NCBI GenBank assembly: GCA_963812135.1
Contig: CAWETU010000001.1
Coordinates: forward strand, 832,001-896,000
Source of the DNA: Vulcanimicrobiota bacterium
GTDB taxonomy: Bacteria > Vulcanimicrobiota > Vulcanimicrobiia > Eremiobacterales > Eremiobacteraceae
Direction of reading: 5' to 3'
Length of the DNA: 64,000 nt
In this document: piece after piece, positions 1-64,000 of the stretch
Position numbering within the stretch: position 1 is the stretch's first letter
Layout of the letters: each line of letters begins with the position of its first letter
Translations under genes and position numbers: made by a program
Notes under the pieces: model-generated
Seen by the model: the letters and a program-made list of their open reading frames with translations, nothing else
The model's database searches: none
What the model was told of the DNA's origin: nothing

Positions 1-209
1 TGAAGCTTGCGGCGGCGCACGCGATCGCGTCGGTGATCGCGCCCGATGAACTTTCATCTGAATACATCATCCCAAGCGTGTTCGACACACGCGTCGTCGA
101 AGCGGTGAGCAAAGCGGTGGTCAACGCCGCCTTCGACTCGGGCGTCGCGCGCAAGGCGCCGTCGGGCGAGGAGATCGAGGCGGAACAGCGCCCGCATGCG
201 CATCTCTAA
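1..209 (+). CDS. NAD(P)-dependent malic enzyme, C-terminal fragment (window edge)
   Basis: Frame from nt 3 reads KLAAAHAIASVIAPDELSSEYIIPSVFDTRVVEAVSKAV, a typical malic enzyme C-terminus; TAA at 207-209. Confidence 0.85.
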   Translation, partial: KLAAAHAIASVIAPDELSSEYIIPSVFDTRVVEAVSKAVVNAAFDSGVARKAPSGEEIEAEQRPHAHL

Positions 210-239
210 GAGGAAGAGCGCCGCCGGGGAGTAACCGAT

Positions 240-1262
240 ATGGCTATGAAAAGCGAGCCTCGCATCCGCGCGGCGTTGCCCGATGGGCTGACGCCGGACA
301 AATTGCGCGAGATGTACTCGAAGATGGTGCTGACGCGGCTGTGCGACGATCGCGCGTTCGCGCTCAACCGCCAAGGCAAGATCCCGTTCGCCGCGACGTG
401 CCAGGGCCACGAGGCGGTCCAGGTCGGCGCTGCGTATGCGCTGCGCCGCGGCACCGACTGGCTCGTTCCGTATTACCGTGACACGTGTCTGGCGCTCGCG
501 TCGGGCGTCACCGCCAAAGAGCAACTCATGTGCCTGTTCGCCCGCAAAGCCGACATCTTCTCGAGCGGCCGCCAATTCCCGAACCACTACAGCGTGCCGG
601 ATCGCAACATCGCGAGCATCTCGAGCATCATCGCCGCGCACGTGACGCACGGCGTCGGCATGGCGTTGGCGTTCCAGATGCGCAAAGAACCGGCGGTCGT
701 GCTCATCACGTTCGGCGAAGGGTCGACGAGCGAAGGCGAGTGGCATGAGGCGCTCAACTTCGCGAGCGTGCATAAGGTGCCGTGCGTGTTCCTGTGCGAG
801 AACAACGAATACGCGATTTCGGTGCCGCAGAAGATGCAGATGGCGATCCAAAACGTGGCGGACCGCGCCGCCGGCTACGGCATGCCGGGCGTGATCTGCG
901 ACGGCACCGATCCGGTCGTCACGTATTCGTGCGTCCACGAGGCCATCGAACGCGCGCGGCGCGGCGACGGGCCGACGTTGGTCGAGGCCAAGTGCTATCG
1001 CGCCATGTCGCACACCTCCGACGACAACCAGCTCACATATCGCACGCCGGAAGAGATCGAAGCCGTCAAGGCGCGCGATCCAATCCCCAAGTTCGAGTCC
1101 TGGCTGAAGGATCGCGGGCTGGCTGACGACGCTTTCTTCGAACAGACGCGCGCAGCGGCGCAGAAAGAAGTCGACGAAGCCACGGATTGGGCCGAAGCGC
1201 AGCCGCCGCCCACTGAGGCCGATCTGTACACGCACGTCTACGCGTCGGGGCCGTTGTCCTGA
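240..1262 (+). CDS. 2-oxoacid (probably branched-chain) dehydrogenase E1 alpha subunit
   Basis: TPP-binding motif GEGSTSEGEWHEALN..ENN; GHEA; HTSDD loop. Confidence 0.92.
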   Translation: MAMKSEPRIRAALPDGLTPDKLREMYSKMVLTRLCDDRAFALNRQGKIPFAATCQGHEAVQVGAAYALRRGTDWLVPYYRDTCLALASGVTAKEQLMCLFARKADIFSSGRQFPNHYSVPDRNIASISSIIAAHVTHGVGMALAFQMRKEPAVVLITFGEGSTSEGEWHEALNFASVHKVPCVFLCENNEYAISVPQKMQMAIQNVADRAAGYGMPGVICDGTDPVVTYSCVHEAIERARRGDGPTLVEAKCYRAMSHTSDDNQLTYRTPEEIEAVKARDPIPKFESWLKDRGLADDAFFEQTRAAAQKEVDEATDWAEAQPPPTEADLYTHVYASGPLS

Positions 1263-2245
1263 TGCCGACCAAGACCGTGCTCGAAGGCGTCCGCGACGCC
1301 ATGTACAACGAGATGGTGCGCGACGAGCGCGTCTTCATCATGGGCGAAGACGTGGGCTCGCGAGGCAACGTCTTTCTCATCACGCAAGGCTTTCTCGACA
1401 AGTTCGGCCGCCAGCGCGTCATCGACACGCCGCTTGCCGAGGCGTCGATCGTCGGCGTCGCGATCGGCGCCGCGATGGCCGGCATGCGGCCCATCGCGGA
1501 GATCCAGTTCGCCGATTTTATCTATCCCGCGTACAACCAGATCGTCGGCGAAGCGGCGAAGATCCGCTATCGCAGCGCGGGCGGCAACACGTGTCCGCTC
1601 GTCATCCGCACGCCATACGGCGGCGGCGTGCGCGGCGCGCTCTCGCATTCGGTCAGCGTCGAGGCGCTGTTCTACCACGTGCCAGGTTTGAAGATCGTCG
1701 TGCCGTCGACGCCCGCGGACGCGCAGGGACTGCTTACCAGCGCCATCCGCGACGAAGATCCCGTGATGGTGTTAGAGCACAAGCGCACGTATCGCTTGAT
1801 CAAAGGCGAGGTTCCCGAAGGCGAATTCACGGTGCCCATCGGCAAAGCTGCGGTTGCCCGCGAAGGCAAGGACCTCTCGGTCATCACCTACGGGCTGATG
1901 CGGCACTTCGCGCTGGAGGCGGCCGAGAAGCTCGCCGCCGAGGGCATCGACGCGGAAATTGTGGACTTGCGTTCGATTCGGCCGATGGATAGAGAGACGA
2001 TTCTGGCGAGCGTCACCAAGACGCGGCGCGCGATGATCGTCCACGAAGACAACAAATTCGGCGGGGTGGGCGCGGAGATCGCCGCGATCATCGCCGAGGA
2101 AGCGCTCTTCGAGCTCGATGCGCCGGTCCGGCGCGTCGCAGGCCCGGACGTTCCGGCGATGGGCTACGCGAAAGAGTACGAGGAGGCGTTCATGCCCAGC
2201 CCGGATCGCATCGCGAAAGAGATGCGCGAGCTCGCCGCCTACTAG
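1262..2245 (+). CDS. 2-oxoacid dehydrogenase E1 beta subunit
   Basis: GEDV, DTPLAE, EIQFADF, HS motifs; TGATG overlap with the alpha gene. Confidence 0.93.
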   Translation: MPTKTVLEGVRDAMYNEMVRDERVFIMGEDVGSRGNVFLITQGFLDKFGRQRVIDTPLAEASIVGVAIGAAMAGMRPIAEIQFADFIYPAYNQIVGEAAKIRYRSAGGNTCPLVIRTPYGGGVRGALSHSVSVEALFYHVPGLKIVVPSTPADAQGLLTSAIRDEDPVMVLEHKRTYRLIKGEVPEGEFTVPIGKAAVAREGKDLSVITYGLMRHFALEAAEKLAAEGIDAEIVDLRSIRPMDRETILASVTKTRRAMIVHEDNKFGGVGAEIAAIIAEEALFELDAPVRRVAGPDVPAMGYAKEYEEAFMPSPDRIAKEMRELAAY

Positions 2246-2273
2246 ATGACCGGGGACCGCGAGGGATAGCGTC

Positions 2274-3761
2274 GTGCCACAAGTGTTCATGCCGCAGCTC
2301 GGCGAGACGGTGACAGAAGGCACCGTCGGCCGTTGGCTCAAGAAACCTGGCGAACCGGTCGCCAAGTACGAGCCGCTGCTCGAAGTCGAGACGGACAAGG
2401 TCGCCTCGGAGATCCCGTCGCCGTTCGCCGGCACGTTGTCCGCGATTCTTGCCGAAGAAGGCACCACGGTGCCGGTCGGCGCGCCTGTGTGCGAGATCCT
2501 CGCCGCCGGCGAAGCGCCGAGCGCGACATCAGTTACCGCATCGGCGCCGCCAGAGCTCGAACCGTCGCCATCACCAGCGCAGGCACCGGTACCGCCGGCG
2601 GTTGCGAACGCGGCTGAAGAAAACATCGAGTCCGTCGCGCCCTCCGCCGCCGCCCCAGCCGATACAGCGGCCGCCGGCAACGGCGCGCGCCACTCGCCTG
2701 CGGTGCGCCGGCTCGCGCGGATGCATCACATCGATCTCTCCGGCGTCGCCGGCTCCGGGCGCGGCGGGCGCTTGACCGCGCGCGACGTGATCGCGCACGT
2801 CGAATCTGGAGCGGCGAAGACCGCGGCAAGCGTTGCGCCGCCAGCCGCGGCGAAACCACAACCGGCGCCGCAACCATCGGCGCCGCCGCAACCGCCGGCC
2901 CTAACGCCATCGCCGGTGACCGCTGTCGCAAAAACAGCACCGCCGTCGCTGGTCCCACCGCAAACCGCCGGAGCATCGCACGCGCCGGCGGCACCCGCCG
3001 CAACACCCGCTGCAGCCGGCACGCCGATCAAAGTGGCCGCCGCGTCGGTGCAGCCGTTGCCGATCGCGCCTCCAGGTCCGGACGATGTCGTCATCCGTCT
3101 GTCGCAGATGCGCAAGACGATCGCCGATCGGATGGTGTTGTCGAAGACGACGATTCCGCATGCATGGTCGATGGTCGAAGCCGACGTCACGAACCTCGTC
3201 AAATGGCGCACGAAAGAGAAGGACGCGTTCAAGGCCCGCGAGGGCGTGTCGCTGACATATCTGCCGATCGTCATCCAGGCCGTGTGTGCCGCGATCCGCG
3301 AGTACCCGATGGTCAACGCCACCTGGGCCGGCGACTCGATCATCCAACGGCGCCATATCAACGTCGGCGTCGCGGTGGACATCGAGGACGGGCTCATCGT
3401 GCCCGTCGTCAAAGACGCCGACCGCTACAGCATGGCCGGGCTTGCGACGACCATCAACGAGCTCGTCTCACGGGCCCGGTCACGCAAGCTGACGATGGAC
3501 GACCTTTCAGACGGCACCATCACCGTCGACAATACCGGAAGCCTGGGCAGCATCGCGTCGGTGCCGATCATCAATCCGCCGCAGGCCGCTATCATCACGA
3601 CTGAAGCCATTGTGCGGCGTCCGTGGGTGGTCGAGGACGCGATCGCCATCCGCCATATCATGAACCTTTGCTTGTGCCTAGACCACCGGGTGCTCGACGG
3701 TGCAGTGGCGTCCCATTTCCTGCAAGCGGTCAAAAAACGGCTCGAAACCTTCTCGGCCTGA
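2274..3761 (+). CDS. Dihydrolipoamide acyltransferase E2
   Basis: Lipoyl domain ETDKV, E3-binding SPAVRRLA..GSGRGGR, catalytic DHRVLDG, Pro/Ala linkers. Confidence 0.93.
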   Translation: MPQVFMPQLGETVTEGTVGRWLKKPGEPVAKYEPLLEVETDKVASEIPSPFAGTLSAILAEEGTTVPVGAPVCEILAAGEAPSATSVTASAPPELEPSPSPAQAPVPPAVANAAEENIESVAPSAAAPADTAAAGNGARHSPAVRRLARMHHIDLSGVAGSGRGGRLTARDVIAHVESGAAKTAASVAPPAAAKPQPAPQPSAPPQPPALTPSPVTAVAKTAPPSLVPPQTAGASHAPAAPAATPAAAGTPIKVAAASVQPLPIAPPGPDDVVIRLSQMRKTIADRMVLSKTTIPHAWSMVEADVTNLVKWRTKEKDAFKAREGVSLTYLPIVIQAVCAAIREYPMVNATWAGDSIIQRRHINVGVAVDIEDGLIVPVVKDADRYSMAGLATTINELVSRARSRKLTMDDLSDGTITVDNTGSLGSIASVPIINPPQAAIITTEAIVRRPWVVEDAIAIRHIMNLCLCLDHRVLDGAVASHFLQAVKKRLETFSA

Positions 3762-3886
3762 CCCGATTTTGGGGGCAGGTTCCACGGGGCAGGGACGCTC
3801 GGGCCCTGGGCGAAACAGGCGCGGGGTAGTCAATCGCAAAGTTGCCCTTTGCGACCATCTCTCGCATCCTTGAGGAAAGGACCTCT

Positions 3887-4801
3887 ATGCGGATGAGCTT
3901 CTCACGTTTCGCCGCTATTGGTGCTTCGCTTGTGGCCGGGGTAACTTTGGCGTCCTGTGCCGGCAGCAGTGCTCCGATACCGGGAACGGGTCCGAATCAG
4001 TCTGTCATCAACTTCCCGGGCGGCTCAGGCCGTGTCGAGTTCGTCATGGGATCGCCGCAATTGAATCTTGGAGTGACGAACGCTGATCTGTACATCGACA
4101 ATCAGCTCGCGTTCCCCAATTTCTTCTATCCGTATAGCGCTCCGTCACCCGCCACGAGCGGTCCCACTGTCATCGGCCCTGTGACGCCGTTCATCGAGCT
4201 GCCGTTCGGCGTGCATGACTTCAAACTCGTGCAGCATGGAACGTTGGCTCCGACGTTCCTCGATCAGACGATCACCATCAAAGCGAACACGAAGTATATG
4301 CTCGTCGCTGAAGGCGACGCCGGGTTCCACACCACGACGTGGGGCGTGTTCATCCTGCCGACGTACAGCACCGCGAATGGGTCGATCGCGATCAGCTATC
4401 TCAACGCGTCGCCCAAGGCCGGTACGACGGATTTCTGGTACAACTGCCCAGTCCCCGGACCGGCGTGCAGAACAAAAATCAACAGTGCCGGGGTAACGGT
4501 CGGGTCGAATGCAGCGGCGACATCGTCGTGGAAGACCAACGTCATTCTCTTCCCGTCGACCAACAACGCGTACTGCTTCGCGGCGTACGTCGTAAGCACG
4601 GTGACCCTCGTGCCGGGCGCGGTCAACCAGCCGGATCCAACCGGGAGTGATCCCCAAAACGCCCAGTGCCCCTCCCCTGGAGTCAACGCGGCGCCTGGAA
4701 TCAACGCTGACTTTGTGCTGATCGATGGGGCTAGCGTACCACCCCTCGTGCCGCCGGGCGGCCCGTCGTCGTTCCTGATCATACCGGACGCGAACGGCTA
4801 G
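3887..4801 (+). CDS. Lipoprotein, DUF4397-like
   Basis: RBS GAGGAAAGGA before ATG 3887; lipobox LASC; repeats with GSP/NASP motif. Confidence 0.6.
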   Translation: MRMSFSRFAAIGASLVAGVTLASCAGSSAPIPGTGPNQSVINFPGGSGRVEFVMGSPQLNLGVTNADLYIDNQLAFPNFFYPYSAPSPATSGPTVIGPVTPFIELPFGVHDFKLVQHGTLAPTFLDQTITIKANTKYMLVAEGDAGFHTTTWGVFILPTYSTANGSIAISYLNASPKAGTTDFWYNCPVPGPACRTKINSAGVTVGSNAAATSSWKTNVILFPSTNNAYCFAAYVVSTVTLVPGAVNQPDPTGSDPQNAQCPSPGVNAAPGINADFVLIDGASVPPLVPPGGPSSFLIIPDANG

Positions 4802-4824
4802 GCTCGCTCGATACCGACCGCGAC

Positions 4825-4856
4825 GAACGGCGCCCGAAAGGGCGCCGTTCTCTTTT
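4825..4856 (+). terminator. Intrinsic terminator
   Basis: GAACGGCGCCC-GAAA-GGGCGCCGTTC followed by TCTTTT, between convergent genes. Confidence 0.85.
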
Positions 4857-6138
4857 ACGTCAGCGCGCGGATGTCGGGCCGGCGCGCTGTGATGGCGACC
4901 GCCACGATCAACGCCACGCCGCCAAGCGCGAATGCGACCGGCAGCGAGGTGACGCTGGCGATGGATCCCAGCAGCCATGAGCCGAGCGGCATGAAGCCCA
5001 AGAATATCATCGTGTAGATCGACATGACGCGCCCGCGCATCGCGATCGGCGTGTGGGTCTGCAAGATCGTATTGGCCGTGCCGAGATAGAGCATTGCTGC
5101 GACGCCCAACGCGAGCAACACCGTCGCGGCGGACCACAACGTGTGCATGGCGCCGAGCAGCGCCAGCAAAGCGCCGGAGGCCGCGGCGCTGGCGATGAGC
5201 AGCCTGCCGCGTGGGGCGCGGCCGCCGATGAATGCGGTGGCGATCGAGCCCACGAGCGCGCCCGCGCCTGAGACCGCCAACAAGATGCCGAGCTCGCGCG
5301 CCCCTGCGCCCAGCTGGGCCTTTGAGAACGCGGGCAAGAGCTGGATGTAGGGGCGGCCGATGAGCGCTTGCAGCGCCGAGAGCACCACGACTGCGAAGAT
5401 CAGCGCGTTGGCGCGGACGTAGCGGAAGCCTTCGATCACGTCGCTCCAGATGTCCGTCTCGGGCAACGCGTTGAACGGGGGTTTGGGCTTCATGAGAAGC
5501 ACGGCGGCGTAGACCGCCATGTACGACGCCGCATTTATATAGAAGCAATCCGCAACGCCATACGCGTTGACGATGAGACCGCCGAGCGCCGGACCGATGA
5601 TCGCCGGCCCGTTGAAAGCGGCAGAATTGAGACCGATCGCGTTCATGAGCTCGCGCTTGCCGACGAGCACCGAGACCAGCGATTGGCGGGTCGGCGCCTC
5701 GAACGCGCTCGCCGCAGCTGACAGCGCGGCGATGAGCAGCACCTGCCACACCCGCACGACGCCGGTCTGCGCCAGAATGCCCAGCAGCAGGGTCAGGAGG
5801 CCGAGCAGCAGCTCGCAGACGGCGAGGATGCGCCGGCGGTCTCGCCGGTCCGCGAGTGCGCCGGCGACGCCGGACAACGCGAAGACCGGGATCGCGCGGG
5901 CGAAGCCGACCAGCCCGAGATACAACGATGCCAATGATGCGTTGGGGGCGAGTTGGACCACGAGCCAGCCCTGGGCCAGGATGGCCATCCAGCCGCCCGT
6001 GTTGGAGACGAGCAGGCCGAACCACAGGAGCCGGAACTCGCGGTAAGCGAGGGCGCCAAAGCGCGTGCGCGCGTGGGGGCTGGGCTGATCGTCGAGCGCT
6101 TCTTGCGACGCGGAGGCTTCTTCGAATGAGGAGGGCAC
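4855..6138 (-). CDS. MFS transporter (H+ antiporter/EntS-like)
   Basis: About 12 hydrophobic segments; GALADRRDRRR motif A; RGRVMS. Confidence 0.9.
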   Translation of the reverse strand: MPSSFEEASASQEALDDQPSPHARTRFGALAYREFRLLWFGLLVSNTGGWMAILAQGWLVVQLAPNASLASLYLGLVGFARAIPVFALSGVAGALADRRDRRRILAVCELLLGLLTLLLGILAQTGVVRVWQVLLIAALSAAASAFEAPTRQSLVSVLVGKRELMNAIGLNSAAFNGPAIIGPALGGLIVNAYGVADCFYINAASYMAVYAAVLLMKPKPPFNALPETDIWSDVIEGFRYVRANALIFAVVVLSALQALIGRPYIQLLPAFSKAQLGAGARELGILLAVSGAGALVGSIATAFIGGRAPRGRLLIASAAASGALLALLGAMHTLWSAATVLLALGVAAMLYLGTANTILQTHTPIAMRGRVMSIYTMIFLGFMPLGSWLLGSIASVTSLPVAFALGGVALIVAVAITARRPDIRALT

Positions 6139-6188
6139 GTCATCGGCATTTCGCGCGACGGCACGTCAAGTCCGGTCAACAAATTCGA

Positions 6189-6212
6189 CGGTCGAGTAAA
6201 CTCGACCGCCAC
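6189..6212 (-). repeat. REP family 1 copy (GTGG variant)
   Basis: CGGTCGAGT-AA-ACTCGACCG plus CCAC; stem carries a compensatory change relative to other copies. Confidence 0.75.
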
Positions 6213-6467
6213 AAAACAGTAACGACCGGGCGTGAGCCCGGTCGTAACTGGTCTGGTCGATGGCGCTGAAGCCTCATTTTCGGACTGGTCAACGGCCGTT
6301 GCCGGTCCGCTTACTTTGGCTTTACTGGGACGCGATCCCCAGGTCCATCACTAGGCGTGAGCCTAGTCCCCAACGGCAGGGGTACCATTCCCGAGGAGCT
6401 CAGCTCTGTGCGATTGCACTCGCACCATCCGTTGTTGCTTCGCTTCCCCGGCACCGCGGTCGGTGTA
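6213..6467 (-). ncRNA. Candidate structured ncRNA or cis-regulatory leader of unknown family
   Basis: Upstream promoter, multiple hairpins, 5'/3' closing stem, terminal hairpin ACGACCGGGC-TCAC-GCCCGGTCGT followed by TACTGTTTT; no credible ORF. Confidence 0.65.
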
Positions 6468-6472
6468 GTGGC

Positions 6473-6501
6473 AGTATACAATCCAATGTTAATGGATACA
6501 A
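6473..6501 (-). promoter_or_regulatory. sigma70-type promoter
   Basis: Minus strand TTGTAT-17 nt-TATACT. Confidence 0.7.
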
Positions 6502-6531
6502 GCCGAACGACTGTTCCTTTTGCAATTAAAT

Positions 6532-6593
6532 TGTGGATAAGCGACCATTTGCGGAACTTTGTTGTGGACGAGTTGTGGATAAGCTGTTTGAAA
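6532..6593. promoter_or_regulatory. DnaA-box cluster
   Basis: Perfect TGTGGATAA at 6532-6540 and 6574-6582; degenerate TGTGGACGA at 6563, weaker matches at 6550 and 6585. Confidence 0.65.
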
Positions 6594-6620
6594 GAGCGCG
6601 CGCTGGGCTGAAGCGAATGA

Positions 6621-7976
6621 TTACGCGAGCGATTCGCCGATTTTTTCAACGCCAAACGCCAATTGTTCGGTCGCGATGACGAGCGGCGGCGACAGCGAGA
6701 GCACGTTGTTGCCGGGCCCGCCGGCGAGCACCACGACGCCGCGACGCAGCGCCTCAGTGACCGTCTTCGACGCTCGCGCCTGATCCGGCGCGCCGTCGTC
6801 TCCCACAAGCTCGATCCCCCACATGAGTCCACAGCCGCGAACGTCGCCGATACAAGGACCCACCTTCTCCGCCAGGGCCTTCAACATTTCTCCTAACGCC
6901 GCACCGGTGGTGGCCGAGCGCGCAACGAGGCCGAGCCGCTCGATCTCGCTGATCGAGGCGAGCGCCGCCGCGCACGCCGTCGGATGACCGAGGAACGTGC
7001 TCGTGTGCACCGACTCGCCTTGCGATACCGGCCATGCGTCCATGACTTCCGCGCGTCCGATGCACGCCGAAATGGGGAAGCCCGAGGCCATGCCTTTGCC
7101 GACGCACAGCAGATCGGGCACGACGCCGGCGTGCTCGCACGCGAACCAGCGACCGGTGCGGCCGAATCCGGTGTACACCTCGTCGACGATGAGCAGCAGC
7201 TTACGGCGATCGCACAGCTCGCGCAGCTCGAGCAGCCAATCGAAGGGCGCGTCGACGTCGCCGCCGCGGCCTTGGATCGCCTCGACGATGACGGCGCCGA
7301 TGGTATCAGCGTCTTCTGAGTCCATCGCCTCCTCGACGAAGCTCAGGCATGCGTTCTCGCACGCCGGATGCGTAAGACTTAAGGGGCAGCGATAGCAGTA
7401 TGCATACGGCACGCGCGTCGCGAAATGCCCGAGTTGCTTGTCGAACGGCGCGCGGAAGAAATCGCGATCGGTGACCTCGAGCGCTCCGTAGGTCAGCCCG
7501 TGGTAGGCGCCGGTAAAGCACAGCACGCCCGGCTTGCCCGACGCGACCGCCGCGGTCTTGAGCGCCGACTCCACCGCTTCGGCGCCGGTCGAAGAGAAGA
7601 TGACGCGCTTGGCGCCCTCTCCCGGGGCCAACGCGCACAGTTTTTCTGCGAGCGCGACTTTGACTTCATTCGGATGCACGTCGCCGATGCCGTGCAACAG
7701 CAGCTCGGCTTGCTCCGCGACGGCTTTGACGACCGCCGGATTGCTATGGCCGGTCGCGGCGACGCCGAACGCGGCGGTGAGATCGACGTAGACGTTGCCG
7801 TCGACGTCCACCAGATTCGCACCGCTGCCGCGCTCGAAGAAGACGGGAAAGCGATCGCTCGCAAAAGTGATGTTCGGGCTCTCGACGTCGCGCAGCCGGC
7901 GCATCAACTCGCGGCTGCGAGGTCCGGGCGGATCGACGACGATGCGGCCGAGCTCGTTGCCGAGCGATGTGCTCAT
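6621..7976 (-). CDS. Class III PLP aminotransferase (GabT-like)
   Basis: DVDGNVYVD, GAEAVE, YHG, DEVYTGFGRTG, PDLLCVGKG; ATG 7976 overlaps the upstream stop. Confidence 0.9.
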   Translation of the reverse strand: MSTSLGNELGRIVVDPPGPRSRELMRRLRDVESPNITFASDRFPVFFERGSGANLVDVDGNVYVDLTAAFGVAATGHSNPAVVKAVAEQAELLLHGIGDVHPNEVKVALAEKLCALAPGEGAKRVIFSSTGAEAVESALKTAAVASGKPGVLCFTGAYHGLTYGALEVTDRDFFRAPFDKQLGHFATRVPYAYCYRCPLSLTHPACENACLSFVEEAMDSEDADTIGAVIVEAIQGRGGDVDAPFDWLLELRELCDRRKLLLIVDEVYTGFGRTGRWFACEHAGVVPDLLCVGKGMASGFPISACIGRAEVMDAWPVSQGESVHTSTFLGHPTACAAALASISEIERLGLVARSATTGAALGEMLKALAEKVGPCIGDVRGCGLMWGIELVGDDGAPDQARASKTVTEALRRGVVVLAGGPGNNVLSLSPPLVIATEQLAFGVEKIGESLA

Positions 7977-9151
7977 GCGGCTTGGAAATCGCGCGGCGTG
8001 GGGCGATAGCCGAACGGCGGGCGCTGCATTTCGCCGAGCTCGCAGAGCCGGCGCGCGCCGGCCAGCGCGAACGCCGAGCGGTCGCGTTCGGGGGTGTTCA
8101 GCGCGAATCCGATCGTCTCGACCGGCCGCCCGAAATGCTTGAGCTGCGTCACGACATCCCGCGCGCTGGGCGCGTGCTTGACGATCACGATGCGCCCAAA
8201 GCCGGCACACGTCGGCTGCCCGAACGGCTCGAGCGCGACCACGAATTCGGGCACATTCTGGCGCAGCAGGCCCTTCACGAGCGTGTCGAGCCCATGCGGC
8301 AGCGGCGCTACAGCGGTCAGCCCCAAACGACGGACGAAATCGGCGACCTGCGCGCCCTCGTCTGGTGCGAAGGCGGCGCGTGGCAGCTGACCGGCTTTGG
8401 AGCGGATCTCGCCGGCCAGCGCGCGCGTGAACAGGAGCGCTTTTCCATTGTCGCCTGCCACGTAGATGGTCTGGGGCGACATGCAGCCACGCTGATCGAA
8501 CAAGCACACATCCGAGGCAGCTGCGGCGGCAGCCTTACCGACCTCCGCATCGGCGTGGAGGTAGCCGATGCTGTATGACTCGCCATACCCCGTCACGCGG
8601 ACGTGCGATGCGCGATCACGGACCTGCTCGATCGTCGCGTCCTCGCCGAAGACGATCAGATTGTCGATGCTTGAAAGCGCGGCCGACTCCGCGTCCAGAT
8701 CTCCGCCGCGCCAATAGCGCGCCTCGACCAGGCCGCGCAGCGGAGCGCCCGATTCGTCGAATTGGCGGCTGACGATCTGCGCGAGGTGCTGCTCCGCGCT
8801 CGCAGCTTTAAGAATGGTCGGGGTCTCGGCTATGGCCGCGCAAAACGCGGCGTGGATCGCCGGCCCGATTATATTGCCGGGGAGAATCACCACCGTCCGA
8901 GCACCCGCTCGGACGGGCACCCGAGCGTTCGCTCGGGTACTACATTCTTCTATGAGCGCCAGAGCGCGAGGCTCGTCCAGATCCCACAGCGCGTTGTCGA
9001 GCGCCGCTTCGACCACCTCGGCGGGCCAGATCCCGCCCGCGAGCGCTTCACGCGCCCGTGCGCGGACCGTCGACGCGCGATCGCGCCACTGCGCCGCTGC
9101 GCTCGCGATCGCATGCGCGCGGGTGACGCCGGCGGCGATCTCGGTTTTCAT
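7973..9151 (-). CDS. LuxC-like acyl-CoA/acyl-protein reductase
   Basis: LPGNI, FG-EDAT, FDQRGCMSPQ catalytic-Cys motif. Confidence 0.8.
   Translation of the reverse strand: MKTEIAAGVTRAHAIASAAAQWRDRASTVRARAREALAGGIWPAEVVEAALDNALWDLDEPRALALIEECSTRANARVPVRAGARTVVILPGNIIGPAIHAAFCAAIAETPTILKAASAEQHLAQIVSRQFDESGAPLRGLVEARYWRGGDLDAESAALSSIDNLIVFGEDATIEQVRDRASHVRVTGYGESYSIGYLHADAEVGKAAAAAASDVCLFDQRGCMSPQTIYVAGDNGKALLFTRALAGEIRSKAGQLPRAAFAPDEGAQVADFVRRLGLTAVAPLPHGLDTLVKGLLRQNVPEFVVALEPFGQPTCAGFGRIVIVKHAPSARDVVTQLKHFGRPVETIGFALNTPERDRSAFALAGARRLCELGEMQRPPFGYRPTPRDFQAA
8893..8949 (-). repeat. REP family 2 doublet inside the LuxC-like CDS
   Basis: Minus strand AAGAATGTAGTACCCGAGCGAACGCTCGGGT plus a second hairpin (plus strand CCGTCCGAGC-ACCC-GCTCGGACGG); near-identical to 35233-35262. 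Confidence 0.75.
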
Positions 9152-10257
9152 GACAGTGCCGCATCGATGGCGATGCTGCAGCCTCTCGGCGGCTCGCCTG
9201 GCGCGCGTCCGAACAGCTCGAAGCCGCCGTCGACGTGACGCGCAAGATCGCCGGTCAGCACGGACGCGACAGAGCCGCGGTTGCTCAGGTCGAAGATCTG
9301 CAAGAGCCCGATATCCCCGTCAGGCAAGGGCGCGGCGGTCACGCGATCGACGACAAGCGTCTTGGCCCAGTGCGGCCCGACTTTGAGATGCGTGCGCGGT
9401 GCGTGGCCGCTGGAAAAGTCGCCGAGGTTGGCATCGTACCACTGGCTGCCCAGCTCGCACATGCCGTATTCGGAGACGCAGAGCTCGCGCGGCACGCCGA
9501 GCAGCGCGGAAAACCAGCCATAAAGCTCGTCGCGGTCAACCTCGCGCGATTTGCCCTTGAAACCGCCTGTCTCGACCACTCGACTGCCCGGCGGCAGCGA
9601 GAAGCGCTCGCCTGTGTCGGAACAGCGATCGAAGAGATGGACGAACGCGAAGGCGGTGCCGATGACCAGCACCGGGCTCTCGGCCGTTCGCAGCGCGCGA
9701 GCAGCGCCGGCGAAATCGATCGACGCTCCGTCGTGGAAGAAGCCGTCGCGGGGCGTGCCGAAGACGTCGCTGATCTTTGAGATCATGTACGAGAGCGAAG
9801 AGTTCGGCGCGAGCGAAAACGGCGGCGCAAGCGCCACGACTTGCATCGGGGCGGCGTCGAGCAGCACGCGCTGGCGGAAATGGGTCAAGAGAGACGAGTC
9901 GTACAGTTTCGTGTTCTCGAGCTCGAGTCGCGAGCGGCTCGCATGGGTCGTGCCGCTCGACAAGAATGCGATGCGCGCACGCTCCGGAGGAAAGCACGCC
10001 AATCTGACCTGCGAGAACGCCGCGGTCGGCACGGCCGGCACGTCCTGCCAACGGTACACCGACAACGGAGTGCTGCCTACGCGATCGCAATAGCGCCGGT
10101 ATGGCTCGTTGGCGGCGTACTGATACGCGAACAAGTCGACCGCAAGCCGGCCGAATGCCGCCGCGTCACCGTCCTCGCGCGCGATGAAACGGCCGATGCG
10201 CTCGTCAAGCTCGCCGGCGGATGGCGCGGTGCTGCGAAGCGCCCCTGAAGGTTGCAC
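9148..10257 (-). CDS. LuxE-like acyl-protein synthetase
   Basis: FLSSGTT, ETGGFKG, SEYGMCELGSQ, TGDL, C-terminal GRA..RGCS; GTG start at 10257 inferred. Confidence 0.85.
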   Translation of the reverse strand: MQPSGALRSTAPSAGELDERIGRFIAREDGDAAAFGRLAVDLFAYQYAANEPYRRYCDRVGSTPLSVYRWQDVPAVPTAAFSQVRLACFPPERARIAFLSSGTTHASRSRLELENTKLYDSSLLTHFRQRVLLDAAPMQVVALAPPFSLAPNSSLSYMISKISDVFGTPRDGFFHDGASIDFAGAARALRTAESPVLVIGTAFAFVHLFDRCSDTGERFSLPPGSRVVETGGFKGKSREVDRDELYGWFSALLGVPRELCVSEYGMCELGSQWYDANLGDFSSGHAPRTHLKVGPHWAKTLVVDRVTAAPLPDGDIGLLQIFDLSNRGSVASVLTGDLARHVDGGFELFGRAPGEPPRGCSIAIDAALS

Positions 10258-10315
10258 GATGCATGCATTTTTTGACAGGACAACGCGCTTCTCATCCGAA
10301 GCCGGACGACCCACC

Positions 10316-10714
10316 ATGCGGCAGCTCGAGATCGGCTTGACGTCGAGCAATGATTACGTGGCAACCCCCGAGCGGCTTGCAGACCGCTACGGCAATCCGG
10401 GCGTGCCGGTGCTTGCGACGCCGCACCTCGTGCACCTCGCCGAAGCCGAATGCGTGCGCTGCGTCCAGCCGTATCTGCGCGAGGGCGAATCCACCGTCGG
10501 CGTACGCCTCGACGTCCGACACGTGGCGGCGACTCCGGCGGGCATGCGCTTCACGATGCACGCGAAGCTCGCCGAGATCGATCGGCGCCGGCTGGTCTTC
10601 GAGGTCGAGGCGCGCGATGAGCACGGCGTGTGTTTCGCGGGCAGTCACGAACGTTTCGTCATCGAAACGGCGCCGTTTCTCGCGAAGGCGTTGGAGCGGG
10701 GGAAACGGACGTGA
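10316..10714 (+). CDS. Fluoroacetyl-CoA thioesterase (FlK)-like hotdog thioesterase
   Basis: VLATP..E, STVG, HVAATP, GSHERF. Confidence 0.85.
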   Translation: MRQLEIGLTSSNDYVATPERLADRYGNPGVPVLATPHLVHLAEAECVRCVQPYLREGESTVGVRLDVRHVAATPAGMRFTMHAKLAEIDRRRLVFEVEARDEHGVCFAGSHERFVIETAPFLAKALERGKRT

Positions 10715-10718
10715 CGCG

Positions 10719-11354
10719 GTGATCGTCGAGACCATCCCGGTTGGTGCGCTCATGTGCAACTGCGTCATTCTCGGGGACGAGCGCACGAAAGAGGCCATCG
10801 TCATCGACCCCGGCGATGACATCGATCAGATCAGCGCGGTGCTCGACAAACACGGCTTGCGCCTGCGGGCGATCGTCGCCACGCACGGCCATATCGACCA
10901 TGTCGGCGGCATCGCCAAGCTCAAGGCGCTGACCGGAGCCCCGGCGATGCTGCACGAAGCAGACCTTCCCATGTACCAGAATCTCGCCGAACAAGCGCGC
11001 TGGCTCGGCGTGCCGGCGCCGCCGACGACGGACATCGATAAGCATCTAAGCGATGCGCAGTCGCTCGAATTCGGCAGCCAAAAACTCGAAGTGCGGCATA
11101 CGCCCGGCCATTCGCCCGGCAGTGTCTCGTTCGTGCTGCCGCATGACGTGCCCGTGATCTTTGCCGGCGATACGCTATTCGCGGGCAGCATCGGACGAAC
11201 AGACCTGTGGGGTGGTTCGCTGGACCAGATCCTCAGGTCGATCCGCGGCACGCTGCTGCGCATGCCCGATGAGTCGATCGTGCTCCCCGGCCACGGGCCG
11301 CGCACGACGATCGGCATCGAGCGCGCGACTAACCCGTTTCTCGTGGAGAAGTGA
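10719..11354 (+). CDS. MBL-fold metallo-hydrolase (glyoxalase II-like)
   Basis: THGHIDH, HTPGHSPG, GDTLF, PGHG. Confidence 0.9.
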   Translation: MIVETIPVGALMCNCVILGDERTKEAIVIDPGDDIDQISAVLDKHGLRLRAIVATHGHIDHVGGIAKLKALTGAPAMLHEADLPMYQNLAEQARWLGVPAPPTTDIDKHLSDAQSLEFGSQKLEVRHTPGHSPGSVSFVLPHDVPVIFAGDTLFAGSIGRTDLWGGSLDQILRSIRGTLLRMPDESIVLPGHGPRTTIGIERATNPFLVEK

Positions 11355-11764
11355 TGTCAGAGAAGATAGGCAACGTCATACCGCCGCCCTTGCGATTCGA
11401 GATGGGAGCAGCCGAGCCCGCGAACGAGCCGGTTCGCGCGTTCTTGCTCGTCACCATCGATCAAGACCATCAACCACGCGTCGCGGTCCTCGCGCCCACC
11501 GAGGTGAACGCGCTCGACGAGCGGCGCTTGACTGTGAAAGTGCATTCCAAGAGCACGACGCAGAAGAACCTGCGGCGCAGCTTCAGCGCCTTGCTCTGGT
11601 GCGTGTTGGACGGGGCCGCCTATTCGATACGCGGCGGCGCCAAGCTGCACAAAGAACAAGATGAGTACGCGACCTTTGAGATGAGCGTCACCGAAGTGCT
11701 GCGCGACTTCTATGCCGACGCGCCGATGATCTCAGGCCCGACGTTCAAACGGATCCAGAAATAA
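11354..11764 (+). CDS. Pyridoxamine 5'-phosphate oxidase-like (split-barrel) protein
   Basis: LVTIDQDHQP..STTQKNLRR pattern; coupled to the upstream gene. Confidence 0.6.
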   Translation: MSEKIGNVIPPPLRFEMGAAEPANEPVRAFLLVTIDQDHQPRVAVLAPTEVNALDERRLTVKVHSKSTTQKNLRRSFSALLWCVLDGAAYSIRGGAKLHKEQDEYATFEMSVTEVLRDFYADAPMISGPTFKRIQK

Positions 11765-11766
11765 AA

Positions 11767-11793
11767 TAGCGGTCGAATAAATTCGACCGCTAC
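11767..11793 (-). repeat. REP family 1 copy
   Basis: Minus strand GTAGCGGTCGAATTTATTCGACCGCTA, between convergent genes. Confidence 0.8.
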
Positions 11794-11809
11794 AAAGCCG
11801 CGAAACTGG

Positions 11810-12187
11810 TTAAGAGGCGATGCCGCTTGCGAGCGAGGCTTGCAGCCGCCGTGCGTCCTCGAGCCGCTTGACCACCGGAGCTAGCCGGCTCACCGACGTC
11901 ACTTCGAACAGCTTGCGGATGGCAGGGTTCGCGCACACGACGACGGCACGCGCGCCGGCCTCTTCGAGCCTGCGCAGCGCCATGCTGAGCGCGCCGAAGC
12001 CGCCCGAGTCAGCGCTCTCGACCGACGACATGTCGATCGTGCACGTCCGCATGCCTGCCTCGATAAGCTTGGCGACGGCGCGGGTAAAGCGCCGCGAAAT
12101 GCTCGAATCGAGCTTGCGTCCGACCGAGATCGTGTCCGAAACTTTGAGGGCGCGCCGCGAGGCGAGCGATGTCGTATTGTTCTTCAT
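11810..12187 (-). CDS. STAS-domain anti-sigma factor antagonist
   Basis: IDMSSVESADSGGFGAL motif; NPAIRKLFEVT. Confidence 0.8.
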   Translation of the reverse strand: MKNNTTSLASRRALKVSDTISVGRKLDSSISRRFTRAVAKLIEAGMRTCTIDMSSVESADSGGFGALSMALRRLEEAGARAVVVCANPAIRKLFEVTSVSRLAPVVKRLEDARRLQASLASGIAS

Positions 12188-12359
12188 ATGTATTCTTTTA
12201 CGCATCGAACGCGAGCTCGATGCAAACACCTGAGCTTTGCTCAGGTTCTACCTAAGCTTACCTTGCTATGCTGTATATGTTACGAGAATGGGGTGAAAGC
12301 AAGATTAAACGACGGGGAGAAGCGCGGGCGTGCGACCATTGTCGCAGCGAGCTTAAGGG

Positions 12360-12767
12360 CTAGTTAAGCTTGGCGAACGCGTCCGCCGCCGTGCCGGCCT
12401 TTGACCCCTTGCGGTAGTTCTCGATCGTGATGCGCAGCGCCTCAAGAACGCGTTCCGGGTAGTCTTTCTTGCGCTCTGGGTATCCGCCGAGAAAGGCCTC
12501 GATCTGGTCCGGGGTGATGGCCGCCGCCTCGTCCACGGTCTTGCCCTTGGCGAGCTCGGTCAGGATGGCGCAAGTCGCGATCCCGAAGCCGCAACCGGTC
12601 GTGAAATAGGAGATGTCCTCGATGCGCTCGCTGCCGTCGACCTTAAGATAGATCGTATACATATCGCCGCACGAATCGGAGAAATACTCGCCCGTCGCGG
12701 TCGGGTCGGCCATTTGCGCGAACCCCGTGCGATTGGTCACGAGCTCTTGGAACTTCGGGAAATCCAT
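12360..12767 (-). CDS. IscU/NifU-N-like Fe-S scaffold protein (atypical)
   Basis: SCGD and TTGCGFGIATC; GKTVDEA; canonical third Cys missing. Confidence 0.8.
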   Translation of the reverse strand: MDFPKFQELVTNRTGFAQMADPTATGEYFSDSCGDMYTIYLKVDGSERIEDISYFTTGCGFGIATCAILTELAKGKTVDEAAAITPDQIEAFLGGYPERKKDYPERVLEALRITIENYRKGSKAGTAADAFAKLN

Positions 12768-13408
12768 TATTTGCCTCCGGCGTGTGCGGGAATCGCGAAT
12801 TCGCAGATGTCGTCGCCACGGGCGATCGACTGTCGCTGTTCGGCTTTGGCCGGCAACACCTCTTCCATGAGGGCGTGCACGACCGAGCAGACTTCTGGGT
12901 GGGTGGCCACGGTGTCGCGGAAAGGGCAGTTGTGCTCGCGTAGCACGAAGCCGTCGGCGCTGACCTCGTAGTCCGCCACCACGCCTTGCTCGCGCAGGAT
13001 CGTCGTCAATTCGGCGACCCGCTCTTGCGGCGTCTTGCCGGCGAAGCGCGCGGCGTACTTGCGCGCCGAGCGCTGTCCGATGTTGTGGAACAGCTCTTTG
13101 ACCTTGTCGCCGCCTTGCGACGCGGAGATCTCTTCGATCACAGCATTGAGCAATGTGCTGTAGCGCTGCGGGAAGAGCCGCCGGCCCTCGGCCGTCAGTG
13201 AGAAGACCAGGCTGGGTTTGGTCGGCCCGCGCCGCTCGGAAGTCTCGGCCACCAGCCCGTCGCGCTCCAAGCGCGCCAAATGCTGGCGGATGGCGTTTTG
13301 GGTCAGCTCATGCCCGGCCGCCAGCTCGGCGGCGGTCTGTGGGCCGCGCCGTTGAAGTGACTCGACGATGCGTCCGCGGGTCGTTTGGAAAAAGCGTGCT
13401 TCTCGCAT
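12767..13408 (-). CDS. sufR: SufR-like Fe-S-sensing transcriptional regulator
   Basis: N-terminal HTH (AIRQHLARLE), FPQRY, EHNCP..HPEVC..C; divergent from sufC. Confidence 0.8.
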   Translation of the reverse strand: MREARFFQTTRGRIVESLQRRGPQTAAELAAGHELTQNAIRQHLARLERDGLVAETSERRGPTKPSLVFSLTAEGRRLFPQRYSTLLNAVIEEISASQGGDKVKELFHNIGQRSARKYAARFAGKTPQERVAELTTILREQGVVADYEVSADGFVLREHNCPFRDTVATHPEVCSVVHALMEEVLPAKAEQRQSIARGDDICEFAIPAHAGGK

Positions 13409-13435
13409 AGTGTTGCCAGGTTTCCCGGCCCCTTA

Positions 13436-13478
13436 AGTATAAGGCACTATTGCAAGAATTTCAACATTTATCTATACT
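13436..13478. promoter_or_regulatory. Overlapping divergent sigma70 promoters for sufC and sufR
   Basis: Plus strand TTGCAA(13450)-17-TATACT(13473); minus strand TTGAAA(13464)-17-TATACT(13441). Confidence 0.7.
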
Positions 13479-13499
13479 ATCTAGGCCGGACCACCCGGT

Positions 13500-13523
13500 C
13501 GGTCGGTTAGAATCGACCGCTAC
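13500..13523 (-). repeat. REP family 1 degenerate copy in the sufC leader
   Basis: Minus strand GTAGCGGTCGATTCTAACCGACCG. Confidence 0.65.
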
Positions 13524-13543
13524 GAGCACCCTGAAAGGACCCC

Positions 13544-14305
13544 ATGGCTGACGTTATCCTTGAAGTCCGGGACCTGCACGTCAAGGTCGGCGACAATGAG
13601 ATCATCCGCGGCATCGACCTGAAGATCGAGCGCGGCACCGTGCACGCCCTCATGGGACCGAACGGCTCCGGCAAGAGTACGCTCTCGCTGGTGCTCATGG
13701 GGCATCCGAAGTACGCAGTGACGAGCGGTGACATCCTGTACCAGGGCCGCAGTATCCTCGAGATGCCGACGAACGAGCGCTCGCTGGCGGGCATGTTCCT
13801 CGCGTTCCAGTACCCGTCATCGGTGCCCGGCGTGAGCGTCGCCAATTTCATGCGCAACACGCTGATGGCGCGGCACAAGGGCGATGCGCCCTTGACGCCG
13901 GCGAAGTTTAAGGCGCTGCTCGACAACGCGGCGGCGAAACTCAAGGTGGATCCGAAGGTGCTGGGCCGCTACGTCAACGACGGTTTTTCCGGCGGCGAGA
14001 AAAAGCGCCTCGAAATGCTCCAGATGCTCGTGCTCCAACCCACGCTCGCGATCTTGGACGAAACCGACTCGGGGCTGGACATCGATGCGCTGCGCATCAT
14101 CGCCGAAGGCATCGAAGCTCAGCGCTCGCCCGAGCACTCGATTCTGCTCATCACGCATTACCAGCGCATCCTCAACTACGTGAAGCCGGACAAAGTACAC
14201 GTGCTCGTCAAGGGACGCATCGTCAAAGAAGGCGGACCGGAGCTCGCGCAAGAGCTCGAGCGCACCGGGTACGACCCCATCATCAAAGAATTGGCAACGG
14301 TGTAA
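13544..14305 (+). CDS. sufC: Fe-S cluster assembly ATPase SufC
   Basis: [40 protein letters not shown]. Confidence 0.97.
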
Positions 14306-14306
14306 T

Positions 14307-15719
14307 ATGGCGCTCAAAGAGCAGCAGCTCGTCGACAAAGACTATAAGTACGGGTTCAGCGATCAGACCGAGAGCTACTCGTTCAAGTCGCGCAAGGGCA
14401 TCGATCACGACATCGTCGAGCAGATCTCGCAGATGAAGAAAGAGCCGCAGTGGATGCGCGATTTCCGCCACCGCGCGCTCGACATCTTCCTCGCCAAGCC
14501 GATGCCGGCGTGGGCGCACAACGAAGTCCTCGAGGCGATTGACTTTGACGACATCTACTATTATATGCGCGCGTCCGACCAAGAGGGCAAAACGTGGGAA
14601 GACGTGCCCGAGGACATCAAGCGCACGTTCGATCGGCTCGGCATCCCTGAGGCCGAGCGCAAGTTCCTGGGCGGCGTCACCGCGCAGTACGATTCCGAAG
14701 TGGTCTACCATAGCATCCGCAAGGATCTCGAGGCCAAGGGCGTGCTGTTCTCCGACATGGACACCGGCCTGCGCGAGCACGAGGACATCGTGCGCGAGCA
14801 TTTCGCGACCATCATCCCGCCCGGCGACAACAAGTTCTCCGCGCTCAACTCGGCGGTCTGGTCGGGCGGTTCGTTCATCTGGGTCCCGCCGGGAGTCCGC
14901 GTGGATATCCCGCTGCAGGCCTACTTCCGCATCAACTCTGAGAACATGGGTCAGTTCGAGCGCACGCTGATCATCGCCGAGCCCGGTTCGTTCGTGCACT
15001 ATATCGAAGGGTGCACGGCGCCGACGTTTTCGAGCAACTCGCTGCACTCGGCCGTCGTCGAGCTGATCGCCAAGGAAGGCGCGCACATCCGCTACACGAC
15101 GATCCAGAACTGGTACAAGACGGTCTACAACCTCGTGACCAAGCGCGCGATGGCGCACAAGAACGCGCACGTCGAGTGGGTCGATGGCAACATCGGGTCC
15201 AAGCTCACGATGAAGTATCCTTCAGTCTACCTCATGGGTGAGGGCGCGCGCGGCGAAGTGCTTTCCATCGCGTACGCGAGCGAAGGCCAGCATCAAGACG
15301 CCGGTGCGAAGATGATCCATGCTGCGCCGAACACGACCTCGATCATCACGAGCAAGTCGGTGAGCAAGAACGGCGGACGTACGAGCTATCGCGGTCTCAT
15401 CAAGGTGTACGAAGGCTGCGACGGCGTCAAGTCCAACGTGCGCTGCGACGCATTGCTGATGGATCCCGAATCGCGCTCGGACACGTACCCGACGATCGAA
15501 GTCGACGCCAAGGACGTACGCGTCGAGCACGAAGCGACCGTCTCCAAGGTCGGCGAAGAACAGCTGTTCTACGTCATGAGCCGCGGCCTCACCGAAGTCG
15601 AAGCGACGACGATGATCGTCAACGGCTTCTTCGAGCCCTTCGTCAAGGAACTTCCCATGGAATACGCGGTCGAGCTCAACCGGCTCATCGCGCTCGAGAT
15701 GGAAGGCTCCGTTGGCTAA
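14307..15719 (+). CDS. sufB: Fe-S cluster assembly protein SufB
   Basis: [35 protein letters not shown] end. Confidence 0.97.
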
Positions 15720-16932
15720 GACGGAGTCCTCTGTAGCGGTCGAATTAATTCGACCGTCTCTTAGCCTCGACTCGATCAACGCATCATCCACCACCGAGCC
15801 GTCGTGGCTGCGCGAGATCCGCGCTGGCGCGTTCGGACGTTACGAAGCGATTCCGGCGCCGACCGAGCGCACTGAAGGGTGGCGCAGGCTCTCGCTCAAG
15901 GGCATCGACCTCACGCCGCCGGCGCAGGAGAGCTCTCCATTCAAAGTGACTGTCGCGAGCGTTGATCGCGCGCGTGGCGTGATCGCCAAGACGCTCGCCG
16001 ACGCGCTGGTCTCGCATGCGGAGCTCGTCAAAGAGGCGCTGGTCCAGGCACGCGGCGGCCGCACCGTCGGCAAGTATTCAGCCCTGGCCGAAGCGGCCTG
16101 GCTCGGCGGCGCATTCGTGTACGTCCCCGACGGCGTCGAGCTGAGCGGTCCGATTCTCGTCGAGGCGCAAAGCGGTACCTATCCTCGATTGGTCGTGATT
16201 CTCGGCAAGCAGGCGCGCGCATCGATCGCGGAAACGCACCGCGAGCGGGGGCCGTTCAGCGCGGGCATCACCGACCTCATCGTCGGCGCTGACTCGCGTC
16301 TGACCTACGCGCACGTGCAGGAGTGCGGGCCTGAGACGATCGTCTTCTCGCATCAACACGCGCGCGTCTCCAGCGGCGCGAAACTCGTGACGCTGAATCT
16401 CGGATCCGGCGGCACCCTCTCTAAGAGCGACATCGAAGTCGAACTCCTCGGCAGAGGCGCCGAGAGCGACATGCTCGGTCTGGTGTTCGGCCGGGGAACG
16501 CAGCAGTTCGACTATCATACGCTCCAAGGCCACCGCGCCACCGACACGCACAGCGATCTCCTCTTCAAGAGCGCGCTCGACGGACACGCGCATTCGCTGT
16601 ATACCGGCGTCATCGTCATCGAAAAGGGCGCGCAGCGCAGCGATGCGTATCAGGCGAACCGCAACTTGCTGCTCGCCGAAGGCGCCCGCGCCGACACCGA
16701 GCCGAAACTGGAGATCGAAGCCGACGACGTGCGCTGCACGCACGGCGCAACCGTCGGTCCGATCGACGCAGAGCAATTGTTTTACCTGGCGAGCCGCGGG
16801 CTCGACCGCGACACCGCCGCACGCCTGATCGTCGAAGGCTTCTTCCAAGACGTGCTCGACAAGGTCGGCGACGAGCGCCTCACGCGCCCGCTTGAGACAA
16901 AGTTCGCGCCGCACCTCGAGCACGAGGGCTAG
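15712..16932 (+). CDS. sufD: Fe-S cluster assembly protein SufD
   Basis: [29 protein letters not shown]. Confidence 0.93.
15733..15756 (+). repeat. REP family 1 copy, in frame within sufD
   Basis: GTAGCGGTCGAATTAATTCGACCG = codons 8-15 (VAVELIRP). Confidence 0.8.
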
Positions 16933-16942
16933 CGACCCCGTC

Positions 16943-17257
16943 GTGGCTACGCTGGTCGAGGTCGCCAAACTCGATGACGTGCCCGTCGGCAAGATCAAGG
17001 TCGTCGAGGTCAACGACAAGCGAATCGCGCTGTGTAACTACGATGGCAAGATCTATGCCATTGATGATGAGTGCACGCACGACCGCGGACCGCTCGACCA
17101 GGGCGAACTCATCGGCCACGAGGTCGAATGCCCGCGCCACGGCGCGCGTTTCGACATCGGGACCGGCCGCGCGACCTGCCTGCCTGCCGTCCGGCCGGTG
17201 AAGACATACCAGGTGACCGTCAACGGCGACGCCATCGCGGTGGAGGTGGACCAATGA
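16943..17257 (+). CDS. Rieske-type [2Fe-2S] ferredoxin
   Basis: CTH..CPRHG motifs. Confidence 0.92.
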   Translation: MATLVEVAKLDDVPVGKIKVVEVNDKRIALCNYDGKIYAIDDECTHDRGPLDQGELIGHEVECPRHGARFDIGTGRATCLPAVRPVKTYQVTVNGDAIAVEVDQ

Positions 17258-18516
17258 GCGCGCTGGCGCGGCCGCTCGTCCAAAGCCTCTCCGATGCGGA
17301 CGTCGAGCGCATTCGCGCAGACTTTCCCATCCTCAACGAGCGCCCGCACGGCAAAAAGCTCGTCTTCTTGGACAGCGCGGCGTCTTCGCAAAAACCGATT
17401 CAGGTCATCGATGCGATGGACGATTATTACCGGCGCTACCACGCCAACATCCATCGCGGCGTCTACCACATCAGCGAGCTCGCGACCGAAGCGTATGAAG
17501 AAGCGCGCGCCGCGGTGGCGCGCTTCATCGGCACGCCCTGCGCGGCCGAATGCATCTACGTCCGCAACGCGACCGAAGGTCTCAACCTCGTCGCCTACTC
17601 GTGGGGCCGCACCAACATCAAGCGCGGCGACGTCATCTTGCTCACCGAGATGGAACATCACTCCAATCTCGTGCCCTGGCAAGTCCTCGCTGAGCAGACC
17701 GGCGCGCACCTGCGCTTCGTGCCGGTGACGGACGACGGCCGGCTCGACCTCGCGCAGCTCGACACGCTGCTCGACGGCGCCAAGATCTTCGCGTTCACCG
17801 CGGTGAGCAACACCCTTGGGACCATCAACCCCGTGAAGCAACTCGCCGCGCGCGCGCGGGCCGCGGGCGCGATCAGCGTCGTCGACGCCTGCCAGGCCGT
17901 GCCGCGCATGCCGGTCGACGTCGTCGATTGGGGCGCGGATTTCGCCGCGTTCTCCGCCCATAAGATGCTGGGACCCACCGGCGTCGGCATCCTGTGGGGT
18001 CGCAAGGAACTGCTCGATGCGATGCCGCCCTTCTTGACGGGCGGCGGCATGATCGGCATCGTCGGGCTGGAGCATTCGACGTACGCCGACGTGCCCGCGC
18101 GCTTTGAGGCAGGCACGCCGGCGATCGCAGAAGCTGTCGGACTCAGCGCGGCGGTGCGCTATCTCGAAGCGGTCGGAATGGACCGCATCCACCAATATGA
18201 GATGTTCTTGGCGGACTACGCGCTGCGCCAGCTCGCCGAGGTGCCCAATGTGACGCTGTACGGTCCCGGCATCGAACACCGCAGCGGCGTGATCTCGATG
18301 ACCGTGGGCGACATCCATGCGCACGACTTGGCGAGCATCCTCGACAGCGAAGGCGTCTGCGTGCGTGCCGGCCACCATTGCAACCAGCCGCTCATGGAGA
18401 AGCTCGGCGTGGCGGCGACCGCGCGCGCGTCGTTCTACCTGTACAACACGCTGGCTGAAGTCGACGCGCTGATCAGCGCGATCGAGAAAGCGAAGCGGAT
18501 CTTCAAGATCGCGTGA
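17254..18516 (+). CDS. sufS: Cysteine desulfurase SufS
   Basis: LDSAASSQKP, EHHSN, FSAHKM, RAGHHCNQP. Confidence 0.96.
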   Translation: MSALARPLVQSLSDADVERIRADFPILNERPHGKKLVFLDSAASSQKPIQVIDAMDDYYRRYHANIHRGVYHISELATEAYEEARAAVARFIGTPCAAECIYVRNATEGLNLVAYSWGRTNIKRGDVILLTEMEHHSNLVPWQVLAEQTGAHLRFVPVTDDGRLDLAQLDTLLDGAKIFAFTAVSNTLGTINPVKQLAARARAAGAISVVDACQAVPRMPVDVVDWGADFAAFSAHKMLGPTGVGILWGRKELLDAMPPFLTGGGMIGIVGLEHSTYADVPARFEAGTPAIAEAVGLSAAVRYLEAVGMDRIHQYEMFLADYALRQLAEVPNVTLYGPGIEHRSGVISMTVGDIHAHDLASILDSEGVCVRAGHHCNQPLMEKLGVAATARASFYLYNTLAEVDALISAIEKAKRIFKIA

Positions 18517-18926
18517 CCGACGATACGTATACCGGGATGGACGAGCTTTATCGCGACTTCATCCTCGACCACTACCGCAACCCGCGCAACGCCGGCACGC
18601 TCGACGATGCCGATGCGTCCTTTGAGGACATCAACCCGCTATGCGGCGACAAGATCCGCATGGATCTGAAGATCCGCGACAACGTCGTCACGGATGTGAA
18701 GTTCAAAGGGCGCGGCTGCGCGATCTCGCAAGCCTCAGCCTCGCTGCTCACCGAGCAGATCAAGGGCAAGACGCTCGCCGAGATCAGCAAGATCGGCAAG
18801 GAAGACGTGCTCGAAAACGTGGGGATCAACATCTCCGCGGCGCGGCTCAAGTGCGCGCTCTTGGGACTCAAGGTCCTCAAACAGGCGCTGGCGTTGAAGT
18901 ATTCTGACGAGGACGCGGCCGGCTGA
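18513..18926 (+). CDS. sufU: SufU sulfur-transfer protein
   Basis: ILDHYRNPRN, NPLCGD, GCAISQAS, RLKCALL; follows sufS. Confidence 0.88.
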   Translation: MTDDTYTGMDELYRDFILDHYRNPRNAGTLDDADASFEDINPLCGDKIRMDLKIRDNVVTDVKFKGRGCAISQASASLLTEQIKGKTLAEISKIGKEDVLENVGINISAARLKCALLGLKVLKQALALKYSDEDAAG

Positions 18927-19070
18927 CACATGCACGCAGCTTTTGCGTGATTTAACACAGATTCGCCAGGAAATGACGGTTCATCGCGTCGTAACAGGGC
19001 GATAGGCTTTTCAACGCTTAGAAACGCTTTTCGCTCCGCTTCGCTCGTAACGGGGACCAACTCACACCGC

Positions 19071-19472
19071 ATGCCAGTGCATCCAGTCCACCACCTCGCC
19101 ATCGGCACCGATGCCCTCAAGGTGGCGAAGAAGTTCTACGACGTGCTGTTGCCGGCGCTCGGCTTCGACTTGGTGTTCGACAAGGACGACCATTTCGGAT
19201 ATCAGCGCGAAGGCTTCGAACTCGTCGTCTACAAGGCCGAGCGCACCGCCGACGACCTGTACGACGGCAAACGCCACGTCGGATTCGACCATCTGGCGCT
19301 CAACGCCGATTCTCGCGCGGTCGTCGACCAGTGCGCCGCGCAGCTCGACGAGCTCGGCGCTGAGATCGACGAGGCGCCGGCCGTGGTCAGCGAGCTCGGC
19401 GAGGATTATTACGCGATGTGGGTGCGGGACCCGAGCGGGTTGCGCATCGAGGTCGTCTACCAAGGAGCGTAA
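19071..19472 (+). CDS. VOC/glyoxalase family protein
   Basis: HHLAI, FYD, DHLAL, RDPSGLRIE. Confidence 0.88.
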   Translation: MPVHPVHHLAIGTDALKVAKKFYDVLLPALGFDLVFDKDDHFGYQREGFELVVYKAERTADDLYDGKRHVGFDHLALNADSRAVVDQCAAQLDELGAEIDEAPAVVSELGEDYYAMWVRDPSGLRIEVVYQGA

Positions 19473-19476
19473 CCCG

Positions 19477-20268
19477 ATCGCGCAGCGCGCATACCGCTAC
19501 GTCCCTGTCATCGTCGCCAGCTACGACGTCGTCTACGGCCAACTGCGCAAAGACGACGTCGAGTTCTATGTGGACCTCGCGATGCACGCGCGTGGTCCGG
19601 TGCTCGAGCTCGGCTGCGGCACCGGTCGCATCCTCATCCCCTCCGCGGCTGCCGGCGCGAACATCACCGGTCTCGATCTCTCTCCCCTCATGCTCGACGC
19701 ATGCCGGCGCAAGGTCGCCGCGCTGCCGCCTGAGGTGGCGGTGCGGATCGAACTGATCGAAGACTCGATGACCGCGTTTGATCTCGGGCGGCGCTTCGCG
19801 CTCGTCACGATCCCGTTCCGCGCGTTTTCCCACCTCATCACCGTGGACGAACAGCTCGCATGCTTGGCGAGCGTGCGCCGCCATCTGGCAGAGGACGGCG
19901 AGCTCGTTTTTGACGTCTTCCAGCCGCGCTTGGACTTCATGCTCGACCCGCGCAGCGCGGACGAGGCGGAAGATGTGCCCGAATCGCCGTTGCCGGACGG
20001 TCGGACCGTGCGGCGCACTGCACGGCGGACGCAGTGGCATCCATCGGAGCAGACGTTCCAGGTCGAGTTCAACTACTATATAAAGGATGAGAGCGGCAAC
20101 GTCGAGCGTCTGCAAGAGACGTTCCCGTTCCGTTACTACTTCCGGTTCGAATTAGAGCACCTGCTCGCGCGTGCCGGCTTTGAGGTCGCCGCGCTCTATG
20201 GCTGGTACGATAAGTCGGCGCTGACGGACGAGCCTCACGAGATGATCTTCACCGCTCGCCCAAAGTAG
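19477..20268 (+). CDS. Class I SAM-dependent methyltransferase (start uncertain, possibly ATC)
   Basis: VLELGCGTGR, GLDLS, LVFD; RBS AAGGAG precedes ATC 19477. Confidence 0.85.
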   Translation: MAQRAYRYVPVIVASYDVVYGQLRKDDVEFYVDLAMHARGPVLELGCGTGRILIPSAAAGANITGLDLSPLMLDACRRKVAALPPEVAVRIELIEDSMTAFDLGRRFALVTIPFRAFSHLITVDEQLACLASVRRHLAEDGELVFDVFQPRLDFMLDPRSADEAEDVPESPLPDGRTVRRTARRTQWHPSEQTFQVEFNYYIKDESGNVERLQETFPFRYYFRFELEHLLARAGFEVAALYGWYDKSALTDEPHEMIFTARPK

Positions 20269-20288
20269 CGGTCGAATTTATTCGACCG
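20265..20288 (+). repeat. REP family 1 copy overlapping a stop codon
   Basis: GTAGCGGTCGAATTTATTCGACCG. Confidence 0.85.
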
Positions 20289-20302
20289 AGGGAGGACTCG
20301 AT

Positions 20303-21487
20303 ATGTTCGGACGTGTCTGCGCTATCATCGCCTTAGCGCTGCTTCAAGGGACGCCGGCATTCGCAGCGGGATCCGACGAGGCGCTGCGCGCCGCCATGCA
20401 GCAGTCGCTCAGCAACTACGTCACGACCTACGCGAAATCCGAACATATCTCTGCCGCGTCGCTCTCGGTCAGCCTGCCGGGCGAATCGCAGAACATCAAC
20501 CTCACTGCCGGGCGAAGGTCGTGGCAGAGCGGTGGCCCCGTCGCCACCGACGACCTTTGGCAGATCGGGAGCAACACCAAAGCATTCACCGCCGCAGCGC
20601 TTCTGCAACTCGAAGCGGAGGGCAAGCTCACGATCGATCAGACCGTCGGCGACTGGTTGCCGCAATACCCGGCGTGGAAGAACGTCACGATTCGCAGGCT
20701 GCTGGACATGACGAGCGGCATCCAAGGCTACGACAACGTTCCCGCGATGTCCGAGGCGTGGACCACCATTGACCGCCGCTTCACGCCCGAGCAGCTCGTG
20801 GGATTCGCCGATCCGATCTATCCCAACGCGCCGAAACCGACGCATGGCTGGAATTACTCGAACACCAACTACATGCTGGCCGGCATGATCATCGAGCGCG
20901 CCAGTGGACATTCGTACGGCGACGAGATCAAGCGCCGCTTCTTCGTACCGCTCGGCCTGACGAACACATTCTATAGCCCGAACGTCTACCCGAAGTCCGT
21001 GACCGATCGCATGGTTTCCGGTTATTGGGCGAACACGGGACCCGGCAACGAGGCGTTGGCGCACTTCCTTAATAAAGACATGCGGCTCTCCGACATGTCG
21101 TGGGCGGGCGCCGCGGGCGGCATCGTCTCGACGCCGGAAGACGTGACGCGCTGGGTCCGCGCGCTCTACAAAGGCGACCTGCTCGCGGCGAAGCAGCGGC
21201 GCGAGCTGATGACCATCGTCTCCGTCAAAACCGGGCAGCCGATAGCCGTCACATCCGTCTCCGACCCGCAAGGCTTTGGGCTGGGCGTCGGCCAGGGCAC
21301 CAGACCAAAGCTCGGGACGTACTGGTACTATCAGGGGGAGACCCTAGGGTACCGCATGGTCTATGCCTGGTTCCCGACAAGCGATGTCGTCCTGGCAGTG
21401 GGCGTCAACAGCCAGCCGACCGATAACCATATCGGGGACCTCTTAGAAGGCCTTTGGACCGCCCTGCATCGTTATGGAAAAGTATAG
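20303..21487 (+). CDS. Secreted serine hydrolase, beta-lactamase/D-Ala-D-Ala carboxypeptidase family
   Basis: Signal peptide; SxxK (SNTK), YSN. Confidence 0.9.
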   Translation: MFGRVCAIIALALLQGTPAFAAGSDEALRAAMQQSLSNYVTTYAKSEHISAASLSVSLPGESQNINLTAGRRSWQSGGPVATDDLWQIGSNTKAFTAAALLQLEAEGKLTIDQTVGDWLPQYPAWKNVTIRRLLDMTSGIQGYDNVPAMSEAWTTIDRRFTPEQLVGFADPIYPNAPKPTHGWNYSNTNYMLAGMIIERASGHSYGDEIKRRFFVPLGLTNTFYSPNVYPKSVTDRMVSGYWANTGPGNEALAHFLNKDMRLSDMSWAGAAGGIVSTPEDVTRWVRALYKGDLLAAKQRRELMTIVSVKTGQPIAVTSVSDPQGFGLGVGQGTRPKLGTYWYYQGETLGYRMVYAWFPTSDVVLAVGVNSQPTDNHIGDLLEGLWTALHRYGKV

Positions 21488-21513
21488 GGGGCGTTCAAAA
21501 GGGGGGTGGATAT

Positions 21514-21606
21514 ATGGCTCTCTGGCAGATCATACTCGTCGTCGTCTTGGTCATCGGACTTGTCGGTTTGTTCATCGCCCGCGCGAACGAGAAGAAAAAA
21601 GCCTAA
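21514..21606 (+). CDS. Small single-pass membrane protein (30 aa)
   Basis: MALWQIILVVVLVIGLVGLFIARANEKKKA; G-rich RBS; GC3-rich codons. Confidence 0.6.
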   Translation: MALWQIILVVVLVIGLVGLFIARANEKKKA

Positions 21607-21612
21607 GAACGC

Positions 21613-23448
21613 CTAGGTGGCGGCTGCAGCGCGTTGGCGCGCGGCCGTCTTGGATTTGCGGCGGCCGTCTTCGGTCAAGACGCGCTTGCGCAAGCGTATC
21701 GATTTCGGAGTGACCTCGACCAGCTCGTCGTCTTCGATGAACTCGAGCGCGCGCTCCAGTGACATCGGTTCGGGCGGCGGCAGGTTCGGCGCGTCGTCGG
21801 AACCCGACGCGCGCATGTTCGTCAGTTTCTTGGCTTTACAGACGTTAACGGTGATGTCGTCGTCGGTCTTGCCGCGGCCGACGATCATGCCCTCATACAC
21901 CTCCGTCTGCGGCGCGATGAAGAACGCACCGCGTGCCTGGAGGTTGTCGAGCGCATAGGCTGTCGCGAGGCCGGTTTCCGCGCTCACGAGCACCCCGGTG
22001 CTGCGGCCCGGGATCTCGCCGGCCAGCGGCTGGTGATCGTAATACGTGTGGTTGATGACGGCGGTGCCGCGCGTGAGCGTGAGCAGCTCGTTGCGCAGTC
22101 CGAATAGCGCGCGCGTCGGCATCGTGTACTCAAGCCTTTGTTGCGATCCGTAGCCCACCATGTTGAGCATCTGCGCGCGCCTGCGTCCTAGCGACTCGAT
22201 GACCGAGCCCGCATACGCCTCGGCGACGTCGACGACCACATATTCCACCGGTTCCATGCGCTGGCCGTCGCGCTCGATCACGATCACCTGCGGTTTGGAG
22301 ACTCCGAGTTCGTAGCCTTCGCGACGCATCGTCTCGATAAGCACCGAGAGGTGGAGCTCACCGCGCCCAGACACGTGAAACGTGTCAGGCGACGCCGTCG
22401 GCTCGACCCGCAACGCGACATTGCTCTCGAGCTCGCGCTCGAGCCGCTCTTTGAGATGCCGGCTGGTAAGATATTTCCCCTCGCGCCCCGCGAACGGCGA
22501 CGTGTTGACGACGAAGTCGACCGAGACGGTCGGTTCATCCACCAGCACCGCGTCCACCGCCTCCGGCTGATTCGCGTCAGCCAAAGTCTCGGCGATGTTG
22601 ACCTCTTCGACGCCTGAGAGCGCGATGATGTCGCCGGCGCGCGCCTCGGCGAGCTCGCGCCGCTGCAAACCGTAGAACTCGAAGATCTTCGTCACGCGAT
22701 GCGTGGTGCGTTCGGCACCACGGATGCGCACGATCGGATCGCCCGGCCGGATCACGCCGCGGAACAGCCGGCCGATCGCGATGCGCCCGACATATTCGTT
22801 GTGGTCGATGTTCGAGACCAACATCTGGAACGGGCCTTCATCGTCGCCGGGCGGCTCGGGCACATTCGTGATGATGGATTCCATGAGCGGCCGCAGGTCG
22901 GTCCCCGGCGATGCGAGATCGCGCGTGGCGGTGCCGGCGCGCGCGTTCGTATAGATGACCGGGAAATCGAGCTGATGGTCGGCGCAACCGATGTCGATGA
23001 ACAATGCGAGCACTTCGTCGAGCACTTCGACGGGGCGCGCGTCCTTGCGGTCGATCTTGTTGATGACCGTGACCACCGGCAAGTCTTGCTCGAGCGCCTT
23101 GCGCAGCACGAAGCGCGTCTGCGGCAGCGGCCCCTCCGCCGCGTCGACCAGCAGGAGCACGCCGTTGACCATCTGCAACACGCGTTCGACTTCGCCGCCG
23201 AAATCCGCGTGGCCGGGGGTATCGACGATGTTGATCTTGACGTCGCCCCACACGATGCCGGTGTTCTTGGCGAGAATGGTGATGCCGCGTTCGCGCTCGA
23301 TCGGATTGGAGTCCATGACGAGGTCGCCAGCCGCCGACGGATCGCGGAACACGCCGGCCTGGCGCAGCATAGCATCGACCAACGTCGTCTTGCCGTGGTC
23401 GACGTGAGCGACGATCGCGATATTACGGACATCAGGACGTGTGTGCAC
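21613..23448 (-). CDS. typA: Translational GTPase TypA/BipA
   Basis: AHVDHGKTT, ERERGITI, DTPGHADFGGE, GRGELHL, LTNMRASG. Confidence 0.97.
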   Translation of the reverse strand: MHTRPDVRNIAIVAHVDHGKTTLVDAMLRQAGVFRDPSAAGDLVMDSNPIERERGITILAKNTGIVWGDVKINIVDTPGHADFGGEVERVLQMVNGVLLLVDAAEGPLPQTRFVLRKALEQDLPVVTVINKIDRKDARPVEVLDEVLALFIDIGCADHQLDFPVIYTNARAGTATRDLASPGTDLRPLMESIITNVPEPPGDDEGPFQMLVSNIDHNEYVGRIAIGRLFRGVIRPGDPIVRIRGAERTTHRVTKIFEFYGLQRRELAEARAGDIIALSGVEEVNIAETLADANQPEAVDAVLVDEPTVSVDFVVNTSPFAGREGKYLTSRHLKERLERELESNVALRVEPTASPDTFHVSGRGELHLSVLIETMRREGYELGVSKPQVIVIERDGQRMEPVEYVVVDVAEAYAGSVIESLGRRRAQMLNMVGYGSQQRLEYTMPTRALFGLRNELLTLTRGTAVINHTYYDHQPLAGEIPGRSTGVLVSAETGLATAYALDNLQARGAFFIAPQTEVYEGMIVGRGKTDDDITVNVCKAKKLTNMRASGSDDAPNLPPPEPMSLERALEFIEDDELVEVTPKSIRLRKRVLTEDGRRKSKTAARQRAAAAT

Positions 23449-23542
23449 ATCTCATTATACCACCGAGCGTGGCCCGATGCCTGGTCGCAAGACGCGCGAT
23501 GCGCAGGCGGCATGAGACGTTTGACCGAACACGCCGCGTGCC

Positions 23543-24286
23543 ATGAACGACTCAGAGTTTTCTGACGGTGATAGTCCCGCGCGCCAAGAGCGATCGCACC
23601 CGGTTCCCGCTGACATCGCGAAGGACGTCGATCCGAACTACGACCCCGATCAAGATCCGACAGTCCGTTCGTTCGGCGTGATGGGCGCGTCCGGCGGCGA
23701 GTTGCCGCCCGAGGTGCGGGTCAGAGCGTTCAATATCGGACGCGCGATCGCGCAGGCAGGCTGCGTCACCGTCACCGGCGCATGTCCGGGCTTGCCGTAC
23801 GACGCGGCGCGCGGCGCGCAGTCCGAAGGCGGTCTGTCGATCGGCATCTCGCCAGGATTGTCGCGCAGCGAGCACGTCAAACACTACGAGTCACCCGTCG
23901 ACGCCTACGACGTCATCATCTACACGGGCAGCGGCTTGATGGGCCGCGAGGTGCACAACATCCACTCGTCCGACATCATCATCATCGTCGGCGGCCGCTC
24001 GGGCACGCTCGGCGAGTTCTGCATCGCGTTCGACGAGGGCAAGCTGATCGGCGTGTTGGAAGGATCTGGCGGCATCGCCGACGCGTTGCCCGAGATCGTT
24101 CCCGACCTCGGCAAGCGCACGGGAGCCGTCATCATCTACGACCGCGATCCGCACAAGCTCGTGGAGCGCTGCATCGTCGAATACCGTACGTCGCATTTCC
24201 GCCATCCGTCGACATTCGTCGAGGCGGTGCCAGCAGAGGATGGGCAATGGCCCGAATCACCTTCATCGGCGCCGCAGGCGTCGTAA
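23543..24286 (+). CDS. LOG/SLOG family nucleotide-binding protein
   Basis: GVMGAS, VTGACPG, GGRSGTLGE. Confidence 0.8.
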   Translation: MNDSEFSDGDSPARQERSHPVPADIAKDVDPNYDPDQDPTVRSFGVMGASGGELPPEVRVRAFNIGRAIAQAGCVTVTGACPGLPYDAARGAQSEGGLSIGISPGLSRSEHVKHYESPVDAYDVIIYTGSGLMGREVHNIHSSDIIIIVGGRSGTLGEFCIAFDEGKLIGVLEGSGGIADALPEIVPDLGKRTGAVIIYDRDPHKLVERCIVEYRTSHFRHPSTFVEAVPAEDGQWPESPSSAPQAS

Positions 24287-25611
24287 CCGGCAGCAAACAC
24301 CTCGTCGAGACCGATTCGGGCGCGCGCGTGCTGCTCGACTGCGGCATGTTCCAGGGTCTGCCCGAACTCACGCAGCGCAACTGGACGCCGCCGCCCGTCG
24401 ATCCGAAGACGCTCGACGCCGTGCTGCTCTCGCACGCGCACTTGGATCACTGCGGCTATTTGCCGGCGCTCACGCAGCAAGGCTTCACCGGACCCGTTTA
24501 TACCACGGCTGCGACCGCGGAGGTCGCGACGCTCGTGCTGCGAGACTCGGCCGGCTTGCAAGAGGACGAAGCCGCGCGCGCCGCGCGCCATCCCGAACGC
24601 GGCTTGCATACCAAGCCGCTGTACACGGATGATGACGTCACCGCCGTGACCAAGCTGTTCAAGACGGTCGCGTATCTCGAGAACCGCACGGATATCGCCG
24701 GCTGTCGCTTCTGCCTCGTCGACGCCGGGCACATCCTCGGTTCGGCGATCATCCAGCTCTGGTTCGCTGAGGGCAAGCTGACGTTCTCGGGAGACATCGG
24801 ACGCTACGGGCGCCCGCTGCTCAACGATCCGACGCCGGTGGCGGAGAGCACGATCGTGCTCTGCGAGTCGACCTATGGCAATCGCGTCCATCCGCCCGAC
24901 GATCCGAAGGACGATCTTGGCGTCGTCATCAACGCGGCGTACAAGCGCAATGGCGTGCTCGTCATCCCTGCGTTCGCGATCGGCCGGACGCAGGAGCTGC
25001 TCTACGCGATCGGCCAGCTGCAGCGCGCCGGCACGATTCCGCAGCTCGACATCTACGTCGACAGCCCGATGGGCATCGAAGCGAACCAGATCATGGCACG
25101 CCATCCCGAAGCGATGCGCATCAACCTTACTACGCTGTTCGGCGCACAGGCGGACAGCATGGGCGCGCAGCGCGTCACCATGGTGTCGTCGGTCGACCAG
25201 TCCAAAGCGCTGAACAACATCGCGTCAAAAGCGATCATCATCGCCTCGAGCGGCATGGCGACCGGCGGTCGCGTCCAGCATCACCTGCGCAATCGCTTGC
25301 CGCGCGCGAACGACACGGTGTTGTTCGTGGGGTTCGAGTCGCCCGGTACGCCCGGCAACGCGCTGCTCAACGGCGCGAAGACGCTCAAGATCATGGGCGT
25401 GCCGGTTCCCGTGCATGCGACCGTCACCCACATCGACGGCTTCTCAGCGCACGCCGACAAGAACGAGCTGCTGCGCTGGTTCGGCGGCTTCACGGACAAG
25501 CCGCAGGTCTATCTCGTCCACGCCGATCCGGCCGCGGCCGAAGCGCTCGCGGCGGCCGTGGCGCAGAAGTACGGTTTCCCGACGCAGGTGGCAAAGGCGG
25601 CGAAGTCGTGA
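24247..25611 (+). CDS. MBL-fold beta-CASP ribonuclease
   Basis: VTGS, LDCG, SHAHLDH, AGHILGS, ESTYG, FSAHAD, VH; extreme C-terminus may be affected by an indel. Confidence 0.92.
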   Translation: MARITFIGAAGVVTGSKHLVETDSGARVLLDCGMFQGLPELTQRNWTPPPVDPKTLDAVLLSHAHLDHCGYLPALTQQGFTGPVYTTAATAEVATLVLRDSAGLQEDEAARAARHPERGLHTKPLYTDDDVTAVTKLFKTVAYLENRTDIAGCRFCLVDAGHILGSAIIQLWFAEGKLTFSGDIGRYGRPLLNDPTPVAESTIVLCESTYGNRVHPPDDPKDDLGVVINAAYKRNGVLVIPAFAIGRTQELLYAIGQLQRAGTIPQLDIYVDSPMGIEANQIMARHPEAMRINLTTLFGAQADSMGAQRVTMVSSVDQSKALNNIASKAIIIASSGMATGGRVQHHLRNRLPRANDTVLFVGFESPGTPGNALLNGAKTLKIMGVPVPVHATVTHIDGFSAHADKNELLRWFGGFTDKPQVYLVHADPAAAEALAAAVAQKYGFPTQVAKAAKS

Positions 25612-25616
25612 CCATA

Positions 25617-26054
25617 GTGCGCGAGCGCTTCACGCCGGTCGACGGGCACTGGGAACGGCGCGTGGTCGAAAGCTTCGCGCGACCAGGGCACCATGACTCT
25701 CTAGGCGCGCGCATCCTTCATCTAAAGCCCGGCGTGTGCTCAATCGGCGACGCCTATCGGCCCGCACTTTCGCAGCAGACGGGTTTTTCCCGCAGGCGTC
25801 ACGAGCGGGTCGCGGATGCGCAGGAGCTACGCTGCGCCGACGCTTTTCGATTTCGCTTCAGAAGTGCTGACGGTGGAGTTCGCCATCAACCTTTTGGCGC
25901 CGTGCTCTGCGACGAGCTCGTCGCCTATGGCCAAGTCATACGGTCCGGCAAGACGATCAGCGTATGCAGGGTGGACGTTGAAGCGATCAAGGGCGGCAAG
26001 ACCACAGTGTGTGCCCTGCTGCAGCAGACGCTGATGCGGGTGGATATCCCCTAG
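25617..26054 (+). pseudogene. PaaI-family thioesterase, several frameshifts
   Basis: ESFAR, LSQQ, EVLTVEFAINLLAP and VIRSGKTISVC lie in different frames. Confidence 0.75.
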
Positions 26055-27052
26055 CCGCTTGAGCGGTGCAGGTGTTGCTCGACGATCTTGTGCGCCGCAG
26101 CGCGCGGGTCCAGCTCGCGCGCGAGCACGGCAGCGAGCACTTGTTCCATCGAGCCGTCGCGCGACAACTCAGCGCTGACGTACTCGCCCACGTGCCGCTG
26201 CACCGCCTCGATGACTTCTTCGCGCAAATGGTCGTGCGAACGTCCCATACGTTGGTCTGCTTCAAGCACGACCTCGTGTTGCAGGCATGCTTGCCACAAC
26301 GCCTCGACGCCTTGTCCAGTCGTCCCGATCGTCTCCAACACCGGCGGCTTCCAACGCCGGCGCCGTTCTTCCGAGCCGCCGAGCGTCAGCATCGATTTAA
26401 GATCGGAAACGGCTTGATGCGCGCCCGGCCTGTCCGCCATGTTCACGACGAACACGTCGGCGATCTCCAACAAGCCGGCCTTGATGGTCTGCACGCCATC
26501 GCCAAGACCCGGCACCGTCACGACGATGATCGTGTCGGCGACCTTGACCACCTCAAGCTCGATCTGTCCGACGCCGACCGTTTCGACGATCACGACGTCG
26601 CGGCCCGATGCGTCCATCGCGCGCACGACGTCGCGCGTCGCGGGCGCGAGCCCACCTGAGTTTTTGCGCGAGGCCATGCTGCGGATGAAGACGCCGGTGT
26701 CGCCGGCATGGCGTTGCATGCGCACGCGATCGCCCAGCACCGCGCCGCCCGTGAACGGACTCGAGGGGTCGACCGCGACGATGCCGACCGTGAGCCCGCT
26801 CTTGCGGATGACGGCGGCGAGTCCATCGACCAGCGTGCTCTTACCGGAGCCCGGCGGGCCGGTCACGCCGATGATGTGCGCGTGTCCGGTGCGCGGATAC
26901 AGCGTGGCGACGAGCGCCGCGGCGGCTTCGTCGTCATTTTCGATGAGTGTGATCGCACGCGCTAACGCCCGCCAATCGCCGGAGAGCACCCGTTCCGCGA
27001 GTTCGACTCCCCGAGTTTTCGCGCTCCGCGCTGTACTGGTCCCGGATTGCAT
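26051..27052 (-). CDS. meaB: Methylmalonyl-CoA mutase-associated GTPase MeaB
   Basis: GVTGPPGSGKST, VDPSSPFTGGAVLGDRVRM, ETVGVGQ, KAGLLEIAD. Confidence 0.93.
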   Translation of the reverse strand: MQSGTSTARSAKTRGVELAERVLSGDWRALARAITLIENDDEAAAALVATLYPRTGHAHIIGVTGPPGSGKSTLVDGLAAVIRKSGLTVGIVAVDPSSPFTGGAVLGDRVRMQRHAGDTGVFIRSMASRKNSGGLAPATRDVVRAMDASGRDVVIVETVGVGQIELEVVKVADTIIVVTVPGLGDGVQTIKAGLLEIADVFVVNMADRPGAHQAVSDLKSMLTLGGSEERRRRWKPPVLETIGTTGQGVEALWQACLQHEVVLEADQRMGRSHDHLREEVIEAVQRHVGEYVSAELSRDGSMEQVLAAVLARELDPRAAAHKIVEQHLHRSSG

Positions 27053-27110
27053 GTGCATTTTGTTTCCCGCACCCACTAGGGGTCGCCTGCGATGCATCGA
27101 AGCGCCGCCC

Positions 27111-27893
27111 ATGTCCGCTCTGCGTCTGCGATGCATACTGACCGGTGTTCTCATGCTCGTCGCGATGACGCTTGTGACGCCGGCGCGTGCTGCGGGCTGC
27201 CCACTCTCGGTCGTCGAGCTCAATGTCACGGGGCACGGCACAGCTCGCGGTCTCGTGCGCTATTGGGTGTGGCTCTACGCGGATCCGGGCGGTGAACCAT
27301 TGGCTGCGATGTTGCGTGTGAGTTCGCATCGCCATCTCGATCCCGAAACGGTCTGGGTGCCGGTCATCAACTTTCGGGCGCCCCAGAGTTACGCCGGCGT
27401 CGTCTTCTATTGGCCGAATCAAGACCCGACATGGATCACCGTCGATCACGTCGTTCGCTTTTTGGACGGAAGCACCGTGCAATGCGACGATGAATCGTTA
27501 AGGATCGAGGAGGTCTCCACGACGCCTTTCGACGACAGCAAGGTTGTCACGTCAAACCCTGTCATCGGGCATTCGAGCTATTTCCCGAACATCACATCGG
27601 TGGTCAATCCAACACCGCCGACATCGGATGCTGTTACGGGTGCCCTCGGAACGGTTGTGCTTCGCATATCGGTGCGCGGTGTGGAACACCCCGAATCCAT
27701 CGCCGTCGTGCGCAGTTCGGGCGACAAGGCGATCGACGATGCGGCGAAGGCGGCGGCAACGGCAAGTGTTTTCTCCTCGCTTGAGATCGACGGCGTGCCC
27801 GTTACCGGCGAGTACACGCTCACGTACCGTTTCGCGGGCGCGAAGACGTACGTTAACGTGAAACCGGAGGGGCTTCTCGGGGAGTATGAGTGA
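27111..27893 (+). CDS. Exported protein with a TonB C-terminal domain
   Basis: Signal peptide; GTVVLRISV..VVRSSGDKAIDDAA..DGVPV. Confidence 0.7.
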   Translation: MSALRLRCILTGVLMLVAMTLVTPARAAGCPLSVVELNVTGHGTARGLVRYWVWLYADPGGEPLAAMLRVSSHRHLDPETVWVPVINFRAPQSYAGVVFYWPNQDPTWITVDHVVRFLDGSTVQCDDESLRIEEVSTTPFDDSKVVTSNPVIGHSSYFPNITSVVNPTPPTSDAVTGALGTVVLRISVRGVEHPESIAVVRSSGDKAIDDAAKAAATASVFSSLEIDGVPVTGEYTLTYRFAGAKTYVNVKPEGLLGEYE

Positions 27894-28841
27894 GCCGCAC
27901 GCTGCGGATTTCCGTACGTAAACCATTTTCCGTGTTCGCGACCGCCATCTCGCACGGTTGGTATCAGACGATGCCCTTTCGGCTGGATCCAAAGCGCGGC
28001 GTGCTGCAGCGCGCTGAGCAACTGATGGATGGCAGCGTCGTTTTGCTTGAGATGTGGGATGAGCCTTCGAGCTCGGCGCGGCTATCGCGACGCGGTCGTC
28101 AAGGTGATCGGTGAGCGCGCCGGCGATCCCGGCGTCGCGCAAGAGATGGCGCGGCGTGCCACGGTCATGCTGCACCTCGACGAAGATCTGCGCGGTTTTT
28201 ACAAGCTCGCGCGCGAGCGCCGCGACCTCGCGCACGTGATCGAGCACGGCGCGGGCAGAGTCATGCGCGCGTCGACGTTATGGGAAGACGTCGTCAAAAC
28301 GGTGCTCGGCACGAACGTGCTCTGGAGCCAGGCTGTCGCCATGATCAACCGGGTCGCCGAGCTTGGCGATCCGTACCCTGACGATCCGACCATGCGAGCC
28401 TGGCCGGGGCCATGGCGGGTCGCGCGCGTCGGTGAGCGCCATCTTCGCGACGTCGTCCGCGCCGGCTACCGCGCGCCCTACATCATCGAGCTCGCGCAAG
28501 CGCAGAATTCCGGCGAGCTCGACCTCGCGTCGATCGAGGCGCAATCGAAGACCGACGAGTCAGACGTTCTCTACAAGAAGCTGCTGGCGCTCAAAGGCGT
28601 CGGCAAGTCGTCGGCCCATTTCCTGATGAATCTGCTTGGCCACTACGACCACATCGCGGTGGATAGCGCGACGTATGCGTACGCCAAGCGCGCGCTCTTC
28701 CGTGGCAAGCGGCCGACCGAGAAGCAGATCAGAAAACGCTTCGCGGAATTCGGCCGTTGGCAGTCGCTGGTCTATTGGTTCGGCCGTTGGGCGATGAAGC
28801 CGGAGTGGTGGGAAGACGCGAGCGGCAGGGCGTCGATGTGA
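27890..28841 (+). pseudogene. HhH-GPD DNA glycosylase (AlkA/Ogg-like), frameshift near 28070
   Basis: SHGW N-terminal part and GYRAPYI..LKGVG..IAVD C-terminal part lie in adjacent frames. Confidence 0.8.
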
Positions 28842-28876
28842 CTCCAGAGTACACGGCTAGGATGGGGAGTCGCAGC

Positions 28877-30682
28877 ATGACGCCACTCGTGATCCGTTAT
28901 TGCAGCGGGGCGCTTTGCATCTGTCTGCTTGCTTGCGGTTTGGTGATGAGCGCTGCGCCGGCAATGGCAGGCGACGCATCGTACGACCAATTGCAGGCGT
29001 TGGCCCACGACACCGTGTTCGAGTGGGCCAAGCTACACCCGATCTATGCGACCACATTAGGCATTCCCGGCGAGGACGGGATGCTCGATACGCCATCGCT
29101 GGCGGAGGACGAGCACGACCTGGCCTTGATCAAGACGTGGGAGAAACGGCTCGATGCGATCCCACTGGCCGGTGAGCCGCGCCAGGTCCGCGACGATGCG
29201 GCGTTGCTGCGCGCCCAGCTCCTCGCTACGGAGCGCACCTATACCGTCTATCGCCCGGATCGCAAGGATTACTCCGGACCAGGTAATACGATCGTCCAGA
29301 CGATCTTCGTCCAGTTCCAGCACTTGCCGATCGCGGGGCAAAGTGGCGCCACGGCGTCAGACGTCCATAACGCTTGGAACGACATCATCGCGCGTCTCGA
29401 GCACGCGCCCGCGTACATCGCGGCTGGCGAGTCGATCGTGACCGAGCCTGGACACCTCCAAAACGTCGTCGGTTCCGCAGAGCTTGCCGGTGCGCCGGAT
29501 TTTTTCAGCGGCGCACTCACCACGGCCGCGAAAGCGCAGCTGCCGGCGGCTCAGTTCGAGCGCTTCGTCTCGGCACGCGACGCAACGCTGCGGGCTATGG
29601 CCAAGGAAAAAGCCTACATCGATGCGCACGTCGTCGCCTGGCCTGAGAACTTCGTGATCGGCCGGCGCGCATACGAAGCGATGCTGCGCGACGAGCAACT
29701 CATCCCGTACAGCGCTGACGCGATCGAGCATATGGCGGCGGACGAGCTGGCGCATGGATGGGCGGAGTCGTACTGGATCGAGCATCTGGCGAAACAACGC
29801 AACACGCCGCTCGGCCCCTCAACCGGCGGCGGCCTGGCGCCGGGCGGCGCCGCGCTCATCCCGTACTACCGCAAGCAGATCGCGTACTTGCGCCAATTCG
29901 TCACCGAGAATCACATCATCGACGTGCCAGCCTGGCTGGGCGAGATCAAGGTCATCGAGACGCCGAAGTTCTTGCAGCCGGTGTCACCGGGCGCGTCTAT
30001 GGATGCGCCGCGTCTCTTTTCCCCGGAGACGAACGGATTCTATCTGATCACCCCGCCGGTCTCGCTTACCGCGGCCGCGGCGCGCCTGGACCCCAACGAG
30101 GATTTCGATCGCGATCGCATCCTCTCAACAGCGGCGCACGAGGCGATGCCGGGGCACTTCCTCCAGTTCTCGATCGCGCGGCGCAACCCGGACTTCATCC
30201 GCAAGATCGCGTTCAGCTCGTCGTTCTCAGAAGGCTGGGCGTTCTACGGTGAGGAGATGTTCGTGGTGCTCTGGCTGTACGAGGGCCACCTCGACGGGCG
30301 TTACGATGTCGCCCAATGGGAGCGCGTGCGCGGCGCGCGGGCGATCGTTGACGCCAAGCTCGCGAGCGGGGAGATGACCGAGCCGCAAGCCGTCGCATAT
30401 TTCGCGGAGCAGACCGGTTTCAGCAAGGAAGCCGCGAAAGCCGCGGTCGACGGCATCGCGCTCTCGCCCGGTTTCGTCGTCGCATACACCGTCGGTCGCC
30501 AGCAGATCGAGCTGCTCGAGCACGAATATTTCGTGGCGGCGGGCGCGCATGGATCGCTTGCCGACTTCCACGATCGTCTGCTCTGCTACGGCACGACACC
30601 GTATTCCATCGTCGGACCTGAACTGCTCGACGATCTCTCAAAGCCGGTCTCGCAGGTGTGCGCGGTGACCTCGGGAGGCTGA
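28877..30682 (+). CDS. DUF885-family secreted metallopeptidase-like protein
   Basis: HEAMPGHFLQ, EGWAFYGE, FHDRLL. Confidence 0.85.
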   Translation: MTPLVIRYCSGALCICLLACGLVMSAAPAMAGDASYDQLQALAHDTVFEWAKLHPIYATTLGIPGEDGMLDTPSLAEDEHDLALIKTWEKRLDAIPLAGEPRQVRDDAALLRAQLLATERTYTVYRPDRKDYSGPGNTIVQTIFVQFQHLPIAGQSGATASDVHNAWNDIIARLEHAPAYIAAGESIVTEPGHLQNVVGSAELAGAPDFFSGALTTAAKAQLPAAQFERFVSARDATLRAMAKEKAYIDAHVVAWPENFVIGRRAYEAMLRDEQLIPYSADAIEHMAADELAHGWAESYWIEHLAKQRNTPLGPSTGGGLAPGGAALIPYYRKQIAYLRQFVTENHIIDVPAWLGEIKVIETPKFLQPVSPGASMDAPRLFSPETNGFYLITPPVSLTAAAARLDPNEDFDRDRILSTAAHEAMPGHFLQFSIARRNPDFIRKIAFSSSFSEGWAFYGEEMFVVLWLYEGHLDGRYDVAQWERVRGARAIVDAKLASGEMTEPQAVAYFAEQTGFSKEAAKAAVDGIALSPGFVVAYTVGRQQIELLEHEYFVAAGAHGSLADFHDRLLCYGTTPYSIVGPELLDDLSKPVSQVCAVTSGG

Positions 30683-30701
30683 CAAGAATTTTGAGCTTCG
30701 G

Positions 30702-31906
30702 CTAGCGCAGCGTCGGGTTGACCAGCGTCGTTCCGGGGAAATACGCCGCCAGGATTTGCGCGGCTAGCTGGCCTGCGTTCGCGCGGCCTTTCGCTCCCCA
30801 CTGGCACATGCCGACGCCATGCCCCAGGCCGTGGCCCGTAAACGTGTAGCCTTCGAGGCCGGGCAAAACGTCGAACATCGCGCTCGGCACGACCTTGTAG
30901 CCGAGCACCGAGCTGCATTGCATGTAGAAATGCTGGCCGTCGATGTCGTACGCGGGGGCGCCCGGCCGCGCGATGCGCACCGTTTTCGCCCTGCCGTCGA
31001 TCCAGCGATCCGTGACGATGATGTCGGAAAGATCGCCGACCACCCGGCTCATCGCCTCGGCGGTCACCGAGTTCTGCCACGCGAAGAATGGCGCCGGCGT
31101 GCAATACGGCCGCCCGCTATCGTCGACGTCGGCGATGCCGCCGAGATACGATGGGCCGGGCCGTCCGGTGATCTGGATGGAGGCCGCGGTGTGGCCGCCG
31201 CACACGGCGTGATAGAAGACGTCGGCCGGAGCGCCACCGGCCATCAATATCATGCCAGTGGTCGCTGTGGCGGCGGTGCTGAACGACGGCGTGATGCCGT
31301 CAATGCCGCGATAGACTTGATTCGATGTGTCGTCGGTGACATCATACGGTTTCGTCGCGCTGTGCTGCGGCGGCGCGCAACGCATACGTGCGCGCCACGA
31401 TCGCCTGTGCCTTCATCGATTCGGGCGGCCAGCCCGGGCTGATCTCAGAGACGAGCGTGGACGTGACGTACGAATCGACGTCGACCGCGTTCACCACGAG
31501 CAGCGACGACCCGATGCGCTGCAGCGAGATCGAGCCGTTGTAGTGTCTGGGCGCGATCGGGACTGACGAGACCGTGGCGGTCACGGTGAGAGGCCCCGGT
31601 AGATGAAACGCTGATGGGCGCACTACCTGGCGTTGACGATTCGCGCCGTCAAGCGGTGAGTGCGCCGCTGAGCCCATCGAACGTGAGCGTCGAAGCAGGC
31701 CGCGTGCTCGACCCGATGGAGATCAGCAGCGGCACGGTGCCGGCGATATCCACTCGCGTGACGCTTTGACCGGAGAAGAGATGCACCCGGATCGTCTGCG
31801 GCAGCGCCGGAGGGCTGGTCGGCCGAGCCAATGCGGGCCACGGCACGCTCGACGCGGCCAATGCGACGCCGCCTGCAAGAAAACCGCGGCGCGTGAATCG
31901 GTGCAC
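30702..31906 (-). pseudogene. SpoIID/LytB-domain protein with Tat signal, two frameshifts
   Basis: TRRGFL; EISPGWPPESMKAQAIVARTYA; QVYRG, CGGHT, GHGVGMCQWGA spread over three ORF pieces (breaks near 31650 and 31380). Confidence 0.85.
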
Positions 31907-31993
31907 GACCTACTCTTTGGGCTTTGATCGAACGCCTTCCTCGCCGCGCCGGAGCGCGAGGCGGCGCGCTGACGGTCACCGAAAGGGCGGCGC

Positions 31994-33175
31994 ATGTTCA
32001 TGCACTTTTTTGCATCGCTGCTCGCAGCTGTGGTGGCGGCTGTGCCCGCGACCGCTTCGCAACCAGCATTCCAAGCAAGCGGTCCCTATGCGAAGGCGCC
32101 AGGGCTTGGCATCCACATCGGCACGTTGCCGCCCGGCGCGAACGACGCCATCACCGACGTCGCCGGCGTACGTGTGGGCCACGTGACTCACATCGAAGGC
32201 CAAGGCAGGCTCGTGCCGGGTAAAGGCCCGGTGCGCACGGGCGTCACCGCAATCATCCCGCGCTCCGATATCTGGCATCGGCGCATGTACGCCGCGGCCT
32301 GGCCGCTCAACGGCAACGGCGAGATGACCGGCACAATGTGGATCAACGAATCGGGCTGGCTCGAAGTTCCGATCGTGCTCACCGACACGCTGTCGGTGGG
32401 CCGCGTGGACGACGGCGTCATCTCATGGATGATCAAGCAATATCCGGGCATCGGCGATACTGAGGACGTGCCGTTGCCGGTCGTCGCCGAGGTCAACGAC
32501 GGCTTTCTCAACGACCAAGCCGGCAGGCATAACACACCGGCCGATGCGGGAGCCGCGCTGGATGCCGCGGCGTCCGGGCCTGTGGCCCAAGGCGGCGTCG
32601 GCGCGGGGACTGGAGCGGTCGCGCTTGCGTTCAAAGGCGGCATCGGCACCGCGTCGCGCGTGCTGCCCGCATCCGACGGCGGCTATACCGTTGGCGTGCT
32701 CGTCAACATCAACACGTATGGCAGACGCCAGGATTTCCGGATCGACGGCGTGCCGGTCGGCGCCGAGATCAAAGATCTGCAGCCCGTGGAGCCGCACCCG
32801 GCCGAGGGCTCCATCATCATGATCGTGGCGACCGACGCGCCGCTGCTGCACGATCAACTGCTCGAGATCTGCAAACGCGCGGCGCTGGGTTACGCGCGCA
32901 CCGGCGGTTCGTCGCGTGAGGGCAGTGGGGATCTCATCCTCGCGTTCTCGACCGCGAACGTCGTGCCATACGGCGAGAAGAGCGCGACGTACACGACGAC
33001 GGCGCTCGACCGCGCGTTCATCAACCCGCTCTTCGTGGCGACAATCGAAGCAACCGACGAAGCGATCGTGAACGCGCTGCTCGCCGCGCAGACGATGACC
33101 GGCCGTGACGGCAATACGGTGTATGCACTGCCGCACGATCGCGTGCTCGAGATCATGCATCGTTACGGGCGTTAG
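31994..33175 (+). CDS. Secreted P1/S58 (DmpA-like) aminopeptidase
   Basis: AITDVAGVRVGH, NGNGE, FKGGIGTASR, GS autoprocessing site, GSGD. Confidence 0.9.
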   Translation: MFMHFFASLLAAVVAAVPATASQPAFQASGPYAKAPGLGIHIGTLPPGANDAITDVAGVRVGHVTHIEGQGRLVPGKGPVRTGVTAIIPRSDIWHRRMYAAAWPLNGNGEMTGTMWINESGWLEVPIVLTDTLSVGRVDDGVISWMIKQYPGIGDTEDVPLPVVAEVNDGFLNDQAGRHNTPADAGAALDAAASGPVAQGGVGAGTGAVALAFKGGIGTASRVLPASDGGYTVGVLVNINTYGRRQDFRIDGVPVGAEIKDLQPVEPHPAEGSIIMIVATDAPLLHDQLLEICKRAALGYARTGGSSREGSGDLILAFSTANVVPYGEKSATYTTTALDRAFINPLFVATIEATDEAIVNALLAAQTMTGRDGNTVYALPHDRVLEIMHRYGR

Positions 33176-33184
33176 TCAAGTCCC

Positions 33185-33688
33185 ATGGCATGGCGCCCGG
33201 TTTGCTCGACCGGCATCGTCCGCGTCGGCACCCAACGGTTGCGCGTGGCGTGGACGAGCGCGGGCGTAGCTTTTGTCGACGACGCCACGCCGACGGCTAA
33301 GCGGTTGATGGCAAAGCGGCTGAAGATGCAACTCGTCGAGCGATCGGTACCAGATGCCATTGCGGCAGCGATCAAGAAGGCGCCGCGGCTTCCAGGCGGC
33401 GACGACGTGCCTATAGACCTAAGCTGGGCGCGAGACTACGAGCGCGACGTGCTACTCGCGGCGCGGTCAATCCCGTGGGGAGAGACGAGGCCGTACTCCT
33501 GGCTCGCGCGAGAGGCGCGCCGGCCGCGAGCGGTGCGAGCGGCTGCCAGCGTCATCGCGCGCAATCCGCTCTGGTTCTTAGTTCCGTGGCACCGCGTGGT
33601 GCACAAAGACGCAAAGCCCAGGAAGCCGACGACGGCCTTCGGTAAGCTTAAGCGGAAATTGCTGGACCGCGAGGCCGCAACGCGATGA
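33185..33688 (+). CDS. MGMT-family alkyltransferase-like protein (PWHRV)
   Basis: IPWGETRPY, RAVRAA, NPLWFLVPWHRV. Confidence 0.8.
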   Translation: MAWRPVCSTGIVRVGTQRLRVAWTSAGVAFVDDATPTAKRLMAKRLKMQLVERSVPDAIAAAIKKAPRLPGGDDVPIDLSWARDYERDVLLAARSIPWGETRPYSWLAREARRPRAVRAAASVIARNPLWFLVPWHRVVHKDAKPRKPTTAFGKLKRKLLDREAATR

Positions 33689-34085
33689 GCAGCACCAGAA
33701 GAACCGCTCTTACGATCACGCTCCACAAGATCACGTGGTCTGGGAAGACGCTGGCGCGTCCGGTGACCAAGACGTAGATCTCGAGCAGCACGACGAATAC
33801 GAGCGTGACGATGAACGCATCGATGACCCCGATATAGCGCACCGGATCGCGCCACGCGCAATATGCGATATAGCTCATACCCAAGCAGATCGCGCCAAGG
33901 GCCTTGATCAAGAAGTCGATCATGATGCCGGCTGAGCCGCCCGGCCCGCCGATGAACGCGGACAACGAGCCGGTCGCGAAAAGAAGCGCGAGACCGGCGA
34001 CCAGTATGAGGATCGTGAGGAACAGAAGAAGCGCTCGAAGCGCGCTGTACGGACTGGACGGAGCCGACGCTGCGTATGCGCTCAT
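33648..34085 (-). CDS. Four-TM membrane protein
   Basis: Four hydrophobic segments; coupled to the hflX stop. Confidence 0.7.
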   Translation of the reverse strand: MSAYAASAPSSPYSALRALLLFLTILILVAGLALLFATGSLSAFIGGPGGSAGIMIDFLIKALGAICLGMSYIAYCAWRDPVRYIGVIDAFIVTLVFVVLLEIYVLVTGRASVFPDHVILWSVIVRAVLLVLLIALRPRGPAISA

Positions 34086-35173
34086 GCGGTTGCCTCCCCG
34101 TGGTTGCTGTGAAGCGCCTCTTGCATTGCGACTTTCAGATCGAGTAGGCCGGCTCCGGTTTTCGCGGACACCGCCACGCCGGCCTCGTGCGGGGCGTGGC
34201 GAACGACATCGATCTTGTTCCAGGCGATGACCGTCGGCGTTCCGCCTGCGCCGAGCTGCGCGAGCAGTGCTTCGACGGCGTCGCGTTGCCGATGCCAGAA
34301 TGGGTTGCTCACGTCGATGACGTGCACGAGCAGCGTCGCGTCGGTGACCTCTTCGAGCGTCGCTTGGAACGCCGCCACGAGCTCTTTGGGCAGATCGGTG
34401 ATGAAGCCGACCGTATCGGCGAGAATCGCATCCGATCCGTCGAAGCGGATCTTGCGCAAGGTCGGGTCGAGCGTCGCGAACGGCTGGTCAGCGACCAGCG
34501 CCTGCGCACCGGTCAACGCGTTGAGCAGCGACGACTTGCCTGCATTGGTGTAACCCACCAGCGCGATCACTGGCGTGCCCTCGCGCGTCCGACGCTGCTC
34601 GCGTCGGCGCTTGCGCACGTCGGCGAGCTGGCCGTCCAAATGCGAGATGCGCAGCCGGATCCGCCGCCGGTCGACCTCGAGCTTCGTTTCGCCTGGACCG
34701 CGCGTACCGATGCCGCCGCCCAGCCGCGACAGCTCGTCGCGCGCCCCGATGAGGTTGGCGGCTCGATGGCGCAACTGCGCGAGCTCGACTTGCAGCTTGC
34801 CTTCCGCCGTGCGCGCGTGCCGCGCGAAGATGTCTAGGATGACGACGTTGCGGTCGGCGACAAACGCGTTCGTGCCGACGATCTTCTCGAGCGCCGTACG
34901 CTGTCGTGGCCGCAGCGGGTTGAGCAAGATGATGCCGTCCGCTTTGCGCTCGCGCGCCAAAGCGGCGAGCTCGTGCGCCTTGCCGGCACCGACCAGCGTG
35001 GACGGATCGACCTTCGGACGACGCTGCACGACGCGCGCGATGACCTGGGCGCCCGCGGCACGCGCCAGTGCCTCGAGCTCGTCCATCTCGACGTCGAACA
35101 GCACATGGTCGTCGCCGGTATCCACGCCGGCGACGATGACGCGTTCGGGCCCCGGCTGGGTCGAGTGCAGCAT
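34082..35173 (-). CDS. hflX: Ribosome-splitting GTPase HflX
   Basis: EGKLQVELAQ, RGPGETKLE, GYTNAGKSS, FATLD, DTVGFI, NKID. Confidence 0.95.
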   Translation of the reverse strand: MLHSTQPGPERVIVAGVDTGDDHVLFDVEMDELEALARAAGAQVIARVVQRRPKVDPSTLVGAGKAHELAALARERKADGIILLNPLRPRQRTALEKIVGTNAFVADRNVVILDIFARHARTAEGKLQVELAQLRHRAANLIGARDELSRLGGGIGTRGPGETKLEVDRRRIRLRISHLDGQLADVRKRRREQRRTREGTPVIALVGYTNAGKSSLLNALTGAQALVADQPFATLDPTLRKIRFDGSDAILADTVGFITDLPKELVAAFQATLEEVTDATLLVHVIDVSNPFWHRQRDAVEALLAQLGAGGTPTVIAWNKIDVVRHAPHEAGVAVSAKTGAGLLDLKVAMQEALHSNHGEATA

Positions 35174-35205
35174 AGTCAATGAAGATACGACGCCCGATAA
35201 CAAGA

Positions 35206-35262
35206 GTCCCCGAGCGTTCGCTCGGGGACCACACCCGAGCTGCGCTCGGGTACTACATTCTT
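35206..35262 (-). repeat. REP family 2 doublet
   Basis: Plus strand GTCCCCGAGCGTTCGCTCGGGGAC followed by ACCCGAGCTGCGCTCGGGTACTACATTCTT. Confidence 0.8.
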
Positions 35263-35271
35263 ATGCGATGA

Positions 35272-35670
35272 TCAAGAGACGGCGCTCAGCGATGCGCCAT
35301 TTTTGCGCAGGCCGAACGGATGGTCCGCCACGGGCGTCAATGGTGAAAAGCGTAGTTGGTTTTGATAGGTGGAGACGAGCAGCTCGATGCCGCCGTGCAC
35401 GCTGTTCTCCTCGGCGACGCATTTGGAAAGCTTCTTGAGCATGTACTCTTCAAGGTTGCGAAGCGCGTGCTGCCAGTAGTCGTCTTTGGTGAGCTTCGAA
35501 CCGTCGAAATGGTTCTTGTCGACGAGCCAAACAAAAACCGGCTCGCTGCCTTCCCGGAACCCCAGTACGAAGAGGGGTGTTGGCTGCGCTGCCGGTTCGG
35601 AGTCGGGGTAGAACGAGCAGATCGTATAGAATTCGAGCAGAACGTGTTCGGGCTCGATGGGTTTACTCAC
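35272..35670 (-). CDS. Hypothetical protein
   Basis: AGGAGG RBS before GTG; coding-like composition. Confidence 0.7.
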   Translation of the reverse strand: MSKPIEPEHVLLEFYTICSFYPDSEPAAQPTPLFVLGFREGSEPVFVWLVDKNHFDGSKLTKDDYWQHALRNLEEYMLKKLSKCVAEENSVHGGIELLVSTYQNQLRFSPLTPVADHPFGLRKNGASLSAVS

Positions 35671-35882
35671 GAACGCCTCCTGAATCGGTCGGTGTCAGCG
35701 ACCGGACTTGCAAGTCGGACGCGCGCGCGCGGCGTGGTTGGTCCGTTGCTCGGTTTTCGGCGCGTGCGCAAACGGGTCCCTGTGCACATCGATGCAGACT
35801 CATCAGGCTGGGAAGGACTGCGCCCGTCCCACGGCGCAAACCGCCCGGGGGCCCGAGTTCTCTAGAAGTCAGGCTCAAAAGC

Positions 35883-36674
35883 ATGCATGTGCCGCCGCCG
35901 TTCTTCATTCAAATCTCCGATACGCACCTATTCGAGGATGCGGCCGCCAAGCTATGGGACGTCGCGCCCGACCAGGCGATGGATGCGGCGATCGATGCGC
36001 TTGCCCAACTCGACGGCAAACCCAGCTTCATCCTCGTGACCGGCGACTGCTCGGCCGATGGGAGCGAAGCTTCCTATTTACGGCTGGCCGGCAAACTCCA
36101 GCGGCTCGGCGCGCCGGCCTACTACCTCCCGGGCAATCACGATGACGCCCAGCGCATGGCGCGGCTGCTGGCCGGCTTGACCATCGGTCCGGGAGACAAG
36201 CTCACGCAAGATTTCGAATCGGACGGCTGGCGCTTCTTGCTGCTCGACAGCTCGGTCCCCGGTCAGGACTGGGGCGCGCTCGGCAAAGAGCAGATCGACT
36301 GGCTGCGCGACGAGCTCGCCAAACAACCCGACAAGCCGACGATGGTCGTCGTCCACCACAATCCGCTGCCGGTCGGTTCGGCGTGGCTGGACACGATGAC
36401 GATCGCGGATACGGACCAGCTTTTGCCGGTTCTTGATGGCGCTCCGCAGGTTCGCGCGGTGCTGTACGGGCACGTCCATCAGGAATCACGCGAACAGCGT
36501 GGCGGCGCCACGTACATGAGCGCGCCGTCGACGTTTTTCCAGTTCAAGCCTAAGGCGCCGACCTTCGGCTCCGACGCGCTGCCATCAGGAGCGCGCATCG
36601 TCCATTTGGAGCCAGGCGGGTTCACGAGCGCGGTGATGCGCTTCGGGGAGCCTTTGCCGCCGCTCATGACATAG
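35883..36674 (+). CDS. CpdA-like metallophosphoesterase (cAMP phosphodiesterase)
   Basis: SDTH, TGD, PGNHD, HH, GHVH. Confidence 0.88.
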   Translation: MHVPPPFFIQISDTHLFEDAAAKLWDVAPDQAMDAAIDALAQLDGKPSFILVTGDCSADGSEASYLRLAGKLQRLGAPAYYLPGNHDDAQRMARLLAGLTIGPGDKLTQDFESDGWRFLLLDSSVPGQDWGALGKEQIDWLRDELAKQPDKPTMVVVHHNPLPVGSAWLDTMTIADTDQLLPVLDGAPQVRAVLYGHVHQESREQRGGATYMSAPSTFFQFKPKAPTFGSDALPSGARIVHLEPGGFTSAVMRFGEPLPPLMT

Positions 36675-36677
36675 CCT

Positions 36678-36863
36678 TTATCGCTTCGGCTGTATAACGT
36701 CTGCGGACGCCGACTCAAAGATGAGCCGGCGAAGTTCAGCCGCAGATGGTGCGAGCCAAGTAGCCTTGCTGACCGCATCGATGATCCTACATCGTAGTCC
36801 GCCTCCAGGCAGGCGCAGGAAGCGGACTATCAAGTATTCGCAATCGTCGTCAGAATCGAACAT
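36678..36863 (-). CDS. Small hypothetical protein
   Basis: ATG 1 nt after the lipoprotein stop; 61 aa. Confidence 0.5.
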   Translation of the reverse strand: MFDSDDDCEYLIVRFLRLPGGGLRCRIIDAVSKATWLAPSAAELRRLIFESASADVIQPKR

Positions 36864-36864
36864 G

Positions 36865-37335
36865 TCAGATGTAGTCGATATATGTGGAGTTCCCAATGGC
36901 GTCGCTAATGACGATGTGACCCCGGATTCCATAGCCGGTGAACTTGTGAACTAAGAACGGGAAAGATGGTCCGTTTCCGGATGATGGGTTGACGGTCAAG
37001 CGGCTGGAGCCTCCCGATATCGTAATCGGGCCGGTGTATCCGATTTCGCTCACGGTGTACAGGGTGGACCAGCCGGCATAGAGACCGCTGCTCATGATGC
37101 GACACGGGCAGACAGCTCCAGTTGGCGAGACCACCTGCAACGGATTGGTTGTTGGCGGCGGCGTTGGGGTCGGTGGCGGCGGAGTCGGAGTCGAGAGTGG
37201 GGTCGCGGTAGCAACCATGGTCGGCGGTGGCGGTGGCGGCGGCGGTTGAAACGCCGATACGCCGCCGCAAGCTGCTAGAATGCTTGCAGCTAGCAGGCCG
37301 CTCGTCAGGTACTTTAAGGACACATGGATATTCAT
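36865..37335 (-). CDS. Proline-rich lipoprotein
   Basis: Lipobox LAAC, poly-Pro/PT linker, beta-rich C-terminus. Confidence 0.75.
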   Translation of the reverse strand: MNIHVSLKYLTSGLLAASILAACGGVSAFQPPPPPPPPTMVATATPLSTPTPPPPTPTPPPTTNPLQVVSPTGAVCPCRIMSSGLYAGWSTLYTVSEIGYTGPITISGGSSRLTVNPSSGNGPSFPFLVHKFTGYGIRGHIVISDAIGNSTYIDYI

Positions 37336-37468
37336 AATGCTTCCCTTCTTGGTCAGGCGCCGTCTCAAGGATGGCGCCGTGTATAGAAGAAGCATAAAGA
37401 GCCGTCGTGTCTCCATCATAAAACTAGGGGCTAAATTTCAATTGCTGTCCCGAGGAGCGCGTTTCTAG

Positions 37469-40400
37469 GTGGAAAACCCAGCTGCGATGATGGCCCAATC
37501 GCGCTTGTGCGTATTGGGGAAGTTCTCGCTCGAGCTTGGGAGGGTGACGGCGCCCAGCCTCGCCACGCAAAAAGCGCGCGCACTCCTTGCCTATCTAATC
37601 GCCCACCGGCAGTCTGACGCGGGACGCGAGCGCCTGCTCGAGGTCCTATGGCCCGAAATCGAACCCGATCGGGCCAAGGAGGGGCTGCGGACGGCGCTTT
37701 GGTCGATCCGAAGGGCCGTACGAGACGCTGGCTTCGAGCCAGACCAATACCTGACTGCGAATCGCGCGATTGTGCGATGGACGGCGCAAACCTGGTTAGA
37801 CGCGGAAGCCTTCGTCGAATTCGCACACAGCGATGATGCCAACCGGCTTGAGGCCGCCCTCGCGCTGTACAAAGGAGACTTTCTCGAAGGCGATTACGAG
37901 GAATGGACAGTCGCCGAACGTACTCGACTCGGAAATGAGTACGAATCACTTCTTTCGCGCCTCGTGCGAAGCACGCACAACCACGAGGCTGCCCAACAGC
38001 TGCTGACTCGCAATCCGTACGATGAACCTTCCTATCTCTTGCTTATCGAAGGCGAGCTGGCGGCAGGCCGAGTCGTGGCAGCTGCAGCGCTGGGCGAGCG
38101 CTGCGAACGCGCTTTGGCGGAGGTCGGTGCGCAGCCGTCCTCAGACTTGCGGAGATTGGTCACGGGCATCTCGTCGCGGCAGATCCAGTCAGTCCCCAAG
38201 CTCGTCTTGCCCTTCGTCGGGCGCGACACGGAACTTGCGAAGGTTCGCGATCATCTGCTTGATGATGCGCCGGGTGGCCATGCACTGGTGACAAGCGGAG
38301 CACCGGGCATCGGCAAGTCGTCATTTTTGGCTCACGCCGCCGACATCGCACAAAGCTTGGCGCGCACTGTTGTGAAGGTCCGCTGTTTCGACGCCGACGC
38401 GCGTCCTTTTGGACCGTTCGAGGAGTTGTACGCTGACCTATACGACGAGCCTCTCGCTCCGCCGCAAGCGGGCGACCAACACGACGCTGCGCAGCGCCTA
38501 GCAGTATCTTTGGTCAGCGGGTTACGGCCAGGCGCGGTTATCTCGATCGATGACGCGCACATGCTGGCGCCGGATGCGCGTCGCGTGCTTTCCGCGCTCG
38601 CCGGGCACTCCGACGCGCAAGGGCACATGCTCTTGGTAGCTACTCGCACGGAGGGGCGACCGGACCTCCTTGCGGCGCTGGCGGGATGTCAGGTCGAGGA
38701 TATCGTGCTCGCGCCGCTGCGTCTCGATGACCTGCAAGCCGCGATCGCCTCCGTCGTGGCTGATAATCCTGAGATCGTCGCGCGGACCGTCTTCGAGCGC
38801 AGCGGCGGGCATCCGCTGTTTGCCGCCACGCTGCTCGACTCGCTGGCGCAATCGGGCACGCTTAGGGCGGATCATGGTACGTGGCGGTTGGTCGGAGCGC
38901 TCGACGACCAGGTTCCGCTGCCCAAGACGCTCACGACGTACATCCGGGCTCGGCTGCATGCTCGCGGCGAAACGGCATCGATGGTAGCCGCTGCGCTCTC
39001 GCTTGAGCCCCACGCGACCGCAGACGAGATCACGGCGGCGACGCAGCTCTCGGAACAGCAAGTCTTCGACGCGATCGATGACCTGCTGGCTCTTGGAGTC
39101 TTGATTCAGCCCGTATCGGGACCCAAGTTGGCGTTCGCGCACGATCTCTATCGCGAAGTCGCCGCAGGGATGCTCAATACGGGCAGGCGCACGCGCCTGC
39201 ACCGCGCGTTTGCGCAACGTCTCGCATCCTCCCAGGGCGCGGAATCGTCGCTGCGATGCGCGCGGCATTTGATGCACGCCGGCGACGTCGCGACCGCAGC
39301 CCAAGCATACTATCGCGCGGCGAACGAGGCGCTGGAGTGGGGAGCTTGGATGGAAGCGCGCGATCGATGCATAGCCGGCATCGAAGGGCTTGAGAAACTT
39401 GAACGCAATGCCGAGACAGACACCCTTCTCGCTCGCCTGAAGACGCTCTCCGCGAAGGCGCAAGCGGCTCTCGGAGATTCCTCCTCCGCCATCGCTACCG
39501 CGAGCGAGGCGATCTCGCTCGCGAAACGTTCAGGAGAGTCGCGTACCGCCATCGAGGCGGCACTAACCCGCCAACGCGCTTTGCTAGATGACTACGACGC
39601 GGCCGCAGCCCTTGCGAGTGCCCGTGAGGTGGCGTCGATGGCGCGAGAGGCTCGCGAGATCAAGCGCTGGCCGTCGCGCTCGCCGACGAATCTCGGTCGC
39701 AGCGGCTTCTTGCGTGTGAGGCGGAGGCCATTCGAGCCGCTACTGAAGCGGAAGCCACCGCGAACGCTACGGGCGACTGGGATCTATCGTGTTACGCGCT
39801 CGAGCAGCTCATACTCGCGGACGTCACGTGGTGGAGATTTGCGGATGGAGTGGATGCGGCCGGACGTGCATCCCAGGCAGCAACACGCGCGAGTCGGCTC
39901 GCGCAAGCCGCCGTTCAGTGCGCTCTCGCGACGTTGAATTTGGCGCTCGAACACCGTGGCGAGGCATCGGTGCACGTCGAGGCCGCAGCGGCTTTGCTTC
40001 GAGAAGACCTCGGCTCCCCTCGACGGAGCGTGGCATACGCGCCCTTTAGCCCGGCAAGGCTGAGACTTGCGATCGCTGCGATCGCGACCCAGCTGGCATT
40101 GGAGGATGGTGATGCGGAGCGTGCTCTATCACTGGCGAGTGATCTCGGACGCATAAACTCTCCCCGCTCGCGTGAACTGGCACACCTGTTGTGCGCTGAT
40201 GCACATATCAAGCTCGGCGTTTTCGATGCAGAGGACAACGATGCCTCAACGTCCCCGGCTCAGAATACAAGACCGTTCGTCCAGGACGTGTACAGTGGCA
40301 GCCGCTCTCCCGCGTTGACGGGCGCTGTCATGGCTGCGGGCCGAGGATCGCAGGACGGATCAGCGCTGCTGATGAGCCTCCTCGACATCGTGGAGGGCGC

Positions 40401-40584
40401 CGCACGTCGAGCACCGCTCGATGCGGATCGAGCTTTCGCGCAGATCGCGCTCGCCGCGCAAGGCTGCGGCGCACAACACGTCGCTTCAAGGGCCGCACTG
40501 CGGCGGGACGACTATCGCGCGATGCGCGCTGCGGCAAGGTCCGGCCTGCGGACGCCGGAGCGCATCGAGTCGAGGAGCAGGTAA
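37469..40584 (+). CDS. BTAD/SARP-AAA ATPase-TPR (STAND-like) transcriptional regulator, frameshift near 39658
   Basis: KARALLAYL..LWPE BTAD, FVGRDTEL, GAPGIGKS, IDDAH, GHPLF; reading continues DQALAVALADES.. into ORF 39850-40584. Confidence 0.85.
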
Positions 40585-42287
40585 GCAGTCGCAGCGCGCT
40601 GGGCAAGCGTGACGAGTCCTTTGACCTCATCAGGCGATGGTGGGGTGCAGTTCTCACGGCTTCCATAGAACGTCACTCCCACGATGCGCCCGCCAGACTG
40701 CATGGGAACCGCAACGATCGGCTGCTGCGGGGGTGACGCATCCGTACGCGACCAGCCGATAGCCGCCAGGTCGATCGACGGCGGGCGCTTGTTGAGTGAC
40801 GCCATTAGCGGATCATCGGGCAGAAGATGCCACAGCGCGTCTGGCGGCCAGCCGATGCCGATCTCGCGCAGCAGTCCGCCGTCGGCGACTCGCCGGAAGA
40901 AGACCGCAGAGGCAAGGCCAAGCGCGTTGGCAGCTCCGGATGTGACGATCCCCTCGATGGCGCTCGGCGACTCAGCGACATCAATGGCGTCGAGAGCGGC
41001 TTTGAGACGGACCCGAGCGTCGTATCGCCGCCGGAACAGGAAGCGATCAACGAGGTCGATCGCGCGCCCCTGGATGGCACGCACCCAGAAGCCCAACCCG
41101 AGTGCCACGGCGATGTCAATGGCGAGCTCGATGCGCGAGCCGTGGAAACGCGAAGTAAAAATCGCATCGATAGCTGCAAAAATGCCGAGCGCTGTAAGAA
41201 TGAGGAGCGCGTAGACCAGCGTGCGGCTAAGAACGAATTCGATATCGAACAGTCGGTGACGTATGATCGCATAACCGAGCGCGAACGGAAGCAATATCTG
41301 AAACAGTTCCCACGGGTAGGTGCCGAGGATATCGAACATCGGCCACGCCGGTTGCCCCAATAGACGGTTGGAATCGAGGGCTAACCGATACGCACCCGGC
41401 AGGACAAAGGCGGCGATCACCCACGCGATACGTGTGCGCTCGGAGGTGGGAGATTCGAAGTAACAGCGGAGCAGTGCCCCAAGCCCGATCAGTTGCCCGA
41501 AAATGCTTACGGCGTTTTGAGACCTCTCGAGCATATCCGAACCGACGAGGAAGAAAACTCCCGCGATATCCCAGATGAGGCCAAGCACGATGCTGGCCGC
41601 GAGCCCACCTAAGACGAAGGGGAGCGCGCGCCGGCCCCAGCCCGTCAAACGATCGTTAGGGAACAACAATGCGAAGAGCGCGAACGCGAACGGCGCGGCA
41701 AACATTACCAGGTCGTGCGGTATCATCATGGGCAGGCTGATGAGCGGTGGCAGCCAGGCGTACATATCCGAGACCATGGAGCCACCGGTTCCGATGGAGC
41801 CGCCGGCTATCGTGCCTATGTAGAACATCCCAGTCATCCAACCGGGCCGCAGCCATACCAGTGCCACGCCCAGCGCGATGCGTAACAAGTAGGTGAACAG
41901 CCAGAAGACGCTCTGCGGAACAGTGGAAGGGCTCATCGGCAAAGGTCGCGCCGCGAGATCGACGATTCTTTCCTTTCCGCCGTGCACTATATGCAGCTTT
42001 ATCGTTTGGCCCGGTCGCGCGCCCCCGAGGTGTTCGCGCAGGGTTTCATATTGCGTCTCGATTCGGTCACCGACGAGAATTCCAGCATCGTCCGCCGCGG
42101 AGTGCGGAACGATCTCTGTGACAGGATCGTTTCCGACGTTGATGCCGAAATCGTAGCGCGGAATCCAATAGAAGGCGATGTCGGGCGCGGCGAGCGCGAG
42201 CACGTAGATCGTCATGGCGATGACGACGATCTTCCAAATGACAGACTTACGCCGATCCTGTGCGAGCGCGGCGGCTACCATAGCCAC
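40512..42287 (-). CDS. Membrane sensor-like protein: PDZ + multi-TM + C-terminal GAF-like domain
   Basis: SAADDAGILVGD PDZ, about 9 TMs, YAIIRHRLFDI, VAVPMQSGGRIVG. Confidence 0.7.
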   Translation of the reverse strand: MAMVAAALAQDRRKSVIWKIVVIAMTIYVLALAAPDIAFYWIPRYDFGINVGNDPVTEIVPHSAADDAGILVGDRIETQYETLREHLGGARPGQTIKLHIVHGGKERIVDLAARPLPMSPSTVPQSVFWLFTYLLRIALGVALVWLRPGWMTGMFYIGTIAGGSIGTGGSMVSDMYAWLPPLISLPMMIPHDLVMFAAPFAFALFALLFPNDRLTGWGRRALPFVLGGLAASIVLGLIWDIAGVFFLVGSDMLERSQNAVSIFGQLIGLGALLRCYFESPTSERTRIAWVIAAFVLPGAYRLALDSNRLLGQPAWPMFDILGTYPWELFQILLPFALGYAIIRHRLFDIEFVLSRTLVYALLILTALGIFAAIDAIFTSRFHGSRIELAIDIAVALGLGFWVRAIQGRAIDLVDRFLFRRRYDARVRLKAALDAIDVAESPSAIEGIVTSGAANALGLASAVFFRRVADGGLLREIGIGWPPDALWHLLPDDPLMASLNKRPPSIDLAAIGWSRTDASPPQQPIVAVPMQSGGRIVGVTFYGSRENCTPPSPDEVKGLVTLAQRAATAYLLLDSMRSGVRRPDLAAARIAR

Positions 42288-42442
42288 GTGGGCTTCGAGA
42301 AATACACGAATGGAAACTCTAGGTCTAAGCTATTCGAAAGTGTCCCGACAAACACTATTGAGCGCTCTAGCAAGCTCTGAATCATCCAGGCTTCGGATAC
42401 CTGCTCACGAACCATAATAGACCTTTCCGGTTTGGGGCGGAC

Positions 42443-45400
42443 ATGCGTACATCGATCGGCCAGTGCATCATCGTGGCTCTGATATGCGTATGCTCAGTTT
42501 GGATTCCATCGCCGCCTGCCGCCGCCGGCACGACCGGTGCCATTCAGGGTTACGTTACCGACGAATCAGGCCTGGGCATCGCCGGCGTCAGGGTCGCCTT
42601 GGCATCGGCGTCGGGCGATTTCACCTCGACATCCGCGTCTGCGGGCTATTATGCTTTCAATGGACTGCCTCTTGACACGTACACGGTCACCTTTTCCAAG
42701 GATGGCTATGTAACGCAGTCAATTCGCGGCAACACGACGGTACAGGACCAAGCAATCCGCATAAGCGCCCGACTGAAGGCCGGCCTCAAGACGCTCGCTC
42801 GTATCAGCGTGCGCAGCTCGGAATCGCTCGTCCAGCCCACTGTCACTGCGGACACCTACGTTATCAGCGAGCAACGGTTGTCAGATATCCTGGGGATGCC
42901 GCAGGCGCTCAACAACCCTCCGGGTCTTTCGGGTCCCGGCACTAATCCCCAGGTATTCAACGCGCTACCCGGCGTCATGCCAGATGCCGGCGGCTTTCCG
43001 ACGATCCGCGGCGACAGCGGAGTGGGATACCAGTTCGAGGGGGTCGATTGGGGGGGAGGCTTATTGACGTTTTCTGGCGTTCATAGCGTGCAGCTCACGA
43101 CGGGAGGCTATGACGTCAGCAACGGTAACGCGACCGCCGGCGTGATAAACGAGGTGATCAAGAGGGGGACGTATCCAGGTCACGGCCAGGTCACATTTTC
43201 GATCGCCAACCCACAGTACGGTCATAACATCTCATTCGAGTACGGCGACGCGACCGAGAACAACCGGTTTAGCTATTACCTGTCCTTTTCCGGTATGCGA
43301 GACGCCGTGAACTATGGCGATCCAAGGCCGTTTCCGCTTATGGTCGGTTTCACCACTTTCAACTCACTGAACGACAACGTCATCAACCTCCTTTATCATT
43401 TCGGTAACGGGAACAGCAACGAGCTTCAATTCGAGACGCGCATCAGTACAATCACCGTCCCCTTTAACTATTTGGCTCTGCCCGCGCTTGCGCCGTACGC
43501 GTCAAACAACGGCGTCGTAGAGGCGTCGTCCGACCCGTTTGGCTTCGGACAGCCGTCGACGTTCCAAAGCAACTACATCACATTCATGCCCGGGCAAGCC
43601 GCGTATCAGCAGAACACCAACCAGGCCGACACCGAAACGGACAACGCGGCCGTCGGCAAGCTCGGTTTCAAACGGCAGCTGACAGCGTCGAGTTTTGTAG
43701 AGCTGCGCATCTTCGAGAATTATGACACTAGCGTCGTTTGGGCTGCCTACAATCAAGGGGCATTCAGCGATTTTTACCGCGACCGGCATGCGAAAGCGTT
43801 CGGAGAAGCGTTCGACTACACGAACCAGCTCAGCAGCAAGCACGAGCTCAGCTTCGGCGGCACCGGCACGTACGAGACCATCTCTGAGGTACAGGGGGGT
43901 GCGAGCTCCGACCCGTTCCTCGAACCCCTCGAGGGCCTGGGTTGCCCAAAGCTCGCCGGCTACTTGGCGGCGAACACGGGCCTAACTGGGTTCCCCCAAG
44001 TGTCTACGTCGGGCGTAGGCGGGTGCTATATCGGCCCCTACAACAATGCGATCAACAACGCTTTCGTTGCGCGAGGGTTCCCGAATCCCGGGTTGCCGAC
44101 CGATCCGGGCAACGCGCCTTTGAACATCTACGTGACATCACGCGGCGTAGTCGCCGATCCGGTCCACCGCTGGGACCTGTATGTCAAGGATCGCTGGCAA
44201 CCCAACGAACGGCTCACCGTCACGCTCGGCCTGCGTTGGGACAAAGAGGTGGTTGAGATGCCAGCCAACGCCGGCGAGCTGGACTCGACATACTATTTCG
44301 ACGACGGCGGCAATCTCGTCACGCTTCCGGGGCAGCCGATCGCCAAGGAGGTGACGCACCCGCAGCAGATCAGTCCGCGGGTCGCCGCGAGCTACGCGCT
44401 AACCGTGCGCGACGCGTTGCGCTTTTCGTATGGGACGAATATCCAGTTCGTCAATATCGCGCAACTCGAAAACGCGTATCAGGTGCCCGCATCGCTGCAG
44501 AGCTGCAACATCGCCAATGGATGTTTCATCCCCCTGCCGGGGTTTGGCACGACCAACCACGTCACCAACCTCTACCAACAAGTCTTGCTGGATCTTAACA
44601 CCAATGCAACCTTGCCGTACCAGCCAGTGCTCCCACAAACCGCCATCAACCTCGACTTCTCCTACGGGCATGCTTTTGGCCGAGGCGTCGAGATGCGCTT
44701 GACCCCTTACTATCGCAAAGGCTCAAACTATGCGGTCGGGATCTCGACGCCATTGCTCGTGTTGCCGAGCGGAAGGCCAATCTATAGCCCTGGTCGCCTC
44801 GTGAACGGGGGCATCAATAAGAGCACCGGCATCGAGTTCGCGCTGCAGCGCAATGCAGCATACGGATTTTCGGGACTGGTCGATGCCACATACAACAACA
44901 CCATCGCGAACGACGCGGACTGGATCGCCGGCAGCGCGGCGTTCGTCTCGGGCCGTTTTTTCCATGTGTCAGACGTGGCGCCGTTCAATGGCGCGCTGAA
45001 CCTAGTTTACAACACACATAAGGGATTGCACGTCTCTACGACGATCTCGTTCGATTCCGGTTTGCGCTACGGCGTGGGCAAGAAAACGTTTATCTTCGAC
45101 CCCAACGGCAAACCGGTTCAGGTGCTCAACACTGACTTAGCAACCTGGGTCGGGTTCGCTTATTACGTGACTGATCCGACGAACCCAGGCACGGTCTACG
45201 CGCCGAACATCGTCGCGTCGCGGGGTACCCCTGAAGGCGATGATCCCTTCACTCTGTACGGGACGCCGACCACCATCGTCAATCTGTCCATTTCACAGTC
45301 ATTGGGTGCGGGACCAAGTAATTTTCAGGTCGGCGTCGGAGCGGAGAACCTCTTCGCCAACTACGGGTCTGCCGATACTTCGGTAAATACATCATATGGG

Positions 45401-45574
45401 TTCTCCGGTTATGGCAACGGTGGGCTGCCCTCGGGCGTGAACAGTAGCGCTTGTGGCCCCGGCCAAACGCTCGGCTGCCAGCCGTTCCAATATAACTTTG
45501 GCGCTGATCCTTACGAAAGAAGTCCATTCGGGCCGCCGCGCATGTTCACGTTTTTCGTCAGCGCGAAATTCTGA
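42443..45574 (+). CDS. TonB-dependent-receptor-like outer membrane protein with carboxypeptidase-regulatory-like N-terminal domain
   Basis: Signal peptide, TGAIQGYVTD, LPGV plug, GVINEV, LGLRWD, terminal aromatic F. Confidence 0.8.
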   Translation: MRTSIGQCIIVALICVCSVWIPSPPAAAGTTGAIQGYVTDESGLGIAGVRVALASASGDFTSTSASAGYYAFNGLPLDTYTVTFSKDGYVTQSIRGNTTVQDQAIRISARLKAGLKTLARISVRSSESLVQPTVTADTYVISEQRLSDILGMPQALNNPPGLSGPGTNPQVFNALPGVMPDAGGFPTIRGDSGVGYQFEGVDWGGGLLTFSGVHSVQLTTGGYDVSNGNATAGVINEVIKRGTYPGHGQVTFSIANPQYGHNISFEYGDATENNRFSYYLSFSGMRDAVNYGDPRPFPLMVGFTTFNSLNDNVINLLYHFGNGNSNELQFETRISTITVPFNYLALPALAPYASNNGVVEASSDPFGFGQPSTFQSNYITFMPGQAAYQQNTNQADTETDNAAVGKLGFKRQLTASSFVELRIFENYDTSVVWAAYNQGAFSDFYRDRHAKAFGEAFDYTNQLSSKHELSFGGTGTYETISEVQGGASSDPFLEPLEGLGCPKLAGYLAANTGLTGFPQVSTSGVGGCYIGPYNNAINNAFVARGFPNPGLPTDPGNAPLNIYVTSRGVVADPVHRWDLYVKDRWQPNERLTVTLGLRWDKEVVEMPANAGELDSTYYFDDGGNLVTLPGQPIAKEVTHPQQISPRVAASYALTVRDALRFSYGTNIQFVNIAQLENAYQVPASLQSCNIANGCFIPLPGFGTTNHVTNLYQQVLLDLNTNATLPYQPVLPQTAINLDFSYGHAFGRGVEMRLTPYYRKGSNYAVGISTPLLVLPSGRPIYSPGRLVNGGINKSTGIEFALQRNAAYGFSGLVDATYNNTIANDADWIAGSAAFVSGRFFHVSDVAPFNGALNLVYNTHKGLHVSTTISFDSGLRYGVGKKTFIFDPNGKPVQVLNTDLATWVGFAYYVTDPTNPGTVYAPNIVASRGTPEGDDPFTLYGTPTTIVNLSISQSLGAGPSNFQVGVGAENLFANYGSADTSVNTSYGFSGYGNGGLPSGVNSSACGPGQTLGCQPFQYNFGADPYERSPFGPPRMFTFFVSAKF

Positions 45575-45690
45575 GGGCGACTTTCGACTTTCAGTCCTAT
45601 TAAGAAGCAGCCGCCAATTCTGAGACCGTCGGCTACTTCCCATTGGGAGCGATCGTCGTGTGCTCGATGGTCAAGCCCGCCGACATGCGA

Positions 45691-47322
45691 TCAGTTTAGT
45701 CCGACTTGTCCTGACTCTGAGCGGGAGGGCTTGCGCAGCACCAGCTCGACCTCACCGTCATCCGCGATGATCACCTCATCCGCGCCGACGGGCGCGCCGC
45801 GCTTGCGTTGCGCCAGCGTGCACACGACGCCGGCGATGTCGATTGTGCCGCGCGCTCCCTCGCCCATCGCCAGTCCCGTGATGAGCGGCGCGGCTAGCGC
45901 CGCGGCCGAGTACGACGCGCGGATGCGGAAATGTCGCTCCACCTGTTTCGCCGTGTTGGGATCAGCAATGCGCATGACGACAGGCAGGTCGGGGGCGTCG
46001 GTCAGGGCGGTCAGCGCGACCTCCAAGTTCGCGCTATCGCTGTCGGTGACTGCGAGCAGCGCGGCCGCATGCGAAACGCGAGCCAGGTCTTGCGCCGGCT
46101 CGCTCGTCGCGTCGGCGGTCATCACGTGAACGCCCTGCGCGCGCACCTCAGCGGCCAGCGGCTCGTTCGGCGTGCGCTCGATGACGACGACCCGATGGCC
46201 GGCGCTGACGAGGTACTGTGTCGCGCGCGCGCCGACGTTGCCGAAGCCGGCCACCACGATATGTCCGTGGCCGGCCGCCGGGTGCCGCCCTTGCGCGAAT
46301 TCGAGCGAGCGCCGCGTGATGGTGGCGGTCAGATAGGCGAGCAGCGTGCCGGTGATCGCGATGCCGCCGAACATCACGAGTATGCCGACGGCTTTTGAGG
46401 CGTCGTCAGCGCGTAGCAGCGTGATGTCGCCAAAACCGGTCGTCGTCGCCGTGGTCATGACGAAATAGAACGCGTCGAACAGCCGCAGCCCCAACTTGTA
46501 GTGGAAAAAGATCGTGGCGAACGCGAGCAGCCCGAACAGCGACGCGAACAGCGCTGCCAACACGGGGTCGAAACGCCGGTGCACCAGGCGCTGCCACAGG
46601 GTTTCTCGCGGCCGGCCCGGTTCGCGCCGGGGTGTCGTCTGCCGATCCGGCAACCCCTTGGGAGCGTGTTCGAGCAGACATGCGACGGTCACGACGGCGC
46701 CCGCGCGAATCGACGTGGATTCGTCCGGGAACGGGTGCTGATCAATCGCGAGCACATGCCAGCGGCGCTGCGCTTCAAGCTCTCCGACGGCACGATCGAC
46801 GCAATCAAACGCTTCGCTCGGTGCGCGGCAAAACGTCAATAGGTGTTCGGAATAGCGCGGAAATTCGATCGCTTGATAGACGGTCGGATTCAAGCATGAG
46901 GCGGCGAAGGTGGCGGCCGAGAAATTCTCCGGACTAACGGACTCGCTGTCTTTGAGGTTGCTCACGATCTTGCGACCGAGCCAGCGGTTGAACTGGCGCA
47001 GCACGACGCGGATCTGCGGATTGAGATCGCGCGCGGCGAGCACGATACGCAGATTGAGCTGATCGTCCAACGTCATCGCGACGATCGTGGCCGCGCGCTG
47101 CACGCCGGCGCGGGTCAGGATAGCGTCGCGACGGGCATCGCCGGTGACGTGCGAGATGAGGGCGTGATCGAGCTCGACTTCTTGCAGGCGGCTTTCCCAC
47201 ACGGCGCACACGCGCTTTCCCGCACGCGCAAGCCCGCGGCAGACTTCGGCCCCGAGCTCGTCGTGACCGAGCACGACGATGACGTCGACGGTCTCACCCG
47301 CTCGGTGGGTCGTTTCGGTCAC
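45691..47322 (-). CDS. Potassium channel protein with two RCK (TrkA-N) domains
   Basis: Pore FYFVMTTATTTGFGDI; GFGNVG Rossmann motif; N-terminal RCK. Confidence 0.85.
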   Translation of the reverse strand: MTETTHRAGETVDVIVVLGHDELGAEVCRGLARAGKRVCAVWESRLQEVELDHALISHVTGDARRDAILTRAGVQRAATIVAMTLDDQLNLRIVLAARDLNPQIRVVLRQFNRWLGRKIVSNLKDSESVSPENFSAATFAASCLNPTVYQAIEFPRYSEHLLTFCRAPSEAFDCVDRAVGELEAQRRWHVLAIDQHPFPDESTSIRAGAVVTVACLLEHAPKGLPDRQTTPRREPGRPRETLWQRLVHRRFDPVLAALFASLFGLLAFATIFFHYKLGLRLFDAFYFVMTTATTTGFGDITLLRADDASKAVGILVMFGGIAITGTLLAYLTATITRRSLEFAQGRHPAAGHGHIVVAGFGNVGARATQYLVSAGHRVVVIERTPNEPLAAEVRAQGVHVMTADATSEPAQDLARVSHAAALLAVTDSDSANLEVALTALTDAPDLPVVMRIADPNTAKQVERHFRIRASYSAAALAAPLITGLAMGEGARGTIDIAGVVCTLAQRKRGAPVGADEVIIADDGEVELVLRKPSRSESGQVGLN

Positions 47323-47457
47323 ACTTTGACCTCCGGCAGGGCGGGCTTCGTCGCCAGCCAGAGGCGTCCCGTTGCCCTGGATTCCCGGGGCCAGATGCCG
47401 ATGATTGTAGAGGGGACTACCAACCCGTGAGCATTAGGCATGGCCGGGAGAGTTTGA

Positions 47458-47907
47458 GTGCCGAGATCAAGGCGCTGGACCACGGAAATCGGTCCACAAG
47501 AGTCGACGTCGCAGTTCAGCAGGGGCACGACGAAATGGGAGCCCACGCTCGCATTTCCTAAGAGCGGCGCCCACCGCGCGACGATCGGCGACCGGCTTTT
47601 CGCGGAAGTCCACATCGACGTCAAAGTACAACAAGAGCGCGGCGCCAGCCATGACGGCTTCGACGGCACGACGACGCGCTCGGTTCAGCCGTTCATCGAA
47701 AGCATCGTCTACGATTATCTCGGCGTCGAGGCCGAGCGGACGTTGGTAGTGCGGGAAACCTCACGCCAGGGCGAGCGCATCGATCGCGCCACGCTCTACG
47801 TGCGGCTCACCGCAGATGGGCCTACCAAGATCCGGTTCGCCTCGGGCGTCGTCAGCGTGATCGTGGACGACGAGCAGGTCGCGATCGTGCGCTGGCTCGG
47901 CCCGTAG
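47458..47907 (+). CDS. Hypothetical protein
   Basis: GGGAGAG RBS, coding-like codon usage. Confidence 0.6.
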   Translation: MPRSRRWTTEIGPQESTSQFSRGTTKWEPTLAFPKSGAHRATIGDRLFAEVHIDVKVQQERGASHDGFDGTTTRSVQPFIESIVYDYLGVEAERTLVVRETSRQGERIDRATLYVRLTADGPTKIRFASGVVSVIVDDEQVAIVRWLGP

Positions 47908-47943
47908 GAAAAGCAGCCTACTAGAACAAACGTTCGGTATTCG

Positions 47944-49092
47944 ATGGGTGTCCTTAGTGCCCTCGGGGCCTTTATCGCGGTGGTCGTCTCGATCACGCCG
48001 GCCTTACCGGATTCCCTCATTTCCATTTACAACCGCGCCGCAACACTCAATGCGGCGCTTTTCTTTGCCACGCCGGACAAGACGACGTACGTCAGCACGG
48101 GCGACATCGACGCCATGTGGCTGCGCGATTCGAGCATCCAGGCCCGCTCGGTGCTGCACAACCGCCGGCTCGTGCGCGGGGTCATCGCGCGCCAGGAGCG
48201 GCTTATCGCGGTCGATCCATACGCCAACGCGTTCGACCGGAACTATCTGCCGGTAGAACGCAAGTTCGAGATCGACTCGCTGTGCTATCCGGTGCTATTG
48301 GCCGACGACTATGGCCGCGTCACGCACGACCGGGGCGTGTACGATTACGCGTTCTTGGGCGAACTGCGCGCCGTGTTGCAAACGCTTGCGATCGAGCAGC
48401 ACCACGCGACGATGTCGAGCTACCATCATAACGAGAAGCGGATCGACCCGAACACCGGGCTGATCTGGAGCGCGTATCGGCCGAGCGACGAGGCGCAGTC
48501 GTACAATTTCAACATCCCGGAGAACATGCTTGCGTCGGTCACGCTGCGCACTATCTCCCGAGTGTTGCGCGAGCTGTACAACGACGCGCCGGAGGCGCAG
48601 CGCGCGGACGGGGTCGCGGATCGCATCGACGACGCGATCCGTCAGCGGGCGGTCATCAACACGATGGTGGGCCGCATCTACGCGTATGAGATCGATGGCC
48701 TGGGGCACGCGAAGTTCATGGACGACGCCAACACCCCGAGCCTGCTGTCGGTCCCGCTGTTCGGATATCCGGTCGACCCCGCTGTATACGCGAGCACGCG
48801 GCGCTTTGTCCTCAGCCCCGCGAATCCGTATTACTATCGCGGCCGCTACGCCGCCGGCATCGGCAGCTCGCACACGCCCGACAACTATGTCTGGCCGCTG
48901 AGCCTCGTTGTCCAATATCGCACCGCGCTCGACAATGCCGAGCGTCGCGGTTTGGTCAAAGCGCTGGCCGCGTCAAGCGCTGGAGACGGCGCGCTGCACG
49001 AGTCGTTCAACGTGAACGATCCACGCAAGTATACGCGCGAGAGCTTCGGCTGGGTGAACGCCTTCTTCGAACAGACCTTCAAGAAAGAGTAG
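47944..49092 (+). CDS. Glycoside hydrolase family 125 (alpha-mannosidase-like)
   Basis: TGDIDAMWLRDS, ERKFEIDSL, RPSD, MDDANTPSLL, GIGSSHT, LHESF. Confidence 0.88.
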   Translation: MGVLSALGAFIAVVVSITPALPDSLISIYNRAATLNAALFFATPDKTTYVSTGDIDAMWLRDSSIQARSVLHNRRLVRGVIARQERLIAVDPYANAFDRNYLPVERKFEIDSLCYPVLLADDYGRVTHDRGVYDYAFLGELRAVLQTLAIEQHHATMSSYHHNEKRIDPNTGLIWSAYRPSDEAQSYNFNIPENMLASVTLRTISRVLRELYNDAPEAQRADGVADRIDDAIRQRAVINTMVGRIYAYEIDGLGHAKFMDDANTPSLLSVPLFGYPVDPAVYASTRRFVLSPANPYYYRGRYAAGIGSSHTPDNYVWPLSLVVQYRTALDNAERRGLVKALAASSAGDGALHESFNVNDPRKYTRESFGWVNAFFEQTFKKE

Positions 49093-49112
49093 CGGTCGAA
49101 TTTATTCGACCG
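49089..49112 (+). repeat. REP family 1 copy spanning two convergent stops
   Basis: GTAGCGGTCGAATTTATTCGACCG; its TAG ends GH125 and the following TCA is the stop of the opposite gene. Confidence 0.85.
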
Positions 49113-50201
49113 TCACGGACGCACACCGGGCGGCAGATCGATAGACGACGGCAGCCCGATGCGCGTGCCCGCCACGCCCGCAGGCCAGGCGCTCGAGCGG
49201 ATCTTGCCGGCCAGCATGTCGTGCCACGCCGAATCCAGCGTTGGCGCCAGCGTCACGATCGAATGCGTGCCGCCAGGCACGATGTAGAGCCCGGTGGGAA
49301 CGCCGACGCTGTTCAAATAGATGGCCGTGTTCTGCGGGTACACCGTCGGAATGCTCTCGTCGGCGGTGCCCGTGATGACGTAGATCGGCGTATGCTGAAA
49401 TGCGTTGCGGACCAGCTCGATCTCGCTCCCCAGAGCGGCGCCGGCGATGGACATCACGGCGGCCCAGCGTGACGGGTTGAGCCGGCCGACCTTGAAGACG
49501 GAGAAGCCGCCCATCGAGTAGCCTGCGAGGTACACGCGTTTGGCGGGCACGTGATAGAGCGCGGCGATCTGATCGGCGACCTGATAGACTTCGTCGTCGG
49601 CGGGCGCGGCATAGTCATAGATGGCTCGCCCATAGGGCGCCACGATGATCGCTCCGCTTTCATCGGCGAACTTTCGAAAATATTGGCTTGAGAGGATCTC
49701 CGCGTCGGTCTGCGGATGTCCATGCAGCAGCACGACCAGTGGTGGCTCGGCGACGAGATGCGAGGGCACGTAGAGCGCAAACGGCGCGAGCATGCCGTCT
49801 CGGCGCGAGACGACGAGCCGTTCGACCAAACCTTGGACGCCCGCAACGGGCGCGGATCTGCCGGCCAGCACTTGGGCGACGAGGCTTGAATCGATATCCG
49901 CCTGCAGGGCGATTCGCGCGCGCCACTCGTCGTTGTTGTAGCCTGGCGGCGGGGTCGCGTCTGACATCCACCCGAGATCGGTGTCTAGGCGCTCCTCGAG
50001 GTCGGCGGCTTGGTCGGCGCCCATCCTGCGCGCGACGGTTTCGTAATTCGCCGAGAGGCGGGTCTGCGCGCTGCTCAGTTCATCGTGGGGCGAGGGCTCG
50101 GCCGCGCTCGGCACCCCCGATACGCCCGCGATTGCGCATGCCGACAATGCAACGGCCGCGATCATCGCGCGCGGCCTCAACGTGCGCCTACGGTGATCCA
50201 T
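49113..50201 (-). CDS. Exported alpha/beta hydrolase (esterase/PHB depolymerase-like)
   Basis: LVVLLHG, GYSMGG, GTADE, GGTH; start uncertain (50165 or 50201). Confidence 0.8.
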   Translation of the reverse strand: MDHRRRTLRPRAMIAAVALSACAIAGVSGVPSAAEPSPHDELSSAQTRLSANYETVARRMGADQAADLEERLDTDLGWMSDATPPPGYNNDEWRARIALQADIDSSLVAQVLAGRSAPVAGVQGLVERLVVSRRDGMLAPFALYVPSHLVAEPPLVVLLHGHPQTDAEILSSQYFRKFADESGAIIVAPYGRAIYDYAAPADDEVYQVADQIAALYHVPAKRVYLAGYSMGGFSVFKVGRLNPSRWAAVMSIAGAALGSEIELVRNAFQHTPIYVITGTADESIPTVYPQNTAIYLNSVGVPTGLYIVPGGTHSIVTLAPTLDSAWHDMLAGKIRSSAWPAGVAGTRIGLPSSIDLPPGVRP

Positions 50202-50284
50202 GGATGTGGATATTCCGGTGTGTCGCACACGACCATGCGGATGGCACGTCTTTGGCACGCGGCGCGTAATCGCGCGAGCGGCTG

Positions 50285-52024
50285 TTACAGACCCGTATAC
50301 ACGGGGCCGCCGCCGCCTTCGGGCGGCACCCAGTCGATGATCTGATACGGATCCATGATGTCGCACGTCTTGCAGTGCACGCAGTTGGCAAAGTTGATGC
50401 GCAACCGCTTGCGCGAATCGGCGAAGCCGTCCTTGGTTATTTGCGGGGCCTCGGTCGCCGCCGGGATCATCTCGTAGACGTTCGCCGGACAGAAGTACTG
50501 GCACGGGTTGCCGAATTCGGTGGCGCAGCGCGTGGCGCAGACATCGGTGTTGGCGACGAGGAGGTGCGTGGGCGAATCCTCTTCGTGCGTGGTGCCGCTG
50601 CGATACACGTCATCCAGCTTTGAGAACGTCAGCTTGTTGTCGTAGACCGGCCGCTCGAAGCCCGGCACGTTGCGCCCGAAATAGTCGACGAGCTTTTCCA
50701 TCCGGGCGTAGCCTTCTTTGCCTTGGAGACGGTCGTGGACGCCGAATCCGCGGCCGCCGGTGACCATGCCGAGCGACACGTTGAACAGTCCGGCAAGGCG
50801 CCCGCCCTCAAAGCCCTGGTGGAAATTGCGCGCGGCATACAGATCGGCGCGGATCCACGAGCTGGCGATGCGCTGCTCGTATGCGGCAAGGGTTGCGGCC
50901 GACGAATCGCCTTTGACGATGGCCTCGAACACGGTTTCGGCGGCGAGCATGCCCGACTTGATCGCGAGGTGGATGCCCTTGAGCTTCATCGGGTTGAGCA
51001 TCCCGGCGCTGTCGCCGACGAGCACGACGCCATCCGCATATGGCCGCGGCATCGCGAACCAGCCGCCCTCGGGGATCGCCTTTGCGCCGTAACGGAACAT
51101 CTGGCCGCCGTCGAGCAGCTTGGCGACGCTGGGATGTTGCTTGAACTTTTGGAATTCGGCGTGCGGCTCGAGCAGCGGATTCTTGTAGTCGAGTCCGACG
51201 ACGAAGCCGACGTCCCAGATGTCGTCGGCCATCGAGTAGATGAAGCCGCCGCCAAAGGTATCGTTGTCGAGCGGCTCGCCCAGCGTATGGATCACCTGGC
51301 CGGCGGGCGTCGAGCCCTTGGGCATCTGCCAGAGCTCTTTGATGCCGATCGAATAGACTTGCGGATGTTTGCCTTGCGTGAGCGCCGGCAGCTTGCGGCC
51401 GAGCTGCTTGGCCAGCGTGCCGCGCGGCCCTTCGCCGAGCACCGTCACTTTGGCGATGAGATCCGGACCGGGCTCGTAATTGCGTTTGGGTTGCCGGTTC
51501 TTATCCAGTCCCTTGTCGCCGATGCGCACGCCGATGACGCGCTCGCCATCGTACAGCAGCTCTTGGCCGGGAAATTCGGGGAACACCTGAACGCCGAGCT
51601 CTTCGGCCTTGCTCGCAAGCCACTTGACGAGCTTGTTGAGGCTTGCGACGTACTTGCCGGAATTGTTCATCATTGGAGGTTGGAACGGCGCCTTGAGGTG
51701 GCCCGTCTTGGTCATGAACCAGAGCGAGTCTGATGTCACGGGTGATTCGACCGGGCATCCGGCCGCGAAAAAATCGCCGAACAGCTCGCGCATGCTGCGC
51801 GGATCCATCACCGCGCCCGAAATGCCGTGATCGCCGATCGCGCGCGCTTTGTCGATGACGAGGATGTTGTCGGCCGAGAGCTCGGGACCGGGCTTGGTGC
51901 CCGCCTTTACCGCGGCGTTATGCTCGGCGTAGAGCTGCGCGAGCCGGATGGCGCCGGCAAGACTCGCCGGCCCAGCGCCGACGAACACCGCATCGAGTTC
52001 GAGAAGATCGCGTTCCTGCGCCAC
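50285..52024 (-). CDS. Electron transfer flavoprotein-ubiquinone oxidoreductase
   Basis: VGAGPA FAD motif, KGIHLAIKSG, FCPANVYE, NCVHCKTCDI. Confidence 0.95.
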   Translation of the reverse strand: MAQERDLLELDAVFVGAGPASLAGAIRLAQLYAEHNAAVKAGTKPGPELSADNILVIDKARAIGDHGISGAVMDPRSMRELFGDFFAAGCPVESPVTSDSLWFMTKTGHLKAPFQPPMMNNSGKYVASLNKLVKWLASKAEELGVQVFPEFPGQELLYDGERVIGVRIGDKGLDKNRQPKRNYEPGPDLIAKVTVLGEGPRGTLAKQLGRKLPALTQGKHPQVYSIGIKELWQMPKGSTPAGQVIHTLGEPLDNDTFGGGFIYSMADDIWDVGFVVGLDYKNPLLEPHAEFQKFKQHPSVAKLLDGGQMFRYGAKAIPEGGWFAMPRPYADGVVLVGDSAGMLNPMKLKGIHLAIKSGMLAAETVFEAIVKGDSSAATLAAYEQRIASSWIRADLYAARNFHQGFEGGRLAGLFNVSLGMVTGGRGFGVHDRLQGKEGYARMEKLVDYFGRNVPGFERPVYDNKLTFSKLDDVYRSGTTHEEDSPTHLLVANTDVCATRCATEFGNPCQYFCPANVYEMIPAATEAPQITKDGFADSRKRLRINFANCVHCKTCDIMDPYQIIDWVPPEGGGGPVYTGL

Positions 52025-52042
52025 AACGCGACGGCGATGTGG

Positions 52043-52936
52043 CTAGAGCAGCGCGCCGGTCGACTTAGCGACCGTCGCCGCGCCGTTGACCGCGTTGACC
52101 AGGTAATCGCCGTCGGGCAATGCCTTGCCCTTGAACGGCATGACGATGCTGATGAACCCCGTGGTCGTGCGCGGCGGAATGGTGAGCGCGATCGAGGCCT
52201 TCACGCCGGGCGCCTTCGGAGGCGCGAGTGTAAAGCCATCGATGTCGACCTTGGTCTCGCTCGCGTTGGTCAGCGCGAAGGTGACTTCGTAATGCAGCCC
52301 GCCGCCGGCGACGTCGACTTTGGACACCTCAACGCCGTCAACGCTCGCGCCGCCTTTGGGATCCTTGACATCAAGCGGAACGAACGGCAGGTCGGTCGGT
52401 GGCAAGTCCGCCGAACCGGTGACGAGCGTCTTGTCTTTGTCGTCAGCGAACGTCATGGTCACGGATTTCACGAAGCCCGCATCTTTTTTCGTCTTGAAGG
52501 CGACGAGCGCGACGTCGGTGGTCGTGCCGGGCGGGATCGTCAACGCCATCTTGGTTTCGCCGATCGCAGCGCCGGCGTCACCGGTGATCGTGAGTTTCGA
52601 GACGGTGATGGCTTTGGCGGTCGGGTTCTTGAGCGCGTACGCGAGCTCTAAGTAACGCGGCGCCTTGGTGGGATCGGATTCTGACCCGTCATACGCGTAC
52701 CGGCCGGACGCGCTCGCGACGCTCAGCGCATCGGTTGCAGCCGGAGCACCGGACGCGCTCGGCGAGGCACCGCTGGCAAGCGGGACCGGCGAAACGTTGG
52801 TGTTCGGGTTCTGACCCACGGGCTGCTGCGGACCCGGAACTGGCGGTGAGCCGAAGCCGGCGTTCTGGCTGCAGGCCGTGAAAAGCGCAGCGGCTGCGCA
52901 CAGCGCCGCCGCGACGGATAAAGCACTCTTGGGCAT
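52043..52936 (-). CDS. Hypothetical lipoprotein with two Ig-like repeats
   Basis: Lipobox FTAC; repeated ALxN..LTIPPxTTT. Confidence 0.7.
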   Translation of the reverse strand: MPKSALSVAAALCAAAALFTACSQNAGFGSPPVPGPQQPVGQNPNTNVSPVPLASGASPSASGAPAATDALSVASASGRYAYDGSESDPTKAPRYLELAYALKNPTAKAITVSKLTITGDAGAAIGETKMALTIPPGTTTDVALVAFKTKKDAGFVKSVTMTFADDKDKTLVTGSADLPPTDLPFVPLDVKDPKGGASVDGVEVSKVDVAGGGLHYEVTFALTNASETKVDIDGFTLAPPKAPGVKASIALTIPPRTTTGFISIVMPFKGKALPDGDYLVNAVNGAATVAKSTGALL

Positions 52937-52989
52937 AGACGCGGCTGATTCGGCACCGCCGCCTGGGGGGCCTCCGGTACGCATGCTTG

Positions 52990-53601
52990 CTAGGGTGCAG
53001 CAGACGCAGGAGCCGGGCCTGAAGCAAGCGGCCAGGGGTTATGGATCTCAAGCCGCCTCATGTCTCGCGGATAGGTCGTCGTATATCGCGCGAGCCAGTC
53101 CTCTGAGAGAACAGCGAGATATTCAAAATTCTCCCACAGGGCAGGGTCGTTATCGACCTCGCGCAAGAATGCGGTCAGATTCGAGAGACGGTTCCACAAC
53201 CCAAGCACCGGCGCGCAAAAGCCCTCGACGAACATATGCTGATCGATGACCCCATTCCGCACGAGCACACCTAATTGCTCGTACGTGTTGGCAACAGTGA
53301 CCACGGCTGTGCGCACTCGCTGATGCGTCGGGTCGATCTTCGGCAGCGTCTCGTTCCGAATTTGCGCTTCCCAATAGCCGCGAAAGGCAGGATCGTCGAG
53401 GGCGCCAGCCAGATCCGTGCGGATCACACTCATCGAGTCGTCGAACGCTTTGCCGTTGATGAGTTCAGCAATGCTGAGAATAGCGTTGATTTGATTGCCG
53501 GCTCGCAAATGCCGCAGCTGGACAAGTGCGGCGATCGCGGTTGCAGCCACGATGACGACCGTGGTGAGCGTTCCGATAGTGCTGAGCAGCTCAAGGGACA
53601 T
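52990..53601 (-). CDS. N-terminally anchored hypothetical protein (DUF4760-like)
   Basis: TM + QLRH, YEQLGVLVRNG, WENFEYL. Confidence 0.6.
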   Translation of the reverse strand: MSLELLSTIGTLTTVVIVAATAIAALVQLRHLRAGNQINAILSIAELINGKAFDDSMSVIRTDLAGALDDPAFRGYWEAQIRNETLPKIDPTHQRVRTAVVTVANTYEQLGVLVRNGVIDQHMFVEGFCAPVLGLWNRLSNLTAFLREVDNDPALWENFEYLAVLSEDWLARYTTTYPRDMRRLEIHNPWPLASGPAPASAAP

Positions 53602-53696
53602 AGCGGCCTCCAACCTCATCCAAGCCGGTCCGACAAGGGCCGGCGTCGGTTACATTTGCGGTTAGAAGTTTGCTCGTCGGAGCGCAGCGCCTCTTG

Positions 53697-53966
53697 TCAG
53701 CCTTCAGGTAGCACTACGTCGTCGAGGTAGCAATACCGCCAATCCTCGCCCGGCTGGAACGATTGGATGATCGGGTGCTGCGTCTTATGGAAGTGTTTGG
53801 TCGCGTGCCTGTTCGGCGAGTCATCGCAGCAGCCGACGTGCCCGCATTCCAAACACAGCCGTAAATGGACCCAGTCGCTGCCGGTCTTCAAGCATTCCTC
53901 GCAGCCTTCTGGCGTCTGCGGCTTGACGTTCTTGATGTGATCGAGATGTGAGCATTCGGCAATCAT
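53697..53966 (-). CDS. UBP-type zinc finger protein
   Basis: CSH, CEECL, WVHLRLCLECGHVGCCDDS..HATKH. Confidence 0.9.
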   Translation of the reverse strand: MIAECSHLDHIKNVKPQTPEGCEECLKTGSDWVHLRLCLECGHVGCCDDSPNRHATKHFHKTQHPIIQSFQPGEDWRYCYLDDVVLPEG

Positions 53967-53990
53967 GGCGTCTCCTCGCAAAGACCCTTC

Positions 53991-54824
53991 CTAGAAGAAC
54001 GGATTGTGCGCACGCTCTTGCCCGATAGTCGACGGCGGCCCGTGACCGGGCAAGACGACCGTGTCATCCGGCAGCGTAAAAATCTTGATTTTGGTGGCCT
54101 CTAGGAGATCGTCGTATCCGAACCGGTCGCCGAAGATGCCGCCGATCGATCCCGCGAAGAGCGTGTCGCCCGTGAAGGCCGAGCTTTGATAGATGAAGCA
54201 GATCGACCCGTCCGTGTGGCCGGGCGTGTGGACGACTTTGATGACGCCATCGCCGAACGGTAGCGAATCGCCGTCGTCGACGTTGACGGCGCCGTTGGCG
54301 AGATCGCCGAGCGCGGGAGCGTCGAGCCGATGCACCGCGATGCGCGCGTCCGGAAATGCTTTGCGCAGATCGGGCACGCCATCGATGTGATCGGCATGCT
54401 TATGCGTGACCAAAATATAGTTGAGCGCCACGGGCGAGCGCTTCAACGTCTGCACGATGTTCGGCACGCTGCCGCCAGGATCGACGAACGCGGCGAGCCG
54501 CTGCTGTTCGAGGATCACGAAATATCCGTTGCTCGGGTGCGGTTTGTTGACTTGATGGCCGATGTGCGGCGGTAGCGGCGTTTCGGCCGGCTTCCAACGC
54601 GCGAAGGCGATGTCGGCGAGCCGCCCCGGATCGAGCCCGAGCGCTTTGGCGAGCGCGCGGGCTTCATCTTCGGTCGGCAGCGCGGCGTCGCGCGCGAACT
54701 GCTCGACGCGTACCGGATCCGCTCCGGCCAAAACGGCGAGCTGCGCGTTGGAGAGATCCTTTGCGCGCGCCGTCTTGCGGACGATGTCGCCGAAAGTGTC
54801 TTCGAGGTCAAGTTTGACGATCAT
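53991..54824 (-). CDS. HTH-fused MBL-fold metallo-hydrolase
   Basis: XRE-like N-terminus; THKHADH, TPGHT, GDTLF, PGHG. Confidence 0.85.
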   Translation of the reverse strand: MIVKLDLEDTFGDIVRKTARAKDLSNAQLAVLAGADPVRVEQFARDAALPTEDEARALAKALGLDPGRLADIAFARWKPAETPLPPHIGHQVNKPHPSNGYFVILEQQRLAAFVDPGGSVPNIVQTLKRSPVALNYILVTHKHADHIDGVPDLRKAFPDARIAVHRLDAPALGDLANGAVNVDDGDSLPFGDGVIKVVHTPGHTDGSICFIYQSSAFTGDTLFAGSIGGIFGDRFGYDDLLEATKIKIFTLPDDTVVLPGHGPPSTIGQERAHNPFF

Positions 54825-54859
54825 GGGCGGCCGCTCTTACGCATGGAGCGGCCGAAGCC

Positions 54860-56425
54860 CTATTCGGCCGGAGCCGCCGGTGTGTGGCCGCTGAGCGGGG
54901 GCGGCTTGAAGAATGGGATGATGAACATCGTCACGATGAGCGCGATCCCAAGGACCAGCGACGCATCTTGGAAGCCGGCGACGAACGCCTGAGTGTAAAG
55001 GCGGCCGTACAGCGCTGCGATGGCCTGCTGGGAGGCGGTCACCGCGTCGGAGCCGCCTCGCGCGATGAAACCCGCGCTGATGGCCGCAAGCTGCGCTTGA
55101 GTCGCGTGCGAGAACACCGTGAGAGACTCACCGAAACGCTCAAAGTGATACCGTTCGCGGTTGACGAGGAACGTCGCCAAAATCGCGATGCCGAACGAAC
55201 CACCTAACGTACGCGTCAGGTTGAAGAGCGACGAGCCGTCAGCTCGCTCGCGCGGTTTGAGGCTCGTCAGCGAGAGCGCGCCGATCGAGGTGAACATGAG
55301 CGGCAACGACGCGCCGCGGATGATCTGAATCCAGGCCAGCTCCGCGTAGCTCGTGTTCAGATCGACGCGGCTTTGGAGATAGAGCGCGCACGCGAAGACC
55401 AACAACCCGAGTCCGATCAGGATCCGGGCGTCGACGAACGCCGACGCGCGCCCGACGAGCGGGAACATCACGAGACTCACGATCGCGGCCGGCAATAGCA
55501 ACAGGCCGATCTGCAGCGCGGTGTAGTGCAATAAGTTGCCGGTGAACAACGGCACGAGGAAGAGCATGCCGAACAGCGCCGCGCCAAGCATCGCGCCAGC
55601 GAACGAACCGAGGGTGAAGTTGCGGTTCTTGAAGATCCGGACGTTGATGAGCGGATGTTCTTCGGTCAGCTCGACATAAAGGAACGCCACGAACGACATC
55701 AGCGACACGAAGCTCATCCAGAAGATGAACGGCGACTGGAACCAGTCATCCTTTTGGCCCTCTTGCAGCACGAGCTGCAGCGTGCCAAGCCACGTCGCGA
55801 CGAAGATCAGCCCCCAGTAGTCGATCGGCGCCGTCGCGCGACCCGCGGTCAGGTCTCGATTCTCGTGGATGAAGAGTAACGTGAAGAAGATCGACAGCGC
55901 CACGAGCGGCACGTTGACGAAGAAGATCCAGGGCCACGAGAGCGTGTCGGTGAGCCAGCCGCCGAGCGTGGGGCCGATCGCGGGACCCAGGGTAGCACCG
56001 ATGCCGTACAGCGCTGACGCCATCGCGAACTCTTGCGGGGGGAACGCTTCGAGCAAAATGGTGAGCGAGACCGGCAGAATCGCGCCGCCGCCGATGCCCT
56101 GCAAAATGCGGAAGAAGATAAGGGAGTTGAGGCTCCAGGACAGTCCGCATAGCAACGACGCGATCACAAAGACGAACTGGCTCATCACGAAGTAGCGGCG
56201 CAAGCCGAAGATGCTCGACAGCCACCCGGTGGTCGGTATGATGATGACGTTGCTGATCAGATAACCGGTGATGACCCAGTCGATCTCATCCACGCCCGCG
56301 CCGAAGGACGACTGCATGTTCGGGATCGCGACGTTGACGATGCTCGCGTCGAGCACCGCGGTCAAAGCCGCCAGCATGACCGGTATCGAGATCAGCCATT
56401 TGTTGCCGATCAGGCGAGAGGGCAT
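54860..56425 (-). CDS. DHA2/EmrB-family efflux MFS subunit
   Basis: LDASIVNVA, WVITGYL, FRILQGIGGG, GPTLGG. Confidence 0.93.
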   Translation of the reverse strand: MPSRLIGNKWLISIPVMLAALTAVLDASIVNVAIPNMQSSFGAGVDEIDWVITGYLISNVIIIPTTGWLSSIFGLRRYFVMSQFVFVIASLLCGLSWSLNSLIFFRILQGIGGGAILPVSLTILLEAFPPQEFAMASALYGIGATLGPAIGPTLGGWLTDTLSWPWIFFVNVPLVALSIFFTLLFIHENRDLTAGRATAPIDYWGLIFVATWLGTLQLVLQEGQKDDWFQSPFIFWMSFVSLMSFVAFLYVELTEEHPLINVRIFKNRNFTLGSFAGAMLGAALFGMLFLVPLFTGNLLHYTALQIGLLLLPAAIVSLVMFPLVGRASAFVDARILIGLGLLVFACALYLQSRVDLNTSYAELAWIQIIRGASLPLMFTSIGALSLTSLKPRERADGSSLFNLTRTLGGSFGIAILATFLVNRERYHFERFGESLTVFSHATQAQLAAISAGFIARGGSDAVTASQQAIAALYGRLYTQAFVAGFQDASLVLGIALIVTMFIIPFFKPPPLSGHTPAAPAE

Positions 56426-56431
56426 GTGAGC

Positions 56432-57658
56432 CTAGTGGTTGCTCGTGTCGATCGTGATTTGCGCGGAGAGGCCCTGTCGCAAGAGATTGTTCGGATCCGA
56501 CTCATGATCGATCTTGATGCGCACGGGCACGCGCTGCACCACCTTGGTGAAATTGCCGGTGGCATTGTCGGGCGGAATCAACGCGAACGTCGATCCGGTC
56601 GCCGGCGCCACGCTCTCGACCGTACCGCGGAACTTCTCGCGCGGGTACGCGTCCACTTTGATGGACACCGGTTGGCCCACGCGCACGTTGGTCAACTGCG
56701 TCTCTTTGAGGTTGGCGGTGATCCAGATGTCCGTCGGATCGACGACCGCCATGAGCGCCTGGCCCGGATTGACGAAGTCGCCGACGTTGACCGAGCGCTT
56801 GCTGACGACGCCGTCGATCGGCGCTCGGATCGTGGCGTACGAGAGCTGCAGCTTCGCCGCATCGAGCGCGGCTTGCGCCGATTTCACTTGCGCCGCGCTG
56901 GTATACGCTTGCGCCTGTTTGATCTGCGTGGTATCGGACTCAGCCTGAGCCTGGATCAGGCCCGCGCTGTTGCCTGCGAGTTGCGCTTCAGCTCGCTGGA
57001 CGCCGGCCTGAGCCTCCTTGACGTTTTGGGCGGCAGAATCGCGCGCAGAGACAGCCGACTGATACGCGCTATACGTCGCGTCGGCTTCGGCTTGGGAGAT
57101 CGCGCCCTGCGCGACCAGCTGGCTCGCGCGCTGCTCGTCTTTGGCCGCCTTGACCAGGTTGGCTTCCGCGGCTTTGAGTTGCGCTTGCGCCGACATCAAC
57201 GCCGCTTGCGCGCTCGTGACGCCGCTTTCGCCTTGCCCGATGCCGGCATTGGCTTGCGCGATCTGCGCGGTCGACAGTTGCGCTTGTTGCGGCACGCCGA
57301 TCACTGCAGCCTTGTACGAAGCGACCGCCTGCGCCAACGTCGCGGCGGCCTGGTCGACCGCGGCTTTTAGGTCGCGGGCGTCGAGCTTGACGAGGATGTC
57401 GCCCTTGTGCACGGTCGAATTGTCGTTGACGAAGATATCGGTGACTTGGCCCTTCACCTTGGGAGCGATCGTCGTGATGTTGCCGTCGACCTGCGCGTCA
57501 TCGGTGGACACGTGGCGCGAAGCATAGATAAGATAAGGAATGCCTATGATGAGGATGAGGGCTGCCACGCCGATGATGATCGGGATGACGACTCGTCGCC
57601 GGCTGGGTTTTTGGTCTGGCGCCTCTGCAACCACGGGCCGTTCTTGTGCTGCAATCAT
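56432..57658 (-). CDS. EmrA/HlyD-family membrane fusion protein
   Basis: STDDAQV, ANLKET, PPDNATGNFTKVVQRVPV. Confidence 0.93.
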   Translation of the reverse strand: MIAAQERPVVAEAPDQKPSRRRVVIPIIIGVAALILIIGIPYLIYASRHVSTDDAQVDGNITTIAPKVKGQVTDIFVNDNSTVHKGDILVKLDARDLKAAVDQAAATLAQAVASYKAAVIGVPQQAQLSTAQIAQANAGIGQGESGVTSAQAALMSAQAQLKAAEANLVKAAKDEQRASQLVAQGAISQAEADATYSAYQSAVSARDSAAQNVKEAQAGVQRAEAQLAGNSAGLIQAQAESDTTQIKQAQAYTSAAQVKSAQAALDAAKLQLSYATIRAPIDGVVSKRSVNVGDFVNPGQALMAVVDPTDIWITANLKETQLTNVRVGQPVSIKVDAYPREKFRGTVESVAPATGSTFALIPPDNATGNFTKVVQRVPVRIKIDHESDPNNLLRQGLSAQITIDTSNH

Positions 57659-57669
57659 TGAAGCGTTTT

Positions 57670-58227
57670 CTATTCCGTGAAGGGTCCGATCGGCGTGATC
57701 GGTAGTTCGCGAATGTGCTCACGCAAGCTGTCCAGCCAGGCCACGAGTTTTGTCTTCTGCTCGAGAGAAAGACAGCTGCCGATCCGCTTGACGAGCTCTT
57801 GGTGGCGCGGCGAGAACCACGCTATGAACTTCTTACCCTTTTCGGTGAGCTCGGCGAGCATCATCCGGCGATCGTCGGGATGATCGACGCGCCGCACGAG
57901 GCCGTCCTTGACCAGTCCGTCGATGAGGCCGGTGATGTTGGCGCGCGTGACGACCAAGTATTCGCCTATATCCGAGAGCGGCATACGCTTTTCGGGTTGG
58001 GCATCAAGGGTCATCAAGATGTTAATCCGCCCAGGCGTCATCCGCATATCGCCCGCGGAGGCCTCGAGCATGTTGGTGAGTTCGCTGACGGTCCGCTTCA
58101 GGGTAACAATTAGGTTGACGGTATCGAAGTCGCCGTGCGCCTTGGCGCAGTAGCCTCGCAGGCCTGTGCGGAAGAGCGCCATATCGCTTTCCGGGACGCT
58201 GTCGGTTTGGGTTGGTTCGGTCTTCAT
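57670..58227 (-). CDS. MarR family regulator
   Basis: VTRANITGLIDGL..DDRR..LTEKG. Confidence 0.9.
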   Translation of the reverse strand: MKTEPTQTDSVPESDMALFRTGLRGYCAKAHGDFDTVNLIVTLKRTVSELTNMLEASAGDMRMTPGRINILMTLDAQPEKRMPLSDIGEYLVVTRANITGLIDGLVKDGLVRRVDHPDDRRMMLAELTEKGKKFIAWFSPRHQELVKRIGSCLSLEQKTKLVAWLDSLREHIRELPITPIGPFTE

Positions 58228-58264
58228 GCCAGCCTTTGTTTAGCTCCTAATGGTTAACAGGCTT

Positions 58265-58293
58265 ATTATATGGTCGGGAGGCAATCGTGTCAA
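58265..58293 (-). promoter_or_regulatory. Consensus sigma70 promoter of marR-emrAB
   Basis: Minus strand TTGACA-17 nt-TATAAT, exact consensus. Confidence 0.85.
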
Positions 58294-58329
58294 GATTCGG
58301 CGGTGACGGGGTAGTACTTATACCCCCTT

Positions 58330-58358
58330 CAAAACGCGGCGTTTTTGGGAACACCTTA
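58330..58358. repeat. Inter-gene site copy 1
   Basis: CAAAACGCGGCGTTTTTGGGAACACCTTA. Confidence 0.8.
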
Positions 58359-59072
58359 ATGGAGAGTGATTGTCACGGTCCTGGTCTCTCGACGATTGTA
58401 TAACGTCACCGTATAGCGATCCCCTTGATAGCCGCTCACGAAGTACTTGTAATCCGGTCCATATTGTTTTCGAGCTTGCGCGACGACCCGCTGGTTGTCC
58501 GGCGCATTCGGGTTGAGGAGCACAGCAATCGAGCCGAGAGCCACTGCAGCGATGACGCCGCCGACAACGATACCTAATCGCGGGTTTCTCCAAAATCGCT
58601 TTGCCGGCCCTAATTGGCTGGTGACGAACGCATCGACCGCAGGTGTCGTCAACCTGTTAAAGACCCAGAACGAGGTCGGGATGAGGAGCAGACCTATGAG
58701 GTAGTCGACCGGCTCCCTCTGTATTTGAAGTGCGAGAAAATCAAACGGCATTACGAAAGGCAGCATAAGACATACTATGGTCGAGCCACCGGCAGAAACA
58801 CCAGCGGTATAAGCGACGCTTCGAACGGGCCAAGCAGCGCCGCGATATAAAAAAACTCCAGCTCCGGCGGCCAGTAACTCGACCCCGAATCCTATTCCTT
58901 GGTGTGCTTGGATGGCGCGTATTAGGTTGAGGCCATCTTGAATGATCGCGCCTATACCATAGATTATCAGGACCAAGCCAACCGAGCGAAGTGTTTTCTC
59001 GGCCTCTGCGTTGCCAGCTTCCCAGGCGTCTAGCTCAGGTAGCTCCACGGACATCGAGCGGCCGTTAACCAT
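58356..59072 (-). CDS. Hypothetical multi-pass membrane protein
   Basis: About five hydrophobic segments; atypical codon usage. Confidence 0.65.
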   Translation of the reverse strand: MVNGRSMSVELPELDAWEAGNAEAEKTLRSVGLVLIIYGIGAIIQDGLNLIRAIQAHQGIGFGVELLAAGAGVFLYRGAAWPVRSVAYTAGVSAGGSTIVCLMLPFVMPFDFLALQIQREPVDYLIGLLLIPTSFWVFNRLTTPAVDAFVTSQLGPAKRFWRNPRLGIVVGGVIAAVALGSIAVLLNPNAPDNQRVVAQARKQYGPDYKYFVSGYQGDRYTVTLYNRRETRTVTITLH

Positions 59073-59112
59073 ATATCGACACCCACCCTGTGGGCGAGAC
59101 AGTCAAGCCGTC

Positions 59113-59138
59113 CAAAATGCGGCACTCTTGGGAACACC
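59113..59138. repeat. Inter-gene site copy 2
   Basis: CAAAATGCGGCACTCTTGGGAACACC. Confidence 0.8.
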
Positions 59139-59156
59139 CCGACCCACGAATCGGCC

Positions 59157-59933
59157 TTACTCGCCCTTTCGAAGATCTCGTTCGATATCGTCGACCCGCG
59201 CGTCTAGCTGCCGTTTTCGTCTTGCCTTGATGATGTCGGCGAGGCTCGGATCGAAGTCTTCGATCGGACCTGTGTGGGTGTACGTTTCGAGCTCCAGCCC
59301 CATTCGATTGCATATTGACTGCACAATGGTGGCCATATCCGGAGGATCGGTGTCAATAAACCATCGTTCCTCTTCATTAGGGAAGCCAATTTGCGGCGAA
59401 GCAAAAGGCTTGCCCAAGTATAGTTCAAGCTCGTGAAAATCGAACTCCGGACAAACGAATCGTCGCAGTTGCGGCAAGGTTTCTGGATGGCATATAAATG
59501 AGCTGCCCCTTTGTCGCGTCCTCGCTCCTAACCGTGAATTTAGGTTATGAAAACCGAACGGCAGTTGAAAGGGGAACCAAGAATCCGGATTCACGACCGC
59601 TTCGCCGCGCTCACCGGCGATATGCTGAGGTGATATGACCACTGACCCCGCGAAATGGCCATTAGCGCTAGCGAGCGCGTACGCGAGCTGTGCGGCGAAC
59701 TCGTAGCGGATTTCCTCAAAAGCATAGCCGCCCGGGAGTGGCTCGCTCGCGCCGGTCATTCCTTGCATCACCCAATTCGAGTCTCTAGTCTTAGTCGCGT
59801 TGCCCCAGTGACTGCCGCGCGACGGGTGTGGTAAGCATAAGTCGAAATACCAGAGCAGGCCTGGGGCCCGCAGCGCGAATATTTTCGCCCGTGCGTGGGG
59901 TGCGTGGTCCTCTAGATTGACATCTGAACCCAT
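59157..59933 (-). CDS. Hypothetical protein
   Basis: 258-aa ORF filling the space between two repeat sites; start uncertain. Confidence 0.55.
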   Translation of the reverse strand: MGSDVNLEDHAPHARAKIFALRAPGLLWYFDLCLPHPSRGSHWGNATKTRDSNWVMQGMTGASEPLPGGYAFEEIRYEFAAQLAYALASANGHFAGSVVISPQHIAGERGEAVVNPDSWFPFQLPFGFHNLNSRLGARTRQRGSSFICHPETLPQLRRFVCPEFDFHELELYLGKPFASPQIGFPNEEERWFIDTDPPDMATIVQSICNRMGLELETYTHTGPIEDFDPSLADIIKARRKRQLDARVDDIERDLRKGE

Positions 59934-59941
59934 CGCTTATC

Positions 59942-59970
59942 CTAGATCCGGCATTCTTGGGAACACCTTA
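59942..59970. repeat. Inter-gene site copy 3
   Basis: CTAGATCCGGCATTCTTGGGAACACCTTA. Confidence 0.8.
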
Positions 59971-59976
59971 CGCCGA

Positions 59977-60591
59977 CTAATGGTATCGTGCGGCGAGTTT
60001 CTTAGCAAGCTCGATCGCGCCTTGCTTTGGGCTGCCACCTTTCCAGTATTCTGCGTCGACTAGAATCTCGTACGGTCCTGAGATCGCTCGGACCATTTCA
60101 CTTGATATCTCGACGAAGCGCTGCCCACGATACACGTAGGCCTTCGGGAAACCCAAGGTCTTGGTGTAGAAGGCGTAATCCCCGATGGCTCTCTCGGGGA
60201 CGCATTCTCCAATATGTGCGTAGCCAGGGTGAGTGCACTGGTCAACTGGTAGATGGATTCTTCTTGGGAAATCAGCGCTGCGTAGCACTGAGACTATAAG
60301 GAGCTCGAATGGCTTCGGCGCTTCTTTGCCTGAAATCACAATCGCGCCTAGGTCGATCCCAAAAGAAATGGCGCAATAGATTGAGCCATTGCGCTCCTTC
60401 CAATCATCCCCGGCGCGTTTGAGTACTGGATTCAGTCGTGAGAGATCGGCGTCCGTCACCAGCGGGCAGTGTGTCGGCGACTCGAACGCGGTCGCTGTCA
60501 GAGATGGTGACGGCGTAGGTCTGGATCCTGCGCTGCAGCCGCTTACGAGAACGGCCAGGCAGGCGCAAGCTACGACGGCCATGAGCCTCAT
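59977..60591 (-). CDS. Hypothetical lipoprotein
   Basis: Lipobox VSGC, PTPSPS linker, several Cys. Confidence 0.7.
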   Translation of the reverse strand: MRLMAVVACACLAVLVSGCSAGSRPTPSPSLTATAFESPTHCPLVTDADLSRLNPVLKRAGDDWKERNGSIYCAISFGIDLGAIVISGKEAPKPFELLIVSVLRSADFPRRIHLPVDQCTHPGYAHIGECVPERAIGDYAFYTKTLGFPKAYVYRGQRFVEISSEMVRAISGPYEILVDAEYWKGGSPKQGAIELAKKLAARYH

Positions 60592-60716
60592 GAGTATTGG
60601 TGCATCGTTATTAGATCGGAGTGCACAGCTCGGGAGTTCCTTTCAACGATTGCGCTACCTCTTCGACGCGTTTCGTGGCGAGAAAAGGCCGGCGACCGGA
60701 GGCACCGATCGCCGGC

Positions 60717-61060
60717 GAATCATCGCGGTCAGCGCCGTTGTGGCGCTCGGCACGGCGTTGCTCGGAATCGCTGCTCAATTGTGGTCGCTGAGCGCAGTGC
60801 TGTTCGCGATGGGCGTCGCTGCCGGGCTTCTCAACGTGCACATCGTGGCATGGTTCCAGCAGCGCGTCGAGCGCGACATGCTCGGTCGCGCGATGAGCGT
60901 GATCATGTTCGCGGCGGTGGGTTTGCAGCCCATCTCACTGGCGATCGCCGGCTTCGCCGTGACCTGGAGCGTCACTGGCATGTTCGCCGGCGCTGCCGCA
61001 CTGATGCTGCTGTTCACCACACTCGCTGCGTTTCAGGAACCGGTCCGGGAGATCCAATGA
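60717..61060 (+). pseudogene. C-terminal fragment of an MFS transporter
   Basis: QQRVERDMLGRAMS plus the last four TMs only; no N-terminal part. Confidence 0.7.
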
Positions 61061-61079
61061 ACATCCCCGGGCCCTGGCC

Positions 61080-61625
61080 TCATTCGGTTTCGGGCTGTCG
61101 ACGTACGCCTGTCTCCGGCGCGACGATCTCGCTTAGCCTATAGGTTGAGAACGCTTTGGGCTTAATGCCCCTAGCGATAAGCGCGTCGATGAGGCGGCCA
61201 AGTTCCACCGTGTGCCAATGTCTCCGCTCCTCCCACCATTGTTGCGCGCCGGGATAGGCTATGAGGTCGCTCATCGTCCGCTCGACCCTGCCCCACGATG
61301 AGTGCCCGAGTACGCCGTCGCAATGGGAGAAATACATTCCTTCGAAATAGTTTACAAGACGGTTGAAGAACGCGCTGAACCTTAGTTTCGAGACCGGATC
61401 AAGATCAGCGAAAGATTGTAGGCCGCGAAGAAAAATTGAGCTGAGCTCTGCGCTATCGTGCAGACCTCTTGTCAGATCGCCCCATTGGACATTGAGAGCG
61501 TGAACCGCCGACTGGCGCCGTTCTGTGGTTTGCGCTCGAATCTGGATGGCTAGATATATGAGGGAAGGGATTCCGACAAACACCGCCGCCAATTGCCCGA
61601 GCGCTGCGAGCATTTCCCAGCTCAT
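61080..61625 (-). CDS. N-terminally anchored hypothetical protein
   Basis: SLIYLAIQIR TM motif, PGAQQWW. Confidence 0.65.
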   Translation of the reverse strand: MSWEMLAALGQLAAVFVGIPSLIYLAIQIRAQTTERRQSAVHALNVQWGDLTRGLHDSAELSSIFLRGLQSFADLDPVSKLRFSAFFNRLVNYFEGMYFSHCDGVLGHSSWGRVERTMSDLIAYPGAQQWWEERRHWHTVELGRLIDALIARGIKPKAFSTYRLSEIVAPETGVRRQPETE

Positions 61626-61628
61626 AAG

Positions 61629-62222
61629 CTACTTTGTCGATCTCGGCGACGAACGATCTTTTGAGTTTGGCAACGGAAGCCATCCCTCTGCTGTTGGGTG
61701 ATCTTTCATTAACCACTTTAGACCGCCAAAACAACACACCCGTCGCTTTCCAGATCTAAGCATGTCGCAGGCTTTTTCGATCCGACCCATACGCGTTTCC
61801 GTTTGCTTAGCTGAGCTTATCCAGAGTATCCACTCCCGGCGCGCGGTTGGAGTGATATCCGCCCACGATGCACGCGCCAGGGGGGCGGCTGCAAGGGCTT
61901 TGCGCAGATCCATCGGCACCCTGATCTCCGGTTCTTCCCCGGTCCGCGTAATCTCCACCGGAACTGTGTCTACTGCATCCGCGCCCGCGCCGTCGCGCAC
62001 GGCTTTGCTAACCCGGAGGCAGTGAGATCCTTGGCCGTTTCGTTCGAGCGCGGCTCGAAAAGGGAAGCCATTGATAGTTCCCTCTACCATCGTCAAACCT
62101 CGAGATGGAAGCTTCGCACTCGCGTTCTTGGGCAGCGGCAGTGGCGTCCACCGACTTTTTTCGGTTGCCTTAGGCCGAGACAGCTTGGCACTGAAGCGAA
62201 TCGTTGCCTTGGTTTCTTGCAC
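61629..62222 (-). CDS. DUF1905 + YdeI/OmpD-associated protein
   Basis: VEGTING..VPMDLRKAL..WISSAKQTETR..RI. Confidence 0.8.
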   Translation of the reverse strand: MQETKATIRFSAKLSRPKATEKSRWTPLPLPKNASAKLPSRGLTMVEGTINGFPFRAALERNGQGSHCLRVSKAVRDGAGADAVDTVPVEITRTGEEPEIRVPMDLRKALAAAPLARASWADITPTARREWILWISSAKQTETRMGRIEKACDMLRSGKRRVCCFGGLKWLMKDHPTAEGWLPLPNSKDRSSPRSTK

Positions 62223-62268
62223 CCTAGCCAGTTTCGTATATTGGTGATACTACCCTATGAAATGCATC

Positions 62269-63048
62269 TTACTCGCCGAGGAGGTCGGCGAGAATCCACG
62301 CGATTCCGGCGATCGCAAAGGTCTCGATAGTTTCGCTCCAATTCGCCTGACTGTGGGGGTCCGAAAAAAGAATCGGCACCCACACGAGTAGCCCAAAGAT
62401 CACGAGCATCGCAGTCAGGAGGCGACTTGCAAGAAGTGCCATACGATTCGTAAGTAACGCCACGGCCGCGAGCCCGAATGCGATCGTCGTCGCGACCGCC
62501 CAAAACATCTGACTTGGCGGAAGCCACTTCGGAACAAGACTCGCGGTAGGGTCAAGATGAATCGCCTGTTCGACGGTAAAGGAAGCGACGCAGACGCCAA
62601 AAACAATGCGGGCGATCCGACCAAGTGTTTTCGGTGACCATCCCGGAGACAAACGCCCATAAACGATCGCCGGTCCGATCACGAGCGAGAACCACTCGAA
62701 GAAGTTGCCCCAGCGATCGTAGATCTGTGGTCTGGCGACGATTCTCGGCACGTACAGCAACGCGAGGACGAGATACACCGCGCCGAGGACGGCTGCGCCT
62801 ATTTTCTCAGTCCGAGGGAACTGAATCGCAACGCCGCCGAGGATCTGGGCCGCAGCTGCGATGTAGAGGAAGATAGGGCCATCGGTCGCGTTCAAAATGT
62901 GACTCAGTTGGTCCCAATCCTTGTAGTTCGGCCAGACTAGCGTCATCACGCCAAAGGCCAGGGCCGCCACTCCGAATAGGTGACGGCCGAGACTCGAACT
63001 CGTGAATGGGTTTAGTCGATGAGGAGCTGCAACCGCGAGCGCGATCAT
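62269..63048 (-). CDS. DoxX-like multi-pass membrane protein
   Basis: About 8 TMs, LVPKWLP..FW. Confidence 0.7.
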   Translation of the reverse strand: MIALAVAAPHRLNPFTSSSLGRHLFGVAALAFGVMTLVWPNYKDWDQLSHILNATDGPIFLYIAAAAQILGGVAIQFPRTEKIGAAVLGAVYLVLALLYVPRIVARPQIYDRWGNFFEWFSLVIGPAIVYGRLSPGWSPKTLGRIARIVFGVCVASFTVEQAIHLDPTASLVPKWLPPSQMFWAVATTIAFGLAAVALLTNRMALLASRLLTAMLVIFGLLVWVPILFSDPHSQANWSETIETFAIAGIAWILADLLGE

Positions 63049-63060
63049 CGTGGCGCGCCG

Positions 63061-63849
63061 CTAGCCGGGTCGGTACCCGCCGCAATGCATCGGGACTTCC
63101 CAAGGCGGGGATTCGCGGATGATATTGTAGTCGAAACAATCTGAATTGGTCGGATCTTGATACGGAGCGATCGGCATTACACCGCTTACTGGATGTGGCG
63201 GCGGCGCAGTGTACGGCGCAAGCATTCTCTTGAACATTGCGGGAGTTACTCGGTAACTTTGCGCGATCTGCTCGACGATCGGGCGGTCCTGCGCCGCGAG
63301 GTTGGAGGGAACTTGCGCGAGGAAAACCAGGTTCTTATACAATCCGAGGTAATCGGGCTGAAGCGAACACATAATGCTCTCAAATTTCCAGGACTTGCCG
63401 CCAGCCGTCCAGCCTCCGAGGAGTTGAGAACACATCGGAAGCTTCATTTGCGTCACGCTCGCGATCGTCACTTGGGGTGCGGGTTGCCCTTGCTTCGCGG
63501 CCCCTTTCTGCAGGATCGTCGTGAATTTGTCGCTCAAACTCGCACTGAACGGAAGCGCGAAGGCGACTTCCCCACTGACGTTGCTTCCAGCGCTGGCATT
63601 CTTCGCAACCACGAGAACTCCAAGGTTAACCCCTTCGCCGTTTGGGCCCATCACCCAGACAAAACCGTTCGCTCCTTTTTTCAACGTCCAGCCGCTGGGA
63701 ATCCCCACCGACGCCGTCTTGTCGTCTGTCGTCACGGTTCGTAGTGTACTACTTGCAGCGATGGCCACAGACGACTGCAAAATCGCAATACTGCAGAGCG
63801 CCAACGCAGTGGCAAATACGCGCACAATGGGGCGGCTATGAGACTTCAC
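63061..63849 (-). CDS. Secreted hypothetical protein
   Basis: Signal peptide, IPSGW, C-terminal Cys pair. Confidence 0.65.
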   Translation of the reverse strand: MKSHSRPIVRVFATALALCSIAILQSSVAIAASSTLRTVTTDDKTASVGIPSGWTLKKGANGFVWVMGPNGEGVNLGVLVVAKNASAGSNVSGEVAFALPFSASLSDKFTTILQKGAAKQGQPAPQVTIASVTQMKLPMCSQLLGGWTAGGKSWKFESIMCSLQPDYLGLYKNLVFLAQVPSNLAAQDRPIVEQIAQSYRVTPAMFKRMLAPYTAPPPHPVSGVMPIAPYQDPTNSDCFDYNIIRESPPWEVPMHCGGYRPG

Positions 63850-64000
63850 AATAGAATTCCCTTTCGACTTACTCGCAGGAGGACAATATCTTGTTATTCA
63901 GGCCCTAGGGGATTGTAGCCTTTAGATAATCCTGCTTGCTGTTAATCGTGGCGGAGCCTTCCAACATGAACGTATCGCCCGCGTCGTGTGGCGTCTTTCC

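Follow-up and report, generated by a model that had tools for sequence, protein, structure and literature searches.

What is encoded between an aminotransferase gene and a transporter gene in an uncultivated soil lineage: a gene for a free-standing RNA, or the leader of the transporter mRNA? The locus lies on the minus strand of the window, a 64,000-nucleotide stretch of DNA that was analysed as a whole, and a reading of the sequence alone had proposed either a novel standalone non-coding RNA or an attenuator for the transporter gene. The Eremiobacterota (WPS-2), a phylum widespread in soil, have hardly been studied by experimental genetics, and in the literature we found no paper on the RNA at 6216-6466 or on the non-coding RNAs of this phylum. 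The RNA and its two neighbours are arranged as follows:

6624..7949, minus strand: class-III aminotransferase gene (Pfam PF00202), upstream and co-oriented
6216..6466, minus strand: structured RNA of 251 nt; own promoter TTGTAT-17-TATACT, terminator a long hairpin
4858..6138, minus strand: MFS_3 transporter gene (Pfam PF05977, 218 bits), downstream and co-oriented; a neighbour, not a part of the RNA

The RNA begins at A6466 (or U6467) and ends at U6216 (or G6217). In the RNA-library run X2 a self-closing contig of 281 letters (281 = 251 + 30) has exactly 6216-6466 as its extent, and in two studies RNA-library contigs stop at 6214 and at 6216, so that the start and end predicted from the sequence agree with the contigs. 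The X2 contig has its 5' end at A6466, 7 nt past the -10 box, and a stretch of invariant sequence begins at this nucleotide in all 29 homologs. The RNA sequence was present in contigs of 16 soil or rhizosphere metatranscriptome runs from 13 studies, each run holding at least 68% of the sampled words. Contigs from X4 (6241-6454) and X3 (6241-6452) show no differences from the RNA, and the X1 contig (6214-6581) runs upstream past its start. These contigs show presence only, neither strand nor level, and DNA may be present in RNA libraries; the mean word depth figure of the X2 contig was 1056, but such depth figures are unfit for ranking genes. Within the same presence-only evidence from X1-X4, no contig covered 6052-6183, the MFS_3 gene appeared as one short contig piece with loose ends on both sides, and the pieces of the aminotransferase gene carried many differences.

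The RNA gene is specific to one family of the Eremiobacterota, so its role is not a general one. It is present as a single copy in the window’s genome, and BLASTN found it in 29 of the 31 other genomes of the family (10 genera); the two genomes without a match are 72% and 55% complete. The same search found it in none of 29 genomes from two other families of the same class, and there was no credible match in 142 genomes of other Eremiobacterota families. The RNA itself scores 272 bits with CM R1. A phylum-wide CM search, run with strict filters, returned two weak sister-family matches (22 and 19 bits, ~90 nt) that resembled terminator hairpins, and in five complete or near-complete sister-family genomes the best match had E = 0.2, with nothing credible. 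A pattern scan of genome contigs gave 26 loci, 22 of which were family members already known; L047, L050, L053 and L056 were chance matches with no similarity to the RNA. Viral contigs gave no matches to the pattern. A looser pattern applied to metagenome contigs produced 120 rows, mostly noise; among the 80 loci with DNA, seven were confirmed by the CM. These seven were 91-100% identical to known members and so neither widened the diversity nor allowed the pseudoknot described below to be tested.

The fold was derived from the homologs, and is built from a 5' hairpin, two multi-helix domains and the terminator:

6452..6465, minus strand: P1, the 5'-terminal hairpin CACCG-ACCG-CGGUG, from RNAalifold; invariant, with no covariation support
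6391..6451, minus strand: domain 2, in which P2 (CCGGGGA/UCCUCGG) encloses the invariant GCAACAACGGAUG and P3 (GUGCGA/UCGCAC)
6255..6386, minus strand: domain 3, closed by P4 (GGU/ACC) and holding P5 (CCCC/GGGG, with the invariant loop UGCCGUU), P6 (CUAGGC/GCCUAG), P7 (GAUGG/CCAUC), P8 (CUGGGG/UCCCAG) and P9, a variable arm
6372..6433, minus strand: possible pseudoknot of AACGG (6433-6429) with CCGUU (6376-6372, in the P5 loop), 100% paired
6216..6250, minus strand: terminator, core stem ACGACCGGGC/GCCCGGUCGU (6245-6222), extended by the flanking CAGU/ACUG and followed by UUUU

The minimum free energy is -116.7 kcal/mol (z = -4.9), and none of 200 shuffles folded as well. Of the 63 pairs given by RNAalifold, 32 show compensatory changes, and the refined structure has 70 pairs with 96.8% of cells paired. 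Double changes occur at 34 of the 70 pairs, against 18.4 +/- 2.0 in shuffles (none of 500 reached 34) and 3-12 in slid controls, and 31 of the 70 remain after leaving out three sequences whose genomes are flagged as unpublished. The collection of homologs, which the sequence-only reading had named as a check, thus shows a conserved RNA with strong covariation. Double changes are found at 5/7 pairs of P2, 5/6 of P3, 1/3 of P4, 1/4 of P5, 4/6 of P6, 2/5 of P7, 1/6 of P8, 10/11 of P9 and 5/10 of the terminator stem, where all cells are paired. The strand had been left uncertain, as two loops read as GNRA on the plus strand. The alignment holds 110 G-U cells against 20 A-C cells, which identifies the minus strand as the RNA strand, and 96.8% of cells are paired on the minus strand compared with 92.4% on the plus.

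Most of the helices picked out by eye survived this comparison. GTGCGA/TCGCAC, (A)CTAGGC/GCCTAG(T) and CTGGG(G)/(T)CCCAG are present and covary, and CCG-GCAA-CGG sits within the variable distal hairpin. CAACGG/CCGTTG is also present but does not covary, both of its sides being invariant, and it would form the pseudoknot. All five AACGG/CCGUU pairs are invariant in 29 sequences, which places the pairing beyond a covariation test, and we treat the pseudoknot as a hypothesis only. The proposed closing helix between the 5' and 3' ends is not conserved: only 46% of the GAAGC/GCTTC cells are paired, while GGTGC/GCGCC is paired in 96% but shows one-sided changes only and competes with better-supported helices.

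At the 3' end, a terminator scanner matched 6245..6222 with the tail TACTGTTTTG, the 10-bp hairpin with a U-rich tail that had been noticed at the outset. Some genera have only a short or interrupted U run, but the stem-loop, the U tail and the contigs that end there mark it as an intrinsic terminator. Upstream of the start the conserved DNA elements, read away from the gene, are:

6473..6478, minus strand: -10 hexamer TATACT (-12..-7), in 28 of 29 homologs, with TATGAT in L007
6496..6501, minus strand: -35 hexamer TTGTAT (-35..-30), TTG invariant, 17-18 nt from the -10 hexamer
6504..6517, minus strand: LexA-like (Cheo-type) palindrome GGAACAGTCGTTCG, GAAC-N4-GTTC (-51..-38), abutting the -35 hexamer
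6518..6531, minus strand: A/T-rich stretch ATTTAATTGCAAAA between DnaA box and palindrome, ATTT(A/T) and an A-run in all genera
6532..6540, minus strand: DnaA box TTATCCACA (-74..-66), at the same position with at most one mismatch in 27 of 29 homologs
6563..6571, minus strand: degenerate DnaA box TCGTCCACA, separated by 2 bp from the distal box, read from the sequence
6574..6582, minus strand: distal DnaA box TTATCCACA (-116..-108), in six of six own-genus sequences

The promoter is as first described, with TTGTAT at 6501-6496, a 17-nt spacer and TATACT at 6478-6473, and TTG-N17/18-(G)TATACT is found in 29 of 29 homologs. The spacer sequence varies, and the G at -13 is also kept in most homologs. 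A consensus scanner did not flag this promoter because the -35 hexamer matches TTGACA at only three of six positions. The conserved spacing of the hexamers, together with the contig 5' end 7 nt past the -10, nevertheless characterises a sigma-70-type promoter. The A/T-rich stretch could act as a UP-like element. The conserved DnaA boxes and the palindrome upstream of the promoter had been overlooked in the sequence-only reading.

The proximal box takes the form (T/C)TATCCACA in 27 of the 29 homologs, and the remaining two have a box at -74..-66 with two mismatches. A further upstream box is present in 19 homologs, and 10 have a single box; the second box of other genera lies at about -95, and the degenerate box, as (C/T)(G/T)TCCACA, is confined to the window’s own genus. 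The 2.79-Mb genome contains 11 perfect DnaA boxes (6.2 expected), two of them at the RNA locus, and a cluster of them adjoins rpmH/rnpA. The paired-box pattern occurs ten times in 61 genomes, each time at the RNA gene, while a control pattern does not occur. Consensus boxes are thus conserved near the promoter in the manner of a DnaA regulon, and binding of DnaA is predicted. In E. coli, DnaA-regulated promoters are reported to carry closely spaced boxes with a preferred 2-bp spacing, and genes of RNA metabolism as well as of DNA repair belong to the DnaA regulon (Stringer, Fitzgerald and Wade 2024, PMC11317965). The resemblance lies in the consensus 9-mers upstream of a promoter and, within the genus, in a perfect box followed 2 bp later by a degenerate one. 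The locus differs in that 12 bp separate the two boxes in other genera (a distance of 21 bp between starts), that a single box is present in 10 of 29 homologs and that the predicted target is a gene for a non-coding RNA.

The palindrome is less easily assigned. Its half-sites, CGAAC and GTTC, are present in 29 of 29 homologs. Operators of the form GAAC-N4-GTTC are the Cheo-type LexA operators of Gram-positive-type SOS systems. The exact motif occurs 44 times in the genome against about 31 expected, which makes the count weak as evidence, and we therefore built a PWM from the lexA operators of 30 relatives, in all of which CGAAC-N4-GTTTG-type sites lie upstream of lexA. In all 29 homologs this PWM gives the palindrome 9.7-13.6 bits, placing it in the top 0.1-0.6% of random 40-nt windows. 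Sites before repair genes score 19-24 bits and lexA’s own sites 21.9 and 23.3 bits, and the best sites in the genome precede lexA, a RecA-like 259-aa gene, a DnaE-type polymerase, Ku and a DinG-like helicase. The recA promoter, examined as a control for SOS boxes, has no LexA-like box. The putative site thus shares its half-sites with the lexA operators of the family and sits at the -35 edge of the RNA gene, but it is weaker than those operators (10-14 against 19-24 bits) and its four central bases are off-pattern. Another regulator or a promoter-proximal constraint could explain it, and if it were a tight SOS operator the presence of the RNA in many untreated soil libraries would be unexpected.

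A link between small RNAs and DNA damage has parallels. The 6C RNA of the Actinobacteria is much shorter and has two C-rich loops. It also belongs to a different phylum, and it was not matched in Rfam scans of the RNA described here. LexA is reported to bind at small-RNA genes in M. tuberculosis (PMC3381160). The 6C RNA is reported to be SOS-linked in Corynebacterium glutamicum (PMC5014011) and is a strongly transcribed small RNA tied to DNA damage, the feature that the present RNA would share with it.

On balance, we consider it probable that the locus encodes a novel standalone structured non-coding RNA, produced in a way that is linked to the state of replication or of DNA damage. The standalone half of the original proposal gains from the lack of an Rfam match, from housekeeping RNAs encoded elsewhere in the genome, from covariation and from the matching contigs; its attenuator half kept the proximity of MFS_3, adjoining the RNA in 25 of 30 loci, and lost ground on the other five and on the leaderless orthologs of the sister family. 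That the RNA is a cis-acting leader of MFS_3, whether a riboswitch or a protein- or RNA-dependent attenuator, is the main rival reading, even if it seems rather unlikely. In such a leader the domain would sense a signal and set the balance of stop and read-through, and the 251-nt RNA would be the terminated 'off' product. Large riboswitch aptamers are of comparable size and have invariant junctions, and this RNA falls within their range. As in terminator-type riboswitch leaders, a structured domain and an intrinsic terminator come just before a co-oriented transporter gene, and in L012, L013, L024, L025 and L028 the aligned MFS_3 protein starts 28-50 nt past the terminator, leaving little room for a separate promoter. 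The aminotransferase gene, upstream of the RNA in all 14 loci examined, is the last of a conserved LuxE-like/LuxC-like/aminotransferase row which the locus ends, and the exporter could handle the product of that row. Inspection of alignment A1, however, revealed no conserved antiterminator pairing of the kind found in such leaders: the words CCGAG/CUCGG are common to P2 and the terminator but show no strict covariation, and the terminator stem of 10-15 bp is conserved and always fully paired. The sequence between terminator and MFS_3 is not conserved, and no contig from X1-X4 bridges the terminator, a weak point since contigs show presence only. The homologs do not always precede a transporter directly, as five of the 30 loci have a ~1.6-kb convergent gene before MFS_3 and yet keep the RNA, promoter, boxes and terminator. 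As the RNAs of L017, which has the inserted gene, and L019, which does not, are near-identical, these exceptions are no proof that an orphan RNA is under selection, and the insertions may be recent. In five of five sister-family genomes, again unlike terminator-type riboswitch leaders, the MFS_3 ortholog lies directly behind another gene without a leader; the CM found nothing better upstream of these orthologs than E = 0.06, or 8.6 bits with filters off.

The remaining explanations account for less of the pattern. A very improbable one is that the DNA itself matters, as a cluster of DnaA boxes for the titration or reactivation of DnaA, with the RNA secondary. E. coli datA/DARS and the DnaA-box clusters of Bacillus act in this way, and the two perfect boxes out of 11 and a paired-box pattern unique to the RNA locus in 10 genomes could be read likewise. 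The transcribed part, however, is far more conserved than the box region and has 34 covarying pairs, so selection acts on the RNA fold; moreover, 10 of 29 homologs have a single box, and the proximal box keeps a fixed distance from the promoter, typical of transcription control. It is extremely unlikely that the RNA is a diverged copy of a known one (6S/Ms1-like, Y RNA, CsrB-type sponge or raiA-like), even though it is expressed, looks stable, measures ~250 nt, has its own promoter and terminator and contains several GGA motifs. Rfam 15 gave no match at gathering score in the whole window and none at E<=10 over 5900-6800, in keeping with the first impression that no known family was present. 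Over 20 homolog loci there were only three sub-threshold matches, all to the terminator hairpin (22-31 bits against gathering scores of 47-72). A normal 6S gene lies at C1:381233-381414 (84.6 bits), and the RNA has multi-helix junctions instead of a rod-like fold; RNase P, SRP and tmRNA are likewise each encoded elsewhere, above their cut-offs. ARAGORN found nothing over 5900-6800 and a tRNA-like reading was dropped. The 98.4%-complete genome lacks PF05731 (TROVE/Ro), which control genomes match, and this speaks against a bacterial Y RNA; it also lacks PF02599 (CsrA), which speaks against a CsrB/RsmZ-type sponge despite 3-4 GGA motifs counted by eye. A small-protein mRNA, such as an SOS-induced type I toxin of the TisB or DinQ kind, would suit the LexA-like box and the strong folding of a ~250-nt transcript, and in many homologs an ORF of 30-51 codons begins with the GTG at RNA position 13, but we find such an mRNA scarcely credible. 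The length and stop of the ORF differ, it is missing in L008, L010, L011, L016 and L027, and no ORF is common to all homologs. There is no 3-nt periodicity (variability of 0.162, 0.185 and 0.189 in the three codon phases), loop indels are not multiples of three, and stem substitutions are compensatory.

For the standalone RNA, the arrangement of the locus suggests how it might work. Transcription starts at A6466 from the RNA’s own sigma-70-type promoter and stops at the intrinsic-terminator hairpin, with MFS_3 probably reached by terminator read-through only. One to three position-locked boxes between -116 and -66 are predicted to let DnaA act from upstream, and a LexA-type repressor might bind the GAAC-N4-GTTC palindrome at the -35 edge, which would tie RNA synthesis to replication and DNA-damage status. 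The analysis establishes the gene with its fold, ends and distribution, and the conserved sites in the DNA; from these sites we infer the proteins that would bind and the direction in which each would regulate. The RNA folds into the 5' hairpin and two multi-helix domains, likely linked by the pseudoknot, with invariant junction and loop nucleotides. Its molecular function may be to act in trans in this folded form, by binding a protein or small ligand, and a simple antisense action seems less suited to it. A stronger version, which we regard as quite improbable, makes the RNA a replication-coupled riboregulator with DnaA as on-switch and a LexA-type repressor as gate. The folded RNA would in turn influence the initiation of replication, the cell cycle or repair, for example as a partner of a protein involved in replication or repair.

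Orphan non-coding RNAs with complex folds include the raiA motif RNA and OLE, of about 200-250 nt or more, and to our knowledge the mechanism of neither has been established. The present RNA resembles them in its many helices, invariant junctions and probable pseudoknots (here a hypothesis), in having its own promoter and terminator, in a recurrent neighbour without clear regulation and in being expressed. It differs in having no similarity in Rfam, in being confined to one family and in a promoter with DnaA boxes and a LexA-like site, a combination that we did not find described for a non-coding RNA gene in the literature. An entire bacterial family thus has a complex-folded RNA without a match among described families, and this RNA is found in soil RNA libraries of 13 studies. 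It is a further candidate for the small group of large structured RNAs in bacteria without known biochemistry. Its ends, fold and promoter are defined well enough for synthesis and testing. If the wiring is real, it would offer a handle on a relay from replication and DNA damage through RNA in an uncultivated lineage.

The closed X2 contig is a smaller point. In this one deep RNA library the exact 3' end is joined head-to-tail to the exact 5' end, and a circular RNA could be the source. Head-to-tail chimeras of abundant linear RNA are a library-preparation artefact, and rare chimeras of this kind could equally have closed the contig. The X3 and X4 contigs stop 12-25 nt short of both ends and the X1 contig runs past the start, which fits a mainly linear RNA, of which a fraction may be a covalently closed circle.

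The sequence-only reading proposed a minus-strand promoter (TTGTAT-17-TATACT) ahead of a structured RNA that ends in a hairpin with a U-rich tail. These elements are present, preceded by further conserved DNA sites, in the following order (minus strand, +1 at A6466).

6582-6574, 6571-6563 and 6540-6532, minus strand: three DnaA-box-like 9-mers read from the sequence, at -116 to -108, -104 to -96 (degenerate) and -74 to -66
Between these 9-mers and the palindrome, minus strand: A/T-rich stretch
6517-6504 (-51 to -38), minus strand: palindrome GGAACAGTCGTTCG
6501-6496 (-35 to -30), minus strand: -35 hexamer TTGTAT
6478-6473 (-12 to -7), minus strand: -10 hexamer TATACT, after a 17-nt spacer
3' of TATACT, minus strand: G+C-rich segment of about 250 nt
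Core 6245-6222, minus strand: long terminator hairpin, followed by UACUGUUUU

The terminator scanner picked up the hairpin. The promoter scanner made no call at the RNA promoter, as the -35 hexamer matches only three of the six consensus positions. Immediately 3' of the terminator is another hairpin, its T tail weak (6186-6211), which in the alignment occurs only in some genomes of the same genus (L001-L003).

Public RNA libraries indicate that the RNA is expressed, with both ends defined. The 281-nt stretch 6200-6480 is present in 20 listed runs, 16 of them recorded as soil or rhizosphere metatranscriptomes (13 studies); each of the 16 contains 68% or more of the words sampled. Logan contigs from four of these metatranscriptome runs, X1-X4, each from a different study, were compared with 5700-7000. 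As such contigs report presence only, neither strand nor level, and RNA libraries can contain DNA, we give no fold-abundance over neighbouring genes.

X1 contig: 6214-6581, extending upstream beyond the RNA start
X2 contig: exactly 6216-6466, 281 letters, self-closing, mean word depth figure 1056
X3 contig: 6241-6452, zero differences
X4 contig: 6241-6454, zero differences

One end of the X2 junction is A6466, 7 nt past TATACT and also the first invariant alignment column; the other is U6216, just past the extended terminator stem, with one junction letter ambiguous. Contigs from two studies stop at the terminator, at 6214 and 6216. The earlier question of whether there is a transcript is thus answered by strandless contigs that cover the RNA and match its predicted start and end. 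The closed X2 contig, found in one of the four runs compared, connects the 3' and 5' termini exactly. Its 251 + 30 letters are what a cycle would be expected to give when assembled from 31-letter words. Either a circular form of the RNA or a rare head-to-tail library chimera of linear RNA may lie behind it; the X1, X3 and X4 contigs fit a mainly linear RNA.

The segment folds far better than its shuffles on both strands (z = -4.9 on the minus strand, -4.5 on the plus). RNAalifold on an alignment of 29 homologs gave 63 pairs, 32 with compensatory changes. Refinement (a 2-bp helix removed, P2 extended, another 2-bp helix and a possible pseudoknot added) gave 70 pairs, with 96.8% of 2028 cells paired. 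Double changes occur in 34 of the 70, against 18.4 +/- 2.0 in column shuffles (none of 500 reached 34) and 3-12 when partners were slid by 1-3 columns, so that the covariation sought by the sequence-only reading was found. Double changes still affect 31 of the 70 pairs when three aligned sequences whose genomes carry an unpublished flag (L009, L024, L027) are left out, and public contigs (L058, L043, L064) carry sequences with the same match statistics. The architecture, read 5' to 3', is as follows.

P1, minus strand: invariant 5'-terminal hairpin
Domain 2, minus strand: P2 around the P3 hairpin
Domain 3, minus strand: closed by P4 (GGU/ACC) and P7 (GAUGG/CCAUC), with hairpins P5, P6 and P8 and a variable arm, P9
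Terminator, minus strand: last element, 3' of Domain 3

The helix previously proposed to close the 5' and 3' ends is not conserved, GAAGC/GCUUC being paired in 46%. Invariant AACGG inside P2 can pair with invariant CCGUU in the P5 loop; as these sequences do not vary at all among homologs, this putative pseudoknot is still a hypothesis. The excess of G-U over A-C cells (110 vs 20) identifies the minus strand as the folded one, bearing out a choice of strand that had been made with a caveat. The homolog alignment shows no 3-nt periodicity of variability, no ORF is common to all homologs and indels in the loops do not come in multiples of three. Together these rule out coding, and a small-protein mRNA is an unlikely reading of the locus.

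That the RNA might be a diverged member of a known family is also unlikely. Rfam 15 gave nothing at gathering score in the window and nothing at E<=10 in 5900-6800, and across 20 homolog loci only three sub-threshold matches, each on the terminator hairpin. The 6S, RNase P, SRP and tmRNA genes of the same genome lie elsewhere, each over its cut-off, in keeping with the initial reading, which saw no hallmarks of tmRNA, RNase P or SRP, and ARAGORN found no match at the locus. The genome has neither a TROVE/Ro gene nor a CsrA gene, and the Y RNA and CsrB-type sponge readings were rejected on that ground. By these comparisons the RNA appears to lie outside every described family, resembling in kind orphan complex-folded bacterial RNAs such as raiA and OLE. 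The literature searches turned up nothing published on this RNA, nor on other ncRNAs from the phylum.

The gene is single-copy in its own genome. In a set of 61 genomes, this one included, BLASTN with 6200-6520 matched 29 of the 31 other genomes of the family (Eremiobacteraceae), spanning 10 genera, the two without a match being 72% and 55% complete; the 29 genomes that represent two further families of the class gave no match. A covariance model from the 29 full-length homologs, searched against 151 genomes drawn from the phylum, recovered all eight sampled family members (236-272 bits) and, among 142 genomes outside the family under strict filters, only two matches of about 90 nt (22 and 19 bits). 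With laxer filters, the best match in five sister-family genomes had E = 0.2. A pattern scan of one genome per species (185,579 species) returned 26 loci; 22 were known family members and four were discarded as unrelated chance matches. A scan of viral contigs gave no match, and one of metagenomes gave seven further confirmed copies, each 91-100% identical to known members. The 22 records are titled as Vulcanimicrobiota, Candidatus Eremiobacteraeota or Eremiobacteraceae MAGs, except six (L042, L055, L057, L062, L065, L066) titled Binatus, Acidiferrales, Proteobacteria, 'uncultured proteobacterium' (twice) and 'unidentified bacterium'. As these contigs group within the same family, their titles are probably labelling differences. 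Three genomes flagged unpublished (G010, G013, G016) enter the BLASTN count, the alignment, the lexA survey and the aminotransferase loci, and no conclusion rests solely on them.

The DnaA box is TTATCCACA. Of the 29 homologs, 27 carry (T/C)TATCCACA at -74 to -66 and the remaining two a version with two mismatches; 19 have a further box, which lies near -95 in 13 of them and, in the window's own genus, at -116. Every box is oriented as the RNA is, and the flanking sequence is unalignable between genera. The genome (2.79 Mb, 64% G+C) holds only 11 perfect boxes against 6.2 expected, two of them at the RNA gene. Two boxes 10-14 bp apart occur ten times in the 61 genomes of the class, always at the RNA gene (one case from G016), and the reversed control pattern never. 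Box centres near -70 and -91 would place them on one helix face, at distances typical of upstream activators. E. coli DnaA is reported to prefer paired boxes 2-3 bp apart (PMC11317965); the window's genus has a 2-bp pair too. Another DnaA-box cluster in the genome adjoins rpmH/rnpA, with GTATCCACA, TTATCCACA and ATATCCACA just upstream of these genes (C1:307870-307960). The neighbourhood of rpmH/rnpA is the usual origin region, and the cluster probably lies in the replication origin region of this genome.

The lexA gene of this genome carries CGAACATATGTTCT and CGAACAAACGTTTG; 42 nt separate the former from the first possible start codon of the lexA frame. Each of the 30 lexA genes surveyed from relatives is preceded, within 260 nt, by one or two CGAAC-N4-GTTTG-type sites. 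A weight matrix from 14 distinct such sites placed its best genome-wide matches before lexA, a 259-aa RecA-fold gene (which we take to be ImuA-like), a DnaE-type polymerase, Ku, a DinG-like helicase and ComEC, a set that looks like an SOS regulon. Apart from lexA, these candidate SOS genes (L141, L143, L078, L080, L144, all outside the window) each have a high-scoring CGAAC-N4-GTT(C/T)G site just upstream; recA has no LexA-like site. In all 29 homologs the palindrome upstream of the RNA reaches 9.7-13.6 bits (top 0.1-0.6% of random 40-nt windows), below the 19-24 bits of sites before repair genes. Conserved and of moderate score, it is an operator-like element with LexA as its best candidate binder, an identity that is not secure. 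The promoter joins two known types of site, a combination we did not find reported at an ncRNA gene in the literature searched. Elsewhere, the recA match (L090/L092, C1:1828349-1829138) falls in two overlapping pieces (profile 1-46 and 43-262) with differing open-frame lengths, which may be a frameshift or assembly error. Within the window, AGAACAAACGTTCG (47923-47936) scores 16.8 bits on the lexA-site matrix and lies 20 nt upstream of an ORF for a GH125 alpha-mannosidase; it is perhaps a chance match, perhaps an unusual SOS target.

The locus had been read as either a novel standalone ncRNA or an attenuator for the transporter gene MFS_3. Novelty and fold have held, and of the two alternatives we lean slightly towards the standalone gene. 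It would be an independent transcription unit, its transcription set by DnaA and perhaps LexA too; its product would be a compact, tertiary-structured RNA acting in trans through binding to a protein or ligand, and MFS_3 would be expressed only via occasional read-through of the RNA terminator. The analysis establishes the gene, its fold, both its ends and the DNA sites, whereas we infer the proteins binding the sites, the sign of regulation and the RNA's function. A pure DnaA-titration element, working as DNA, is an unlikely account of a locus whose RNA fold is conserved.

The main rival, in which the RNA is a leader or riboswitch acting in cis on MFS_3, seems doubtful to us. The spacing is tight: in 16 loci inspected with MFS_3 adjacent, the aligned protein begins 28-292 nt past the RNA end, across an unconserved spacer. 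However, no antiterminator was recognised on inspection of the alignment. The class-III aminotransferase lies upstream in all 14 loci examined, and MFS_3 follows the RNA in 25 of 30, so that homologs precede the transporter usually but not always; the other five (L010, L015, L016, L017, L030) are interrupted by a convergent gene, roughly 1.6 kb long (DUF4139 in L010, no Pfam match in L015), with MFS_3 beyond it in four according to longer public copies. This evidence against a leader is softened because the RNAs of L017 and L019 are near-identical in the alignment, and the interruptions may be recent. The insertion, which loci L045, L052, L062 and L066 show, is found in some genomes of two genera. 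The sister family too argues against a leader. There a different ORF, some 310-350 aa long, comes directly after the aminotransferase ortholog (11 of 11 loci), and the MFS_3 ortholog (39-44% identity) lies directly behind another gene in five of five genomes, with no leader, no covariance-model match and essentially no LexA-like site. From these leaderless loci, the RNA gene looks like an innovation of a single family.

The co-oriented row 5' of the RNA (6624-10350) encodes a LuxE-like acyl-protein synthetase, a LuxC-like acyl-CoA reductase and the class-III aminotransferase, with the co-oriented MFS_3 exporter beyond the RNA; the three enzymes could convert a fatty acid to an amine. Elsewhere in the genome, L074 (C1:1419704-1424647) encodes a 1648-aa class II ribonucleotide reductase with an intein bearing a LAGLIDADG domain.

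Follow-up and report, generated by a model that had tools for sequence, protein, structure and literature searches.

Repeated sites behind three accessory genes in a Vulcanimicrobiota genome are probably remnants of casposon-type ends

In the stretch of Vulcanimicrobiota DNA analysed here (64,000 nucleotides, hereafter the window), three accessory genes are each followed by the same short site, a layout that the first-pass annotation had described as a cassette-like array. We consider it probable that this site is the inner module of a casposon-type terminal repeat, that the three genes are cargo, and that the copies lacking the outer tip are relics of ends that piled up at one place.

The three co-oriented copies originally placed at 58330, 59113 and 59942 were confirmed by exact matches to TTGGGAACACC at 58345, 59128 and 59957 on the + strand of the window, and the coordinates bear out that the sites lie 0, 18 and 9 nt past the stops of three minus-strand open reading frames (ORFs). 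Allowing one mismatch added a single match in the window, at 36886; chance would give 0.55 matches in all, and none of 100 shuffled windows reached four. Elsewhere in the whole genome, the exact 11-mer occurs once, at C1:240209, within a long open stretch that has no further likeness to the site. The repeat, first described as about 26 bp long, is real, but copy 1 is longer: the site is a two-part element of about 48 nt, made of a 24-nt core (beginning with GGTGTTCCCAAAAGTGCCGCAT), a linker that varies in sequence and is fixed in length, and a tip (ending in GTACTACCCC). Against the 2.79-Mb genome, a profile of the element returned only the three window copies as significant (Table 1), the next best match standing at E 0.33. 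A genome-wide repeat such as a terminator or REP sequence, which the first pass had also envisaged, was rejected, since the significant copies are three in number and confined to one locus. Copy 1 aligns end to end with copies from nine other genomes of the family and from metagenome contigs, whereas the sequence alignment of copy 2 lacks the tip block at its expected distance; copy 3 is the most diverged, GCCGGAT replacing GCCGCAT. In the alignment, the three window cores differ from one another at several positions and thus are not identical local copies. The imperfect dyad noted earlier can be read in the sequence, yet in folding the single copies did not surpass their shuffles (z −1.7 to +1.0), and a search of positions 57500–61500 against Rfam (E ≤ 10) gave five sub-threshold chance matches, none of them at the sites, and no family. 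By eye, a faint resemblance to the core can be seen upstream of P0003, but the profile does not support it. The element was also rejected as a promoter: its hexamer spacings appear unsuitable by eye, and a promoter scan gives the marR promoter only.

Table 1. Features of the array and its surroundings, in positions of the window.
Feature	Position	Strand	Description
marR	57670..58227	-	First gene of the marR-emrA-emrB block, outside the element; Pfam
marR-emrAB promoter	58265..58293	-	Sigma-70-type; TTGACA, 17 nt, TATAAT
Spacer	58294..58307	-	Copy 1 tip to -35 box; 14 nt, the length of the target duplication seen elsewhere
Copy 1, type A end	58308..58355	-	Complete, 48 nt: 24-nt core, 13-14-nt linker, tip; profile positions 1-48, E 6e-13
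P0001, cargo gene	58356..59072	-	238 aa, without a known family; by eye, hydrophobic in several stretches
Copy 2, tip-less inner module	59107..59138	-	Core and part of linker; profile positions 1-32, E 5e-8
P0002, cargo gene	59157..59933	-	258 aa, without a known family
Copy 3, tip-less inner module	59944..59967	-	Profile positions 1-24, E 5e-3
P0003, cargo gene	59977..60591	-	204 aa, without a known family; start resembles that of a lipoprotein (signal peptide and Cys, by eye)
MFS transporter gene fragment	60623..61060	+	C-terminal, about 145 aa; at the far side of the array

The three genes are, as first annotated, unrelated accessory genes, and none matched a Pfam or NCBIfam family. P0001 has distant homologues (30–37% identity), all outside the genus, in three of the 384 other genomes of the class; P0002 likewise has distant homologues in three of 384, all outside the family; and P0003 has a 70% identical DNA copy, restricted to the ORF and inverted, 5 kb from the element in an island of a genome of the same genus (G005). 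Their G+C content is 0.51–0.59, against 0.62–0.68 for emrAB. On the other side of copy 1, the marR region shares 72–78% DNA identity with four genomes of the same genus, and blastn homology to two such genomes begins at the first base of copy 1, which is hence the edge of the conserved marR-emrAB block that it had been taken for. The marR-emrAB promoter, a 12/12 match to the consensus, is the sole promoter-like site in 57600–61200. The 14-mer that separates it from copy 1 occurs once in the genome and has no plausible second copy within three mismatches, so that no second end is detectable for the window's element. At the far side of the array, ORF 60389–61060 matches Pfam MFS_1 (E 1e-5) over the last part of the family profile only; this fragment, which has no other copy in the genome or at the loci of relatives, marks a deletion or rearrangement.

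We collected 47 distinct copies of the element, 32 with a tip and 15 without, from 10 of the 32 family genomes and about 20 metagenome contigs, each genome holding only one to three. The first 24 positions are 80–100% conserved across these copies, but positions 13–15 only 50–70%; the linker is variable and the tip conserved. Two conserved blocks at a fixed spacing fit recognition by a protein and not recent copying. A co-oriented ORF stops within 60 nt upstream of 34 of 46 testable copies, compared with 20% at random places. Reading of the flanks shows that, of 34 complete copies, 16 stand tip to tip with a second end at a distance of 11–15 nt, and these pairs form hairpins of about 105 nt (−67 and −75 kcal/mol, z −7.7 and −9.8) between convergent genes; 7 of 34 lie 14–16 nt before a promoter of the marR type, TTGAC(A/T), 17–18 nt, TATAAT. 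Co-oriented arrays of promoterless single genes, each with its site, recur in the window (three copies), G005 (two), L142 (three), L088 (three), L118, L101 and L095. In six arrays beside marR, the promoter-proximal copy is complete and the inner copies are tip-less, their likeness to the element ending at variable profile positions, from 22 to 39. A comparison of gene content among relatives, proposed in the first-pass annotation, showed that the genes behind the site differ in every one of them; at one chromosomal site (L090 versus L107), the whole element, including linker and tip, changes along with the cargo. A 22-nt pattern run over the species-genome collection hit 26 stretches, only three of which contain the extended element, the others being coding or chance matches, and hits in a sister family were dismissed as coding look-alikes.

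The same ends also occur as inverted pairs, tips outward, that bracket islands of 0.8–15 kb (L098, L101, L090/L110 and G011). Perfect direct repeats of 15, 15 and 14 nt flank three type A pairs, and in L098 and L101 the 14–15-nt interval between tip and -35 box recurs at the far end of the island; at the G011 pair, the flanking repeat is imperfect and only about 10 nt long. Duplications of 14–15 nt around inverted pairs indicate transposition and not site-specific cassette exchange. L098 and L101 have one promoter sequence in common and different spacers, which is not predicted by simple target duplication at a fixed site. The L090/L110 island measures 14.8 kb on a metagenome contig of 16.8 kb and combines type A ends with a perfect 14-nt duplication. 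No intact type A element was identified in the sequence read from the islands. The window's own locus has one end only and a 14-nt spacer that is unique in the genome, and transposition there is no more than presumed.

One protein family is common to five islands bounded by or next to a type A end (G005, G011, L090, L101 and L125). The longest member, P0004, is a family B DNA polymerase truncated at its N-terminus, with homologues of about 1000 aa that carry PF00136 or PF03175, and whose alignment contains what we take to be Exo I–III and motifs A, B and C. Searched against the PDB, the profile of the family matched 50 sequences (best E 7e-7), and the rows inspected were all DNA polymerases, namely archaeal family B enzymes, polymerase alpha and engineered variants. 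When searched by itself in PDB and Pfam, P0004 gave a single match, DNA_pol_B, at 0.096. A metagenome contig of 13.5 kb encodes P0006, which is 82% identical to P0004. The family has a conserved C-terminal HTH region, and it is this region that survives in four of the five islands. In the class as a whole, close homologues of P0004 (E ≤ 1e-40) are confined to G005 and G011, and so we draw no link from them to a Cas1 neighbour. A plasmid collection matched neither the element nor P0004, and viral contigs gave one chance-like match to the element and no relative of the polymerase.

The two full-length homologues of the polymerase known from the family's genomes each have a Cas1 gene at a distance of 2.5 kb (PF01867, E 2e-33 and 6e-29), and these genes are the only Cas1 matches in the 32 family genomes. 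These Cas1 proteins measure 447–464 aa, and their closest solved relative is the Methanosarcina mazei casposase 6OPM (E 4e-18). The two units span 16.4 and 18.7 kb, have inverted ends of 65 and 35 nt that are similar in build to type A, and are flanked by duplications of 12 nt (up to 15) and a perfect 14 nt. They are casposons (L158 and L159), with end variants other than type A; the type A islands have a polymerase that shares only 28–30% identity with theirs. In L158, the intact casposon of G005, the inner module of its end recurs in one orientation at 15351, 16244/16263 and 17868, the terminal one being at 18302. These copies lie among small genes near one end, doublets are found at both ends, and beyond the right end come the duplication and a second end, the duplication being common to both. 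L159 has no inner-module copies. The window's genome (G000) has neither Cas1 nor a polymerase remnant, and tblastn with both casposases found Cas1 in none of the stretches bounded by a type A end at 28 fetched loci; of the most promising contig, that of L090/L110, this covered all but some 6.8 kb in the centre, into which the polymerase gene runs. Therefore, the window's locus can be at most an immobile casposon remnant, consisting of one end and cargo without Cas1, polymerase or second end, and the link between type A and Cas1 is indirect.

We propose that self-synthesizing elements of the casposon lineage would be resident in the bacterial family of the window's genome, and that a casposase, an integrase of the Cas1 family, probably moves type A elements. 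Integration would use a staggered cut of 14–15 bp at preferred sites, one of them the 14–16 bp immediately upstream of the marR-emrAB -35 box and the other the same interval next to the tip of a resident element; because insertion would occur beside resident tips, elements would pile up end to end. Copy 1 would then be the complete right end, abutting the promoter site, and P0001–P0003 would be terminal cargo genes reading towards that end. Copies 2 and 3 are presumably what remains of earlier ends, a newcomer having inserted beside an old end and a later deletion having perhaps taken the end-to-end palindrome of about 105 bp together with the left part of the newcomer. Cas1, polymerase and left end would have been lost from the window's genome, leaving a solo end with cargo. 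The alternative offered in the first-pass annotation, that the sites are scars of repeated insertion at one target, comes near to the evidence, as transposon ends recur 14–16 nt upstream of the marR-emrAB promoter and beside resident ends. A known IS end was among the findings that it had listed as speaking against its own reading; the end of a mobile element amounts to this in substance, although the end matches no catalogue searched. The constant retention of the core in copies 2 and 3 is unexplained if they are relics.

Since an intact casposon holds similar inner copies, copies 2 and 3 may be functional. They could be working subterminal sites for a DNA-binding protein encoded by the casposon, with modules spread over the last 2–3 kb and cargo merely lying between them; candidate binders are the HTH domain of the casposase and the HTH-bearing C-terminus of the polymerase. 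We regard this as unlikely. L158 does have several co-oriented inner modules besides the terminal one, with its doublets; tip-less copies, too, show strong conservation of the core, and the HTH region of the polymerase is both conserved and retained in most islands. Ends with several transposase sites each are also known from Tn7 and Mu, but the sites considered here are spaced at 0.4–1.6 kb with whole genes between them, and we know of no multi-site transposon end with such spacings. Furthermore, the variable points at which the likeness stops fit truncation, L159 does without inner copies, and the remnant in the window's genome keeps no such protein.

That the array consists of integron-like or Xer/dif-module-like cassettes, served by a recombinase acting in trans at the 24–30-bp core, is in our view extremely unlikely, and the undescribed gene-capture system of this kind that had been proposed is not supported. 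The array does resemble an integron in that single promoterless genes stand in a co-oriented row, each with a conserved site behind it, in that one end of the row has a special complete site, and in that the content varies between close relatives; such rows recur at the loci listed above. The core is also partly symmetric, with possible arms TTCCCAAAA and TTTYGGRGG around an 8-bp spacer, and the genome encodes one tyrosine recombinase, Xer-like and 635 kb from the array, while no canonical dif site was found by simple patterns and GC skew shows no clear terminus. An attC site, however, is an imperfect hairpin with R''/R' boxes (RYYYAAC / GTTRRRY); by this consensus the boxes are missing here, as first noted, and single sites show no significant folding. 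No serine recombinase or HUH Y1 enzyme was found in the genome, and no tyrosine or serine recombinase in the loci scanned: neither among the 21 ORFs near the window's array, in agreement with the first pass, nor among 29 and 113 ORFs of others, where only IS3-type rve transposases appeared, at three loci. Unlike in integrons, the row has its complete site on the downstream side, at a transposon tip, and sites also occur inverted with target duplications of 14–15 nt, which site-specific recombination does not produce; at L090 and L107, moreover, linker and tip were swapped along with the cargo. Modules of the pdif type have a 28-bp 11-6-11 site with a conserved XerD arm and alternate in orientation, whereas the window sites are all co-oriented and the element contains no XerD-arm-like sequence, as had been stated.

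A reading unrelated to transposition, in which the site is a small REP- or MITE-like repeat or else a regulatory or 3'-UTR signal that a host protein binds or that acts in the RNA, is just as hard to credit: the placement of copies after co-oriented stops, the tip-to-tip hairpins between convergent genes (as in bidirectional terminators and Correia/ERIC-type elements) and the fixed distance of the complete copy from the marR promoter would suit it, but there are only 1–3 copies per genome, with none elsewhere in G000, the flanks of pairs L038, L108, L132 and L135 read as lacking the target duplication expected of a MITE with GGTGTT outer ends, Rfam gives no match and the single-copy stem no compensating changes by eye, and the genes ahead are strain-specific cargo and not a coherent regulon.

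The casposon-type remnant that we favour can be set beside described casposons, for which the excerpts of PMC4046053 (Krupovic et al. 2014), PMC4779613 (Krupovic et al. 2016) and PMC6977970 (Hickman et al. 2020) used here give terminal inverted repeats (TIRs) of 25–602 nt and target site duplications (TSDs) whose median length is 15 nt, the M. mazei value being 14 nt; they also describe solo-TIRs, and tandem copies that have a common TSD between them. Going by the excerpts of PMC4779613 and PMC6977970, the family 2 casposons of M. mazei are alike in their inverted ends of tens of nt, their 14-bp duplication, the reuse of one intergenic target, neighbours separated only by a common duplication, decay to solo ends, and intact copies that carry a Cas1 integrase and a family B polymerase (here L158 and L159). 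They differ in that our host is bacterial, that the target is at a -35 box and not at a tRNA gene or the IR1 region, that the type A end is without Cas1 among the 28 fetched loci, and that the remnant retains cargo genes along with a series of tip-less inner modules, of which those excerpts say nothing for M. mazei. Family 3 casposons, as excerpted from PMC4046053 and PMC4779613, share a bacterial host, intergenic insertion, a Cas1 longer than that of CRISPR and an archaeal PolB-like polymerase; the hosts listed for them are different ones, namely Proteobacteria, Actinobacteria and Ca. Acetothermum. The excerpts of the same two papers draw a parallel between casposons and pile-ups of the Tn7 type, in which one target is likewise reused to give islands of tandem, partly inactivated copies. 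Our elements differ from Tn7 in having Cas1 instead of TnsABC+D, a promoter-side target, and a duplication of 14–15 bp. In Tn7, the target duplication is 5 bp. A literature text search returned no paper joining casposon and Eremiobacter.

For annotation, transposon ends are worth looking for in "cassette arrays without integrase" before any new capture system is put forward. Casposons, the likely ancestors of the CRISPR adaptation machinery, are considered rare and found mostly in archaea, while this poorly known lineage of soil bacteria appears to be rich in them: among 32 family genomes there are two intact Cas1 and PolB elements, and 10 have remnants with a different type of end. With their precise promoter-side target, end pile-ups and rows of inner modules with cargo, the remnants offer testable material on target choice by casposases, and they bear on how solo ends and repeat arrays arise. 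It is very unlikely, though of consequence if true, that rows of co-oriented tip-less ends with unique DNA between them, anchored next to a promoter where new insertions arrive, are a regular casposase product and not random decay. A natural array of repeat, unique segment and repeat, built from casposon ends, would then be a living intermediate for the origin of CRISPR arrays, and casposons would have a route to acquire and stack cargo genes at their ends; an origin of CRISPR arrays from solo-TIRs is proposed in the excerpt of PMC4779613. In one sequencing run, the window's stretch was recovered as short, low-depth contigs, with no joints and no alternative junctions in them. Across the class, 89 of 385 genomes gave a casposase-like Cas1 match at E ≤ 1e-10; close homologues number only some two dozen, and all of these matches are candidates by score.

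The first-pass annotation had described a cassette-like array, in which three accessory genes are each followed by the same ~26-bp site. We found the three copies where it had placed them, with the exact 11-mer TTGGGAACACC at 58345, 59128 and 59957 (chance expectation 0.55), and its offsets are correct: on the gene strand, the site begins 0, 18 and 9 nt past the stops of P0001, P0002 and P0003, the three genes of the array. The G+C content of these genes is 51–59%, compared with 64% for the whole 2.79-Mb genome (G000). By eye, their row has intergenic gaps of 43–84 nt, with ribosome-binding-site-like GGAG/AGGA directly before the starts, and none of the genes has a promoter of its own. For P0001 and for P0002, the homologues are distant and confined to 3 of the 384 other genomes of the class. 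An island of the same-genus genome G005 carries a copy of P0003 in inverted orientation, 70% identical, which lacks the site. A search of G000 with the element profile returned only the three copies of the window (next best E 0.33), and one further exact 11-mer, inside a long open stretch, is a chance match. The site is therefore not a genome-wide REP or terminator, an alternative that the annotation itself had named.

Comparison of relatives established that the element, here called type A (~48 nt), reads on the gene strand as a core beginning GGTGTTCCCAAAAGTGCCGCAT.., a variable linker of fixed length (13–14 nt) and a tip, ..(A/T)NTACTACCCC. Single copies fold no better than shuffled sequences and have no match in Rfam; two kept blocks at a fixed spacing with a free linker fit putative recognition of double-stranded DNA by a protein. 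Pattern and profile searches detected 1–3 copies per genome in 10 of the 32 genomes of the family (G000, G001, G005, G006, G007, G011, G017, G025, G028 and G029); G016 holds no real copy and none of our conclusions depends on it, and the matches in a sister family were rejected as coding look-alikes. A metagenome scan matched 58 stretches, about 20 of them with a real element, which brings the distinct copies from genomes and metagenomes to 47; the tip block is present in 32 of them and absent from 15.

Locations of the elements, genes and islands discussed (L-numbers are DNA stretches examined; other coordinates are those of the window unless a contig is named)
Feature	Location	Strand	Description
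Type A copy 1	58308-58355		complete
Type A copy 2	59107-59138		ends after 32 profile positions
Type A copy 3	59944-59967		ends after 24 profile positions
P0001	58356-59072	minus	no Pfam/NCBIfam family
P0002	59157-59933	minus	no Pfam/NCBIfam family
P0003	59977-60591	minus	no Pfam/NCBIfam family
MFS transporter gene piece	60623-61060	plus	orphan C-terminal piece, G+C 0.62-0.64 (host-like)
Further low-G+C run	61080-64000, on to about L005:11000	minus	genes: 181 aa, OmdA/DUF1905, DoxX-like, 262, 195, 148 aa
Sole tyrosine recombinase of G000	C1:1526630-1527625		Xer-like
Defence- or conflict-type cargo	L029:34-6926 (G005), L090, L098, L107, L101		SUKH/SMI1 immunity-like protein, FRG domain, AbiEii/AbiEi pair, HicB, Mrr-type restriction endonuclease, Schlafen AlbA_2
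0.8-kb island	L098		flanking direct repeat CGCGCAGGCGCCTTA
3.5-kb island	L101		flanking direct repeat TATTGTTCCCAACTA
14.8-kb island	contig behind L090/L110		flanking direct repeat TTTCAGTCATCGGT
Type B end	L081:60-100 (G004)
Type B end	L087 (G001)	minus	near marR promoter
16.4-kb unit	L158:1924-18366 (G005:C3)		Cas1 447 aa, family B polymerase 1003 aa, 65-nt inverted ends
18.7-kb unit	L159:988-19703 (G023:C52)		Cas1 464 aa, family B polymerase 984 aa, 35-nt inverted ends
TPR/LuxR-type regulator genes	L038:5922-6022 (G029); L054:6001 (G028)		beside a tip-to-tip pair of ends

The annotation had also put the first copy at the edge of the core marR-emrAB region. This holds, since the first base of the element is where homology of G000 to the same-genus G005 and G006 sets in (78% identity over 4.2 kb of the marR-emrAB block). 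On the gene content among relatives, which it had proposed to check, the genes in front of the element differ in all three genomes, with a 157-aa lipoprotein-like gene between a tip-less and the complete copy in G005, and genes of 80 and 112 aa in G006. More generally, a co-oriented ORF stops within 60 nt upstream of 34 of the 46 testable copies, against 20% at random places, and in ten loci the complete copy lies 121–137 nt before a marR gene. Rows like that of the window, with single genes between tip-less copies and the complete copy by marR, occur in G005, L142, L118, L101 and L095, and L088 holds three tip-less copies within 1.3 kb. The suggested search for a linked recombinase or HUH enzyme yielded no tyrosine or serine recombinase among the 21 + 29 + 113 ORFs scanned at element loci, three of which carry IS3-type transposases; in the whole G000 genome there is one tyrosine recombinase, and serine recombinases and Y1 HUH enzymes are absent. 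In sequencing reads, where the stretch is represented by short, low-depth contigs of one run, no junction evidence was seen. Simple dif patterns found no canonical dif in G000, whose cumulative GC skew climbs along nearly the whole 2.37-Mb contig.

Inverted copies with their tips outward bracket islands, and in three of four such pairs the DNA directly outside both tips is a perfect direct repeat; in the fourth, in G011, the repeat is imperfect (~10 nt). In L098 and L101, which have the promoter in common but a different spacer, the interval from the tip to the -35 box of the marR promoter is exactly one copy of the repeat. By our own reading of the flanks, of the 34 complete copies 7 are followed, 14–16 nt past the tip, by a promoter of the form TTGAC(A/T), 17–18 nt, TATAAT, 16 stand tip-to-tip with a second end across 11–15 nt, and the remaining 11 have other neighbours. 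In L098, a resident end is followed by the repeat, then by an entire further inverted pair and once more by the repeat, the order expected if a second element inserted at the same target. We also considered a MITE with GGTGTT as its outer end; in our reading of the flanks, four pairs have no repeat on that side, and at one chromosomal site with a shared outside flank (L090 and L107) the entire element, linker included, differs along with the cargo. The outer end is thus the tip, and the motif first noticed forms the inner portion of a terminal inverted repeat of ~48 bp. A second kind of end, type B (TTGTCCGTTTTCCCGCAT..CACTATACCCCC; also TTGTCCGTTTTCCCGCA..C(A/G)CTATACCCCC), precedes the marR -35 box by an equal distance in the same-genus G001 and G004, and is paired in inverted orientation with type A ends in G028, L110, L113 and L125.

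Clustering of ORFs over all loci revealed one family common to five islands. Its longest member, P0004 (728 aa), lies 0.9 kb from the marR-side array of G005 and is missing ~300 residues at its N terminus; the remaining members are either C-terminal pieces or run off the end of the fetched DNA (four in all). Homologues are ~1000 aa long, some with PF00136 or PF03175, and their alignment contains the motifs, both exonuclease and polymerase, known from family B polymerases. The family profile matched 50 PDB sequences (best E 7e-7), those listed being polymerase alpha, family B polymerases of archaea and engineered forms of either. A search across the class (E <= 1e-40) found close relatives of P0004 in G005 and G011 only. 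Within the bacterial family there are two full-length genes (G005:C3 and G023:C52), each with a Cas1 gene 2.5 kb away (E 2e-33 and 6e-29). No other Cas1 gene was detected in the 32 family genomes; among solved structures, the best match to these two is the M. mazei casposase 6OPM. Both units, L158 and L159, have flanking repeats, GCGCACAACGCT (12 nt, up to 15) and CTTGGGTTCGCAGA (14 nt, perfect), respectively, and most of their other genes belong to no known family. In the passages compared, published casposons combine Cas1 and PolB with TIRs of 25–602 nt and TSDs of median 15 nt (14 nt in M. mazei), and include tandem copies with a shared TSD and solo-TIR remnants (PMC4046053, PMC4779613, PMC6977970). 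Given their Cas1 and PolB, inverted ends and flanking duplications, the two units are apparently intact casposons by every published criterion compared. By eye, their ends are built like type A, with an inner block ..C(A/G)CAT or GCGCCAG and a tip TA.TA.CCC or TTAACCCC. In the G005 casposon, the repeat and then a further end in tandem come after the right end, and co-oriented inner-module copies of its own kind lie 0.4–3 kb inside the right end. Of the 385 genomes of the class, 89 carry homologues of the casposase-type Cas1 (E <= 1e-10), and about two dozen have close ones (47–57% identity); the remainder, at 28–34%, may be other casposases or CRISPR Cas1. Many genomes carry several, some broken by stops. 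Judged from these genes, the class seems to be a lineage unusually rich in casposons.

In the window, we read copy 1 as a putative complete casposon-type end, its tip 14 nt short of the -35 box in the marR-emrAB promoter (12/12 consensus), and P0001–P0003 as terminal cargo. Profile, homologue and Cas1 searches found no Cas1, polymerase or second end in G000, and a truncated MFS gene borders the array on its far side, which makes the locus an immobile remnant. No Cas1 was seen in the examined stretches of 28 type A loci. Several positions vary among the three window cores, the likeness of the copies ends at variable points, and the complete copy, the sole one per row, is always outermost. These features favour copies 2 and 3 being relics of earlier ends. 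Against this stand the constant sparing of the core and the similar inner copies of an intact casposon, so the cores may be working binding sites instead, a less likely reading that we place second. For relics, repeated insertion beside a resident end would create a ~105-bp tip-to-tip palindrome, for which folding gave -67 to -75 kcal/mol. Long palindromes are deletion-prone in bacteria, and one that removed the palindrome centre together with the left part of the newcomer would leave behind the old core, the new cargo and a new complete end.

Casposons, including bacterial ones, tandem copies and solo-TIRs are known in print. No paper in the collection searched mentions both casposon and Eremiobacter, and we class the window feature as a casposon remnant whose host lineage is new and whose target lies next to a promoter. 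The more interesting point is the rows of inner modules: such rows with cargo are not described in the parts of the casposon literature consulted, and supplementary TIR/TSD tables may bear on this.

The cargo of the islands in L029, L090, L098, L107 and L101 includes defence- or conflict-type genes and IS3 insertions. The TPR/LuxR-type regulator genes of G029 and G028, genomes of different genera, are 95% identical and adjoin a tip-to-tip pair of ends, A + A in one genome and A + B in the other. In the window, the MFS gene piece separates the array from the second low-G+C block, which may be older island content; a homologue of its 181-aa gene lies in L089, a further locus with the element.
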